The notes under the pieces were generated by a model, which worked only from the letters and a program-made list of their open reading frames with translations, was not told where the DNA came from and ran no database searches. From the NCBI GenBank assembly GCA_003693705.1, contig RBZT01000594.1, positions 16,968 through 80,967 on the forward strand: DNA of 64,000 bases, read 5' to 3'. The DNA comes from Polymyxa betae A26-41 (Eukaryota; Protista; Endomyxa: Phytomyxea). Of this stretch, positions 1 to 64,000 are shown one piece after another; the first letter of the stretch is position 1, and each line of letters begins with the position of its first letter. The position numbers were made by a program, and so were the translations under genes.

Positions 1-147
1 CACATGTCATGTACAGAGACAGCGAAGATCTAAGTGAGAGACTGTTAAGAGATAGACATCAGATAGATAGCGCGCGCTTTTTCAAATTCTCTTTCGTTTT
101 TGCACATTTCTGAAACTTTCGGTTGGCTGATCTATAGCTGGCCGGCG

Positions 148-3100
148 ATGTTCTCCCCGATACACACCGGGTCTCGTTTAGTTCGTCGTCGTCAATCTGC
201 TTCGTACCAAATCCGGAATCTAGGATCTGCATGCCGCTGACATGTCCTTAGGGATGATGAGAACGATGACGAACCATCGCACCAGCCATCGTCGTTAATA
301 CGTCGTTTAATGTTTACAACACAAAGTTGTATGACTCCAGGACGGGCATTGAAAAGGCCAAATTCACGTTCTGAATCGGTTAAGGTAACCAGCTGAGGGC
401 TACACGCCTAATGAGTAATACGATCGGCAGGTTTATTTAAGGATTCGACCGAACGATAATCAGAATATAGACGTGAAAGATAACGAGTCTTTGTGTATGA
501 GACATCCTCAAACGGGAACTGTTAACACATACAGATTCAGTCGTGTTTTCGACGCAAATACGTCGCAATCGACATTATTCCTTGAGACCACAGCACCTCT
601 TGTTGATTCTTTATTCCAAGGTTATAACGCCTTGATATTCGCATATGGAATCACGAATTCGGGCAAGACATATTCCAGTATGAAGCAAGTCATATATGAG
701 ATCCTTGCACCATTGATGTTCTGATAGTTCTGGGCAATCAATCAGATCCTGGCATCCTTCCTCGAACTACAAAATACTTATTCAATTCGATCGCAAAGTC
801 GAGTATGGATCAGATTTCAATTAAGGGGATTTCTGATGGCTCAATTCTATCCATAGATCAAGCTATTGATGTATATGCCAGCTATTTAGAGGTCCATAAT
901 GATATCTTGATCGACTTACTGCCAGGAGAGGAGAAATCGAAACCATTGTCTCTAATCGCCAACAAAACAGGGCATGTCTTTGTCAAGTAATGTTGTATTG
1001 TTTATCTAACAGTCAGCCTGACAATTTATTGTCAGAGGACTTCGAGAGGTGAAGATTGAAAGCGAAGCAGATGCCGAGCTAGTCATTAATGAAGGGACTC
1101 GTCATCGGAAATGTGCCCAGACTGCTTTAAACACGTCCAGCAGTCGTTCGCATGCTGTAATTACCGTTGATTTCCCAACTTACTTCAACTTAATTCTTTA
1201 AAGCTATTCTCGCTGAAGCTGGTCCGAGCTGGAACCAACAAAGATACTGATGGCATCATCAGCAAGCTCTGCATCGTCGATTTAGCAGGAGCTGTAGAGA
1301 TACCGATTTTGATTTTCTTTCGTGATTTAAAGCAATGAAAAATAGGAACGAACGTCGCGTGCGAAGAACGTTGATGAACAGCGATGCCGAGAGACAAATA
1401 ATATCAACAAGTCTTTGATGCAGTTGGGACGATGTTTAGAAGTGGTACGTTGGAATCAGCAACATTCTGATTGTAAGGTGAGTAATGAGAGTCATGACGC
1501 AAAATTCGTTAATGAGAGAGTGACTGCTGTTATCAGGCGCGCCCTGTTCCAGTAAGCAGATCGTGTCTAAGTTCAATGACACGTTTAACATAAACTTAGT
1601 GGAGGGACTCCAAAATCTCCCGCCTGTTCAAAGATTATTTAGTCGGTGGCTGGGGTCGAGCTGTTATGGTTGCAACTGTCAATCCCGATCCAGTCGACCA
1701 TGACGAAACCTGTCATGCGCTGAAGTTCGCTGCTTTGGCAAGTGAAGTTGAGAGCATCTCGAAAGTGCCATAGCCAATATGCAGTCATCTAATTATATCT
1801 GAGACTTTTATGACAGGTTGATCATGGTCAGGCTCAGACGCAGAGTGACGAAGGTCGAGAGAGTTCCGAAGATTGTCCAGATCGAGAAGAGGAGCTACTT
1901 GAGGAGATCTACCATCTCAAATTGCAACTTCTCGATTGCGAACGACGGTGAGCTGTCACATTTAAACTTTAAATCATTTTTGATTGAGACTGTGGCAGTC
2001 GCTGTGCAATTGAGGCTGAAACTCGAAATGCTGTATGCAACGAGCTGCAACTGCAGGCTCAAAGAAGAGAAGCAGAATTTCGAGCTCAGCTGGAAGAGAC
2101 AGAAGAATGTGCTCGCGCTCGTGCTGAGAAGCGCTTTGAGATGTGGAAAAGACGAATGATCACCGAATCCGGTTCTGCTATTGATATTGAAGGGGCCATC
2201 CAAGTTGCTAAGCAGAAGGTAATTTTGTTAAGGGGGATGGATGTTGTAGTATCTAACACATTTCAGGCCGAGGAAGATGCTGAAAGAAAATTTTCAAAGC
2301 TTCACAATGAATATATGGCTAATCAAGCGAACCTTAATGAAATTCAGCGTCGTTACGAGGAGCTTCAGAATCAATTCATCGTGATTCGCAATGAACGCGA
2401 TGCAGCCGTGCAGTTTCGAGTCACTCATGAAAATGTGATAAACAATGCTCAATCGCATGTCGAAGAGCTCATGGACAAACTCGACGTGGCCCTTAAAGAC
2501 ATCGCTGAACGGAATGTATCTAGTCTGAGACATGCGCATCTAGAGCTCTGACATCTCCTAACCAGGCTGCTTTCGAAGAGCAAAAACGTATTATTGCATC
2601 TTCTAAGCAGACTATCAACAGTCTTAAACAACAGAAGGCAGAGCTTGAGTCCTCGTGTCAAGAGGCTGAGCGAAAAGCCGCCGATGCAGAGAAAAAGGAA
2701 GCCAGTTTGAAGAAACGTTCTGAAGTCAACCTAAACAAGGTCGTCGCCACCGAGCATGCTTTTATCACGTTTTCATTATCCATTTAGGCCACCGCTTTAC
2801 AGAAGAAGATCACATCCTTGACATTGACTGTCGAAAAACTTGAGCAAGAGGTAAGCCTTGATTTGTACCCATTTCATCTGACATGACCTTTATTATAGCT
2901 TTCTGAAAAAACAGCTTCTACGAGCGATTTTATGGAATCTAAAGATGAATTGGAGTCGATGACCTCTGAGCTGAAGTCTCAGCTTGACAAGGCTCGTTCA
3001 ACAGAATCTGGATTGCTTGACGATATCAAGAGACTACAAGATGAGATCCAGGTGAGGCCGACAAACAGAATGCAACCTCATCAGGAATACTGACAATATG

Positions 3101-6100
3101 CAGATGCGCTCACATAAACAAGCTGAACTGGAAAAGACTGTCTCGAATCTGGCCAGCCTCTCAGCGAGTCAAGGTACGCCTACCTGACTTCTGCAATCGT
3201 GCATTTCCGAGTCCAGTTCCTATAGGCGAAATGACGGCTCGTCTTGGCAAAGAAAATGATGTATTAAGACAGAAATTCACTGAGTTTGAATATGAATCAC
3301 AGAAAGGAGCTGACTGCCTGAGAGCCGCTCTGCGAAAGTTGCAGGTACGACTTACCTGTTTACTAGCCTTAATCAACTCACGATCATTCAGGAATCTCAC
3401 TGTGATTGCGAGTTAAAGCTATCTGTAATAATTCGTTTTAGCTGGTTCACGAGTTTGACTTCGTTCAGGTCATCAACAAAGAGAAAGACGATTTATTCAT
3501 TCAGCTCACAGAATTACAGGTTCTATTTTGTTGATTTCATTATCTGTCAAAAAGTCTAATGTCTTTTTAGGAAGAAAAGCATGGCATTAATCTTCATAAT
3601 ACGAAACTGTTCGAAGATATGACTCTCCAACGTCAGAAGCTTGAACAGGATGTTGCTTCTCTATTGGTGAAATTGATATTGGCGATACATGTCTGTCTGC
3701 TTATGATCTGGTAGGGAGTCAAAAGAGAAAATTCTGAATTGATGCAAAAGATTGAGCAACTTGAAGTATCACAATGCGTTATAACACATTTCGTAATATC
3801 AACGATGCTGTTTTTAGAACGATTTGAAGGTTGATCAGGAGCAGCTCAGTCGACTAGCAGAACTTGAGTCCTCTTGTGCGGAACTCGAATCTTCTTGTGC
3901 AGAACTCCAGGTTTATACTGTCGAAGCTTTCAAGTGCTTATCCTAACAGTATATTTGCAGAACCTTCAAGAGGAAAACCGTTCATTGAAAGATGAAGTGG
4001 CCAGGTTGCAAAAATTGAAGACACGGGAGTTGAAAGAACTGCAAAAAAAGATTAATCAACTTGAATCCGCTGCAAAGAAACAAGAAGTAAACTCTTTGCT
4101 GTTGTCAATTTAAGTTTGAAAATATTTCAGGGAAAAATCGAAAAGGAGAAGCTGTCGCTACAGCGGTCGCTCAGTGCTCTTGATTCCGATAATACGAAGG
4201 TTTAGCCGATTTCTTACTGTTTAATTCAACCGGTGACTGTTGTCGAAGGCGGAGGCAGAAATTTCCAAGTTGAAATCTGAATTAGAAGACGCTTTACTAA
4301 AGGTTAAGGTTGGTGATTAATGGTTATGTTATGATACGATTACGATCTATGCACAGAGTTTAGAATCAGAGCGACACAATCTGCACAGTCGCATTAATGC
4401 TCTGAAAGTCGATGCGGATGTATGACTCTCACTGTCAAAACGACGGACCTCTAACCTGCTATGATACAGGAGAACGAGAAACTTGTTAAACGCCTGGATC
4501 AGACAATCTCAACTTTGCAAGCTGAACTGGAACACTCTAAAAAGGTATTTCGCGCAAAACCGCGTTTATTGAATCTTTTGGGCTAAGTGAACTTCTCAGG
4601 AGATTGCCACGAAGTGCCAGGTGCGTCTGAGCTATGTGATTCCGATTCATGTTGAGTTCATACCCGTAGGATATGGATATGTCTAAGTCTGTGATGCAGT
4701 CTGAATTTAACGAGCTCTTTTCGGAGCTGAAATCCCACAAGGTAACCTAACGCTGCTCCAGTCTAAGCCAAATCATCAAGCAATTCACTTTAGGATAAAG
4801 AAGAAACCTTATCGGCGCAACTTGCTGCTATTTCTGAAGATGAGGATGTATGCTGGTACTGCAACTACTGCTTACGAATCACTCACGCTCGCTCTTGCAG
4901 AAACTAGAGGCCGACGCTGTTGCCATCAATGCCCGAAATAAGGTTCATTAGTCTCCTTCAATCTCATCAGTTTTTCTAAGTGACGTTAGGAGCTTCAGCA
5001 AAAAGTAGAAGATCTTCATACAAAACTGGAAGTATCGCAAAGCGATGTGGCGGAGAAGGAGGTCTAAATGTGGTTTTGAACGATAATTCCTGCCTCATTG
5101 TTTCGCAGAACCTTGCGAAAGAAGTTAAGCTTCTGCAAAAGAAGGTAGCATCGCTTGAATCTCAACTCAACAAGAAGCCGGTAAGGCACTCTTTTTCTTA
5201 AACCCTTCTCTCTCAGTTCTATCAAACAGCGAGTCACAAAAGAGAAGGCAGCATTGCAAGATCGCATTTCACAGCTAGAGATTGAGGCAGCCAAATACGC
5301 TGTATGGCATGTTTGCCTCTTCAAATTGGATTTGATGAATGTGCGCAGGATGCTCAGGAAGAAATTCAGCAACTTCAGCAACAAATATCAGAGCTTAAAT
5401 CTAAAGAGGAGGCACTCAGCCAGCTCACCAAGGACAACGAGACTTTACTGCAACGAATTCAAGAATTCGAAACTGCTGCGGAGAGACGTCAGGTATCTGG
5501 CCGTCCATCGAAGAACTGCAGCTGCTGACTTTTTGGTTGAAGCGAATCGAACTTGAGAAACAAGCGCTTCAAAAACGAATCGCTGAGCTGGAATCCACTG
5601 AAATTGATGTGGGGGTTTTGTATTGTTGATTCAATTCGTTCTTATTTTTTTTTTCAGAATCTATCAATGAACCCTGTGGATACAGCAGCAATAGGCGGTC
5701 CTGTACCTGCTGATGATATGAGTCTATCAGCACCGCCATCCTCTTGCAAGAAGCCCGTCTTTGCTGATAAATCCAACCGACCTCGAGAAATTGTCAAGGC
5801 AACTAAAGTAATTTCGCATTTTTGGGTGTTGTTCTGTTACTCTGACACAATTGCAGATAATCTCAGCGGCAGACCAGGAGAATGCGGCTCCAAGAACGTT
5901 CGGAAAGAGGAGCCGGGCGGTTCTAGAAGCAAACCTGAAGTGGTCCAGTATATTAACCAGTGATCCATTTGATGTAGGCTTGACATCGAAGTAGTAAGTT
6001 ATCAAATAGTAAATGATATATGTAGGATATCGCCAAGAAAGACCCAGAGCCGGAACTGAAACGGAAATCGACAAGGAAGCCAGCTAAAGAGAAGACTAGC

Positions 6101-6142
6101 CCAGTAGCGGCGACTCGACGAAGTACAAGAAGTGGGCGATAA
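148..6142 (+). CDS. Kinesin-6-like (KIF20/KIF23-type) N-terminal motor with a very long coiled-coil tail; many ~50-nt introns
   Basis: Spliced exons give VYLRIRP, P-loop YGITNSGKT, switch I SSRSHA, switch II DLAGAER and VPWRDSK. Heptad-rich exons follow, ending in a basic tail ...RRSTRSGR* (TAA 6140-6142). The G(I/V)TNSGKT P-loop is typical of kinesin-6. Confidence 0.85.
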
Positions 6143-6217
6143 TATTGTGTGTATATAATAATATAGACTATATCTAGATAATAGCTACAGTATTTGCTGA
6201 AATAAAGATAATGCTAA

Positions 6218-7308
6218 TTAGAGTTGAAATGGGTCCTGATCTTGAACCTGAGGACAAATTGTGAATTCAATCCAATTCTTAATATGATTATGTTCTGATC
6301 CACGTATAGAATGTTGCAGAAGAAGCATACCCTGGGAATTCATTCGAATATTGGTTTGTTCGGCCATGCACAAGGCCTTCATTGTAGGACGTATCAACTA
6401 CACATCCGCATCATCAGCGAATCGTTATGAAATGATCCAGAATCACTCTTACGTGAATGGAATATTGGAATGTTGCTTGTTTCTCACAAGACAATACTGG
6501 GAATATATCAGGTTCATTGGGCAATACGAACTATATGTAATCTCATTAGAATGCCACAAGATCAGTAATCTCATACTGACCTCACAACGAGCAAATACGC
6601 TGATGGATGTGAACTTCACATGTGGATATGTCGGTGACATTTGTATCTCGATAGATTGGGATCCCGGGACGTCCATCTCCAACAGCGCATCACGAAGATA
6701 ACACGACTAGACAGCGATAACTCAAGGCTTGATCGCGAGCGTAATACAAACAAATACTTTGACAATAGCCCGATTGATAATCGTACAGCTTCGGAAACTG
6801 AAATCGGTGACCGGGACAGGTTCCAATGTGTTGATCTTACATTCGGTGACGACGCCCTGATCCTCCAATCTAATAACAGTCTTAGCTGCGATCTCTACTA
6901 AGAGAAGTTGTGATACAGAAATACAAGCGGATGTCCATGTCCTGTATATGCCATCTCAATATTTACGGATTTATCAGTAAATATGGTCAAACATCGATGT
7001 ATGAGAGAGAGATTCACACGAATCTCACATGTCTCATTCACTTCATAATCATCGAGTAATTCCTTCTTCAGATACGCTCTCACCTTCATCCATATTAGCC
7101 AATCTCGTAATAATCCATTGAATCTCTGCACCTGAACAGATTTAACCCGATCGACAACGATACGAATGCCGGCCTGATTGAAGAGCAGGATCCCGATCGC
7201 ATCCTTCTTCTCGAACAGAAGCGCGGCGATGATCGACGCAAGAGCAGTCGAAGACGTCATCTTAAACGAGACGATCGCCACTTGGTCATCTTCCTGATCG
7301 GAACTCAT
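6218..7308 (-). CDS. RAD1: Rad1/Rec1/Rad17 subunit of the 9-1-1 checkpoint clamp (spliced)
   Basis: MSSDQEDD...GIRIVVD...RAYLKKELLDDY...VNLSLIHRCLTIF...MAYTGHGHPL. Last exon reads KALCMAEQTNIRMNSQGMLLLQH...WIEFTICP, a Rad1-family pattern. Confidence 0.8.
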
Positions 7309-7474
7309 TCCACAGCAATCACCATTCCATTTGGAAATAACGTTTTGTGTATAAGAAAAAACCAAGAATTCAATTTTGTACGCAACTTTTCGGATTTGCA
7401 GTTGTCTTGGACTTTTTTGCAAACATCTTTTTACTCAAATCTCAGCGCACTTTCTTCATTCAAAACGATTTTTT

Positions 7475-9790
7475 CTAATAGACGTCATCTGTCTGTATTT
7501 CAACATTGGCGAGCGATATCATCGTCTGAGTAGCGTCTGTGCTGGTCACAGCCCGATTCCTTTCCCGACCCAAATAGAGACCCAGGGCGAACTCGACAGG
7601 CCGTCCCCGGTGGACTTGGTCTTGGATTGTGGCGCGTAGGCGGCGCAGGGCGATGGCTCCCTGGACGGCTGCATTTGACCTGAGATGCAGCGATAATGTC
7701 TGTCGACCAATCTCTCCAACATTATGATCATGAGATAATCGCCTCCGGAACACATCATCCTGCATCTGCTTCGTCTTCCGTCCAGCCATTAATCGCTCTT
7801 CAATAGCAGCCTGGATCGCACGTCGTTCGCCAACCAACATGGCGGCGTACTGGTCCAGTTCATGACGCAGCTTCCGATGCACGAATTCGATTTGTCGAAT
7901 TGCCGCCGTTCTATTCACGAGCTCGTCGTGCTGCGCTTCACGCCTCTGTCGCATCGTCTCTGACGCGATCTCTTCATGATCACGCTGCAGCTGAACACGT
8001 TCCAGAGCGCGATGCCGCTGCACCTGATGCCCCAACACTTGCACGTCGTACTGGCTCTGGGCCTGCTGCAGGTCGGCGTGGGCTGCTGCCCGGTCTCGTT
8101 CGAGTTCGGCGATTTTCTCCTGTCCTTGTCGATGTACGATATGAACTTGTTGTTGAACTTCATCAATCTGTTCTTGTGCACGACTTAATTCAGCTCCAGC
8201 TCGTGTTAATCGTGATAACATCTCTGTCCTTTGACGTTGTCGTTCAACATCACGAGCTACAATCCCAGCCTGTAAGTCCTTCTCACGACGGATTACACCA
8301 CGACCTCGATCGATCTCATTATCAAGCTGCTGTCCTCTATCAATCCAATGCTGTATAGATTGAGTCTCCTGCTCTATCATAAACAGATATCGATCTCGTG
8401 ATGCCGCTGATTTCTGTTTCTGTGCGATCATTAACTCACGACGACTTCTATAATCTTCAATCAGCATAAGCTGCTGCTCCGTCTGTGTACGCCATCGTCC
8501 CATTTTTGTTACAAGCTCGGTCGTACTGCCCTCCAGATCATGTTTGGCTTCGTCCAGGTTCGTCTCTAATCTCTGCAGCTCCATCGTCTCCATCGGTATT
8601 GTTACATCACGCATATCACACAATTCCTTCTGAATTCGATCCAGATCGGCCCGCTCGGTGTCGTACTGGTCCTGGACCCGGTTCAGGTCACGACGCACCC
8701 GTCGCCGCTTACGTCTGCAATCGCGCAGTCGTTGCCGTAGATCGTGATCGTCTCGCTGCGCTCTCTGGACCACCTCCTGCAGCTGTCTCGGAACATCTCG
8801 CCTCTCCTCGATCAGAGCGCAGGTCCTGGTCTGACCCTCAATTAGATCCCGAATCCGGTCCGTGTACTGGCTCAGATCAGCGCCGTACTGGTCCAGGACG
8901 ACCTCGGCCTGAACAATGGCGCGCATCCATCGATCATCTTCTGATTTCAATTGTCGTCCGGCGGTCGTGGCGACAGCCAGGGTTGCGGATGTGCCCTGCA
9001 GACGTCGGGCGGCACGTTGTGCGGCCCAATGCCCGGCCTGGATCGCGGCTCCGAGCCGGACCGTGCTGGCCCGCAGCGGCCCGATCTGCGACTGGAACTG
9101 GGCCAGAGCACGTTGTGCGTTGCCGATCATGGTCTTGGCGATTGTATCGTGCGCGACGAGATTGTTGAGATCGGCTGTTAACGCCCGGACTCTCAGCGAC
9201 ATCTGCTCAACATCTGTCTGATTCTGTGAGGTCGATTGCTGCAACTGTATCTCGGCGATCTCAGCGCGCATGGCCGCAATGCGATCGTGCTCGTCCGCGA
9301 TCTGGTGCCGGAGCGATTCGTGAAGTCGGGCGGCGTCGGCAGCGCGGCATTGGTATAGGACGAGATCGGCAGCGAGTTCCTCAATCTCTGATTGAAGTCG
9401 TTGCGCTACGCTATGTTCGGATTTGTAGCGGATCTGAGCGTGATGGCGCCGTTCCATTAGCTGACGACATTGTTGGTTAACATGTTGAGCTCGACGATGT
9501 AGATCGGTGGCGATAGCTTGTAGATGATGCTGACGTGCCTGAATATCAGATTGCGATTTCTGGAATGATTGTAGAAGTTGACGACGATTGTGATGAGATT
9601 GTTGAATAATGTGATTAATTCGTAATGATGATGTAGAACCTATCTGACATTGTTCTAATAAATACAGATATAATCTCCATATTAAATTAATAACATCATA
9701 TGATATGTGTCCATACTCACATTTTATATCACTAATTACTGAATATATTCCACTGCAATATACCAACAACAACGTCTTTCTGCTTTCCAT
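7475..9790 (-). CDS. Intronless 771-aa coiled-coil protein of unknown function
   Basis: Long uninterrupted ORF rich in Q/R/E/L heptads; no recognisable catalytic motif. Confidence 0.7.
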   Translation of the reverse strand: MESRKTLLLVYCSGIYSVISDIKCEYGHISYDVINLIWRLYLYLLEQCQIGSTSSLRINHIIQQSHHNRRQLLQSFQKSQSDIQARQHHLQAIATDLHRRAQHVNQQCRQLMERRHHAQIRYKSEHSVAQRLQSEIEELAADLVLYQCRAADAARLHESLRHQIADEHDRIAAMRAEIAEIQLQQSTSQNQTDVEQMSLRVRALTADLNNLVAHDTIAKTMIGNAQRALAQFQSQIGPLRASTVRLGAAIQAGHWAAQRAARRLQGTSATLAVATTAGRQLKSEDDRWMRAIVQAEVVLDQYGADLSQYTDRIRDLIEGQTRTCALIEERRDVPRQLQEVVQRAQRDDHDLRQRLRDCRRKRRRVRRDLNRVQDQYDTERADLDRIQKELCDMRDVTIPMETMELQRLETNLDEAKHDLEGSTTELVTKMGRWRTQTEQQLMLIEDYRSRRELMIAQKQKSAASRDRYLFMIEQETQSIQHWIDRGQQLDNEIDRGRGVIRREKDLQAGIVARDVERQRQRTEMLSRLTRAGAELSRAQEQIDEVQQQVHIVHRQGQEKIAELERDRAAAHADLQQAQSQYDVQVLGHQVQRHRALERVQLQRDHEEIASETMRQRREAQHDELVNRTAAIRQIEFVHRKLRHELDQYAAMLVGERRAIQAAIEERLMAGRKTKQMQDDVFRRRLSHDHNVGEIGRQTLSLHLRSNAAVQGAIALRRLRATIQDQVHRGRPVEFALGLYLGRERNRAVTSTDATQTMISLANVEIQTDDVY

Positions 9791-10060
9791 TATTGTCCAT
9801 CAATATGTTGCTATGAGTACACAGAACCCGATCTAATCCATAACAGATCCTAATACCTGTACAATAGGTTTTATTTACGAGGAATTGTTAGGAACCCTTC
9901 AACCAACTAACAACAAAGAAAGCGAATCCGTCTTTAACTCTGGATTGTTGGTCGTCCTGCGTCAATAGGCTAATTGGCATTACGCTGTTCTTCATGAAAT
10001 TGATCAAATGGTTGCTGTGATTGCATTTCACTCATTTCAAAGTAACCTCTTACTGGAAAG

Positions 10061-11197
10061 TTATATTTTAGGAGAGGTTTTGGCCCTGCACATCTGGACC
10101 AAGTCTTTGATTTTGTTCAACCAATAGTTGGACCACATCACATTTCTGTTGTAATTCTGGGATGGTCGTACTGTTCTCAGCCAATCTTCCGTGATCAGAT
10201 CGAAACTATCCACGACAACAGCTGGAGCATCTGCGAATATCGCATCCAGACCTGATTTCTGAACAATTGGAACAGCTCCGAGTAATATCGCTTCCCAATG
10301 TCGGTGGCAATCGAGCCCGTTTCCGGGAGGAGATAATACAAATTTCGAGTTGGCCAAACTCTGCAGAAATTGATCATGATCACCATCTTCCACCAACGTA
10401 TCATTCGTAAAGCCACGAAACTTCTCCTTTAATTCTCTTCTGGCCGGATTCGTTCTATCGGTCCAGCTAATAAACAGGAGATTGGATCGTTGATCCCATT
10501 GAGGTAGATCTGCTCCTGCAGCACGTCTCCATACATGAAGATCACCATGAGGCCATTGACTATTTGCAATACCAATTGGAATCGCATGCATCTTGTCACT
10601 ATCTGTCCAATCTGGATTCTGACCGAACCAAGCGAAGATCCGTTCATCATTTAAATAATGACGATATGGGCCAGGAGATGGATGATCGCCATTATGTGTA
10701 ATCAGAATAAACGATGATCTTATGGCTGGGAACACGCTATCAAAGAATTCACCAAGACGATCATTCTTAACGAATACGATCTTGCATGGGTCAATGTCGT
10801 CTGGATGCCATCGATTCTTATATTCATTCTCGTCGTAGATGAAATCTGAAATAAACCGGAACATATCTCCAGATACGAATGGATATGGAAAATGTCGTTC
10901 AGACTCGTTTGGATGTCTGGGAGGGATCTCGGGGGCAGCTGAATCTTGATTATCGAATTCTTGTGCGAATTTGAAAACATTCGAGCCGGATAAAGAAGTG
11001 AGTTTGTCACTAAAAGTGATAGGCCATGATGGCGATGGTTGTAGTATCACTTCAATTGTTGATGACGATAATAGAGATTCTGGTACATATAAAAATATTA
11101 GAAAGAAGGCAGTAATGGCAGTCAATGATATGATTGTCGCATACGATATCAGTTGAAAGTTGATTACCATTGGCTCTTGATTTTGAGACAATGGCAA
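10061..11197 (-). CDS. Exostosin-like (GT47-type) glycosyltransferase, type II membrane protein, intronless
   Basis: N-terminal TM helix (IISLTAITAFFLIFLYV); ILITHNGD; C-terminal SKFVLSPPGNGLDCHRHWEAILLGAVPIV signature. Confidence 0.75.
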   Translation of the reverse strand: MPLSQNQEPMVINFQLISYATIISLTAITAFFLIFLYVPESLLSSSTIEVILQPSPSWPITFSDKLTSLSGSNVFKFAQEFDNQDSAAPEIPPRHPNESERHFPYPFVSGDMFRFISDFIYDENEYKNRWHPDDIDPCKIVFVKNDRLGEFFDSVFPAIRSSFILITHNGDHPSPGPYRHYLNDERIFAWFGQNPDWTDSDKMHAIPIGIANSQWPHGDLHVWRRAAGADLPQWDQRSNLLFISWTDRTNPARRELKEKFRGFTNDTLVEDGDHDQFLQSLANSKFVLSPPGNGLDCHRHWEAILLGAVPIVQKSGLDAIFADAPAVVVDSFDLITEDWLRTVRPSQNYNRNVMWSNYWLNKIKDLVQMCRAKTSPKI

Positions 11198-11461
11198 GAC
11201 AATGCCATACAGAGTTCGATTAAGTTCTATTCAAAGTACCCTCTTCGTTCAATATCACGCAGCGACTTCGCACATTTTTCTGAGTGACAGTGCAAACCAA
11301 GGCTGCTCCACGCATAAGGTTAACTGTCTTCTGCTTGAGAGCGACCGATTTTCATCCGATTGATCACTTTCATTAATGAACTTAGGATTGTTTGTGTTTT
11401 CTGAATTGCTTTTGCTTATTTAAACTATTCTAACATAATACAAAATAATACAATATGTTTA

Positions 11462-13287
11462 CTAAGGTTTCCATAATCCAGCAAATGGATCTGGTGATGT
11501 TGATGATTTCTGGAATTGATTAACATTTGTCGTGGACGGGTTCTGGATTGGATTTGGATTTTGTGCTTGCTGAGCATTACCCATTGGCATCATCGGTTGC
11601 TGACCGTACGGCTGTTGCATGAAGGGGTTACCAGAAGGTGGATATCTGTTTGTAGGTTGTGCATATCCCATGCCCATTGGACCATTATAGGGCATTTGTT
11701 GTTGATAGGCACCAGCTGGCATCGGTTGGCTGTATTGACCGAAAGGATTCGGATGTGCATAACCAAACGGTTGCTGCTGTTGTGCAAACTGTTGCTGTTG
11801 GGCAAACTGTTGCTGTTGAGCAAACGGTTGCTGTGGAACAGTTTGAGAAGGCAGAGGGTGAATCGCGAAATTATTGTTCACAGCAGGAATCCGGTTGGCA
11901 GCTGCAATTTCTGCCAATGTCTTTCCTGGGGCAGCTCCAGTTACTACTTGTTGTTTCTTCGGCGGACCATGAGCGTTCAGATCCGATAAATCAACCAGTT
12001 TCTTATCCACATTCCAGAATCTGATAACATTACAAGTAAGCATTTTGAAAATTAGGGCAAGCGCCATATTACACACCCCTTGTCATTATCATCATCGGAG
12101 CCAATTTCAAGAGCATCATCAAAAGCGAATCCGTCCTGATCAGGACTTCCTTTCGGAGTAGCAGGATCAATAGGTGTTCCATGGAACACTTGGTCTCCCT
12201 AGATTCAAATGTTAACAACGGCCTCATCTCATTTCGTTTGCAGACAGATTCAAACGATAACGCTGGAAAAGGTTGCTGAAAATCATTTGCGTTGGCGAAG
12301 TTCATGTTAGACATCCAATCGGTAGAAGCAGCACTCTGATTCGTAACCAGGTCGATCTCAGTATTTTTCTTTGTAGTGGTCTATCATGAAGTTAAAAAGA
12401 ATACAGAATAAAAATCAGGAAGCTGGCTTACAATTTGAGCGAGTCCTTTTGAAATATGTTCAACATCATCATCGTCTGAAAGAGACGATTCGAAAGAATT
12501 CGGTTTGTCTTTAGCATCTTTCTTTTTCTTGGACTTTTTCTTCTTTTTTAATTCATGATTTGATGGCACCTCCGAGCTATACTTCTTCGTGGATTTCGAA
12601 CGAATCGGCGGCGTTTCACCTATTGGCACGTTCAGTTCGCAGTGCATTATGTAATGAAATAAACCCACCAAAGCCGGTCGGTGAATCCAGAGACGAGTTA
12701 TTAAACGACATAGACGGCTCCTTCAATCGAAGTGGTTTCTGTTGAGGACTGTCTAACTGTGAGCTCTCACTATATTCATCATTGAGCTTAAGCTGATTGC
12801 CATAGCTGCGTTCATAGCGGTCTGCTTTGGTGTTGGCGACGCCGGAATCGCGATCTTTTCTCATTTTTTCAAGTGCGTCTTCATTAACTAATAGCTCCAA
12901 GACAGTTCGGGCTTGATTCCGAACTTCACCACCGACATCTTCATGGTTCCGGTAGAATTTGTATCCGGTTAAACGTTTCACGACGTTCTTCTTGGTACGC
13001 ATATCACGAACGAATCGGTCATCGCCGTGAATCAATAAATATTCGGATAACAGCAGCGATTTCAAGATATGCGATGGCTGATGCAGATCGGTAATGCGCT
13101 TCCAAAGGATGGAGAACATCGAGTTATAGGAGCTTCGATCTCGCGTGTCATGAGCGATCCGAGCCAGCAATCGTTCATCGGCGCCGACAGGGTCGTTGCT
13201 GGTGGCGTCACGGACACGCAGCTGAACGTCGTCGTAATCCATAGCTACCTCCTTGACATTTCGGACGATTTTCTTGACGGTGTCCAT
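11462..13287 (-). CDS. ENTH-domain epsin/epsinR-like clathrin adaptor (spliced)
   Basis: N-terminal ENTH (VRDATSNDP...ILKSLLLSEYLLIHG...VRNQA). Low-complexity tail with LVDL clathrin-box-like, NPF and DPF motifs. Confidence 0.85.
11765..11836 (-). repeat. Coding 18-nt tandem repeat (QQQQFA) x~3 in the ENTH protein tail
   Basis: Unit gcaaactgttgctgttgN repeats on the + strand; translation QQPFAQQQQFAQQQQFAQQQQPF. Confidence 0.8.
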
Positions 13288-13506
13288 ACTGCTTCGACGA
13301 CGTCGAAGACGCTGAGAAGGTAATAGAGTTGTGATGAAGACGAAAGAGAGACCTTCCTCTGGTGATCAGGCTGCGCTTCATGCACTGTTTCACATTTCCA
13401 CTCTAATCAATATCGTTACACACTGTACAGTCATGACAACCCCTATACGTAGGAGGACTCTTCATTCGTCTTTAGCTTCTATCTACTTTGTTAGCTTCTA
13501 AGGCGT

Positions 13507-15329
13507 TCAGAACCGCCTCTCGTTCTGGCTCCTGAACCGGTTGAACGACTCGTTGACGGCCTTGAACGTCTCTTCGGCGCGGAACCGCACTGCTGGCTTG
13601 CTGCTGATATGCTTATCGGGATGGATCTTGAGCAGAGTCCGCTTGTAGGACTTGGTGATCTCTTCAAACGTTGCATTAGCTGATAAATAACAGCTCTGTC
13701 CAGGTACTGCTCTGTTTACAGCATTTAATAGCCATCGAAGGCTACGATTCTTCTTCCAATCTTCCACCTCATCAATAATCTAAGAATGTTAGTTAATCGT
13801 TATCCAGATATCTTCTCTGATTTCAAACCGACCTGAGATCGAAGTTTGTCAACATTATCACGTTCTTGTCGTTCTTTCAATTCGATTTCTTTGATAGCTC
13901 GTATTTCCTGTGCCTTCCTGGTCAAAAGGTGAACAAGCTCACCACGCTCGAGACATTGCATCTCATGATTGTTCACACCCATCGTTCGAAGCTTGTCTTT
14001 TAGCTGACGAATTGGCCATGTAGCATATGGTGCTTCGCCCTGCGTATTATTGCTCACATAGGCCTGTGATGTTCTATCATGTTTTGGCTGCTGCTGCTGT
14101 TGAGGTCTATAATGGCGCCATTGGCTATCAACATCCTTCTGCATTCTCTCCCAGATCTTCTTAGCAGATTGTATCACATCTTCTGTACCTCGTTCCTGCT
14201 TCTGTTGTCGCTTCTTATCACGATCCCCCTTCTTTCTTAGCCGAACTTCCTCCTCGTAGAAGAATCGCTCCATCTTCGATAACGAACTCGTATCGATACA
14301 TTCACCTTCTCTTACGCGAGCTCGTATTTCAGCTTCAACTGCAGCGACTGCCTCCAACTCATTTCTGGCTTTCTCCTGCACCTTCTTAAGCTCCTCTTCT
14401 TGGCGAGATTCACCATGATCGTCTGGATCTCTATACTGATGATAGATCTCTTTCCTGCTATTTTTAGCTGGATCGTCTTCGCCCTTTCTATTCAACGATG
14501 CACTATTCCAGTGTTGTTCATCGCGTCGATTTCTGATCTCCTCCTGGACGACTTTTTCAACATCATGATTTCTATCTTCGTTATCGATATTCTTCTGCGA
14601 TCGTGGATATGATTGTTTCTGATGGCGAATTTCCTCGAACTTCTTTCGATCCGATGCCGTAGTTCTGACGGCATGCTTTGAAGGCTGGCACGCGTCATTA
14701 GAACGCCGAATCGGAACGGACCCGGCCGAAGCCGCTGCCGATCTGGTATCAGCAGCCAGACGTTTGAGGCGCTCTTTCAAAGAGCCATTATTGCGATTTC
14801 GTTCCGCTGCCGCCGTTGACTGCGGTGCTGTGCGACGCCCTTCACTATGCTTTTCCATGGCTTTACGTAAAAGGCGGTCGACTCGAGTAGCAGACGATTC
14901 CGCCGCGATCCGATGTCGTTTCGGAATCGCCAGAAAGTCGTCGCCTGCATTGAAACGATCCGAAGGAAGCGAATCCGGGAAGCTGTCGAAGGCACCCCAT
15001 CGACGCTGGCTTTTGGCGCGGATGGAATCTGCTCGGTTTTTCGCCTTTGTATATCGTCGTCGCCATTCGTTAACAACTCGACGGTATTGTATGGGAGATG
15101 CACGATCTGGGGGCGGAACCGACATGATCGGTGGCAACATCATATATCTGGCACGGCTCTCTTGATTTTCCAGTATGTACGCGCAACCGATCCGAAATCC
15201 AAAATCATTTTCCAGAAATAGGGCTACTTCGGCGCTGATATTTTTAGTATCACGTGGAAGAATTAGTCTCATAATTAATGAAGCGCTGCAGGTTCTACCC
15301 GATTCGAAAGGAAAGCTCTTACTGTGCAA
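13507..15329 (-). CDS. Protein with a C-terminal DnaJ (auxilin-like) domain; start uncertain; one intron near 13780-13830
   Basis: Last exon EEITKSYKRTLLKIHPDKH...RAEETFKAVNESFNRF with HPD motif, preceded by VEDWKKNRSLRWLL as in auxilin-type C-terminal J proteins. Confidence 0.75.
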
Positions 15330-16292
15330 TCCGATTGACAGCGGTATCCTACTCGCATGTTTCCAAACAGGAAGCGAACTCGTTCGCTATCTATGCATGG
15401 ATGATTGCAAACAGACAAAGTTTCAAAGAAACCTTGTTTAGGAGTTCGTCGAAGGAAATGAAAACCGTCCAAAACTTGCAAGTTCGCTTATGGCTCTCCC
15501 TTGCTGATGGCATCTAAAAAGGGATAAACGAAAAATCGGACGATCGCGTTGTGTTGCACTGGCACTTCTGCGGTGCTTTCCAAATTAGTTCTCAAGACAT
15601 GATTTATCTGATTTTTTTTTCTAAAATATGGATCCAAATGATCCGATACGAATTGTTGAGTTGTGTTTGAGTTCAATTAGAGCTCCAAAATATGATGGAA
15701 AGCAGAGTTGACGAGAGGCAGGGCGCTGAAACGAGTCGTTCGCGCCAGATTGATGCATCTGATCCCATGCGACAATGTTGTCATTGGGAATCGCTCATAA
15801 GACCTCGACATGGCGGTAATCGTGAGGTCGGTGCCGAATATGCAACTGGACTGTGTTTGCGGGACGTCGTCGAAGATGGCGAAGGGACGACTGGGCGGGT
15901 ATTCGGCTGTGCTCGCGTGTCGCTGAATTCGACGGAATCTGGAGATGGTGACTGCCATTTCAGATTGTGTGAGCCCAGACTCTTGAATGTAATACATTTA
16001 TACAGCAGCAATATTCCATCATGTATGGTGACCTATGTGACAAGCTTATAAGGAGTTGAGTGGACAGGCAAATGAGGCGATTCAGAAACTGATAGTCGCC
16101 TTGGTTTGATAATGGATGACGCAATCAAACCCTAACCCTAAAGCATCAAGGCACATGACATTGATTTGGACTCAGTGGAATCTGTGAATACGAAAACGAA
16201 CCATCCTATCTGCATTGGCCGTACTGGTCCATCATCATCATCATGATGGCAGGCGATGGTTCTGGTCCAGGTCGTCACAGACCGATCTCGTC

Positions 16293-17544
16293 ATGCCGGA
16301 CGATGTGCTCGTTATCGATCTTGGGAGCGGGGTGGTGAAGGCTGGCTGGGCCGGCGAGGATCAGCCGCGCTCGACTCAGCCCATGGCGGTGGCTCGCGTG
16401 CGTCGGGCGTCGGCAGCCCCGACCTCGAATGACGATCTGTTGACGGGCAACGACGCCATCCGATCGGTTGCCGATCATAGCCACGCCCTTGAGCTCATGT
16501 CACCTCTGGATCGCGGCGAGATCGTTGAATGGAACGCCGTCCAGCAGACTTTCGCCTCGATCTACGCTCACGATCTCGGCGGTGTTGATAGCTCTGCCTA
16601 TCCCGTCCTGATCACAGAATCACCATTCGCCAGTCCCAAGCAGCGAGAGAAGCTCGCCGATCTCCTGTTCCGGCACTTTCGTGCTCCCGCCATCCTCATC
16701 TATAATGCCGCCGTCCTGTCCCTCTGTATGGAAATGTGTCTTTTTAGTCAAATCCCCTAAAACCCTAATCGTGTAGTCTCATCCGGGTACGAGCCCCTGT
16801 CGGTTGGCGTCTGATGCTGATTGTTACAGATTGACGACGGGATTGGTGGTAGAATCGGGTGAGAGCAGCACCTATACTGTCCCTATATTTGAAGGTATCT
16901 TGAGAGACCTTAAAGCCACATCATCATAACCCTGAATCAGGTTATCCATTACGTCATGGGATCGATTCAATGGCGATCAGCGGTGTCGAGCTCACCCATC
17001 ACATGACGGCAGCGCTACAGAAGCCCGACCTGCGTCTGGACGTAGCGCGTGACATCAAGGAACGATTCGCAGCAGTCCGCGGCAACCAACATCACGTACT
17101 GGACCCGGTCCAGTACGAACTCCCAGATGGTAGATAGACAGACAGGGCGACGATATCTGACGATCTGTAGGGACGATGTTATCGATTCCGAACGAGGTCA
17201 GATATTCGACAGGTGAGATGCTGTTCCAGCAAGGCCTGCCGGATGTCGTGTTCAGATCTCTGGCGAAATGCGACTCGAACCTGCAGACGGCGATGCTGAG
17301 CCGGATCGTAACGGCGGGCGGTTCGACGTTGATGAGAGGATTCCATGATCGGTTCACGAGCGAGATTGAGACACGAGCTCATGAACTGTATCCAGGAGCA
17401 CAAGCAGCGGTCTTTGGGAAAAGGAAACATGCAGCATGGATGGGAGGATCTATGCTGGCATCACTCAGCACATTTACAGATCTGAAAATCACGCGACAGG
17501 AATTTGAAGATGGGGACGATATCGTTCATAAGAAGTATTTTTAA
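16293..17544 (+). CDS. Actin-related protein (divergent Arp), spliced, includes a 10-nt microexon
   Basis: VIDLGSGVVKAGWAGEDQP, PVLITESP, AVLSL|FSSG|LTTGLVVESG, YELPDG, GGSTL, AWMGGSMLASLSTF, IVHKKYF*. Confidence 0.9.
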
Positions 17545-17917
17545 CATATCCGAAAACAAATCGATATATTCTGACATACAGACAACCAATGCCTGAAATA
17601 CATGCAAATCTTTATTTTTTAGATGAAAGCTACTCTTGTTTCATTAACCGCAAATTAGTCCTAGATCCAGTTCGTGATTTTCTACGCCCCAACAAGAGCC
17701 CTCCATTCCCGAAAGACGAATCCAGAGCGATGTTCAAAGTCAAAAGCAAAAACTACGAACATCACTGCGAAATCGCAGGCCAATGAAGCCCTGCAACCGA
17801 ACAAGCAATCTTAATCCGGATCCCAATGGGGCTTCAAGAGGTATCCTCTCACAATGCACTTCATTGGGATTCGAACAGATACACGATTTATTGTTGAACA
17901 ACAACGCCAGACGACAT

Positions 17918-18758
17918 TTACTGAGAAGCCAGAGAGACCAACTCCTTCTTCTTTTCACCTGAGCAACCACACAATCAGACCAGTACGACCGCAGATTCAG
18001 CAATATCGGTTACGTTCGAGCTTGTTGAGCTTAGCGGTGGCTTTAACACCGAGGTGGTGCTTGCCCCATTTACGGAACGAATCGGTGTTGTTGTTGAACT
18101 TCTCCAAGCAGGATCGGGTCAGCTGATCCAGAGCGCCGACGTCCTCTTTGCGAACATCGGTAACGGCCAGGCAGGTGGCGGTCTTCTGGTGGACCAGCAT
18201 TCCCAATCGAGCCATTCCCTTAACAATACAGTAGGGGATGTTCTTAGCACGGCACAAGGCGGGCAACCAGATGACGAGCTCGATGGGGTCAACATCGTGA
18301 GCGATCACGACGAGCTTAGCCTTGTTCTTCTCGATCAGAGACGTAACATGGTTCAGACCGAACTTGATGAATTTCGGCTTCTTGGATTCAGCGTTGACAC
18401 CGGCAGCGACCTTCTCGGCGACGGCTTTGAGACGCTGACGCTTCTCCGGGCGAGTCTCAGGGCGGTACTTGGACAGAAGCTTGAAGAGGGTGGTGGCCCC
18501 AGCCTTGTCCATGGTGTTGGTGAAGTGGTTCACAGAAGGAGGAGCTTTCAATCGCTGCTTCAGGATAGCACGCTGACGCTGGATACGGATGTATCGGGGC
18601 CATTTCACATAGCGACCAAGATCACGCTTTGGCTTCAGATCACCACCAATACGGAATTGACGAGGACGAGAGATGAACAGGTGAGAGTGCTGCTCATGGA
18701 AGGTGGATGGAGCCGGGGCGGAAGCGGAAGCGCCGGTGCTCTTCTTGGCCTGGGACAT
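17918..18758 (-). CDS. RPL7A: 60S ribosomal protein L7a (eL8); one intron near the 3' end
   Basis: KRDLGRYVKWPRYIRIQRQRAIL, AHDVDPIELVIWLPALCR. Intron ~18013-17959 gives C-terminus LEREKKKELVSLASQ*. Confidence 0.97.
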
Positions 18759-18988
18759 GATGACAAACGGGGTGTGAAGACAACGATGGGGCCGGGATTC
18801 GAGAGACGCAGTCCGCCACGGACTCAATCCAGAATATATGAGATCGCGCTAAACCTTGTCTGCATCCACCGAAACACGATTTAAAAAATCCGCCTTTGTG
18901 TAGGAAAAAAACAGAATTTTTTTTCTGCGCGACTGACCCACCACGGACTTTTCTCACGAGGAAATCGTCGTGTTTTTTCAGTTAAATC

Positions 18989-19528
18989 ATGGCGAAAAAG
19001 AGCAGCAGGAGAGCACGTCTGGGCGCAGCTTCGACGGCGAACAGGCGGAATCGTCTAAAGCGGAAGCTGAAGAAGAGCGAAGACGCGCGTCCGCTTCTAT
19101 GTGGCTCCTTGATTGTGCAGAATTGGGACAAGAACCTGAGCCTGGCTGAGAACTACAAACGGCTCGGATTATGCCAGGACCCAAACAAAGATTCGCTGCT
19201 GAAAATCGCCCGGAATCAGAAGAAGAAACTTTCTCAGCCCGTAGACGAAGCCATGACTGACGAATCATCATCGGATGAGGAAACGTCGGAAGAAGCCAAC
19301 CCGATCAAAGCGAAATTGCAAGAGATGGCCGCGAATCCTCCCAAATTAGTCAGTACGATGCCGAAATCAATGCCAATCCAGGAGCAATCCATGATGGCGG
19401 CGCTGGTGAAGAAATACGGCGATAACGTGGAGGCAATGTCTCGCGATATTAAGCTGAACAGACTCCAGAAGACGAGCGCCCAGCTGCGATCTCGTCTGCA
19501 GCTCTATCAACAGCTTCAATCCCTCTAA
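18989..19528 (+). CDS. NOP16: Nucleolar protein 16 (60S biogenesis factor)
   Basis: NWDKNLSLAENYKRLGL and LVKKYGDNVEAMSRDIKLNRLQKT, the two conserved Nop16 blocks. Confidence 0.9.
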   Translation: MAKKSSRRARLGAASTANRRNRLKRKLKKSEDARPLLCGSLIVQNWDKNLSLAENYKRLGLCQDPNKDSLLKIARNQKKKLSQPVDEAMTDESSSDEETSEEANPIKAKLQEMAANPPKLVSTMPKSMPIQEQSMMAALVKKYGDNVEAMSRDIKLNRLQKTSAQLRSRLQLYQQLQSL

Positions 19529-19710
19529 TTATGTAAACGCGCGCTCCGTCGTCGCCGCCATTTGTGCATCTTGTGAACAATGTTTATTGTGTCAATGGCG
19601 GCTCATATAGATCAACAGAGACGGACGAAACTGTCGCGCTGCTTCCGGCATACAGTTCCCCAGCAAACTGAGCAGCGAAACAGTAGTGTTTTGGAGACAA
19701 TTTGGGGCAA

Positions 19711-20795
19711 TTACAGGAAATATTCGGGTACAGGTTTTTTGACAGGAATACCCCTAACTTCGGGTGGCGCCGCATCGAAGATCTTGAACTGCGCCTTGCG
19801 ATGTTCGTCGAGCTCGAGAATGGCGGCGACATTGCCGCATCGGTAGCAGTAGTTGGGCGCCGACCAAACAGTTACGAGCGTCGAATCGAACATGTATTTG
19901 TAGCCCTCCATGACGAGCTGATGCGCACGACAGATCAGATCGATACCGTTTGTATAGTTGAATTGTTTGACGACGCTGCCGCCGAATAGGTAGCCGGCAC
20001 CACGAGGTGATAGGCCCCAGCCTTCAATATCTTCTGGATCCGACCACATTAGATCACACATTGCTCCATCATGGGGAACCTAACAAGCACCAGCTTAATT
20101 CACGGCTAACAACCGACATATGAAATTTGCAATCTCGAAAAGTCAAAGGAATCTTGAGTACAAGAAATTTGAAAGATTTAAAGCAATGTGTCGTACTTCC
20201 TGCTTGCGGTCCAGAAGGCGAATCTGATCGAGTGTGTTAACAGATGGAGATAGACCACCATGAACACAGAAGATGCGATCTTCAACGAGAGCAGACAGCG
20301 ATAGATAGTCGAAGATCTCGGTACAGTATCGCCAGACGTTAACGCTACCATACTTCCTCAAGCATTCGTCATAGAAACCGTAGACCTGGGTGATTTGACG
20401 AGATTCATGATTGCCACGAATCAGCGTGATTCTATCAGGATGACGAGCTTTTAACGCCAATAGCAATTGAAACGTCTCGACCGAATAAAACCCTCGGTCG
20501 ACGAAATCGCCCATGAAGAGGTAATTCGTATCGGGTACGTCAGAGCCGACCTGCCAAGAGTTGTAAGAAACAGAGAAATGTTTTCACTTTGTGCATAAAT
20601 TACTTTGAAAAGCTCTTTAAGATCATAAAATTGTCCATGAATATCACCACAGATGGTGACCGGGCAGTCGATACGCTGCACGTTCGACTCCTCCATCAGA
20701 ATCTCCATGACACGTTCGCAGAGCTCCTTGACCTCCGACTCCTTTAAATATTCGCATCGTCGTAGACGCTCAATCTGGGCGTCCAGGGACGACAT
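19711..20795 (-). CDS. PPP4C: Ser/Thr protein phosphatase 4 catalytic subunit (PP2A family); 2 introns
   Basis: [50 protein letters not shown]; C-terminal EYFL. Confidence 0.92.
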
Positions 20796-21234
20796 GGTCG
20801 GTTAGGCGGCGACGGTGTTGGTCGGTTGTCGCTTGGTCTCCGCTTCCGACAGTCGAATAAAAACAACAAATCAAAAAGTGATTTTATGTGCGACTGGGGT
20901 GGCGCAGCCTCATTGAGTGAGAGCGCGACCTGCAGAACGCGGCCTCTTCCTCTTCTTGATAGACGCATCCAGGGTGTCTCCATCGACTCATTGTGAATTC
21001 TAAAAGGCGATTCGCAATTGTCGTGTATCTGGGTTGTCTTGAATCCCGGTAGAATGTCGGTGATTTACGACGCCAACATCACACGTAGATTGATTGAAGG
21101 ACCGCGAGACACTGCCGGCTGAGTAATGTCGTCTGTGTAAAGGCGTCCTCCTATATTCCGAATACAGCACATATACACATTGTTGTTTATCTTTATTTAC
21201 AGAGCTGCACCAGTACAATGTTTGCTTCTCAATA

Positions 21235-23660
21235 TTATGGGCGTCCTGCATCTAACTGAATTCCTTTAAACTGAGAGAAATCGAAAAACGTCTGCATTCT
21301 GGACTCCACGATCAGTTTTTTCCGATTTCTCATCAGTATCGATTTAACTTCGGCATCAACCATCCAGCCGATCCTTAACGGCCTTCCCTACATTACAGAA
21401 TAAACTTTTGTTGCTTTAACACTGTCGGCCGCAGCTTACTCTCAGACACCTTCCAACCAGGGACCGATAAGCAGCCAATGCATCAGTATGGTGATTAAAC
21501 AGCATCACGAGCGAGCCTGAAAATCCCATCAGTCTAAAGGCTGCAAATCGTCATCGGCTTTACCTCGGCCGATATTGATGTAATCGGTTTGTATGCATGA
21601 TTGAATTTCGGGAAATGATTCAATCGAGCACAGCAGCTTATGAAACTCGGTTTCAACACTATAACCACAGACTTCTATCGGAATGTTGCCGACAAACAAC
21701 GCAGACGGCGCCCACGACGTTCGACATTGTCGAAATACGGTTTTGCATTGCGCATCGTGGACGATCTTATCCTACCAGCCTGCTATTCAGTTTCGCCTGC
21801 TTTCAAACTAATTGAGCATTACCTCCATAGCGACCCCGAAGATACGAATTGCATGATCGAGAGCTCTCTCTACAGATCGTTCGTCTTCAAAGTACACAGC
21901 AGCATAAAGGCGCGAATCGGGAATCGGCTTCGGTTTCAGACGGGATTTCTTCGTGGCCAAGTTCCGTTTAGGACGCTGCTCATCGACGACAACAACGGCG
22001 TCTTCATGGATCGTTGCAGCTTCGATCACTTCATCAACCTCGGTCTCATCGGTGTTATCGTCGAGATTCAGGGGTTTAGGCAACGCAGGTAGGACAGGCG
22101 GCTGCAGATTCAGCGGACGTCTGGCAATCCTCTCTTTAAAGAGTTCCACGGCCACCACTTTACCAATTGAATGAAACGATTTTCTAATGTCATCCTTAGA
22201 CCGTATCAGAAGATCCGACCACCAATCATTCAACTGGCTTACAAGAGTAACATCCAAAGGAAGATTATCCACAAAGATTTTGTGTCGGAATTCTTCTTTA
22301 TGATAGAACACATTCCTGTAGCAGAAGGTTAGAAATAAGAAACAGGAATGTTCACTTCAATGTTTACGAAGCCAAGATAGGGTTATTAGTCCATTCGCCA
22401 CTGAGCATTTCTAATCGATAGACCTCGATTTTGTTAAACACCATCCTGGCTTTCTCGAGATCCTGAACAATCATTTGAGTCGTCTTAACAATGTAGGAAA
22501 CAGGTCAGAAACCTCCACTTCGATGACAGGGGCGAACAGTTTGAAATCATCCAGGAATTGAGGATCGTTTTCCACTATTAACAAGTAAATAAAACGTGAA
22601 AGATGGAATGTGATCGGATACCAAGAGCATGACGAAGCTTGTGAAGATACTGACGAAAGTCAGTTAATGTGAAGAGGTCGTGCTCGCCTCCAGCTCGACC
22701 CTCCCTTTTGCTTTGCAATTGATAGATTGCTTTTGCAACAGTTATGTATCTAAATTAGGCTCTCAGGTGAAATCAACCATCCAATGGCAAATGGGAATCA
22801 CGTTTGTTCGGAAAGTGACGAAGCAACACGATTCAGGAAATCATGGTACGTTTGCTTGACCTTGGGATCAGATAAATCTGGGATTTCTTTTGGCTCAATA
22901 ACACTATTCGAAAGCAAATAAAAATGGCAGTCTGAGATGAAGATCATGACACCTACGGGGCGGGTGCTGGAATTAACTCGATATGGAGAGCTCGGATTTG
23001 GAGCAAATACTTATAAAATCCATAAAAACAGGACGGGACTCGAGTCTCTCCTGAAATTCCACTTAGACAATGCAACTGATTACAGAATCAGCTTCGTACC
23101 CAAGAAACTTCTTATTCGAGTGAGATAATTACAAGCGAGGTCGTAATGGACAGGACTAATGCCAGCATCGATATGTTCTTGGCGTTTTCTCTCCAACCAG
23201 GCGGTCTTTTTCATAATTTGCCTGATAATCGAGGGCGGCATTTCAGTAGACGAGAGCCGTTCTGCAAACTTAGAGAGCGTCGCGAATCTCTCGTCATCGC
23301 TGATTTTCGCATCAGGGAAGAAATCGCGACGTAATCGTTGAAGATCGACTTCAAGACGAGCCTGCTCTAGCGATTGTATTGGAACATCGGGCATCATATC
23401 ATTCATAGTCGAAGACAGATGATGGGCTCCAGCCTCGCTGAGCACCCTCTCAATCCTTCTCTGTAATATTCCTTGATCAACTTGTCCACGACTTCTCAAC
23501 GCTACAAAAAGGCGCTTGTAAAGCGGGTTCGGCAGACAGGTCACGAGGCGGGTCAGAAAGGCGTGCTGCTTTGTGGCTGGGAGCAGCAGCGTTGCAGGAG
23601 CTCGAAAACCCGCCGGCATCGCTGTCGTCGAGACTAAGACGCTCACAGCTCACTGTTCAT
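21235..23660 (-). CDS. Multi-exon RRM-containing protein of unknown function; start approximate
   Basis: KIFVDNLP (RNP2-like) and YAAVYFEDERSVERAL (RNP1-like); exons joined by short GT-AG introns; stop TAA at 21235-21237. Confidence 0.55.
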
Positions 23661-23913
23661 GGCAATCCGTACGGCAGCAGCTGCATTATTCGAACCATTT
23701 TTGCAGGAGCCCTCACGGGCGCAGTAAACAATTGCGCTACTGTTTTCAACAAAACTGCGTTGAAATTAGTTAGCCAAGTGTCGCGCATTCAAAATCTTTA
23801 TCAGACGTTTTTGCTAAACTGCGCTGTACTTTTCAAGATGCGTAACGAAAACTTTCGAATTTTCAGCCCGGACCCCGCGACCATCTCGCGATTGCCAATC
23901 CCAGCGCCCGACC

Positions 23914-25422
23914 ATGGACGAACGCGTCCCAATCCCGACCTCACGAGCGACCAGCGAGACCGCCTTCATCAAACGTGTCGTGACTGTGGCCCTTGGTGAT
24001 GTTTGTGGAAATGTCGCCAATCGTCTTGCTCAGCACGGCCCGCAAACCGTTGCCCAGATCGCTCGTGCTTTGTCCATAACCCAGAAAGACACGACATTGG
24101 CGCTGAAATCGCTGGTCCAGCACGGGTTCGTCGTCGGTGGTGGTGATCGTGGTGCTATGGACCTTGATCGGGTTACGATTTCGTCGAGCATCTTGGCTCC
24201 GGCTTATGTCGTCTACGTCGGCGATGTATTCGGTGTCGAGGCCGAGGTCATCGTCGAATTTCTCAGCGAGCACGGTCGCTTAACCGGAGCCACATTAAGC
24301 GCTCTATTCTCAACGTCGCAGCAAAATGCTACTCCTGCTCAACTGGACCGTTTTATGGAGAGCTGTAATGAGCTGTTAGAGAAGAGCTTCCTGCGTCGTG
24401 TGCCTCCTGTTGAGGTTGAAGGCGGCGTAAAAATGGACGAAGACACATCTTTATCTGCCACGAACAATGATGTTGTCGTCGCTCTGGATCACGAAACCTT
24501 CCGTCGTGCTTTAAGAAATCAGCTTATCGTCAACTATGTTAATAACCGGCTAGATCAGACAGCCGGTATTGTCTGCAAATCGATGCTATCAGCCGCAAAG
24601 AAGGATAACCTTGATCCGCCTGAATTCACAGAGATGGCGCTCTTTGACTATCTGCCAAGCGATGCGAAGATCACTCGCTCTCAGCTCAGACAGACCTTGT
24701 TGGAGATGCTCAATGACAATATCCCTATTGTCGAAATCAAGGTTTTGGCTTTGTTGAGCGATTCTGTTTTACTAAAAGCATCCATAGGAATCGGTGTCTT
24801 GTGGTGAGGTCTACGCTGTTCGAGTCGCTGCTCTAATTGACGAATTGCGAAGACGTCATGCCCAAGCGATCGTTCGTGCGAAGGTGCCATCCTCTTAGTG
24901 CTTGGGTCGTGATCTGAGCGTCTCTTGCTTAGTTTGGTGACGAAGCTGCCAGAATTTTTATGCTGCTTTTAGACAAGCATCAGCTTGAAGAGAAGGCCAT
25001 TTCAGAATTTAGTCTCATCTCTAAAAAACAAGCAAGGTTTTTACAATCCCAACAATGTTGCATCCCCTTCCTTATTCATTTTCAGAACCAACCTGTATGC
25101 TATGATGCAGTCTGAATTCATCGCGCTACAGGAACTGCCTAAAAGTGCAGATCGTAATCCCCAGAGGACTCTTTTCCTGTGGTCTGTACCAATCAATCGG
25201 CTGTTTGCTAATGTACGCTCCTCTCTTCGTCAAGCTTGGATCAATTTACAGCTTCGATTGGAGCATGAGACAAAGGCAGCTGCGGCTGTCGTTGCCCGTG
25301 TTCGTGATGGAACTGCTAACCAGGCCGACCAGACTGAATACCAAAAGTTTACTAAGATACAAGACCGACTCGTGGATGCATCCTGCAGGATATTATACGA
25401 CATCATATTGTTCGACTCATAA
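23914..25422 (+). CDS. POLR3C: RNA polymerase III subunit C3 (RPC62/RPC82)
   Basis: N-terminal winged helix (LAQHGPQTVAQIAR...LKSLVQHG); C-terminal LQELPKSADRNPQRTLFLWSV. Confidence 0.85.
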
Positions 25423-25528
25423 TGCTGATGTTCCTGAACCATAATTTTCGCCATATATCTATTCAGTTATATTGTACATTTACTGGATAATAGCTAACGC
25501 AATGAATAAACATACTACAAGTATTTGT

Positions 25529-26707
25529 TTAGCGGAGGACTATCTTCTTTAAAATTGATGAACAATCTAATGTTTCGTAGGACTTTGGAGAGTTTTGGAA
25601 GCTTGCTTGGATCGCCGACAGCACCTACTAAAGTTGAGAAACTACAAAGCAGATGCTAGAAGTGAAACGTACAATGGAAGAAGCAACCGAAGAATGACAG
25701 AGCCAAGAACAACCACGATCGCTGCGACAGTTTCAACGGTGATATACTTCTCGAGCTGATATTCGGAGAGCTTTGGATGCTCTGAAAACAAAACGTTAGT
25801 GAATTTGCAAAGAAATCCATGCCTTGTGATTACGCTGAATAAGCCCATGAAGCCTAGAAATATGTTGATCCAGAGTCGGGCGCCACTTTTGATGGGTCTC
25901 ATGAGCCCAGGCCATGATTTTTTCGCTTGTCTTGATGGCAACAGGAACAGCATACTGGAAATACTGATCATAGAGATAATTCCATTGATTGATCATCCAA
26001 GCACTCTTGGTTTTAGCGAAATCGGAAAATTTCATAGCATTGTAGCTAGCAGCATCAACAAACGTGGCAGTGTTGCCCATCATCGAATACCATTTGCCAC
26101 TAAGGTGATCATGCCATACTTTCCACTGAGCGGAATATGATTGCTCCTTTAGTGAGTCTATGAGATGTGGTGTCAGGTGAAACTTTGCGAATGAGCAAAT
26201 CTTGATACCAAGCTTCTCTTTCAATGATACATTTTCGGCTTGTAAAAGGCGGATCTTCTCGTTCGTCTTGTCAAGTTTGTCTTTCGTCGCCGTTAGCTCA
26301 GTCTGGATCTTGTTAAGCTGTTTACGGATGCTATCGGATTCGGAGCCTAAAGAAAATGATGGACGGCGACGTTTTATAATCGGGTTGTGTTACCTTTTGA
26401 GAATGACTCGACCGACTTTTTCAACTTGCTAACTTCTTGGAGGATCTTCGACTCGACCGATTCTACAACCTCGCTCTGCTTGCTATGAATCTACATCCGA
26501 ATAAAAAACAACATCGAAGCAAGAATGCGAGTTTAATCCAACCCGTTGTTCAAGCGCCAACAGATCATTAGCAACCTGGGATTTGAGCGCATCGAAGTGT
26601 TGGACTCCGGCTGATTCCGCATCGGCACCAGACAAGGTAGCGACGACAACAACTGCCAGGGCCAGTAAAGGAACTGCCCGAATCTCCATGATTGGTCGGG
26701 ATGCCAT
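25529..26707 (-). CDS. Hypothetical membrane protein: signal peptide, coiled coil, C-terminal TM (spliced)
   Basis: Hydrophobic leader AVPLLALAVVVVATLSGADA; TM TVAAIVVVLGSVILRLLLPL; short GT-AG introns. Confidence 0.55.
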
Positions 26708-27107
26708 GCGATTGCTGACACCGACGAACAAGATTATGTCTTAGAATGGCGGAGAGCGCAACCTTGATGCAGGGTTCCGCTCTGACTGCTCTGTGAGAGC
26801 ACTTCTTTTATGCAGACGTTATAATCGCCTTTGTCGACGAATAATCACTCCCGCCGTTGCATTTCCGTTTGTTCCTACAGTTGTTCAAGCAGATCTGTTG
26901 GGTGTGGGTTTCAGAGACTACAGGCGTGGAAATCATTGTATACATTCCGCAGCGCAAACACATAGTATGAAACTGATCTATCAATATTCTACTCGGGGAG
27001 TGATGAATTCTTTACAATAGTAAAACTTCTGTCAATTTAGATAAGGGAATAGGTTAATGGCACAAATTAATACATAGATATAGAAGCAGATAGGTGTCAA
27101 ACTGTCT

Positions 27108-27632
27108 TCATCGAGAGGTTGCGCATGATCTGAAAGGCATCAGACCGGACGGGACCATCCCTGATTGGTGGCAGTATGGAGAGTATGGCATTTGTGGACA
27201 GTAGTAGTACGACTCGTACGTGTGAGGTACAATCGGTATCGTCCACACGACTTGTGGGCGTGGTTCTTGTTGTTGAACAAGTCTCACTGGCTTTGGGACG
27301 ACGATCTCTGCGGGTTGTGGGATGGTAATGGAAAGCTCTGGTTTGGGCCTCTCAGTCATATGGACGACGTTATGCCTCTTGACGTTGCATTTCTGGTTGA
27401 ACGTCTTGCCACATATGGTACAGGAGTATCGTCGATCGACGGTATGAACAGTCCTTTGGTGGCGCTTCAGGTTGGACTCAACAGAGAACTTGCGATCACA
27501 CTGATCACACTGAAATGGCTTCTCCTGGGTATGCGATCGAAGATGGATCGCGAGCTTGGAGCTGGCTTCGAACTCCTTGCTGCAGTAGGTACAGCTCAGG
27601 GACTTCGAAGAGGTGCTTTTAGAAGATGTCAT
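27108..27632 (-). CDS. C2H2 zinc-finger transcription factor (3 fingers)
   Basis: CTYC...HLRSH-TQEKPF, CDQC...HQRTVH, CTIC...HNVVH. Confidence 0.9.
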   Translation of the reverse strand: MTSSKSTSSKSLSCTYCSKEFEASSKLAIHLRSHTQEKPFQCDQCDRKFSVESNLKRHQRTVHTVDRRYSCTICGKTFNQKCNVKRHNVVHMTERPKPELSITIPQPAEIVVPKPVRLVQQQEPRPQVVWTIPIVPHTYESYYYCPQMPYSPYCHQSGMVPSGLMPFRSCATSR

Positions 27633-28005
27633 TGTAAATGCGGACCTTGACTGCGGAAGAGGCCGCTCCTTCCATCTCCGCTATTTCTGTCGAAATGACC
27701 CAGTGGCATGAATTCTATTAATAGTGGACAATGACCAATACGTTGAGGAGAGCTCTAATAATCAAAAACTGCGTAACTCGTCTTCCGAAAGTCCGAAGTG
27801 TCATCATCGCTCTTCGTGGCCGGAACTCCCAAGTGCAATCATCACCGACCCCAAGCTTAGACTGCAGTTAAGTTAGGAGCAGTATGACGCCGAACACCTT
27901 GCCGAATAAAGTCAAAATCTATGTCTATGTCTATCTTGATTGAGAACTGTGAATGCATTAGAATTATTAAGCAATGTAATGATTAACCATGTGTATAAGC
28001 TATCA

Positions 28006-29895
28006 TTACGACCGAGGTGTCATTCGTTCGATGCAGTCTTGTAAATTTATGATCCACTCTTTTAAGCTCTCAGGATCTTCGGCCTTGAAGCGATATAAGT
28101 CTGGTACTGCGGATACTCTCAGGAAGGAGCTGCAAGGAATAGCCAATTCAAAGCAGTTGGGCTGCTCCTGGTCCTCAATAGCTCGCACGATAGCGTTTTT
28201 CAAAAACAATCGTATCGCTGGCAATGGATCCTAAAAAAAAAGTAAAATAATGTATATCGCAATGACTATGCTAATCTGATTACCTCTCTTTTGTCGAAAA
28301 ACAGCAGGAACCCTGACAGTGTTATGACTGCTTGCCCAAGCTTATAGTTGGACCTAAACTGAGGACGATTTTTTAATTATAGAACTCGTATTTTTGACCA
28401 TGTTACCAATTTTCCTGGACGTTGCAGGATGCCTTTATGCTGAACATGGGATCGCAACCGTTCCACAATCAGCGAATCCACTGCATTTACTATTAGAGCG
28501 AAAATGTGCAGGAAAAGTAAATAAAAGATCACCTTCTGTATTCGGCAAACGATCGTAGATCGTTTTGCCCGACTCGTCAGGGGACAATTCTTTTGCTGTT
28601 TGTAGAAAGGTTTGCACATCCATCTCCCGATCTATAGACTTCACAGCGATTAGGGATTCGTCCAGAAGGCGAACCGTATTGATAAGAATATTCTTCTCCC
28701 TAATTGAATTCAGTTCAGTATTATTGCCGGGTATATAGGAACCGAAGCAAAATTACGCGAGCAAATGGTCCAGCAAAATCTCTTTCAAACCACTTATTCT
28801 TCGTCCATCATGAAGACGAACTTCATCGAAAATTTTCTTCATAGCACGGCTGAACTCAAGTCAGATAGTTACCGGGAGCCAGCGAAAATCAACCTGAAAT
28901 TAGCCTGGCCTCCTCTATACATTGCTAAGTCGTGCAAGAATCTGTCAATTTGTCAAAAACAAAATCGAAAATTATGTGATAATACAACCTTCGAGCTAAT
29001 AGATATGGGTCTTTTTCTTTTGGCACAATTTTATCTTCGGATTCGTATAGCAAACTCTCCCTCATGGCTTGCTCATAGTTATTCCAAGCGTTCAACATTG
29101 CTTGGCGCTCGTTAATAATCTATGAGAAGCTTAGGTGAACCTTTTTCAGATTCGGATAATAATACAGCTTCTTTATGCTTATCCGCTGCTGATCGAAGCT
29201 CATCACTTCGATGTTGCAGTACTCTAGCTAGATCTTTAGCTTTTTTGACAGTCTCATCGAAAACTATCGCAGAATTGAACAGTTGCAGCACCATGCATAA
29301 AAAACAAACCTTTCGACTGAGACTCAGCAAATTGAGTTTGCCCACTTTTGGTCAACTGTTCAAGGCAAATCGTTGCTTGTCTAAGACTTCCGATCTCTCC
29401 CTCACTAAGAGACCAGATTTATTTGCAAGCATCAACCAGATGGAGCACCGATTTACCCGAAGGAGACATCATGAACATCCTGTGAAAACAGCCCACCCAG
29501 TCTTTTACAACGAATCGTGAGATAGTTTGCCAGTTGGCTTGATGTTTTCTTGGAGTTTAGTAAACGTGCATTAATAGCATTAAACGCCTGAATTTGACTG
29601 ATGAAAAGCGTCTCAGAATTGGCATTTCTAGAAAAACCACTGATACCTTAACCAAAGCTTTTCATCAGCAAGCTTTGTAGACTCAAACGTTAGCGTTTGG
29701 GCAGTCAACAATTCTTTCTTAGCCAGCAGCTCACTCTGTGGCTGAGGCCTTGCACGCCCATGACTCCCTGAACTTGCTGGGTTTGAGTCTCCGATCCCAG
29801 ACGTTGAGCTGGCATCAAGATTTAATTCTTCGATTCCCACAGTAACAGGTTCTTTGGCTTTTGATTCTTCCTCCAATTCGTCGACGACTTTGTCA
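28006..29895 (-). CDS. Helical (BAR/F-BAR-like) plus C-terminal PH-domain protein, Slm1-like architecture (spliced)
   Basis: PH features HKGILQRPGKLVTWS and YRFKAEDPESLKEWIINL. The helical region contains KEKDPYLLARR, reminiscent of the Slm1-type DPYLL motif. Confidence 0.6.
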
Positions 29896-30249
29896 TGAGC
29901 CAGTGCATCACTCATTATTAGTGATGACGAAGAGTAGAGAAGTGAAAGATGACAGCCACAGTGTGGTAATGTCAGATAGAGGCCAAGCCCATCTTCTGCT
30001 TAGTTCGTGTTTTGTAGAGTTCAATTCCAACGAGACGTTCGCGGTTCAAATCGTAAAAACCACTTTGTGACAACAGATTTCGACAAATCTAGTCGGAGAT
30101 TGCCATGCGCTGGTATTTCTAAAGTTAGAACGGCGTTCCGTTCCTGGCATCGTTTCTCTGAATGTTAGAACATTCGGTGACTGGCGACCGATATTTGCGC
30201 TTAAAATCGATGAACAGCTTTATCCAAGGTTCTCATTTTTATAACAACA

Positions 30250-30459
30250 ATGCCAAAGACTTCAGCGACGAAGCGTGCTCCATTGGGTGAACTAGCCCCA
30301 GGCCAGATAAACCGCGGCTCAAGGTCCCAAGCTAAGATTAGGAAGAAGAAGTCTACCAGGAAAGCATCATCAGTCCCGGTCACGATTCGTAAGCCAAGCG
30401 GTCGTGTTGTAGGTTTGGGTGCAACAAAACATGCCAAGCATATGCCTGTGAAGAAGTAA
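30250..30459 (+). CDS. Small basic ORF with D-box-like RAPLGEL; may be a real microprotein
   Basis: 69-aa K/R-rich ORF with an A-rich ATG context (acaacaATG); no recognised homology. Confidence 0.35.
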   Translation: MPKTSATKRAPLGELAPGQINRGSRSQAKIRKKKSTRKASSVPVTIRKPSGRVVGLGATKHAKHMPVKK

Positions 30460-30599
30460 TATCTCCCTGTTCAGAAGCTAAAGATCCAAATAATATCTGA
30501 TCCAGAGCTCAAGGTAATAAAGTTAGTTCTAACGGTGATTGTGTTTCTATGCCAATCAGGAGCAGTTAGGTACAATAATAATCCTCCAGAGTAGTTTAG

Positions 30600-32428
<1,829 letters not shown>

Positions 32429-32864
32429 CGACGAAGAATTTTGCAAGAGAAACAAGATCTCACAACGAGATACGGGAGGCGCACGCCCAAATTTCAAAAG
32501 TGAAAGGCGAATATCTCAGAGTTGCGCCAATTGTTGAGGGCGATTTCACATTTCCAGCCCAGCGAAGCCAGTGAACTGATGTCGTACGCCGGCCCCCCGA
32601 TCAATCGTCATTATCCCGGTGTTTGTTACACTCCGAGAAGGCCAGACGCGCAATTAAGGTCCGACGCCGGTTCTGGCCCCGGGGGAGACGGGCGCCGTTT
32701 ACGGCACCCTTCATCAGTTCGGTGATTATAGCGACGACAGTGAGAAGTACATGATGACTGAGAGGCGAGTCCACGCACCCAGCTCCTCCCATATCATCAT
32801 CTGCTATCTTTGGCGGATCACGTAAGCGCGGCCTTTTCCGTCATCACGTGGGTTGCTTCCCTCT

Positions 32865-33344
32865 ATGGATCAGGTCGAGCCCGAGTCTGACAATGACGAG
32901 GGTCCCAAACCGAATACGACCGGTGCCCGCCAGAAGGGCGTCGCTCTGAAACAGTACCGATGCGCTGTCTGTGATCGAGAATTTGCACGCCGTGACAAAC
33001 TCGAACGGCATAGTCGAGTGCACAGCGGTGAGAAGCCGTTTCTGTGTTTTGAATGCGGAAGGGCGTTTGCTCGTCGCGATAAGTTGATTCGACATCGTAA
33101 GGAGGTGCATACTGGTGAAAGGCCTGTACGTTGATGGTCGATGTCGAAAACCTGCCTTTATTTACTTATTGTTTAGTTCCGCTGCGAACTGTGTGCCAGA
33201 ACGTTCGCCCGGCGAGACACGCTGAAAACACACAGGCGTATTCACACTGATCGGGATATAACAAGGCCTGGTGTCGCTGATCTACAGCATTCATCATGGG
33301 TATCATTGCTCGATACGCAGGCGAACGGCGTGAGAAGGGACTAG
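32865..33344 (+). CDS. C2H2 zinc-finger protein (3 fingers, 1 intron)
   Basis: CAVC..FARRDKLERHSRVHSGEKPF, CFEC..HRKEVHTGERP, then after the intron FRCELC..HRRIH. Confidence 0.88.
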
Positions 33345-33439
33345 TAAGATTTATTGTATGAATATATTTATGTGAGGATCATGCAAATTCGAAGCCTGCT
33401 CTGCAGATTGTAGCGAAAGCACGAATTGACTTTAACGCT

Positions 33440-34306
33440 TCAGATCCAGTTGTTCGTCCATAGCAGGAATATTATGCCTACTGTGGCCACAGTCAACAGC
33501 ACGAGGTAGAGGTAGCACTTCCTTCTCCTTGCCTGTCGCGAATATATCACCGCCTTGTCGACGTTAACGCGACCAGCTTCGGCACGTTCTGCAGCCATGA
33601 CAACATTCTCTTCGATGATATTCAAGTCTTCCTGTTGCTCGTCGACGAGCAGCTTCAAATCAACGAATAATTCTTGAATATCGCGGATTCCGTCATGGAT
33701 GGCTTGCATTCCCTGCCGTTGCCTTTCCATATCTTCTACCGTCAATAGCAGCTGGCTATTTCGTTCCAGCGCCGACTGGAATGCATCGGTTTTCTTACCG
33801 TTCAAAACCTGCTGCATTTGGGTCTCGCTAATGCCGGCGTTGATTATACGAGCCTGTCTCTCTACTTGCTGTTTGAGAACGTCGCGGAAATGCTCAGAAA
33901 CATGTCCGAACTCGATCATCGCTTCTCGAAATCTCGTCTGATTCGTTCGAAATTTGTTCCTCTTAATTTGAGCCACTGTTGGTCCAGGATTGGAATTCGC
34001 TTCCAATGCGGTTATTTTTGCCTCTTCTTTGTCCAGCCATGTTTTCATTTTCAACGCGGCCGTTCTCGTTTTTGCCATAATGGTATCCAGCTGTCTTGAA
34101 GTCTGGGCGCTTGAGGCTTGGCCTGCGCGCTGTTCTAAAACCTGAATAGCTTTCGTATTGCGGTAGATCAGATCGATTCCGCGCTGGAAAGCATCAGCAT
34201 TGTCGCCAACCTCCGGGACATTTTTCAGTCGATCGCGATCGATGTCCAGAGTGGCGGATCCGCGAAGACTCTCGAGACGATCACGAACAGAGTCATCAGG
34301 GTGCAT
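33440..34306 (-). CDS. Syntaxin (Qa-SNARE, plasma-membrane syntaxin-like), intronless
   Basis: Habc helices, SNARE motif IQELFVDLKLLVDEQQEDLNIIEENV, basic RRRK, C-terminal TM. Confidence 0.9.
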   Translation of the reverse strand: MHPDDSVRDRLESLRGSATLDIDRDRLKNVPEVGDNADAFQRGIDLIYRNTKAIQVLEQRAGQASSAQTSRQLDTIMAKTRTAALKMKTWLDKEEAKITALEANSNPGPTVAQIKRNKFRTNQTRFREAMIEFGHVSEHFRDVLKQQVERQARIINAGISETQMQQVLNGKKTDAFQSALERNSQLLLTVEDMERQRQGMQAIHDGIRDIQELFVDLKLLVDEQQEDLNIIEENVVMAAERAEAGRVNVDKAVIYSRQARRRKCYLYLVLLTVATVGIIFLLWTNNWI

Positions 34307-35267
34307 GATCTTGAAAACTGCTTACCGACTATGTCGCATAACAAAATGAGTCAAGCAGCATTTTTTGAGCAATGACTCATTGGATTATCTCAGTCATTCT
34401 ACATTGAGAGGCTTGCAACGTCTGAAGTTCTTCTGTGCTCTCTGGACTGCTTACATGTGATGTTTCCTATATGTCTTAGCATGTCTTCCGAAAGCTCTTC
34501 CTGCTGATGCTTGGATGCGTTTGATGGGATTTGCAAACTCTGCTGTAAAGGCTCGTGACGAGGGCCTGCTCTTGGATTGTTGTGCATTAGAATTTGTACC
34601 CAGAACATTATGTATGGTGGAATCGTCAGTCGTCCACCGTCGTTTCAGCCGGCTATTATGCGAATAGCAGCACATTCTCATAACAATCGATTGACATTCC
34701 ATTCATGCAGATTCATTCACAAATACAGACTTTGCAGCAATTAAGGTATCACGCATTCCATATCTGTTTGAAAGTCGAACGAAGCGCGGCTTCAGACGAA
34801 TTTAGCAAAATCGTGGCTTCAAAACGTGAAGCGCCTTCATATAAGCTTCACTTATTATGCGTGCTGTTCTATTCGTTTTTTTATTGCTGCAAGAATACTT
34901 CGCGTTGAGTTTTCTGTGGAGACGCAGAAAAGCATCAGCTCAAAACTGCACGTTTAACATTCTAATATCTAAGCCGATAAATCAATTTTTTGAAACGTCA
35001 GCTTAGATTGCAGCGACGGGAGATAACCTGGGGTTGCCGCACATTAGCGACATTTTAAAAAGGAACTTCTGTTGCGCATACTGTATTCTAACGGATTTTT
35101 CTGTGAAAAGAATCTGCGCGTGAATCTGCGCGAGATTTTGCGAGATAATCTGCGTGAGCTTATGATAGCATGGACCATGTTCATGGTATAATGGGATGCC
35201 TCATCTCCCTGGGCCTCCTGAAGCCGGGGTCCGTGTCGGCAGACGATAGTCGTCATTACGCAAATCG

Positions 35268-38200
35268 ATGGGGCGCCGTCGTCGCTATCGTTCCAGGGAG
35301 ACGTTGGACCAGCTGGAACTCGAGCAGCTGATTGAGTCGCGTAAAGCGGCATATTTAGACAAAAAGCTCGGCAAGGAGCACGTCGAGCAGATCGAAGCTA
35401 GTAATGGACTGAAGGCTGCCGAGCGCGAAGTTAAGCTCGAATGTGCTGCCATCTTACGAAACATTCCGAAGAGCATGGCAGCCTCGGAGCTGGTTCAGAC
35501 TTTAAGCCAGCGAGCTGGCTTTCAGGATGAAATCATCAAGTGTAATATTCTGACTGAGAGCGGCAGCCATCATCGCTCCAACGGCAGCGCCCTAATCGTA
35601 TTCAAAACCCCGACCGATTTTCAAAAGATTGCCGATTTATGCAAGCGAGGGTTTCGTATCCAAGGGCTTGAGGTTTCAATCAAGGAGAAGGCAAATTGGC
35701 AAAGAGGCGGTTCTCGTGGGGATTGCTCGAAAGTTTTCGCGGTCATCACAATGCATTTGTGTGCTGGTGATCGAGATCTGCAATCGTTGGAGCCTTCGGT
35801 TGTTCGTTGGTCCTGCTCTAGGGATGTATCATTGCAGGTAAAATATCAGGCTCTTGGTGTCTTTGAATGTTTAAGATTTTACAGATTAATCCTCGTAGCG
35901 TTCGCCAAATAGCTATTGAATTCAATAGCCAGTTTCGCATTGAATTTCCTCTAAAAAGCATTCGTCAATCGCGACTTCTGCAAAATGCAGAAGGTAGAGA
36001 AGTCTATCGATTTCGATTGGGAGGTCCTCCACACGTTTTCGTCCGAGAATCAACCGATTCGCGTCATGCTTCTGGTATGCTTGCTAATATTCTTAGAGGC
36101 ATGAAATCCGATAAGCGGGTCTGGGAGCTTGGCGGAGGCAATTCACGCGATCACAAATGGGAGCGTACAATTGATCCTAGCGGGTTTTCAGCCTTTGGGC
36201 ACTGTCTGGTTTATGAGCTCATTCTTGGACAATCTCCTTTCAACTTGAAGGAAGTGCTGTCGCAATTCTCGATTACACCACCGGTTGTTCCTGGTGCCGT
36301 TCCAGATCCCATTGAGACCGAAGCCTTCCTAAGTGATGGCAACTGGAGCGGTGGCTATGATCATGTTTTCGAGTCGCTTCCTTTCCCAATTCAGTATATG
36401 CTTCACGCCTGTATTGCTAGTCATAAGCTTTGCCTACGAAATCGGCAAGCTGCTCAAACGCTGTATGATGCTCTCACAAATCCGGATCTTCATCCGGAAA
36501 AAGCTGTGGAGGAGCTTGAGAATTGGTATTTCGACGGGTATCCGACCAAATTTCACGAGTTGCTTGATCATCTTTCGGCAGCTGTTGAACCCGATGCCCA
36601 GCCAGAGCTTCTTGACAAAGACCCTCGCCGTAGTGCCTTAACGCGCCGAGTGCTAATTACGCCTCTCAGGATCTGCCCCCTTCCACTTGATGTTGATTCA
36701 AGTAACCGGGTTCTGCGATCCTTTTGGCGATACCGCGACCGCTTCTTGCGTGTTAACTTCTGTGATGAGGACTTCGGCAACGTCATGCAAGTCGTGCGGT
36801 CGCCAGATGTCATGGAGCGTCGCATTCGGCACTTCGTTAGTGACGGAATTGTGATTGGCGGAAGGAAATTCGTTTTCCTGGCTTATTCGAACAGTCAGCT
36901 CCGAGAGCAGTCATGCTGGATGTATGATGAAGATTATCGCGATGATGACGATGATGATGATTTCCCGTCTGCTGCCGAGATCCGAGAGTCGATTGGCGAT
37001 TTGTCTCACATTTCGGTGGTTGGAAAGCATGCTGCCCGATTAGCGCAAGCATTCTCGTCTACCATTGCTGGTGTGAGAATGTTGGATTGGCAGTATCGAA
37101 TGGTTGACGATGTTGAGCGGAATGGCTTCTGCTTCTCCGACGGATGTGGTGTTCTTTCATCTACTCTTGCTGAAAAGATTGCTGCTGAGCTTCGTCTTAC
37201 CAACGTTCCCAGTGCATTTCAAATTCGATTCGCTGGCAGCAAAGGCATCGTTGGCGTCCGTCCTTACGGTGCTATCAACATTCCAGATGTGGACTTGGTT
37301 CTTCGTAAAAGCATGACGAAATTTGTCGCTAATGAAGCGCATCGCGACTTGGAGATCTGCAACTATTCCAAGATTATGCCATGCTATCTCAACCGGCAAA
37401 TCATCAATCTTCTTTCTTGTTTGGGAGTACCTGATCGCTCGTTCCTGGATTTGGCTGATGCTATGCTCAAGTCGATGGATCATGCAATGTCGGATTACGA
37501 TTCGTGCTGCGAAATGGTTCGTGATAACGCCCCGGGATCGATTGCCGACCGCATGCTTGATGCTGGGATCAAGCCTGAGAACGACCGCCATCTGTGGGAG
37601 CTGGTTCACGCTCTTCGTGATCGTCTTCTTATGGATGTTCAAACCAAAGCTCGCATCTTCGTGCATCAGGGCCTCACTCTTTATGGGTTGATGGACGAGA
37701 CCGGCTTGTTGGAGCCAGATGAGGTCTTCTTGCAGCAATCGGATCCGCCCATGATGCTTCCGCCTGGAACTCGCGTAGCTGTGGGACGTTCGCCTTGTCT
37801 TCATCCCGGTGATATTCGAATTCTTCGCACATCTGACTGCCCAGAACTCTCAAATCTGTACGATGTGGTCGTCTTCTCTCAGCAAGGTGAACGTCCTCAG
37901 CCGAACATGATGTCGGGAGGAGATTTAGATGGAGATATTTATTTCATCATCTGGGATGAGACTTTGCTCCCGGCTGAAGAGTATCCTCCTATGGATTATG
38001 CTGCTCCTTCTCAGCAACCTGTCTCCGTCTCTGATCAAGTCGATGTTACCCACATTCAAGACTTCTTTGTGAACTACATGAAGAACGACAATTTAGGTAT
38101 CACTAAGAATCGATATTTTTTCAGTTCCATGAATTAAGTTTCTTCAGGTCGAATTGCTAATGCTCATGTTGTCTTCGCCGATCGTGCTGAAGAAGGCGCC

Positions 38201-38878
38201 AAGTCCGCTGAATGCCTAATGTTAGCAGAGCTTCACTCAATTGCTGTCGATTTCGGCAAATCAGGTGTCCCAGCATTGTTACCGAAAGAACTATATCCGC
38301 ATGCTTATCCCGATTTTATGGAGAAGGACACCAAACCATCTTACGACTCCAAGAAAGTTATCGGGAAAATCTACCGCAAAGCTCGAGGAAGACATTTCAA
38401 GCCGTTCCCTCCCCATGTCAATGGATTCGATCAGCGTTTCCTGGTCCCAGGTTACGAGGAATTTGTGGACAATGCAAAAGGCCTGTTTGTATCCTATAGC
38501 AACTCGCTCTGGGACATTGCTCAGCGATTCGAATGTTACGACGAAGGCGAGCTGGTTAGCGGTTTCGTCCGCTCACTGACAAAGAAACTGGCCAGAACTC
38601 GTGATGTTACTGGAGTCGATTCTGTCCAGCAACTAACGATGCAAGTCGAACACATGGTGGAAGGCTATCGAGAGGAATTCTGGATCGATTTAGACCGAGA
38701 TATTACAAATCCTGAATCATATCAGCGCTCATTGGCCAAAGCATCGGCATGGTATTACGTCGCCTATTCCCAGCCATTCGCCGAAGATTATGACAAACCA
38801 TTCCTAAGTTTCGCCTGGATAGCTGCACCGCAATTGTGTGCTATTGTCCAATCTGCATTAGGCGACCGACAAGAATAA
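35268..38878 (+). CDS. Cellular (RNAi-type) RNA-dependent RNA polymerase with N-terminal RRM-like region; 2 introns
   Basis: SNRVLR, FLRVNF, FLAYSNSQLR, FSDGCG, FQIRFAGSKG, RSPCLHPGD, catalytic SGGDLDGD, AVDFGKSG. Introns ~35838-35884 and ~38097-38147. Confidence 0.95.
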
Positions 38879-39066
38879 AGACTCTCTCAACCCACAAAAC
38901 CTGTGTTGAGTTAACCAACCAGATCCTACGCCTTTAATAAACAGCGAGCAATTATCCATATTTCTTGCAATAACAAATAATCTGATAGGGAGCGGATGGT
39001 CCGGAGAGTCAGCTGGCGCAACATCGACATCACGTCTCTCTTTGTCTGTTTATCACATTAACGGAA

Positions 39067-39545
39067 ATGGCGTCTCCGCTCGGGCGGCTAATCGCCCAGA
39101 TTCTGGTCGTCGGATCCGGGATCGTCTCAAAGGCCTTTATGCAAGCCTATGAACAGGCTCTCGCCAGTGAGATCGTTTGTTGTCTAATCTGCCTGTCCGC
39201 CTCTAACTGCTGCGATAGACGCTAGGAGACAAGGCGGGACTAAAGCAGCTGCTGCCAATCTGTCTCAGGCTTTATCCAGAAAAATCAAGCCAGAAGAAGC
39301 TCGTCTAGTTCTCAATGTTAAAGAGAGCGCTGACAAAGAGGAAATCGAAAAGGTCAAAACGTCACTTGGCGTCACTGCATTTTGTCTCATCGCAATTTTA
39401 GGCATTTAAAGCCTTGTTCGATGCCAACGATGTCAAGAACGGAGGATCCCTCTATCTGCAGTCCAAAGTATACAGGGCTCATGAATGTCTCAGCAGCCTA
39501 ATCCAATCATCAACTGAAGAGACTCTGAAAAAGAAACCAATATAA
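39067..39545 (+). CDS. PAM16: Mitochondrial import motor subunit Pam16/Tim16 (2 introns); absent from the ORF track
   Basis: Spliced: RLIAQILVVGSGIVSKAFMQAYEQALA...EEARLVLNV...LFDANDVKNGGSLYLQSKVYRAHECL. Confidence 0.9.
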
Positions 39546-39754
39546 TACAAAGTTCACATTCCCTTATTAACCCTAACCTCGTTTATTTCAATAATCGATT
39601 GGGCTGGTCGTTCGTTCTTTCCGTTGCAATCGTCTTATCTGATTCTTCCCGGTCTAAAAAAAAATTGCGCTGTTTTGTTTGGCTTGACCGGCTGTGAAAC
39701 GTAAGTCAAGAACGCCGGCAGCCCTTTGTCTCCATTTCTCAAATCGTTCATGAG

Positions 39755-41920
<2,166 letters not shown>

Positions 41921-42063
41921 TTAATGAAGTGTCAATGTACGAGAGATGCCTTTCTTCTGTCAGGTTTTGCATTGGACTTTCGCTTATAATTCAACAGCCG
42001 CCTTCATACGCCAAAAACTTTCTTATTATTAGGGATCGCTATAGCTGCAATCTCTTGTTCTGA

Positions 42064-43431
42064 ATGCTTCCCTATTGCTCTATGTATAAAAATGAATCTC
42101 GCTTTGTCCAACGATTATTGTTGCCACCACCAAATCCTCACAATCTGCTGTTGATATATGCTATTATCTTGTTTCTGGTATCTTCAGGAGCCTATTACGA
42201 CGCATTCTGTCTTGGTAATGCATCTGTACTTAAACTTTTCATTTCTCTACCGTCGGTCCATATTCAGTTCTGAGCTTTATTTCGTCACCACCAGGTTTCG
42301 TGACGACGATGTTTGCTGTTGGGAAAGTGCCCAAGCCATTCTAGATAGTTATATTTTGCAATCAGAAAGGTCCCGAGTTCATGACCAAGTATGGAGCGCT
42401 TTGATGGTTTCTTAGTTGGCGCTCTCTTTCTTTATAGACTAACTGAGAAGGTCAATCTCTCAGTGGTTTCTTCAGTGGTTTTTTATGGATGGTTCCTCTG
42501 ACAGCTAATGCCAACATAAGATCAATGAAAGCCAACAATCCCGTGACGATGGTGCATTCCGATGAGTGAAATATCTCAAGACGACTGTTGCCAGCATATA
42601 AAGGATCAACTGAATACCTCTGTAAGCTCACAGCAATTAGACGATGTCAAAGCACGGGTCGATGAATGCCTAATAGCAGACTCTCTGACCGACATCTTCA
42701 CTCTAATGAAAGAGCCGAATTTATTCGTATTCGTATACTGTAGCTTCTATCACGTTATTCAATGCTCGTGCATTGAAAGACTGCAAAGTCGAAAGTGTCA
42801 ATCTAAGGCAGAGCATCATTCAGGAAGCATCTCGAGATTTTGTAGCTTTCTAAAGGAAATCGTGTTCTTGAGATTTTCTCGCCAACGATCGAATCCGTAC
42901 ATATGCATGGGCGAATCGTTTAGAAACCCAACGACAGCCTCCACACGCAGACGATCGTACTCCCTAGCCGGCGATGCAATTGCCATTGCCCTGTCTGACG
43001 ACCTACGAAATACTTTCTCTAGACGCCTGAAAGATTACATCCGTGAATCCGAGCCAATATCACCTCGGCTCGTATTTGCAGGTCCCGAGTTCTTCGACCA
43101 TGAATTAGAATTCGTTTTTAATCCATTCACAGTTTCCGAAAAAGTTGTCACATTCTTCTATTCGATCTGCAGGGGATCGAAAACTGAACGAATCGGTCCA
43201 AGACAGTTCCTGGGAGCGCTTCGTCGCCATCGAATCGTCGGCGAACGCCCCTGCCCGGTTTCTGTCAACGAGGCCGACCTGGCCTTCATCCGAGCTCGGA
43301 ACCCTCTGCGAACGACATTGAACGTGGACGCCTTCGAGCGCGCCCTGGCTGACATCGCCAAGCATGCCTTCTTTGACGACCCGTATCCGCTGGCGAAATT
43401 GTTCACACTTATTGATTTTGAACGAGTTTAA
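42064..43431 (+). CDS. Hypothetical protein, possibly with a p25-alpha/TPPP-like helical C-terminus; 5' exons uncertain
   Basis: 289-aa ORF 42562-43431 ending EADLAFIRAR...LNVDAFERALADIA; upstream exons not resolved. Confidence 0.4.
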
Positions 43432-43741
43432 TGAAGGTGCAGATTGTATGTAATAAGGAAAAGTGCGAGCCCACTTTTTTTGAACACTGCGCACTTATTG
43501 TAAAGATAGAACGCAACTTTTATTCGATTGCTCTTGTCGTTCTGGTTTCGCCGACGCCATTTTCTCGAGCGTCGGCTTAGCTAGGTTGGTCAATACGTCG
43601 GCCGTCAATTTCAACACACACCTGGTCGTTCACTTGTCAAGTGTATGAATTGACGTCCCGGTGGAGGGCAGCCGACAACTTCTGATCTTCTCAAATTTGC
43701 TTAACTGTCGCCTTAATAGATTGTTTATTTTCGATATCTAT

Positions 43742-45223
43742 CTAGATAGCAGGGTCAGCGATTTGACGAGCGAACTTGAAATCGTGCCAGTCGAAGTCGC
43801 TGGGGACGTAATGCAGCAGAAGGCTGGAGAACTCGCGTCCCGAGGTCGGCATCGGATCCCTCCAATGAATATGTCGACGGCCACGAAACAGCACAGCATC
43901 GCCATCTCTCAGGACGATCTTCACCGATTCGGCTCTGGGCGGCAGCGCCTGCCATCCCGCCTTCTCTTGCTCTTGTCTGATCGTATGAACCCAGATAGGC
44001 CAGGCGCCACCTCCTCCATTATCATCATAATGCATCTGTATAGAGACCGTCCACTCATTATCTTCACGATCTGTATGAGGCTTCAATACAGGGCGGCCTC
44101 CTCCTTCTACAACTCGATGCCAACATAGAAATGAATAGACATGTTTGATAGATTGATCAGCGATCTGGTTCAAGACGCCTGTTAATCGCTGTCCTAACCA
44201 ATGACTAACTCGATCATTATAGGTGATGGTTCTGCTCAGTTCCGGATCGTAATTCGTCACGATGCCGTCGCGGATCAGGTCGGCGTAGAATTCCTGAATC
44301 TGTCGTACTTCCCAGGGCGTCACAAACCCGCGAAGCACCACGAAATCCAGGTCGATCAGCGTCCGCCGCGCCGTCTCCAGGTTGGCGAACCCTCCGGCCA
44401 CATCGACATCGGCGCCGAACCAGGACGACGACGGCCGCAGGAATTCGCGCCCATCGCTGCCATTACGACGTTGGCGGAACGCCTCGAACAGGTCGCGGAA
44501 GGCGATCAGCTTCCGCAGCCGGGCGGCGTACTGGTCCGGCTCCAGGTCCGGGTCGGTGTGGTCGTAGACGCGATCGTAAAAGTTCTCGTGGACATCGCCA
44601 TCGGCCAGCTCGCGGGCCGCATAGAAACTCGCCTATCAAAGCGAACAATCAGCAACGACGACGTCGGGTGAAAGGGCGGCGGCGTACTTTGGCACGATCG
44701 AGGGCGCCGCCGAACTCGTCAATGTAGCCCAGGTAGAGATCGGCTCGAGCCGAGCACGAGCTGACACCGCGCACTCCATGCAGCAGGTCGGCGGCGTCGT
44801 CGTCGCGTCCCATCACGAACTGGAGCACGGCCTGGGCCAGTACGGGTTCGCAGGCGTCCGGCGCCAGTCGCGCCTGCCAACACGCACAGCAATCTCAGAT
44901 TTCCGGGGCCAGTACGACACACACGACGACCGTACCGCTTCCTGGAAGTAGCCGACGGCAGTCTGGGCCTGGGTCGGTAATGCTGGCCCCGAGGTCGAAT
45001 TGATGGAATCGAGGGCGTAGAGCCGCCCCAGCTGCATGGCGGCGTCGTAATCGGTGGCGCTGATCGCCTGCAGATGATGAACGTAGTCGAGGTTGGGTCG
45101 GGCGCCATCGCTTCTCCATCCGTAGTAGAAGGAGGCGGCGATGGCGATCACGGCGACCACGGCCGGCGTCGTCTGGCACCAGCGACGGCTGGATGACGCC
45201 GGGGTCTTGACTGCAACCGACAT
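43742..45223 (-). CDS. Membrane-anchored 2OG-Fe(II) oxygenase-like protein with N-terminal TPR/SEL1-like helices (2 introns)
   Basis: Signal anchor VVAVIAIAASFYYGW; HxD in LKPHTDREDNEWTVSI; distal H in GDAVLFRGRRHIHWR; SLLLHY. Confidence 0.7.
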
Positions 45224-45499
45224 TGAGCTGGCTGCTGGAGACCGTCCTCCTGTGAAGGAAATGCTGCACTCTGGTACTGCCTATCGCGGTCGTACTGCTC
45301 CCTGTCGCATCATTCCGAATGCAATCCGCCCGGTATCCACCATGTCCGAGATGCTGCTATGATCATGCAGCTGTTCTATTACACTAAAATCGTATCTTAA
45401 CAATGTGTTATGTTTTAATATTCGTGATGTTTGTGTATTGAGATTTCAACTTGTTGCGCCACGCAATCCATCGTCGTTGTTATCGTTGTTGTCGTCGCC

Positions 45500-45985
45500 A
45501 TGACCAGGTCGGTCGCGAGCTCAGCCACTGTTGGCGTCGTCGTCTGATTTGGGTTTCGTAGTCGCCCGGAGGTCGCCAACGCCGTCGAAGAGAAGGAGGA
45601 GGACTTCTCGGTCGGGCCGCTCTCTGTCCTGAATCAGTCCATGATCAATAACACCCAGGTCGGCGATCTGCTCATTAACGATGGATTCCGTTCTAATGCC
45701 AATTTCAGGTTTTAATCAACCTGCGTAATAATCACAAGCTGCTTGGTCGTGTCAAGGCATTCGATCGTCATTGTAACATGGTCTTAGAACAGGTCGTTCT
45801 CGTCGCCTTCCATCCGAACTGGATCTGACCTCGATTCTGTGTGTTTTTAGGTGCAAGAAATGTGGACGGAACAGGGTAAGCCTGGGAAAGGAAAGAAATC
45901 ACGTCCGGTTGCCAAAGATCGCTTCATCAGTAAGATGTTCCTACGAGGCGATTCCGTTGTCATTGTTCTTCGTAACCCTGTTTAA
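45500..45985 (+). CDS. SNRPD2: Small nuclear ribonucleoprotein Sm D2 (3 introns); absent from the ORF track
   Basis: Spliced: GPLSVL...NNTQ|[28 protein letters not shown]|VQEMWTE...[21 protein letters not shown]. Confidence 0.95.
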
Positions 45986-46264
45986 ATTTCTATCTAAAGA
46001 TTGACAATAAATTCCATATTGAATCGAAGCCTGAATTCGGCGGTTCGAACGAGTTGAAATGCACCTTCTATTCCGAATGATATTCTTGATCTGTAGAAGA
46101 TGCTCTACAGCATTGTCAAATTCACATCGTATTCGGCAGTTATACAAATATCAGCGGTCTGTTTTGAAATCTTTCTCTCGCTTGACATAATCGCAATGAT
46201 ACAGATATGCAGATGATGGGCCATTCACAGACCCCTTGAGCAGGCGTCCATTCTAACTTGACAT

Positions 46265-47341
46265 TCATTGAGCGTAAGATTGGCTTTCTGCATGATTTCT
46301 CGAACTCGACCTTGGCAAGCGACAGCAACCAGCGACATCGGTGATTGAGATCAAGAGTCTTAAAGCCCCATCAATCACAGAGGGCCTCCGTCTACCCGCT
46401 CGATCCAATGCCTCCAGATTCTCGAGGTCAGCATCAAGCTGATTGAAACAAATCTCAAGAGTAGCCATGAAAGCCTCACCATATATTTGATTGGATGCAG
46501 CTCTGGCAACATCCAATCCGCAAGAACGATCTCCAACAAAACAATTTCTGTTTTTTTCTTCATTCGTTGACCAGATATCCTGAGTCCCCTGCGGATGAAG
46601 GATAAACAGGAAACAGGCTTGATGTATACTGCATGGGTACTTCTAATGGCGGTCTCGATGATTATACTCGATCGCCGCGAACACGGAGGCTGCCGTTCTC
46701 GACCGAACGTTTGGTGGTGGACTCTGGACTCTGTAAACTAGAGCTGACAGCAACAAAGAGATGATCAATCTGGTGGTTAAAACTGCCGAAAAGTACAGCA
46801 ATGAGGGCCATCTCAGAGGTGTGCGGCGCTGGCTTGACGTAATTGTGCCAGAATCTGGTCTTGTTTAGCTTCAGCAGGCGCCCGAAAGATCATTTCCGCA
46901 TCCAGGTTGTGTCGTGCTCGACATCGCATTGAATAAGGCCTTGACTTTGAGAAAAGAGTTTCGAGCCTTGGCTAAATGTGTCTTTAGCTTGTCCGAAGCC
47001 TCAATCATGTGTGAAATCTGATCGATAGATAACTCAATATTTTCCTAGACGATCAAAGGAGATCGGCATTCGAATGCCGATCTAGTGTTCGTATTCAGCA
47101 AAATAGCCTTTTGCTGATTGGATTGGGCCATCTTAATAGCCCGAATCTCCTCCATCAACAGATCGAGCTTTCGCTCTGACCGAGTCATTGGCGCGATCAT
47201 ACCTTGAATCGAAGGATGACCTGCGCTTGCGAAGCTGAGCGACCTCTGAGAAGTTTGCATGAAGTTGTCGTTAAGATGATACGAGAATGAGCTTTGAGAC
47301 TCGACCCCAAATGGGGGTGATGGGGTCTCATTTCCCGACAT
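46265..47341 (-). CDS. Hypothetical spliced gene or pseudogene
   Basis: Several protein-like minus-strand ORF segments (MSGNETPSPP...; FMATLEICFNQLDADLENL) without a recognisable family; exon chain unresolved. Confidence 0.3.
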
Positions 47342-48314
47342 GTTTGCAGCTTATACGGGAGACAAGGCGCTGGCGCGGAGGTGACGACCAAGTCTTATGC
47401 ACGGTCAGCTGTCCGTATTGCTTAGCAGAAAGATGCCTGATCTACAAGGAGAGCCCGACGTAGTGCCAAGATTGAGTGCCTATTTGCGACAACGAGCTTG
47501 TACGAACCACGATCTTGGTGGAATGCGCTCTCCCCAAACGCCTTGAATCCCTTCCCGATATACCACATCTGTTACGAACCAGGAATTATACTAACGTAGA
47601 AGGATACAAGAATTCGAAATGGCACGAAGAGGAGCACGAATACTAAGACTACTGAAGAGCAAACGAGATTTAGGTTGAGACTATGCTGCTGCAACCGTAA
47701 CGGTTTATCATATGAGAGGTAAAAGCAGTCTGTCAACGGAGTGAGAACGGACAAAGCTGCTTTATTTGGTGGCGCTGTCGAGATGCTGCCCACCTCGATC
47801 ATGACAGCCACGATGGATTGTCCATTAAAAGGGCGATTTTTTAGCATTAGCGTTCATCCCAATCCTAAAAACAACCATAATCCCTAATTGAAGCGCTTAG
47901 GAGGCTCGATCGTTTCGCACGGCTGCGGCGTCCCGGAAACCCTTCCTCGGGTTCAGGACGTCTAACGACCGTCCGATTCGCCAGCGGCTTCTCGATGCTG
48001 GTCGTGCTCCGCGATGAGTCCATTAATCGCCGATTGTTTCATTCATGGACCAGGCTGAAATCTGAAACAGTCGGACGACAATAGACGGCACCGTCATGTC
48101 AGCTAATCTCGAAGCCACCCCGACCCTGAGTTGGGGACATGACAGACGATACTGTTCCAGTCGACCCGAATTTGCAACTAACTTGAAGCCCATTCAATGT
48201 TATAGAACAAAAGTGCGCAAGTCTCGCAGTTTGCAAACTTGTACAATTCCTTTTATTTCAATGAACTTGATACAATCAAATTAGACATTGTATAATGAGG
48301 GACCCAGACCACAT

Positions 48315-50603
48315 TCATGACTCACATTTGAACCATGGATGTTTCAGGGCCTGTTTCAACGTGATGCGATGCTCAGCGTCATGATGCATTAAGCCACGCA
48401 GCAGAGATTTCGCCTCGGCAGAGATTCTCGTCCAAGGCTTCTCGTCATCGTGAATTTCCAATCTGCGTTTCCCAATCTAGCCACCAATCAATTGAGAACG
48501 CCCGGTGTCGAAGTAACAAACCTCTTGTAACGCCCATTCAAGCTTTCTCTGAAAACAATATCAGAACAAATTTGCACTGACAATGACGCAGTAATGACCT
48601 GCTGCAAGAGCTTTTTCAAATCGTAGTTTTTGAAAGGGCGCCGACCGGTAAGAATGTAGAACATGACGATGCCGATGTTCCAGATATCTACCCGATAGTC
48701 GTACTGAGTGGCAATTTCCGGTGCCATATACGCGAACGTCCCGCAAGGCTGTCTGGATAAATCGCCGGGAGTCGAGAAGTCGCACAATCCGAAATCGATC
48801 ACTTTGAAGTCGGTTTCGGAATTCGGCGATGACATCATGATGTTCTCGGGCTTTATATCTCTGGCAATAATGAAATCATCAGCCGAAGACGCATGAAAAC
48901 CAAGGCTTTTAACTAAACCTGTGAGCGATACCAAGATGGTGCAGATACTTAACAGCGTTGATTAACTTTTTCATGAATAACTTGGCCGTACTTTCCGGGA
49001 AAGGCCCTTTCTCATGGATACGAGCGCAAAGATCGCCGCCTATCTCGTTAGTTAGCAGACATTCGACGAGAAAAGCAACTCTGCCAACCAGCTTCATACG
49101 ACATCACGAAGTAGATTTGGCTGTCCGTCTTGAAGACGTCTTTAAAAAAGGCGATGTTCGGATGATGGATTAGCGGCAGAAAGGCGGCTTCAGCTTTCAC
49201 CACGTCTTTACATTCTGATACAGAGTTTTAGAGCTCAGACAACAATCAAGACGAGCGACAACCATGCAGACTCATGATCTTCACTGCAAACACTGATCCG
49301 GTCGCCTTCTGCCAACATTTGAAAACCTTCGCGAAATGTCCAGCGCCGATTTGATCGCCCAGCACGTAAAAGTCCTAGCAAGAGTAAACCACGAGACGTT
49401 CTAGTAAACCACGAGACGTCCTTCAAAGCAATACCGTCACAAGAATGCTCATAAAACGGATGAAAAAAAGCCATAAACTACCTCGAACAGCAGCTGTCTT
49501 GCCGCCTTTCGAAACGCATGCAACCAGAGGTTTCGAGTCGCTTCAGTCTGGAGATAAAACACTTGACAGGGAATCGACGTAGGAGCGCGAGCTTCGATGC
49601 CGAAGTGACGATCGGGGCCGTGATCTACCGGAACGAATAGGAATCCTTCGATGAAGTTCAAGCTGACCGTCCGTCTCAGCCGCGTATTCTTGAACCCATA
49701 CAGGAAATTATCCTGTATGATGAAATACCGTCGATGATACTTCTACAGAAAGCAATCAGTATCATCGCAAAAATGCAAGAAGATAGGCTTATGCAAACAG
49801 AAGAACGAAGGAACCACAAACAAGCACACAGTGTTGCACCGATTTGGCGAGCCTCTTATCAATTTGTTAAAATAAGTTTAAACACCAAATCAGCAAAGAA
49901 CACGCTTGTTGCCTATAAAAGCTTTACCTGATCATGTACGGTATAGACGTCCAGCCAGCCTTGCATTTGGGAGACATCCCTAGCTGGTGCAGACAGCACA
50001 GAATCAATCATGGCACCACACGACATGCAATGGCGATTTCGCTGCTGAAGCTGGCCTCGACCGATGCAGTCGCTGCAGATGACGACGTTTGTGTTAAGAA
50101 GCGGCTCTGCACACATGCAGCATTTCCTGAATCTGGCAATATGATTGCAGGATGGGCATTTAACCTTATTTCGGCAGCCTCTGAATGAAAAATTTATAGA
50201 CGAGAATCGTTAAAAGCTTCTATCTCTTACCTCCAGAAAGACCTCCATGATGTATCTTGCTGATCATCGGCAGCATCGCTTTCAACTTCCGGTTCACTTC
50301 CTATGACGCCATTAGCTAGATTCGACAGCAGTATCGATGCATACTTTTGAAAGCCGAAGCTGCTAGTTGCAAGGAACCACACATCAACCAGCAGGGCTGG
50401 AAACGCACCAGCCCGATTCGATAATGAGCTGGTACGGCACAAGCAACTTTAGCATCGCAGTTTGAGTGGGGCGATTCATCGATTTTGTTAGAGAGGCAGA
50501 CGAAGACATCCCCGTTTGATGGCAAAGACAAAGAATCGTTTAAGGCAGCACGGATGCTTCGATCATCATGGGCTGCGCACGACATGCAAGGAGGCCGCCC
50601 CAT
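48315..50603 (-). CDS. CAMK-group protein kinase with N-terminal Cys-rich (RING-like) and PH domains; start approximate
   Basis: CCMC...CSDC...CMSC; PH MQGWL|KYHRRYFIIQDNFLYGF...RNLWLHAF; kinase GIAHRDIKPEN, DFG, GTFAYMAPE, DIWNIG, HPWF. Confidence 0.8.
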
Positions 50604-50885
50604 AAGAAGATTCTGACAAGAGGGCTGCGGCCCATCCCGACAGGCCAGGAGGCCGCTCCATGTGGCACTTCTGCCCTTGCACGAATCCTGCCAAGAGGGG
50701 CTGCTCCCAACTTGAAAGTGGCCACGCCATGATTCTACCAGGCATCCACTTAGGCAGAGGGCTGCGCATCACTTCAATCTCGCTCAAAAAAAATCCAAAA
50801 CTTTTCGTTGATGATTGAGTCAATGCCGCTGTGACTCACGTCCTCGTCGCTGCAAGCAGCAGCGCGGGCCCAACACCACCCCACC

Positions 50886-53536
50886 ATGCTTGTCGTGGCC
50901 TGCGTGGCGCTCCTGGCCGCTCTGGTCCAGGCGCCGACCTCGGTTCGGCACCTGCCGTCTGACCGCCCGATCCGCTTCGAATCGGGGACGCTGGATCCGA
51001 CCTTGGCGGACACTGGCGCGGAGATCGCCGCCGGCAACCACACCTTCATTGTCCAGCTGCAAACCGCGACCGAATCCGAGCGCCGTCGTCTGTCGTCGCA
51101 GTACGGAGCTGCTTCTGGCGGTTATGTTCCGGACGCGGCATACCTGTTTTATGGGACCGCGGCCCAGTTGCGTGCCATACGAGGTGATCACTCCGTGCTC
51201 TGGGCCGGTATGCTGCCACCACACCTGAAACTATCCCTGACGCTGTCGCGGTATGCGCCACCGACGTCACGGACGCGATTTTTCTCGGTCCCGGACTTGG
51301 GGGCCCCGATACCCCAACTAGTCGTATCATTAACCGCCCCAGATGCGGACGCCGTCAGGCGCCTGCGCAAAGTTCCCGGCGTCACGAACGTGCACGCTAT
51401 TACCTCGATCCGTCTCCTACTCGACATCCATGATGCCCCGGAGTCCGTGGCGGACACCGTCTCTGCCGATCCAGCAGTGCACTGGATCGAACGGCGCCTT
51501 CGCCATCAATTCCTCAATCGATGGGCACGTTCTCTCATGCAGCAGGCCGGGGCCAACACGACCGCCGATTATGCCGCCCGGTCTGGGCTGCTGTCCTGGG
51601 ATCATGGCCTGGACGGTCACGGACAGGTACTGGCCCTCGGGGACAGCGGCCTCGACAAGCGCAGCTGTTTCTTCGCGTCGAGAAGCGAGACGGGGCCGGT
51701 GCTGTCGCCGCCGCGATCGCGTCTGTACCCGGTTGATGATGATGTTGATATGAGCGATAAGATCACTGCTTATGTTGCATATGCTGACAGTGATGACGTT
51801 ACCGGACATGGGACGCATCTAGCTGGGATTATGGCCGGAGATCCGCACCTACCTGACGGTGTCCGTGGCACTCTCCCGACATTCGCGGGCATGGCGCCAC
51901 GCGCGCGTCTCGCTATCGTCGATATCGGCGACTCCCGCGGTGTCGTACAGGTCCCGGATGATCTCGTGGGCCAGTATTTCGCTCCGATGTATGATACGGG
52001 AGCGCGGATTATGACAAGTGCCTGGGGGGCTGCTGTCCCATTATATACGCATGAAGCTGCTGATATGGATGCGTTTATGTATCAGCAGGGGGATTTTCTG
52101 GTGAGAGTCGCTGTGAAAACCCTAAACCCTGGAACCCCTAAACTCCCAGTAGGCTGTGACCGCGGCCGGCAATGACGGTGCCTGTAACGACGAGCAGACC
52201 GTGGTAACACCCGCGACCTCGAAGAACTCCGTGGCTGTGGGCGCCTCGCTGTCCCTCTCCATGCAGTATCGTAAAACCGACTTGATCCCGCCCGGATTCA
52301 AGTCCGCCACGGACCCGCACCTCTCCGCTGATCACGTCGCCGCCTTCTCCAGTAAAGGTCCCACCCGCGACGGACGCATCAAACCGGACGTACTCGCCCC
52401 CGGGTACTTCGTGTACAGTGCGGCGAGCGGCCTCGGTCCGAACCAATGCGACGGCGATCTGGGCTCCGTGGTCACACCCAATGCGGGGACCAGTACGGCG
52501 GCGGCCGTGGTGGCCGGTACGACGGCCCTGGTCCGTCAGTATCTAGTGGATGGATTCTATCCTGGCGGACGCCGTGATCCGCGTCACGGATTTGTGCCGT
52601 CTGCTGCATTGTTGAAGGCCCTGTTAGTACATAGTGCGAGATTGTTGAACGGGACCAGACAGGTGGGGGACGCCGGCATTGCGGACCCGCCACGGTGTCC
52701 GAAGCCGGCGTTCGTCCCGCTCCGCGATGATGATGACGATGATGATGATGGACCGAATATTGATCAGGGATGGGGAAGGCCCGCACTCGATCAGGTCCTG
52801 GCCTTCACTGATGACACGTTACATCTGGTCGGACGTAACAACAAGAGCGTGACGACATTCGGTGATCCGGAGATCGGGCCAGGACAGCAGCACAGGTAAA
52901 AGCGAACATTTATCGGATTTGTTTTTTATTTTTATGAAAATTTCAATTTTTTTTCTAAAATGTTTTCAAGTTGAAAGAGTGTTCAGGTATCGGTACTGTG
53001 TATTGGAATCTCAGACATTAGTCCGTGCAACATTAGTCTGGATAGATCCAGCAGCTACTCTTGGTGCAGGACTTCAGCTCGTTAACGATCTCGATCTGAT
53101 CCTGGAGCTCAACACCGCCCAGATCCGGTACGGGAACGGGGCAGCCGAAGGCGATCGACGCAATCCCGTCGAACGCGCCCAACTCCTCACTCCGAGGCCG
53201 CTCTCCGACCTCACCGTCGTCGTACAGGCCCGCCGAGTGGCGATCGGCCTATCACAGCCGTACGCACTGGTCCTAACCGGGCACGGACTCCGTCCAGGAC
53301 CGTGTCGCTCGCACCACGAGATGATCCGCGTCCCCGGGGGCCAGCACGACGTCGCCGCGGAAGGACGCGTCCTGGAGGGGGCCGTGCGCCTGTTGAACAC
53401 GGCCCGCGGACTGCGCCAAAAGCTGGTCGTGACCGAGACTGGGGCGGCGTCGTCCGGCCCCAGCCGGCTGCCGTACTGGTCCGTGCTGCCGAGCCTGTCA
53501 ATATTGCTGGCCCTGGCCGTACTGGTCCTGCTGTAA
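50886..53536 (+). CDS. Secreted S8 subtilisin-like protease (Kp43/Tag-like) with probable GPI-anchor signal; 2 introns
   Basis: Signal peptide; triad GDSG, HGTH, GTSTA; oxyanion AAGN; GRIKPDVLAPG; VNDLDL C-terminal domain; tail GAASS...LSILLALAVLVLL*. Introns 52101-52152 and 52896-52986. Confidence 0.9.
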
Positions 53537-53604
53537 ATAAACCTATATTAGATAGAGAGGCATTAGTAGCGATCGATCGATCGAGCAGCTCCTTCAGGTC
53601 GTTG

Positions 53605-55833
53605 ATGCAGCCGGAGGACGAGGACGGCGAGGAGGCCGTCGCCAATACGGCCCCGGGCCAGTACGATGTCGGTACAAGTGCGACGGAGCCGGGCCGGGTC
53701 CGGGTCGCGGTCCGTATCCGACCGACCCGACGGCGTTCGCGTGCATATCGGGTCCTGGTCCCGGCCGCCAATCAAGTCGAGGTGCGGATCGCGGACAGCG
53801 CCGCGGACGATGACGCCGCCGGTGTCCGTCAGTTCACGTTCGATGCGTGCCTTGGACCCGGAACCACTCAAGACGAGGTGTTCGCACGGATCGGTCGTGA
53901 TGTAGTGAGCGGCGCTCTGGCCGGCTACAACGGCGCCGTCCTCGCCTACGGAACCACAAACTCCGGGAAGACCTTCACCTGTATGGGATCCAGCTCCAAT
54001 CCAGGCCTCGTACCACGTATTGCCGGTGCGTGCCCCCGAACCCCGGAACACGGACCAGTACGACTGATGCGATGCGGCAATAGGGTCGATTCTGATGCGC
54101 CTGGAGGAGATGCGTGGGCGGGATCCGGACGTGACCGCCACGGTCCAGATGCAGATGTTGGAGATCTATGATGATAGTCCGTACGATCTGCTGGTGCCCG
54201 CAGCGGTGTCCGCTGCGGGTCCGTACGCAGCCCTAGACCGAGCCAAGCTGCGGGTCCGTGAGCACCCGACCCGCGGCCCCTTCTGCGAAAGTAACGACGA
54301 CGAATTCGTTCGCCAATCGCGTGCCTGAATCGCCCAATAGATTGTAGCGAGGTTCAGGTGGACGACCTCGACGATGTCCTTCACTGGATCGAGCTCGGCC
54401 AGAAGAACCGGGTCTCGGCCAGTACGGCGCACAATGCGCGGTCGTCTCGTTCGCACGCGATCGTGATCCTGAACGTGCGCCAGCACGACCGACGCACGAA
54501 CCGGACGCGCACGTCCACGCTGCATCTTGTTGATCTGGCCGGATCTGAACGGTCTACAACCGACCCTGGTAATGTTACAGGAACCCTAATACCCTAACCC
54601 CTAAACCCCGACCAGGTTCCGATCTCAGCTATGTGAAGGAGACGTCGACCATCAACTGCTCGCTGACCGTCCTGGGGCGCATTATTTCCGATCTCGCCGA
54701 TCAGGGCGAATCTCGCGCCTTTCGCCAATCCAAGTTGACATTCCTCTTGAAATCGGCGCTGGATCGGCAGACGCGCGTCTGGCTGCTGGCGACCATCTCG
54801 CCGAGGTAACGCGCCGGACAGCGTTACGGTGTCTCTGACCAACACGACAGCGAGCGGAATCATCGCGACACGATCCGGACATTGGAATACGCGCAGCGCG
54901 CCATGCGAGTCGCCGTCCAGCCGGTCTCGAATGAGTCGGCCGCTGCGCCGGACGAGAGGCGTTCACGCGAGGACGACTGGGATCGCGTCCGGCGCATGGT
55001 CAAGGTGGACCTCGACGATGCGCGACGGGACGCCGCCGCCGTCTCCGCCAAAGTCCGCGCCCTGCTGCAGCATCGCGAACGCGTCCAGGCCGAGAACCGG
55101 CGCCTGAAACAGATCGTGACACGATACGAATCGGCGCTGGACGGCGGTGGCGAGCGGGTGAGTACGGCGGTGCCGGCCATCCTCGAGTTCGCCTCCCATC
55201 ACGGACTGCTGGATGCCGCGGCGGTCGCCGAACTCAACGACGAGGATATCCGGCGTGTGATGCGTTGGGCGGCCGATCACCTGGCGGACGTTGACAAAGT
55301 CGAGCTGTCTGCCGATGAGAACGTGGCCGTGAACAAGGTACTGGCCCAGGCCGGGCTGGTGGCCGAACGTATTGATGCGATTGTGAGCGTGTCGGCCGAA
55401 CACGATTACCTGATCCGGGCGTCGCGTCTGATCGATCCGCGTCAGGCGCCCCGGCTGCTGTTCTTGCAGACGCCGCCGCATTACGACCTGGTCGACTGCG
55501 CCGTCGGCCTCCCGAATCTTGGCACCGGAGTGCACTTCGCGCGGGAACCCGACACGGATCGCGACACCGTGTTCCTCTGCGAGGTCATGGCTGGATGCGC
55601 CGAACGCCGCGGTACCGAGGCGGGCCGGTACGATTCAATTGTGACCGAGGTCGGGGTTTGGGTTGTTCACGAGTCCGATACGCTGAGCTTGGTTGCAGGA
55701 TGATGGGACGCAGCGATGGTCGTTGACGGTGTCGCACCCGTTCCAGGCCATTCCTCGCTATCGTATCCGCCTCAGGAGGCCAATACGAAGGCGGAGTGGA
55801 GAGGCACTACAGAGCTGCTGCATTATTTCATAA
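53605..55833 (+). CDS. Kinesin-3-like motor + coiled coil + degenerate PARP/ART-like domain + CaaX (CCIIS) tail; 5 introns
   Basis: VRVAVRIRP, FTFD, YGTTNSGKT, LRVREHP, NARSSRSHA, DLAGSER, FRQSKLT. Last intron 55650-55698 gives ...QAIPRYRIRLRRPIRRRSGEALQSCCIIS*. Confidence 0.85.
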
Positions 55834-55989
55834 TAATATTAAACTTTAGGTCAGTCAATGGTCAGTTAAAATAAAATGTTTGAAAAATTCCAAATATACG
55901 AGATCTTGACAAATACGGGGACCTTCGATTATCGATCATAAATGAAATGCTCTTTTTAGATGTAATCTCTTATTAGGTAATGAGGACGA

Positions 55990-58900
55990 TCACGACGCCA
56001 ACGACGACGACCTCGATCGCAAATGTTCATTCTCCTGGTGCATGGCCTGAATCTGTGCCTCCAGATCCTGGACATACTGCCTCAACGAGGCGACTTCCAC
56101 CGAATTGAACGCCGGCATTTCGTCCGAGATAATCGCCCTACACACACGGCTGTTATTATTCGGCGTCCTATCGATCGTGCAAACCCTGACCTCTCCCAAG
56201 GGTGTCGCTTAATGACTTTGAACTTGGTGTGGCCGGATCGAACCAGGACGACCTCTTCGGACCGCCGCAGGGTATACGCCGATATTAGGTTGGCGGCGAA
56301 AACATTGATGACGACCGTGTTGATAAGGAAGTAGAAGACGACGAAGAACAGGCTGGACCACATGCCGGTGTCCAGTACGGCCGGGTACAGATTGTTCTGC
56401 CAGTTGTTGGAAGTGGCCATCTGGAACAAAGCCAGGCAGGCTCCCCTGCAAGACGAAATTAGAATACCAAGGAAAGACGGATTTAGAAGCGAAACGCACC
56501 AGAATGTGTCAAATTGTTCGTCGGCAACGCCGCTCAGATCGTGAGGGTGTCCGATGCCTGCCTCCGAGAATGCCTCCAGCCCGATCGTGGCGAAGAAGAA
56601 GAACACTGGGATCAGAATGAACAGGAACTGCCATAGAATTGAACTGCTCGCGCGCAGCGTCTCCAGCAGCGGCCGTGATTTCGCCCTGCAGCGGGTCAGT
56701 ACGACGTTACTTAGCCGATTGTGCGGGCTGACCAGATAGGCAGGATACGTAAGATCCGTAAGGATCGGCTGATTATGAGTGCTGGCCCACTAAGAAAGAG
56801 CTCGGCCGGAATCGAGAATGTGAGCAGCAGCAGATCGAAGGATCGATCTGCCCAGGCCGCTATGAGGACTGCGTCAATAGTGAAACAAATGAGAGGCGCG
56901 GGACCGTACTGGGTAGGCCTTTGGCGGCTATCAGAATCAGCATCTCCACCCACATCAAGAACAGGAAGATCCAAGTCAGGAAATGGAGCTGGATCGAGTA
57001 GAGATCGGACGAATACATGAGTAAAGAAATGGCGTTGCCGACGTTCACCGCTAAACGTTGATCAGCAATGATTCCGTCAATTTGAAAGCGGCGTACCGAG
57101 CGTGAGATATTCAAAGTACTTTGAGGTTACGAGATCCGCAGCGCGAACAGCGCCGCCGCAAATCACGTCGCGCCAACATTCGCGTTCATAGCCGGGCTGG
57201 ACCGGATCGTACACTTGCGTGATGGTGTAACGAAGGATCTCGATCAGGAACATGAATTCGCGCAAATCAATGCTGTTGTTGTGATTCTTATCCAGCAGGT
57301 GGAACAGAGCCTCGCGGTGCTCTGCGGACAGCGTTGGGTCGAGTTGGCCCAAGAACATCGTGAACGTTGCCTACAAACCCGGGTTCAGTACAACATGCGC
57401 AACAAGCTGCAAAGCCCGACATGGTCTAGTACGGAGCGGGTCGAGTTTTCGGTCAGCATCTGGTAACAGCAGAAGAGGGACCTGTCAAAGCGCACGGGTT
57501 AGCATAACGATCGGCCGCAAATCGGTCGAACTTGCCGTTGTTCTTTGGCGCGATCGTGTGACACTTTGTCTGTGTGATGTTGCCGATAGAAGCGATAGGT
57601 CTCTGCCAAGACCAGGCTCATGAACAGCCAGGCGCCCATCACGAAGAACGATAGGAAGTAGACAGCGGCGACGAGCGGTCGCTCATGCAGGCCCGGCAGC
57701 AGGATGTCTGCGATAGCGGTCAGCGCAAAGATGTCGCGGGATACTCATCAATACCGGGGAAGTTCTCGGTGGTGACTAGAACGGTGAGGCCGAGGACGGC
57801 TCTCGGGAGGTCGTTGAAATTCTGAACCGAAGAGAACGGGATCTGGTTTGGGTCGTTGTAAGGACCGTCCCGGAATAGGGCGATGCCTGAGACAGCGTAT
57901 GCGAATAGTACCACCATCATACAGCCGAACAGGTGACCTGTGGCCATTTATCAAGTTTCCGCAGTCATGAGCAAAATGATAAATTAAGTCACATCGGAAA
58001 ATGAAGGGAAATAAGCGCAGATAACACAAAAACTCTACTTCAAATTAATTGGAAAAAAAAAGACTATTAAAAGGCTGGTGATTTCCGAAAACAGCACGGA
58101 AGTTAACATACCGATATTTGGGATCGTGTGAACGACAACGTAAGCGAAACGACGTAGCGGTTTGCTGCTGAGAATGGGGATCCAAGCCCGAAGCGGGCGA
58201 GAGAATCGCAGCGATGGTTTTGGATATAGCCGGACTGCGATACCGATATCGACGACGGCTGTCAGCAAGACGAAGATCAGGATTAGGTTCCAGCGCTTTT
58301 CGATGAATCGTTTAATGCCCAGCTCGACGAACTGTATGATCAAGTCGAGGGCCAGCAACGTGATCAGCAGAACCTCAATTACTAATGTCGACAACGGCGT
58401 CGCATCACACGACGTACAGACCGGCTCGAAGAAGATCAAAGACATCTGAACAGATCCATTATCATCTGGACACGAATGTCGAAACAAATTCGATTACTTC
58501 AGACAAAAGACTCATCAAAAGAACAAAACGTGTCTTATCACATGAATCATCAAACTGAAAATCACAGAAGCAAAGCCCAGGATGCGTGATAATTGTGAAA
58601 CTAATTTCACAGCAATCGAAATCAGATCGAAAAGGGGAAGCCTCGAAAACCTTGAAAGACAATCGGAAAGAACAAATCTTAAAAGTCTAAACGACCGACA
58701 TAGATGATGGAGAGCAGACGACGAACATTCACGGCGGCCCGACTTCGAATGAATTTCGTCTTGGTCCTGACCTTATCGCCTCGAGGGACAATCTGAGCGC
58801 TATCGAGTATCGTCAACGCCTGGAAAAGATTCTGTCAAGATCCGCACCTGTGCCCATCACGAGCATCCTGGGCGAATTCGACGGCGAGGCTGAGTCGGCG

Positions 58901-59155
58901 TCTGCGAGGCGACGAATGCTGGGCGATCAACAGAAGGTCGGTGAGACGCGAATGCAGAATGGGGAGATCGGCGTCCATGGTGACACCTAAACCCGGGCCC
59001 GACGACGCCGGCAGCAGCGTGGCCCGTGCCTGCCCTCGAACGACATCGTCGCCGTCGGGCAGGGACGGCGCCAGCCCGTCCTGGAGCCGAACGTCGTCGT
59101 CACCGGGAATGGCTTCGTCGTGGATGGCGATGTAGCAAGACACGATGACGACCAC
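55990..59155 (-). CDS. Two-pore channel (TPC) with EF-hand linker; start approximate
   Basis: Two 6-TM repeats: LIFFEP, S4-like LRFSRPLR and SRSLRILRIL, pore filters TTENFP and ATSNNW; EF loop DKNHNNSIDLRE. Confidence 0.88.
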
Positions 59156-59227
59156 CCACCCGAATCGAAATGGCTCAAAGAGAGAGAGAAAGAACCGTCG
59201 TCACACACAAATCTCGTCACTTTTGTT

Positions 59228-59308
59228 ATGTTACCACTTAAGTGCAAATGGAATGGAGGCCGCGCCCATTGTAATGTTACCACTTCAGTGCAGATGGAAT
59301 GGAGGCCG
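59228..59308. repeat. 35-bp direct repeat, 2 copies, 46-bp period
   Basis: atgttaccactt(a/c)agtgca(a/g)atggaatggaggccg at 59228-59262 and 59274-59308; 2 mismatches. Confidence 0.85.
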
Positions 59309-59599
59309 AGTGACAGTAGAGACCTTTCGGGAAGCTTCATGTTTAACTTGTCGCGAGGCCACACGCTCCAAACTTGAACGTTATAAAACCGATTTCCGGT
59401 ATCCTTTGCGTTTCAACCTCAAATCGTATACAGCACGTTCTTTCAGGGTCACCTCGAGATGATACTACCGGCGCTTGGCAGTAACGAGATGAGGAAACTG
59501 GGCATGCAAGCATATTTGTATGCCAATATCGATATCCAGAATTTTTGACAATTGAGAAGCAACATCTTCGGCGCCCGAAAATCTTGATCACCCATCTTG

Positions 59600-59760
59600 G
59601 ACACATCCAATTGCTTTGATCTGCTGATGGATAACAGCACTCATATCCACAAGTTTCGGTTTTCTATTGAAGAGCTCAATCGACTTCTGAAACTTAGAGA
59701 TCAATTTCGATTGAGCACGATACGATATTTGGGACAGAGGCTTTGGCTCTATGTTGCAGT
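59600..59760 (+). pseudogene. Possible PIF/Harbinger transposase N-terminal remnant
   Basis: Short reading FDLLMDNSTHIHKFRFSIEELNRLLKL resembles the FRF motif of Harbinger transposases; surrounded by stops. Confidence 0.35.
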
Positions 59761-60199
59761 CGCATAGTCAAGCCTTCTCGTCTATTAACTGTGGTTTAGA
59801 GTAGTGCCTTTTCATATCCATTTCTTTATTTGCTCGTATTTACTTGGGAAGGGGAAGGTCAACTTGAGTAAGCGGAGGCCGAAATTGCCGTTTTAAATGG
59901 CCACGAATCATGATGTGTCGCATTCCTCCCAAAAGTATACGCGACCGATTCATCGGGCAGTTCGCTCAGGTCGTCGAGCTTTATGCCAGCAGTGAGAATA
60001 CACACAAGCGTCGCAAGGACACCGCGCGCAACTGTGTGTTCGCTGCATGAGGGATGTTGGAATCAATCTATCAATCTATAAGCCATCAAAGCCGTCCGGC
60101 TGCCTTGATTCCAATATGCCGCCATGAGTTAAGTTTGTCTCAGTTGTGAGTGGTAACCTGATTCCAAGCGTAGAAAACCCGATGGGCAATATCTTGTCG

Positions 60200-60400
60200 T
60201 CTGGGCTTCTCTTTAATGTTCGATCGCTCATCAATTCGTTATGTTTTTGAAGGAAGTAATGTTTGAATGGTGGGTTAATACCGACATCCAAAACCTGAAG
60301 CTTAGATGTATCATCGGCGACAACACTTTTAACCGATAAAAAGTCAGCATCTTTAATGAACTACACCATGAATTGTTGACAAACCTCCGTGCCCAGTTCC
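60200..60400 (-). mobile_element. pogo/Fot1-like DDE transposase fragment
   Basis: DTSKLQVLDVGINPPFKHY matches the TSxLQPLDVG.N.PFK motif around the third catalytic D. Confidence 0.7.
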
Positions 60401-60879
60401 GCGAGTTCTAAATGTGCAGAAAAACCGTCCTGTTAGATTGTGACTCGAGATTGCCAGAAGATTCCAAGTCTGGAAAGTTCCAAGGAGTCGGAATGCGTGA
60501 AGTGCAATGTTCCAAATAGGTTTTGATCGATGTTTGTGTCATAATAAAGATTAAAGAGAAGCAGTCGCCAGGTTGGAAACACTGTTAGGAACCATAACGA
60601 ACACCATCTCCAGTTTGTCACCTAGATCCGAGGAATCAACAGATTTCTGGTTATTCCGCTTATTTGCAGAAGGCGCTGTTGGGTCCGGCATATCCGGTTC
60701 GTCAGCTACAGAAGCGTCGCCGTCATCTGCACGTTCCGGATCGTTGACGTGGATGGTGGACTGGCCCAGATCTGATCAAGTACCCGGCGACTTCGCGAAG
60801 TAAGGCGTGACGAGAGCCAGAATCTGGTCATCAATGGTATCGGATCCGGCTGATCGTTACTAAGCCTGTTTTCTTGGCC

Positions 60880-61224
60880 TTATGTTCCAATCGGCCCCTG
60901 GTCCCTCCACTTTTTCAGCAGGGCGTCGTACTTAAAGCGAATCTTCGTGAGCGGAACGTTGGTATTGTGCTCCAGACACCTGTCTTTCAATACGAGTGCC
61001 CAACCTTCTCCCGACGCTTTATGATTGCTTTTGCTTTAAAAGTACTTGACGTGGGCCTTACGGCTGAGCCTCAACAGAGTTTCCATTATCTCGACAGATT
61101 TTAGTCGGTCTTTGTTGTCAGAAGACTGTTCTGCCTTCGGTGTCCTTCCTCTTTTCGACGTAATTGAATGCCTCTGCTTTGTGCTCCAAATCCGTGAAAG
61201 GCGAAGAACTCTGGCTGCGGTCAC
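60880..61224 (-). pseudogene. Myb/SANT (trihelix)-like DNA-binding remnant, Harbinger ORF1-like, with an in-frame stop
   Basis: METLLRL...KYF*SKSNHKASGEGWALV...KIRFKYDALLKKWR. Confidence 0.5.
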
Positions 61225-61608
61225 TGCATGTGGTAGAAATCTGCTGCTCAGTGTTCATGACCTTCAACCTGGAAAAGATTTTGATAAGTGCTAATGATAT
61301 ATCAGTTTAGTCTTGGAGTCAACGGCTGCACACAGCTAGAATTCTTCGTGATTTATGCCTGGAGTCATTAGAGAACGTTTGAAGCGCCAGAGTTTGAATT
61401 TGAGTTTCGGTTTCATCCAATGCAGCAGTCACAGAGTCGAAGGATGAGGCCGCTCAAACTCAAACTCAACGACTGTTGAGATATGGGAAAACGCAGCCCT
61501 TTACTCAAGTCACAGCATCGCCAGAGACACGACCAGTACGTTAAAGGTACCCTCACCCACACAGGCGAGACGAGACGGCAGCACTTCAAATTTTTTATAA
61601 AACTGTTA

Positions 61609-62125
61609 GGGCGCTTTAGATACCATGCAGAATCTGGGTTGGACAACCCGCAATCCGGATTGCCGTGGAATCGATTTTTTTGGCATCCCAAAATCCCGTT
61701 TTATAAATCCAGATTTTGCCCGCAAAATCTGGATTTCTAAAATCCTATCAGGACCTGGATTTCGCACGGTAATTCAGGATTCGCGTGTTAATCTTTCTCA
61801 GGTCGATGAAGAAACCGGCATCTAGCAAGGCACCACGAACTGTGTGGGATCTGGACAAAGACGCGTACCTTGTGTCCTTAACTGCTTCAGATGCAGGTCG
61901 GCACGTGCCGACTCAAGGTTTAAAAAGGAGGCCTGGACGGCAGTGGCCCTGCATTTCAACATTAAACTTGCATTAGACTACGATCGTGATCAGTTAAAAA
62001 CACGTTATAAGCAGGCTCATGCTCGTTTGGTGCCCGCAAGTACATAAAATCCAGATTTTGCGAATATCGGTTTCCTCTGGAAAGGAATCCCCGATTTTGA
62101 AATTGCGTGTTATCCAAACGCGCCC
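61609..62125 (+). mobile_element. Non-autonomous PIF/Harbinger deletion derivative (~517 bp) carrying a Myb/SANT fragment
   Basis: Left TIR GGGCGC-TTTAGATA (61609-61622); right TIR reverse complement GGGCGCGTTTGGATA (62111-62125); flanks TTA/TCA. Internal WDLDKDAYLV...FKKEAWTAVA...DQLKTRY is frameshifted. Confidence 0.75.
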
Positions 62126-62389
62126 TCAATCGAGTAAGCTGTATCGACGCCTCAGCAATTTCTTCGAGCTGTGCTCGTGCCGGGTCGCCTCTCGCGATCG
62201 TGCCTGAAAACCATCCTCTCAATTAGCAACCCAGTCGGAACTGGATACCTCTCAGCACCAAATGAACGTTGCAGCATCTTCACTATCCACAGATATTGAC
62301 AGCTGCAGCCCGCCCATGCCGGCCGGATGGGTTGTTTGCATCCCCAAACAGTTGCAACGACCTACAAGCAACCCCCATCTCGCAGGGAG

Positions 62390-63320
62390 GAAAAGCTCAG
62401 CGAAGTCAGTTTTGCTGTGCTGACGATATCCTTTTGCTTAAACCTGTGAATCTTTTTACACCATGGAAATGCGGTAGGGGGAAAACAATGCAATTAGTTT
62501 GGAAAGAGATGGCGCATCAGCTCGCCAATACCCCCGGGTTTGGCGTCAAGCGCGATGGCCCTGGCTGCAAAACAAGGTTCGAGAAGATCATGGTGTTCAA
62601 GGATAACAACCAAACAGCTTTGGAGGAAATCAGGATTTACCGAGGAGTACAATGAAAGAGAATTGCTTCTCGAAAACATCGACATTCGCATGACTGATCA
62701 CACAGAATGAGCAGCCGAAGTCAGCGCCAAGGGCAAGAAGAAGGCCGAGGCTATCGAATCGTCCGGCGATCATCTCCGGCGATCCTGCTCTGGAAACCAG
62801 ATTTAAGCTTCTATTGAAAACATTTGAATCTCAAGAAATGGCATCTTTAAGAAAAAATCTGGTGCAACGAAAAACTTCGACGAGCAAGAGCAGCTTCTTA
62901 CCGATATTACATCACGTCAGGAGTCAGGACGACTGGTTCAGCGCCATCATTTAGCCATCAAAGTGTGCAAAGGATCAAGAACAGGCTAAGGCCAAGCGTA
63001 GTAAGAAATCCGGCGAGATCATTCGCCGTTCAACAAACGAAGGAACAAATGACAGCGACTGAAGCAACTTAGAAACTGAGATCGCCAATCCAAGCGCCGT
63101 AAACGAAAGAAACGTGATGGGTTTCATTGGTGCAATCCAAAAGGCGATCGCGGATTCTGCCGGTATAAACGAACAGAAACTGCAGCTTGAGCGTGAACGA
63201 TTAGAACTAGACAAGCGTGAAGCCGAGCTTCGAACTGGGGAAACCCAGCGACAGTCCCAATCTGAGGCAAGGATCCACGCTTTTATGGCTCAAATGGGGG
63301 AACTGATGGGTAAATTTTCG
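62390..63320 (+). pseudogene. Decayed Myb/SANT-like plus coiled-coil ORF (Harbinger ORF1 type)
   Basis: DDILLLKPV...PW...WKEMAHQL...GCKTRFEKIM, followed by stops and frameshifts and a coiled tail EQKLQLERERLELDKRE. Confidence 0.6.
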
Positions 63321-63686
63321 AGAAAATGTGATTTCCCTTTCCTTATGTATTCAGTAAATATATTGGATTCAAAATGAACTTTCCGGATTTCCAATAAACA
63401 ATGAAATCTGCCGTCACATCCGTTATTTACAAAATGAAATCCAAAATTGACGTAAATATTTTACGATGATTTACGTGGGATGGGCGGACAATTCAAAATT
63501 AATAATCGCGTTTGATTTTTAATATCCACACAGAAGGCTTTTGGCTCGCTCATTAAAAATGTCCTTCTGGCTACCTTAAATTCCTGGCACGGGCGAAATT
63601 GTTCATAACATCGCTCATCGCCTCAAGGTCACGTAACAAATTGGAAAAGCCTCATTATCATTGCTTGCCAACGTTACTATTATTAA

Positions 63687-63823
63687 AAGATCTTTTAATG
63701 TGATAAGATCTTTTAATGTGATATTTTTGAAATCGTTTTTCAAAAATATCACATTAAAAGGTCTTATAACGTGATATTTTTTTACGTTACCGCCTATTGG
63801 CCTTTAATTACGTTACCGCCTAT
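63687..63823. repeat. AT-rich cluster of inverted and direct repeats
   Basis: 30-bp inverted repeat 63703-63732/63738-63767 (1 mismatch); aagatcttttaatgtgat x2 in tandem; ttacgttaccgcctat x2. Confidence 0.85.
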
Positions 63824-64000
63824 CTCCGCGTCCGTAGAATACCGCCACTGACGAACGCACCCCTGCTTTGCAGCTAAGTGCGCAGAAACGAGCGTCACCT
63901 AACTAACTGTAGAACTGCGAACCGCAGCTTTTACGTTACCTACTTAGAGTGAGCCATCCCTACCACGGAAAGGCTCTTAACAGGACTCCGGACTCAACCC

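Follow-up and report, generated by a model that had tools for sequence, protein, structure and literature searches.

What kind of motor protein is encoded at positions 53605 to 55833 of the window, the 64,000-nucleotide stretch of Polymyxa betae A26-41 DNA analysed here? The organism is a protist from a poorly sampled lineage; the RdRP in the window has an identity of no more than 42% to public sequences, with best matches to unnamed, chytrid and oomycete entries. A first-pass annotation had read the locus as a kinesin-3-like motor joined to a degenerate PARP/ADP-ribosyltransferase (ART) module and closed by a Ras-type lipid anchor, an architecture for which it knew of no precedent. The locus raises the question of whether a kinesin can carry its own membrane anchor, and of what lies between the motor and that anchor.

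Gene structure and expression

The gene consists of six exons on the forward strand, whose summed lengths give an open frame of 1980 nt (659 codons plus the stop). Exon 1 (53605..54025) carries the ATG and encodes an acidic extension at the N-terminus, then the first third of the motor with the P-loop; its end was set by a spliced-contig joint present in runs X1 and X4, and the X1 contig begins at 53556, 5′ of the ATG. The middle of the motor is encoded by exon 2 (54084..54290), for which an X4 contig contains both flanking joints. Exon 3 (54341..54568) provides the portion with switch I and switch II and exon 4 (54616..54805) the microtubule-binding part, again with joints in spliced contigs. 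Exon 5 can be divided into three parts. As read from the translation, the motor ends within the first (54851..55142), which also contains a neck-linker-like stretch and a short coiled coil of heptads. The middle part (55143..55376, approximately residues 447-524) encodes a helical segment of the tail, and the last part (55377..55649) a strand-rich segment with the putative PARP-like motifs. Exon 6 (55699..55833) adds the last 44 residues, comprising QAIPRYRI, an Arg-rich patch and CCIIS, and the TAA.

All five introns have GT-AG ends and coincide with joints in spliced public contigs from X1 and X4, two runs from different studies. Introns 1-4 (54026-54083, 54291-54340, 54569-54615 and 54806-54850) are joined in X1 and/or X4 contigs. 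The presence of intron joints in these contigs implies that the runs are RNA-derived and that the gene is expressed. The 49-nt, phase-0 intron 5 (55650..55698) that the first-pass annotation had proposed is borne out by an X1 contig (record 8, 445 nt), in which the joint runs from 55647 to 55697 (cut at +2) and corresponds to 55649|55699. This RNA evidence consists of one contig from one run at a depth of ~4. The contig continues for about 40 nt beyond the joint and ends before the stop codon; for the final 95 nt, in which CCIIS lies, the genome is the source of the sequence. X16 and X11, two raw RNA runs that carry the same species label, yielded no reads on this stretch.

The frame is maintained across intron 5 and proceeds through SLTVSHPFQAIPRYRI, RLRRPIRRR, SGEALQS and CCIIS to the TAA at 55831-55833, exactly the continuation that had been predicted. 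The strings RLLFLQT, LGTGVHFA, VFLCEVMAG and GRYDSI, to which attention had been drawn earlier, are all found in exon 5 in frame 0. The gene is thus expressed and encodes a 659-residue kinesin with an N-terminal motor.

A kinesin motor not assigned to a particular family

The Pfam profile PF00225 matched each of exons 1-4 (E=1.1e-20, 1.8e-4, 1.5e-19 and 2.1e-13, respectively), which confirms that the protein has a kinesin motor; jointly the matches span positions 1-306 of the 327 in the profile. Exons 1, 3 and 4 scored 74.3, 70.6 and 50.4 bits (cut-off 29.3), while exon 2 taken alone stayed under the cut-off. The P-loop GTTNSGKT (53950-53973) fits the pattern GxxxxGK[ST], and together with switch I (SSRSH, 54442-54456) and switch II (DLAGSE, 54532-54549) it appears intact, such that by its sequence the motor looks like a working one. 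The neck-linker-like stretch VAVQPVSNES follows in the translation, and then a coiled coil of ~55 residues (approximately residues 390-446), whose heptads were read by eye. This short coiled coil probably makes the kinesin a dimer.

The assignment to the kinesin-3 type, on the other hand, received no specific support. In the PDB, exon 1 was matched best by KIF15, KIF13B and CENP-E, all at ~1e-14, and exon 3 by KIFC3, kinesin-1 and a KIF1C relative; the motor matches are scattered over kinesin-12, -3, -7, -14 and -1 with near-equal E-values. In exon 5, Pfam returned no match to an FHA or any other domain.

The putative C-terminal lipid signal

In the genome sequence the protein ends with CCIIS (55816-55830), in which the two cysteines occupy 55816-55821 and C-I-I-S with the stop 55819-55833. 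By chance, about one protein in 1000 has a CaaX-like terminal tetrapeptide. Here, at the predicted C-terminus, the Cys at position -4 precedes two aliphatic residues and a terminal residue of the farnesyltransferase type, and a second Cys directly adjoins the CaaX Cys, the arrangement of Ras2-type dual lipidation. Upstream lies the Arg-rich patch RYRIRLRRPIRRR (55756-55794), with Arg at 9 of 13 positions, which overlaps the end of QAIPRYRI (55744-55767) and stops 7 residues ahead of the first Cys. The earlier reading of a Ras2-type tail with a polybasic patch therefore stands as far as the sequence goes, and CCIIS is identical to the pentapeptide of yeast Ras2, which carries farnesyl on its last Cys and palmitoyl on the neighbouring one (PMC2173492). 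Transferred to yeast Yck2p, CCIIS by itself brought about palmitoylation and localisation at the plasma membrane; the SCIIS version of the construct went to internal membranes (PMC2173492).

The same genome encodes the candidate enzymes. Prenyltransferase alpha-subunit (PPTA) repeats were found above the cut-off at three loci, and DHHC palmitoyltransferases at ~10 loci (best E=2.8e-33). Among the small GTPases of this genome are ones with the endings ..KTCCILV and ..KTCHIM; Rab-type CC/CXC ends occur too. A second kinesin also terminates in a comparable manner, with ..NKRCCSIM and the stop. From these features we infer, with good support, that the C-terminus is likely to be lipid-anchored.

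A tail with no detectable relative

The tail comprises ~210 residues, a helical segment followed by a strand-rich one. It was searched as separate sequences, namely the exon 5 pieces and exon 6. No match to these pieces was obtained in Pfam, at E<=1 or at E<=10, or in NCBIfam and PADLOC at E<=10, and phmmer against the PDB (E<=10) gave only a chance match to ToxB (E=1.6). An exhaustive phmmer search of the tail against 1.84 billion representative proteins returned no protein at E<=0.001. A protein homologue search was blank, the JGI metagenome contigs contained no relative of the tail, an ESM Atlas feature search, run twice, found nothing for it, and a search of the organism's own genome returned only the gene itself. 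The tail is thus without a detectable relative in the proteins, metagenome contigs, PDB and own genome searched. The searches likewise brought up no orthologue in which conservation of the CaaX box could be seen.

AlphaFold was run without a tail-PARP alignment, as such an input would have been circular. Two single-sequence runs on the exon 5 pieces gave a mean pLDDT of 45.7 and 44.8. The middle of exon 5 was modelled as four or five helices with a pLDDT of 60-74, whereas the last part remained below 50 in both runs. Foldseek against the PDB with the AlphaFold model found nothing at E<=0.001 and only helical-bundle noise; at a mean pLDDT of ~45, the models are poor material for judging the fold.

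Is the tail a degenerate PARP domain?

The strand-rich segment is where the first-pass annotation had placed its pseudo-PARP/ART module. The four strings LLFLQT (55455-55472), GTGVHFA (55521-55541), VFLCEVMAG (55569-55595) and GRYDSI (55623-55640), all in exon 5, do stand in PARP order. Residues ~525-640, from exons 5 and 6, would on this view be a minimal, catalytically dead domain of the PARP/ART fold. Under the earlier alignment Leu (in LLFLQT) and His (in GVHFA) would take the first two triad positions with no Glu in place, a Leu-His-x arrangement as in the plant pseudo-PARP RCD1, and the domain would give the lipid-anchored motor a scaffold or a binding module. RCD1 is a solved pseudo-PARP with the triad L333-H365-N428 and only 17% identity to PARP14 (10.1101/137844). 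A gap-tolerant chained profile alignment also speaks for such a likeness: it reached z=4.3-6.5 against shuffles, was equalled by 0-1 of 700 of them, and scored above all 140 ORF segments from the window itself and above ~99% of metagenome ORF segments. In the best hhalign alignment to a verified PARP profile, GTGVHFA...VFLCEVMAG fell on the columns GxGIYFA...LxxVAxG, and FQAIPRYRIRL of exon 6 on the last strand.

However, the significance of these alignments is low. Against the 40-member verified PARP profile, which is of PARP1-3 type only and leaves mono-ART PARPs outside its reach, hhalign gave exon 5 a probability of 1.1% (P=0.047), and the P-value of exon 6 was 0.33. A custom HMM built from 40 verified PARP domains gave 0.1 bits in HMMER with the filters off. 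There was no Pfam match to PF00644 or DUF3715 even at E<=10, and none in the PDB, where structures of many PARPs, of RCD1 and of TASOR are available; the blank ESM Atlas search and the low pLDDT of the putative ART segment in both models point in the same direction. The spacing between motifs falls ~35 or more residues below that of the PARP profile, and LLFLQT was never placed on the LLWHGS columns. Of the proposed loss of the H-Y-E triad, the Tyr-to-His part is consistent with hhalign, which equates GVHFA with GIYFA, while the His-to-Leu part depends on a position that hhalign did not align. Moreover, the PARP idea was drawn from the very sequence on which it is judged, and P-values of 0.01-0.001 lose their significance once they are corrected for the thousands of families to which a likeness might have been proposed. 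In the chained alignment the collinear order of the motifs lies near the 99th percentile of controls from real sequences, but it did not reach significance in hhalign, HMMER or Pfam; as a sign of PARP likeness it is no more than suggestive. The claim of a pseudo-PARP/ART module as such thus gained no significant support from Pfam, the PDB, hhalign or HMMER, and we regard a dead PARP/ART-fold domain in this segment as unlikely.

PARPs elsewhere in the same genome were sought with PF00644, DUF3715, WGR and the PARP profile A1; none was found, which is no proof of absence. In the homologue search with profile A1, only PARP1-type proteins were among the matches listed, and the profile lacks the mono-ART types (PARP10/14/15, tankyrase, RCD1). 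A degenerate DNA pattern for GxGIYFA had one chance match in this genome, and no PARP motifs were seen at its SAM and WWE loci.

Discussion

We favour the reading that the locus encodes an expressed kinesin that is fastened to membrane by a farnesyl and palmitoyl tail and has an orphan tail domain, with a probability of roughly 0.65. Two other readings of the C-terminus have to be weighed against it. If intron 5 were retained in the main product, the protein would stop 18 residues after GRYDSIVTE, at an in-frame TGA (55701-55703) 4 nt beyond the intron, and would have neither basic patch nor CaaX box, the spliced form being minor. Such a product would agree with the junction resting on a single low-depth contig and with a retained frame that stays open for 18 codons. 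Yet no contig covers the interior of the intron, and its size (49 nt against 45-58 nt) and GT-AG ends resemble those of the other four, all of which are spliced. In addition, the downstream frame is open for exactly 44 codons and leads to a strong lipidation signal, all of which makes predominant retention highly improbable. The other possibility concerns the spliced protein itself, in which CCIIS might be coincidental or unused; the product would then be a soluble, lineage-specific kinesin whose Arg-rich end binds microtubules, nucleic acid or a protein partner. Arg-rich tails do serve many kinesins as secondary microtubule-binding sites, and no orthologue was found that could show conservation of the ending. 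Against this stand the five-residue identity to a proven, transferable dual-lipidation signal with a basic patch ahead of it, the lipidation enzymes encoded in the genome, and the CC-a-a-X ending found again in this genome on another kinesin and on small GTPases. We consider an unused CCIIS to be quite improbable.

For the membrane-fastened kinesin that we prefer, the following sequence of events can be proposed. Cys656, the Cys of the CaaX box CIIS, would be prenylated by farnesyltransferase, the tripeptide IIS removed and the new C-terminus methylated; a DHHC enzyme would then palmitoylate Cys655, and acidic membranes would attract the basic patch electrostatically. The motor would in this way sit directly on the membrane and could pull or hold it along microtubules in the plus-end direction without an adaptor, the principle being the same as that of the farnesylated trypanosome KinesinCaaX. 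Further contacts with cargo or regulators are probably made by the orphan tail domain.

A lipid-anchored kinesin is not without precedent, as had been supposed, since two farnesylated kinesins are already described. T. brucei KinesinCaaX (Tb10.389.1270), an 832-residue protein reported only in kinetoplastids, has an N-terminal motor, a coil and the terminal CVIM; it is farnesylated, and loss of the CaaX box disturbs its localisation (PMC3206815). The P. betae kinesin resembles it in the order of N-terminal motor, coiled coil and C-terminal CaaX, and in fitting no standard kinesin family. However, KinesinCaaX has a single Cys and no palmitoyl site, whereas in the P. betae protein a second Cys and a basic patch are present, as is a globular orphan tail. 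The exhaustive phmmer search of the tail (1.84 billion representatives, E<=0.001) gave no sign of kinship with the kinetoplastid protein outside the motor. The mitotic kinesin CENP-E (kinesin-7) is far larger (~2700 residues) and contains regions that bind the kinetochore as well as a very long coiled coil; its farnesyl serves protein assembly at the kinetochore corona, not Ras-type membrane anchoring (PMC10630089). It shares with the P. betae kinesin plus-end-directed movement and a C-terminal farnesylation signal, both predicted in the latter, but exon 1 matched CENP-E no better than KIF15 or KIF13B. The ending itself is that of yeast Ras2p (PMC2173492); Ras2 is a small GTPase, whereas the protein that bears CCIIS here is a motor, and it also has a basic patch of the K-Ras kind.

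The comparison with the RCD1/SRO proteins is of another kind. In the RCD1 pseudo-PARP (PDB 5NGO), which superimposes on PARP14 with an rmsd of 1.45 A, WWE and RST domains flank the PARP fold (10.1101/137844). If the earlier alignment were right, the P. betae tail would share with RCD1/SRO the exchanges of His to Leu and Tyr to His and would then be a non-catalytic scaffold. It differs from them in having no PARP signal in Pfam or the PDB and none of significance in hhalign, and in being far shorter between the motifs. An ART-fold pseudo-enzyme reduced to a minimum, with Leu and His in the triad as in RCD1, and mounted on a motor with farnesyl, palmitoyl and basic patch, seems to us a rather improbable reading of the tail. 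Were it true, this would be the first fusion of a kinesin with an ART fold, a PARP-derived scaffold carried on membrane along microtubules in a lineage that has two or more CC-a-a-X kinesins, and such a tail would widen the known uses of the fold.

Most kinesins reach membranes via adaptor proteins. A motor with its own Ras-type double lipid anchor, as predicted here, would be a simpler coupling between membrane and microtubule. To our knowledge, lipid-anchored kinesins have so far been documented only as single-farnesyl cases, namely KinesinCaaX of trypanosomes and CENP-E, in which the farnesyl has a different role. Because proteins of this type respond to farnesyltransferase inhibitors, a CaaX kinesin would also be a target that can be tested directly. 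Finally, the presence of two CC-a-a-X kinesins in one small genome suggests that this solution arose more than once.

Gene structure and expression

The kinesin gene occupies positions 53605-55833 of the forward strand and, on reading of all three frames, consists of six exons. Exons 1 to 5 (53605-54025, 54084-54290, 54341-54568, 54616-54805 and 54851-55649) were delimited by frame reading together with contig joints and so was the start of exon 6 (55699-55833), whose stop, lying beyond the end of the spliced contig, is read from the genome. The five introns measure 58, 50, 47, 45 and 49 nt, all have GT-AG borders, and the exons sum to a coding length of 1980 nt, i.e. 659 codons and a TAA stop. 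Public sequencing runs were compared with window positions 53500-56000, and the Logan contigs of two runs from separate studies (X1 and X4) proved to lack exactly the five introns. Both runs are therefore of RNA origin, and the gene is expressed. The splice at 55650-55698 postulated by the first-pass annotation is present as a joint (55647 to 55697, cut +2) in a 445 nt contig (X1 record 8), a single contig of a single run with a depth of ~4, which continues for 40 nt past the joint and stops short of the stop codon. Intron 3 (54569-54615) is largely composed of degenerate telomere-like repeats (CCCTAA variants), yet it is precisely spliced in the X4 contig. The raw RNA runs X16 and X11 yielded no kinesin reads within the 6-12% of each run examined; they belong to a group (X7-X24) that shares its species label with the run in which the gene is best represented, and this label may denote a host or a mixed sample instead of the organism itself.

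A subtilase-like gene ends upstream with a stop at 53534-53536, leaving 68 nt (53537-53604) before the kinesin ATG. Since transcript sequence in X1 begins inside this gap, at 53556, it follows that the kinesin promoter and 5′ UTR are very compact or overlap the 3′ end of the upstream gene. On the other side, a 2057 nt X4 contig running from ~55917 on has a word depth of ~138 versus 5-10 for the kinesin, pointing to a much more abundant transcript that starts or ends ~85 nt beyond the kinesin stop.

The motor and coil

Exons 1-4 match the Pfam kinesin motor family PF00225 in order, from position 1 to position 306 of the 327 in the profile. The nucleotide-binding motifs read from the sequence are intact: GTTNSGKT for the P-loop, SSRSH for switch I and DLAGSE for switch II. 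The kinesin motor first noted is borne out, and it is apparently active. It is followed on the C-terminal side by a neck-linker-like stretch and then by ~55 residues in which a heptad pattern can be made out by eye, with hydrophobic residues in the d positions and Asn in one of the a positions. Kinesins with an N-terminal motor and a neck coil are plus-end-directed dimers, and from its layout the present protein would be one as well. Its earlier description as kinesin-3-like finds no specific support: in PDB, exon 1 comes closest to KIF15, KIF13B and CENP-E, which hardly differ in E-value, and exon 3 to KIFC3, kinesin-1 and a relative of KIF1C, and a Pfam search of the exons found no FHA domain.

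A predicted C-terminal lipid signal

Exon 6 reads from QAIPRYRI through the patch RYRIRLRRPIRRR, in which 9 of the 13 residues are Arg, to CCIIS and the stop. Yeast Ras2p carries the same pentapeptide, CCIIS, as its C-terminal lipidation signal, with a farnesyl group on the last Cys and palmitate on the Cys next to it (Roth et al. 2002, PMC2173492). When given to Yck2p it confers palmitoylation and plasma-membrane localisation, while SCIIS leads to internal membranes (PMC2173492). The source genome contains three loci with prenyltransferase alpha-subunit repeats and ~10 for DHHC palmitoyltransferases. The C-termini of its small GTPases (L143 on contig C916, L144 at C846:9731-13063, L139, L140, L142 and L158) comprise CaaX-type ends (SSKTCCILV and KSKTCHIM) and Rab-type CC/CXC ends, e.g. 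KSCC, LNCC, KGCC and SGCC, so that canonical prenylation signals, CC-a-a-X included, are in use in this organism. A second kinesin (L016, C459:76813-79836, minus strand, match at C459:78313-78336) ends in NKRCCSIM and the stop; this minimal protein has a motor (GQTGSG, SSRSH and DLAGSE) and a short coil, lies in AT-richer DNA and shows no obvious close paralogy to the motor studied here. Two kinesins therefore carry such a signal, in addition to the GTPases. Both the literature and the genome content support the predicted lipid anchor, and the Ras2-type tail with a polybasic patch stands as first proposed, lipidation itself being a prediction.

Is the tail PARP-like?

Between coil and lipid signal lies an orphan tail (from residue ~447 onward). 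Residues ~447-615 (55143-55649) and exon 6, searched separately, had no match in Pfam, NCBIfam, PADLOC or PDB sequences, no relative in a word-indexed search of 5.8 billion proteins, 0 matches in an exhaustive phmmer search of 1.84 billion representatives and nothing related in JGI metagenome contigs or ESM Atlas features. No paralogue exists elsewhere in the source genome, which places the tail outside any detectable family expansion. These blanks are less surprising than they sound: even the conserved eukaryotic RdRP encoded in the window (35867-38137, a single open frame of 756 codons, PF05183 E=3.9e-151) is at most 42% identical to public proteins (the best being unnamed ENA/Logan proteins, Polychytrium and oomycetes), so that the organism is without a close sequenced relative and its lineage very poorly sampled.

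The tail had been proposed to be a degenerate PARP/ADP-ribosyltransferase (ART) domain with all motifs in order. For comparison, at least 120 metagenome stretches were collected with a degenerate DNA pattern for WHG[ST]...GxGIYFA and 40 non-redundant open frames across the catalytic domain were aligned (A1), all 40 matching PF00644; four human-gut-labelled metagenome loci (L036, L059, L063 and L067) and the human PARP1 chain (P0128) were excluded, and no contig was classed as human DNA. The resulting profile is of the PARP1-3 type, while the tail motifs are closer to mono-ART PARPs or RCD1. With hhalign, the last 91 residues of exon 5 gave one alignment, GTGVHFA...VFLCEVMAG onto GxGIYFA...LxxVAxG, at a probability of 1.1% (P=0.047), and exon 6 placed FQAIPRYRIRL on the last strand (P=0.33). 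An A1-derived HMM with all filters off scored the tail at 0.1 bits, equalled by 12 of 3000 shuffles. Because the candidate loops are much shorter than those of PARP1-3, a local profile alignment in which extending a gap costs little was added. It chained GTGVHFA, VFLCEVMAG and the residues surrounding RYDSIV (z=4.3-6.5 over shuffles, equalled by 0-1 of 700), with a score above that of all 140 segments from ORFs of the window; among 647 metagenome ORF segments, 7 reached this score, and some of these are PARP fragments. LLFLQT was never placed on the LLWHGS columns, and exon 6 alone scored at chance. In two single-sequence AlphaFold runs the overall pLDDT was 45, falling to ~30 across the motifs, and Foldseek returned helical noise only from these low-confidence models.

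The motif resemblance is genuine as a pattern, near the 99th percentile, but such a rank falls well short of significance when the hypothesis itself came from this sequence and thousands of families were possible. A precedent exists in the solved pseudo-PARP of plant RCD1, with Leu-His-Asn at the triad positions and 17% identity to PARP14 (10.1101/137844); His to Leu and Tyr to His is thus a known decay route for the ART fold, and by the first-pass alignment the tail would have the same two replacements. Genome searches with PF00644, DUF3715, WGR and A1 gave no PARP candidate, an empty result that is not proof of absence. An ART fold seems unlikely for this tail, and the pseudo-PARP module is a hypothesis based on motif-level resemblance.

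What had been observed initially (the motor, the motif strings, the splice and the CCIIS end) is borne out, while the interpretation was half right: an expressed kinesin with a lipid signal stands, but the pseudo-PARP part stays at the motif level. That no kinesin of such architecture had been described is valid for the PARP-like part only, since farnesylated kinesins are known. Our literature search found no described fusion of a kinesin with a PARP catalytic domain, which speaks weakly for novelty and would be relevant only if the fold of the tail were confirmed. CENP-E is farnesylated (PMC10630089), and the farnesylated KinesinCaaX of T. brucei requires its CaaX box for localisation (PMC3206815). 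The latter shares with the kinesin studied here the order of N-terminal motor, coil and CaaX end, but ends in CVIM instead of CCIIS. The present gene is expressed and encodes a kinesin that combines a basic patch with a predicted double-lipid signal identical to that of Ras2, the enzymes being encoded in the genome, and it varies the known theme of farnesylated kinesins by these two features.
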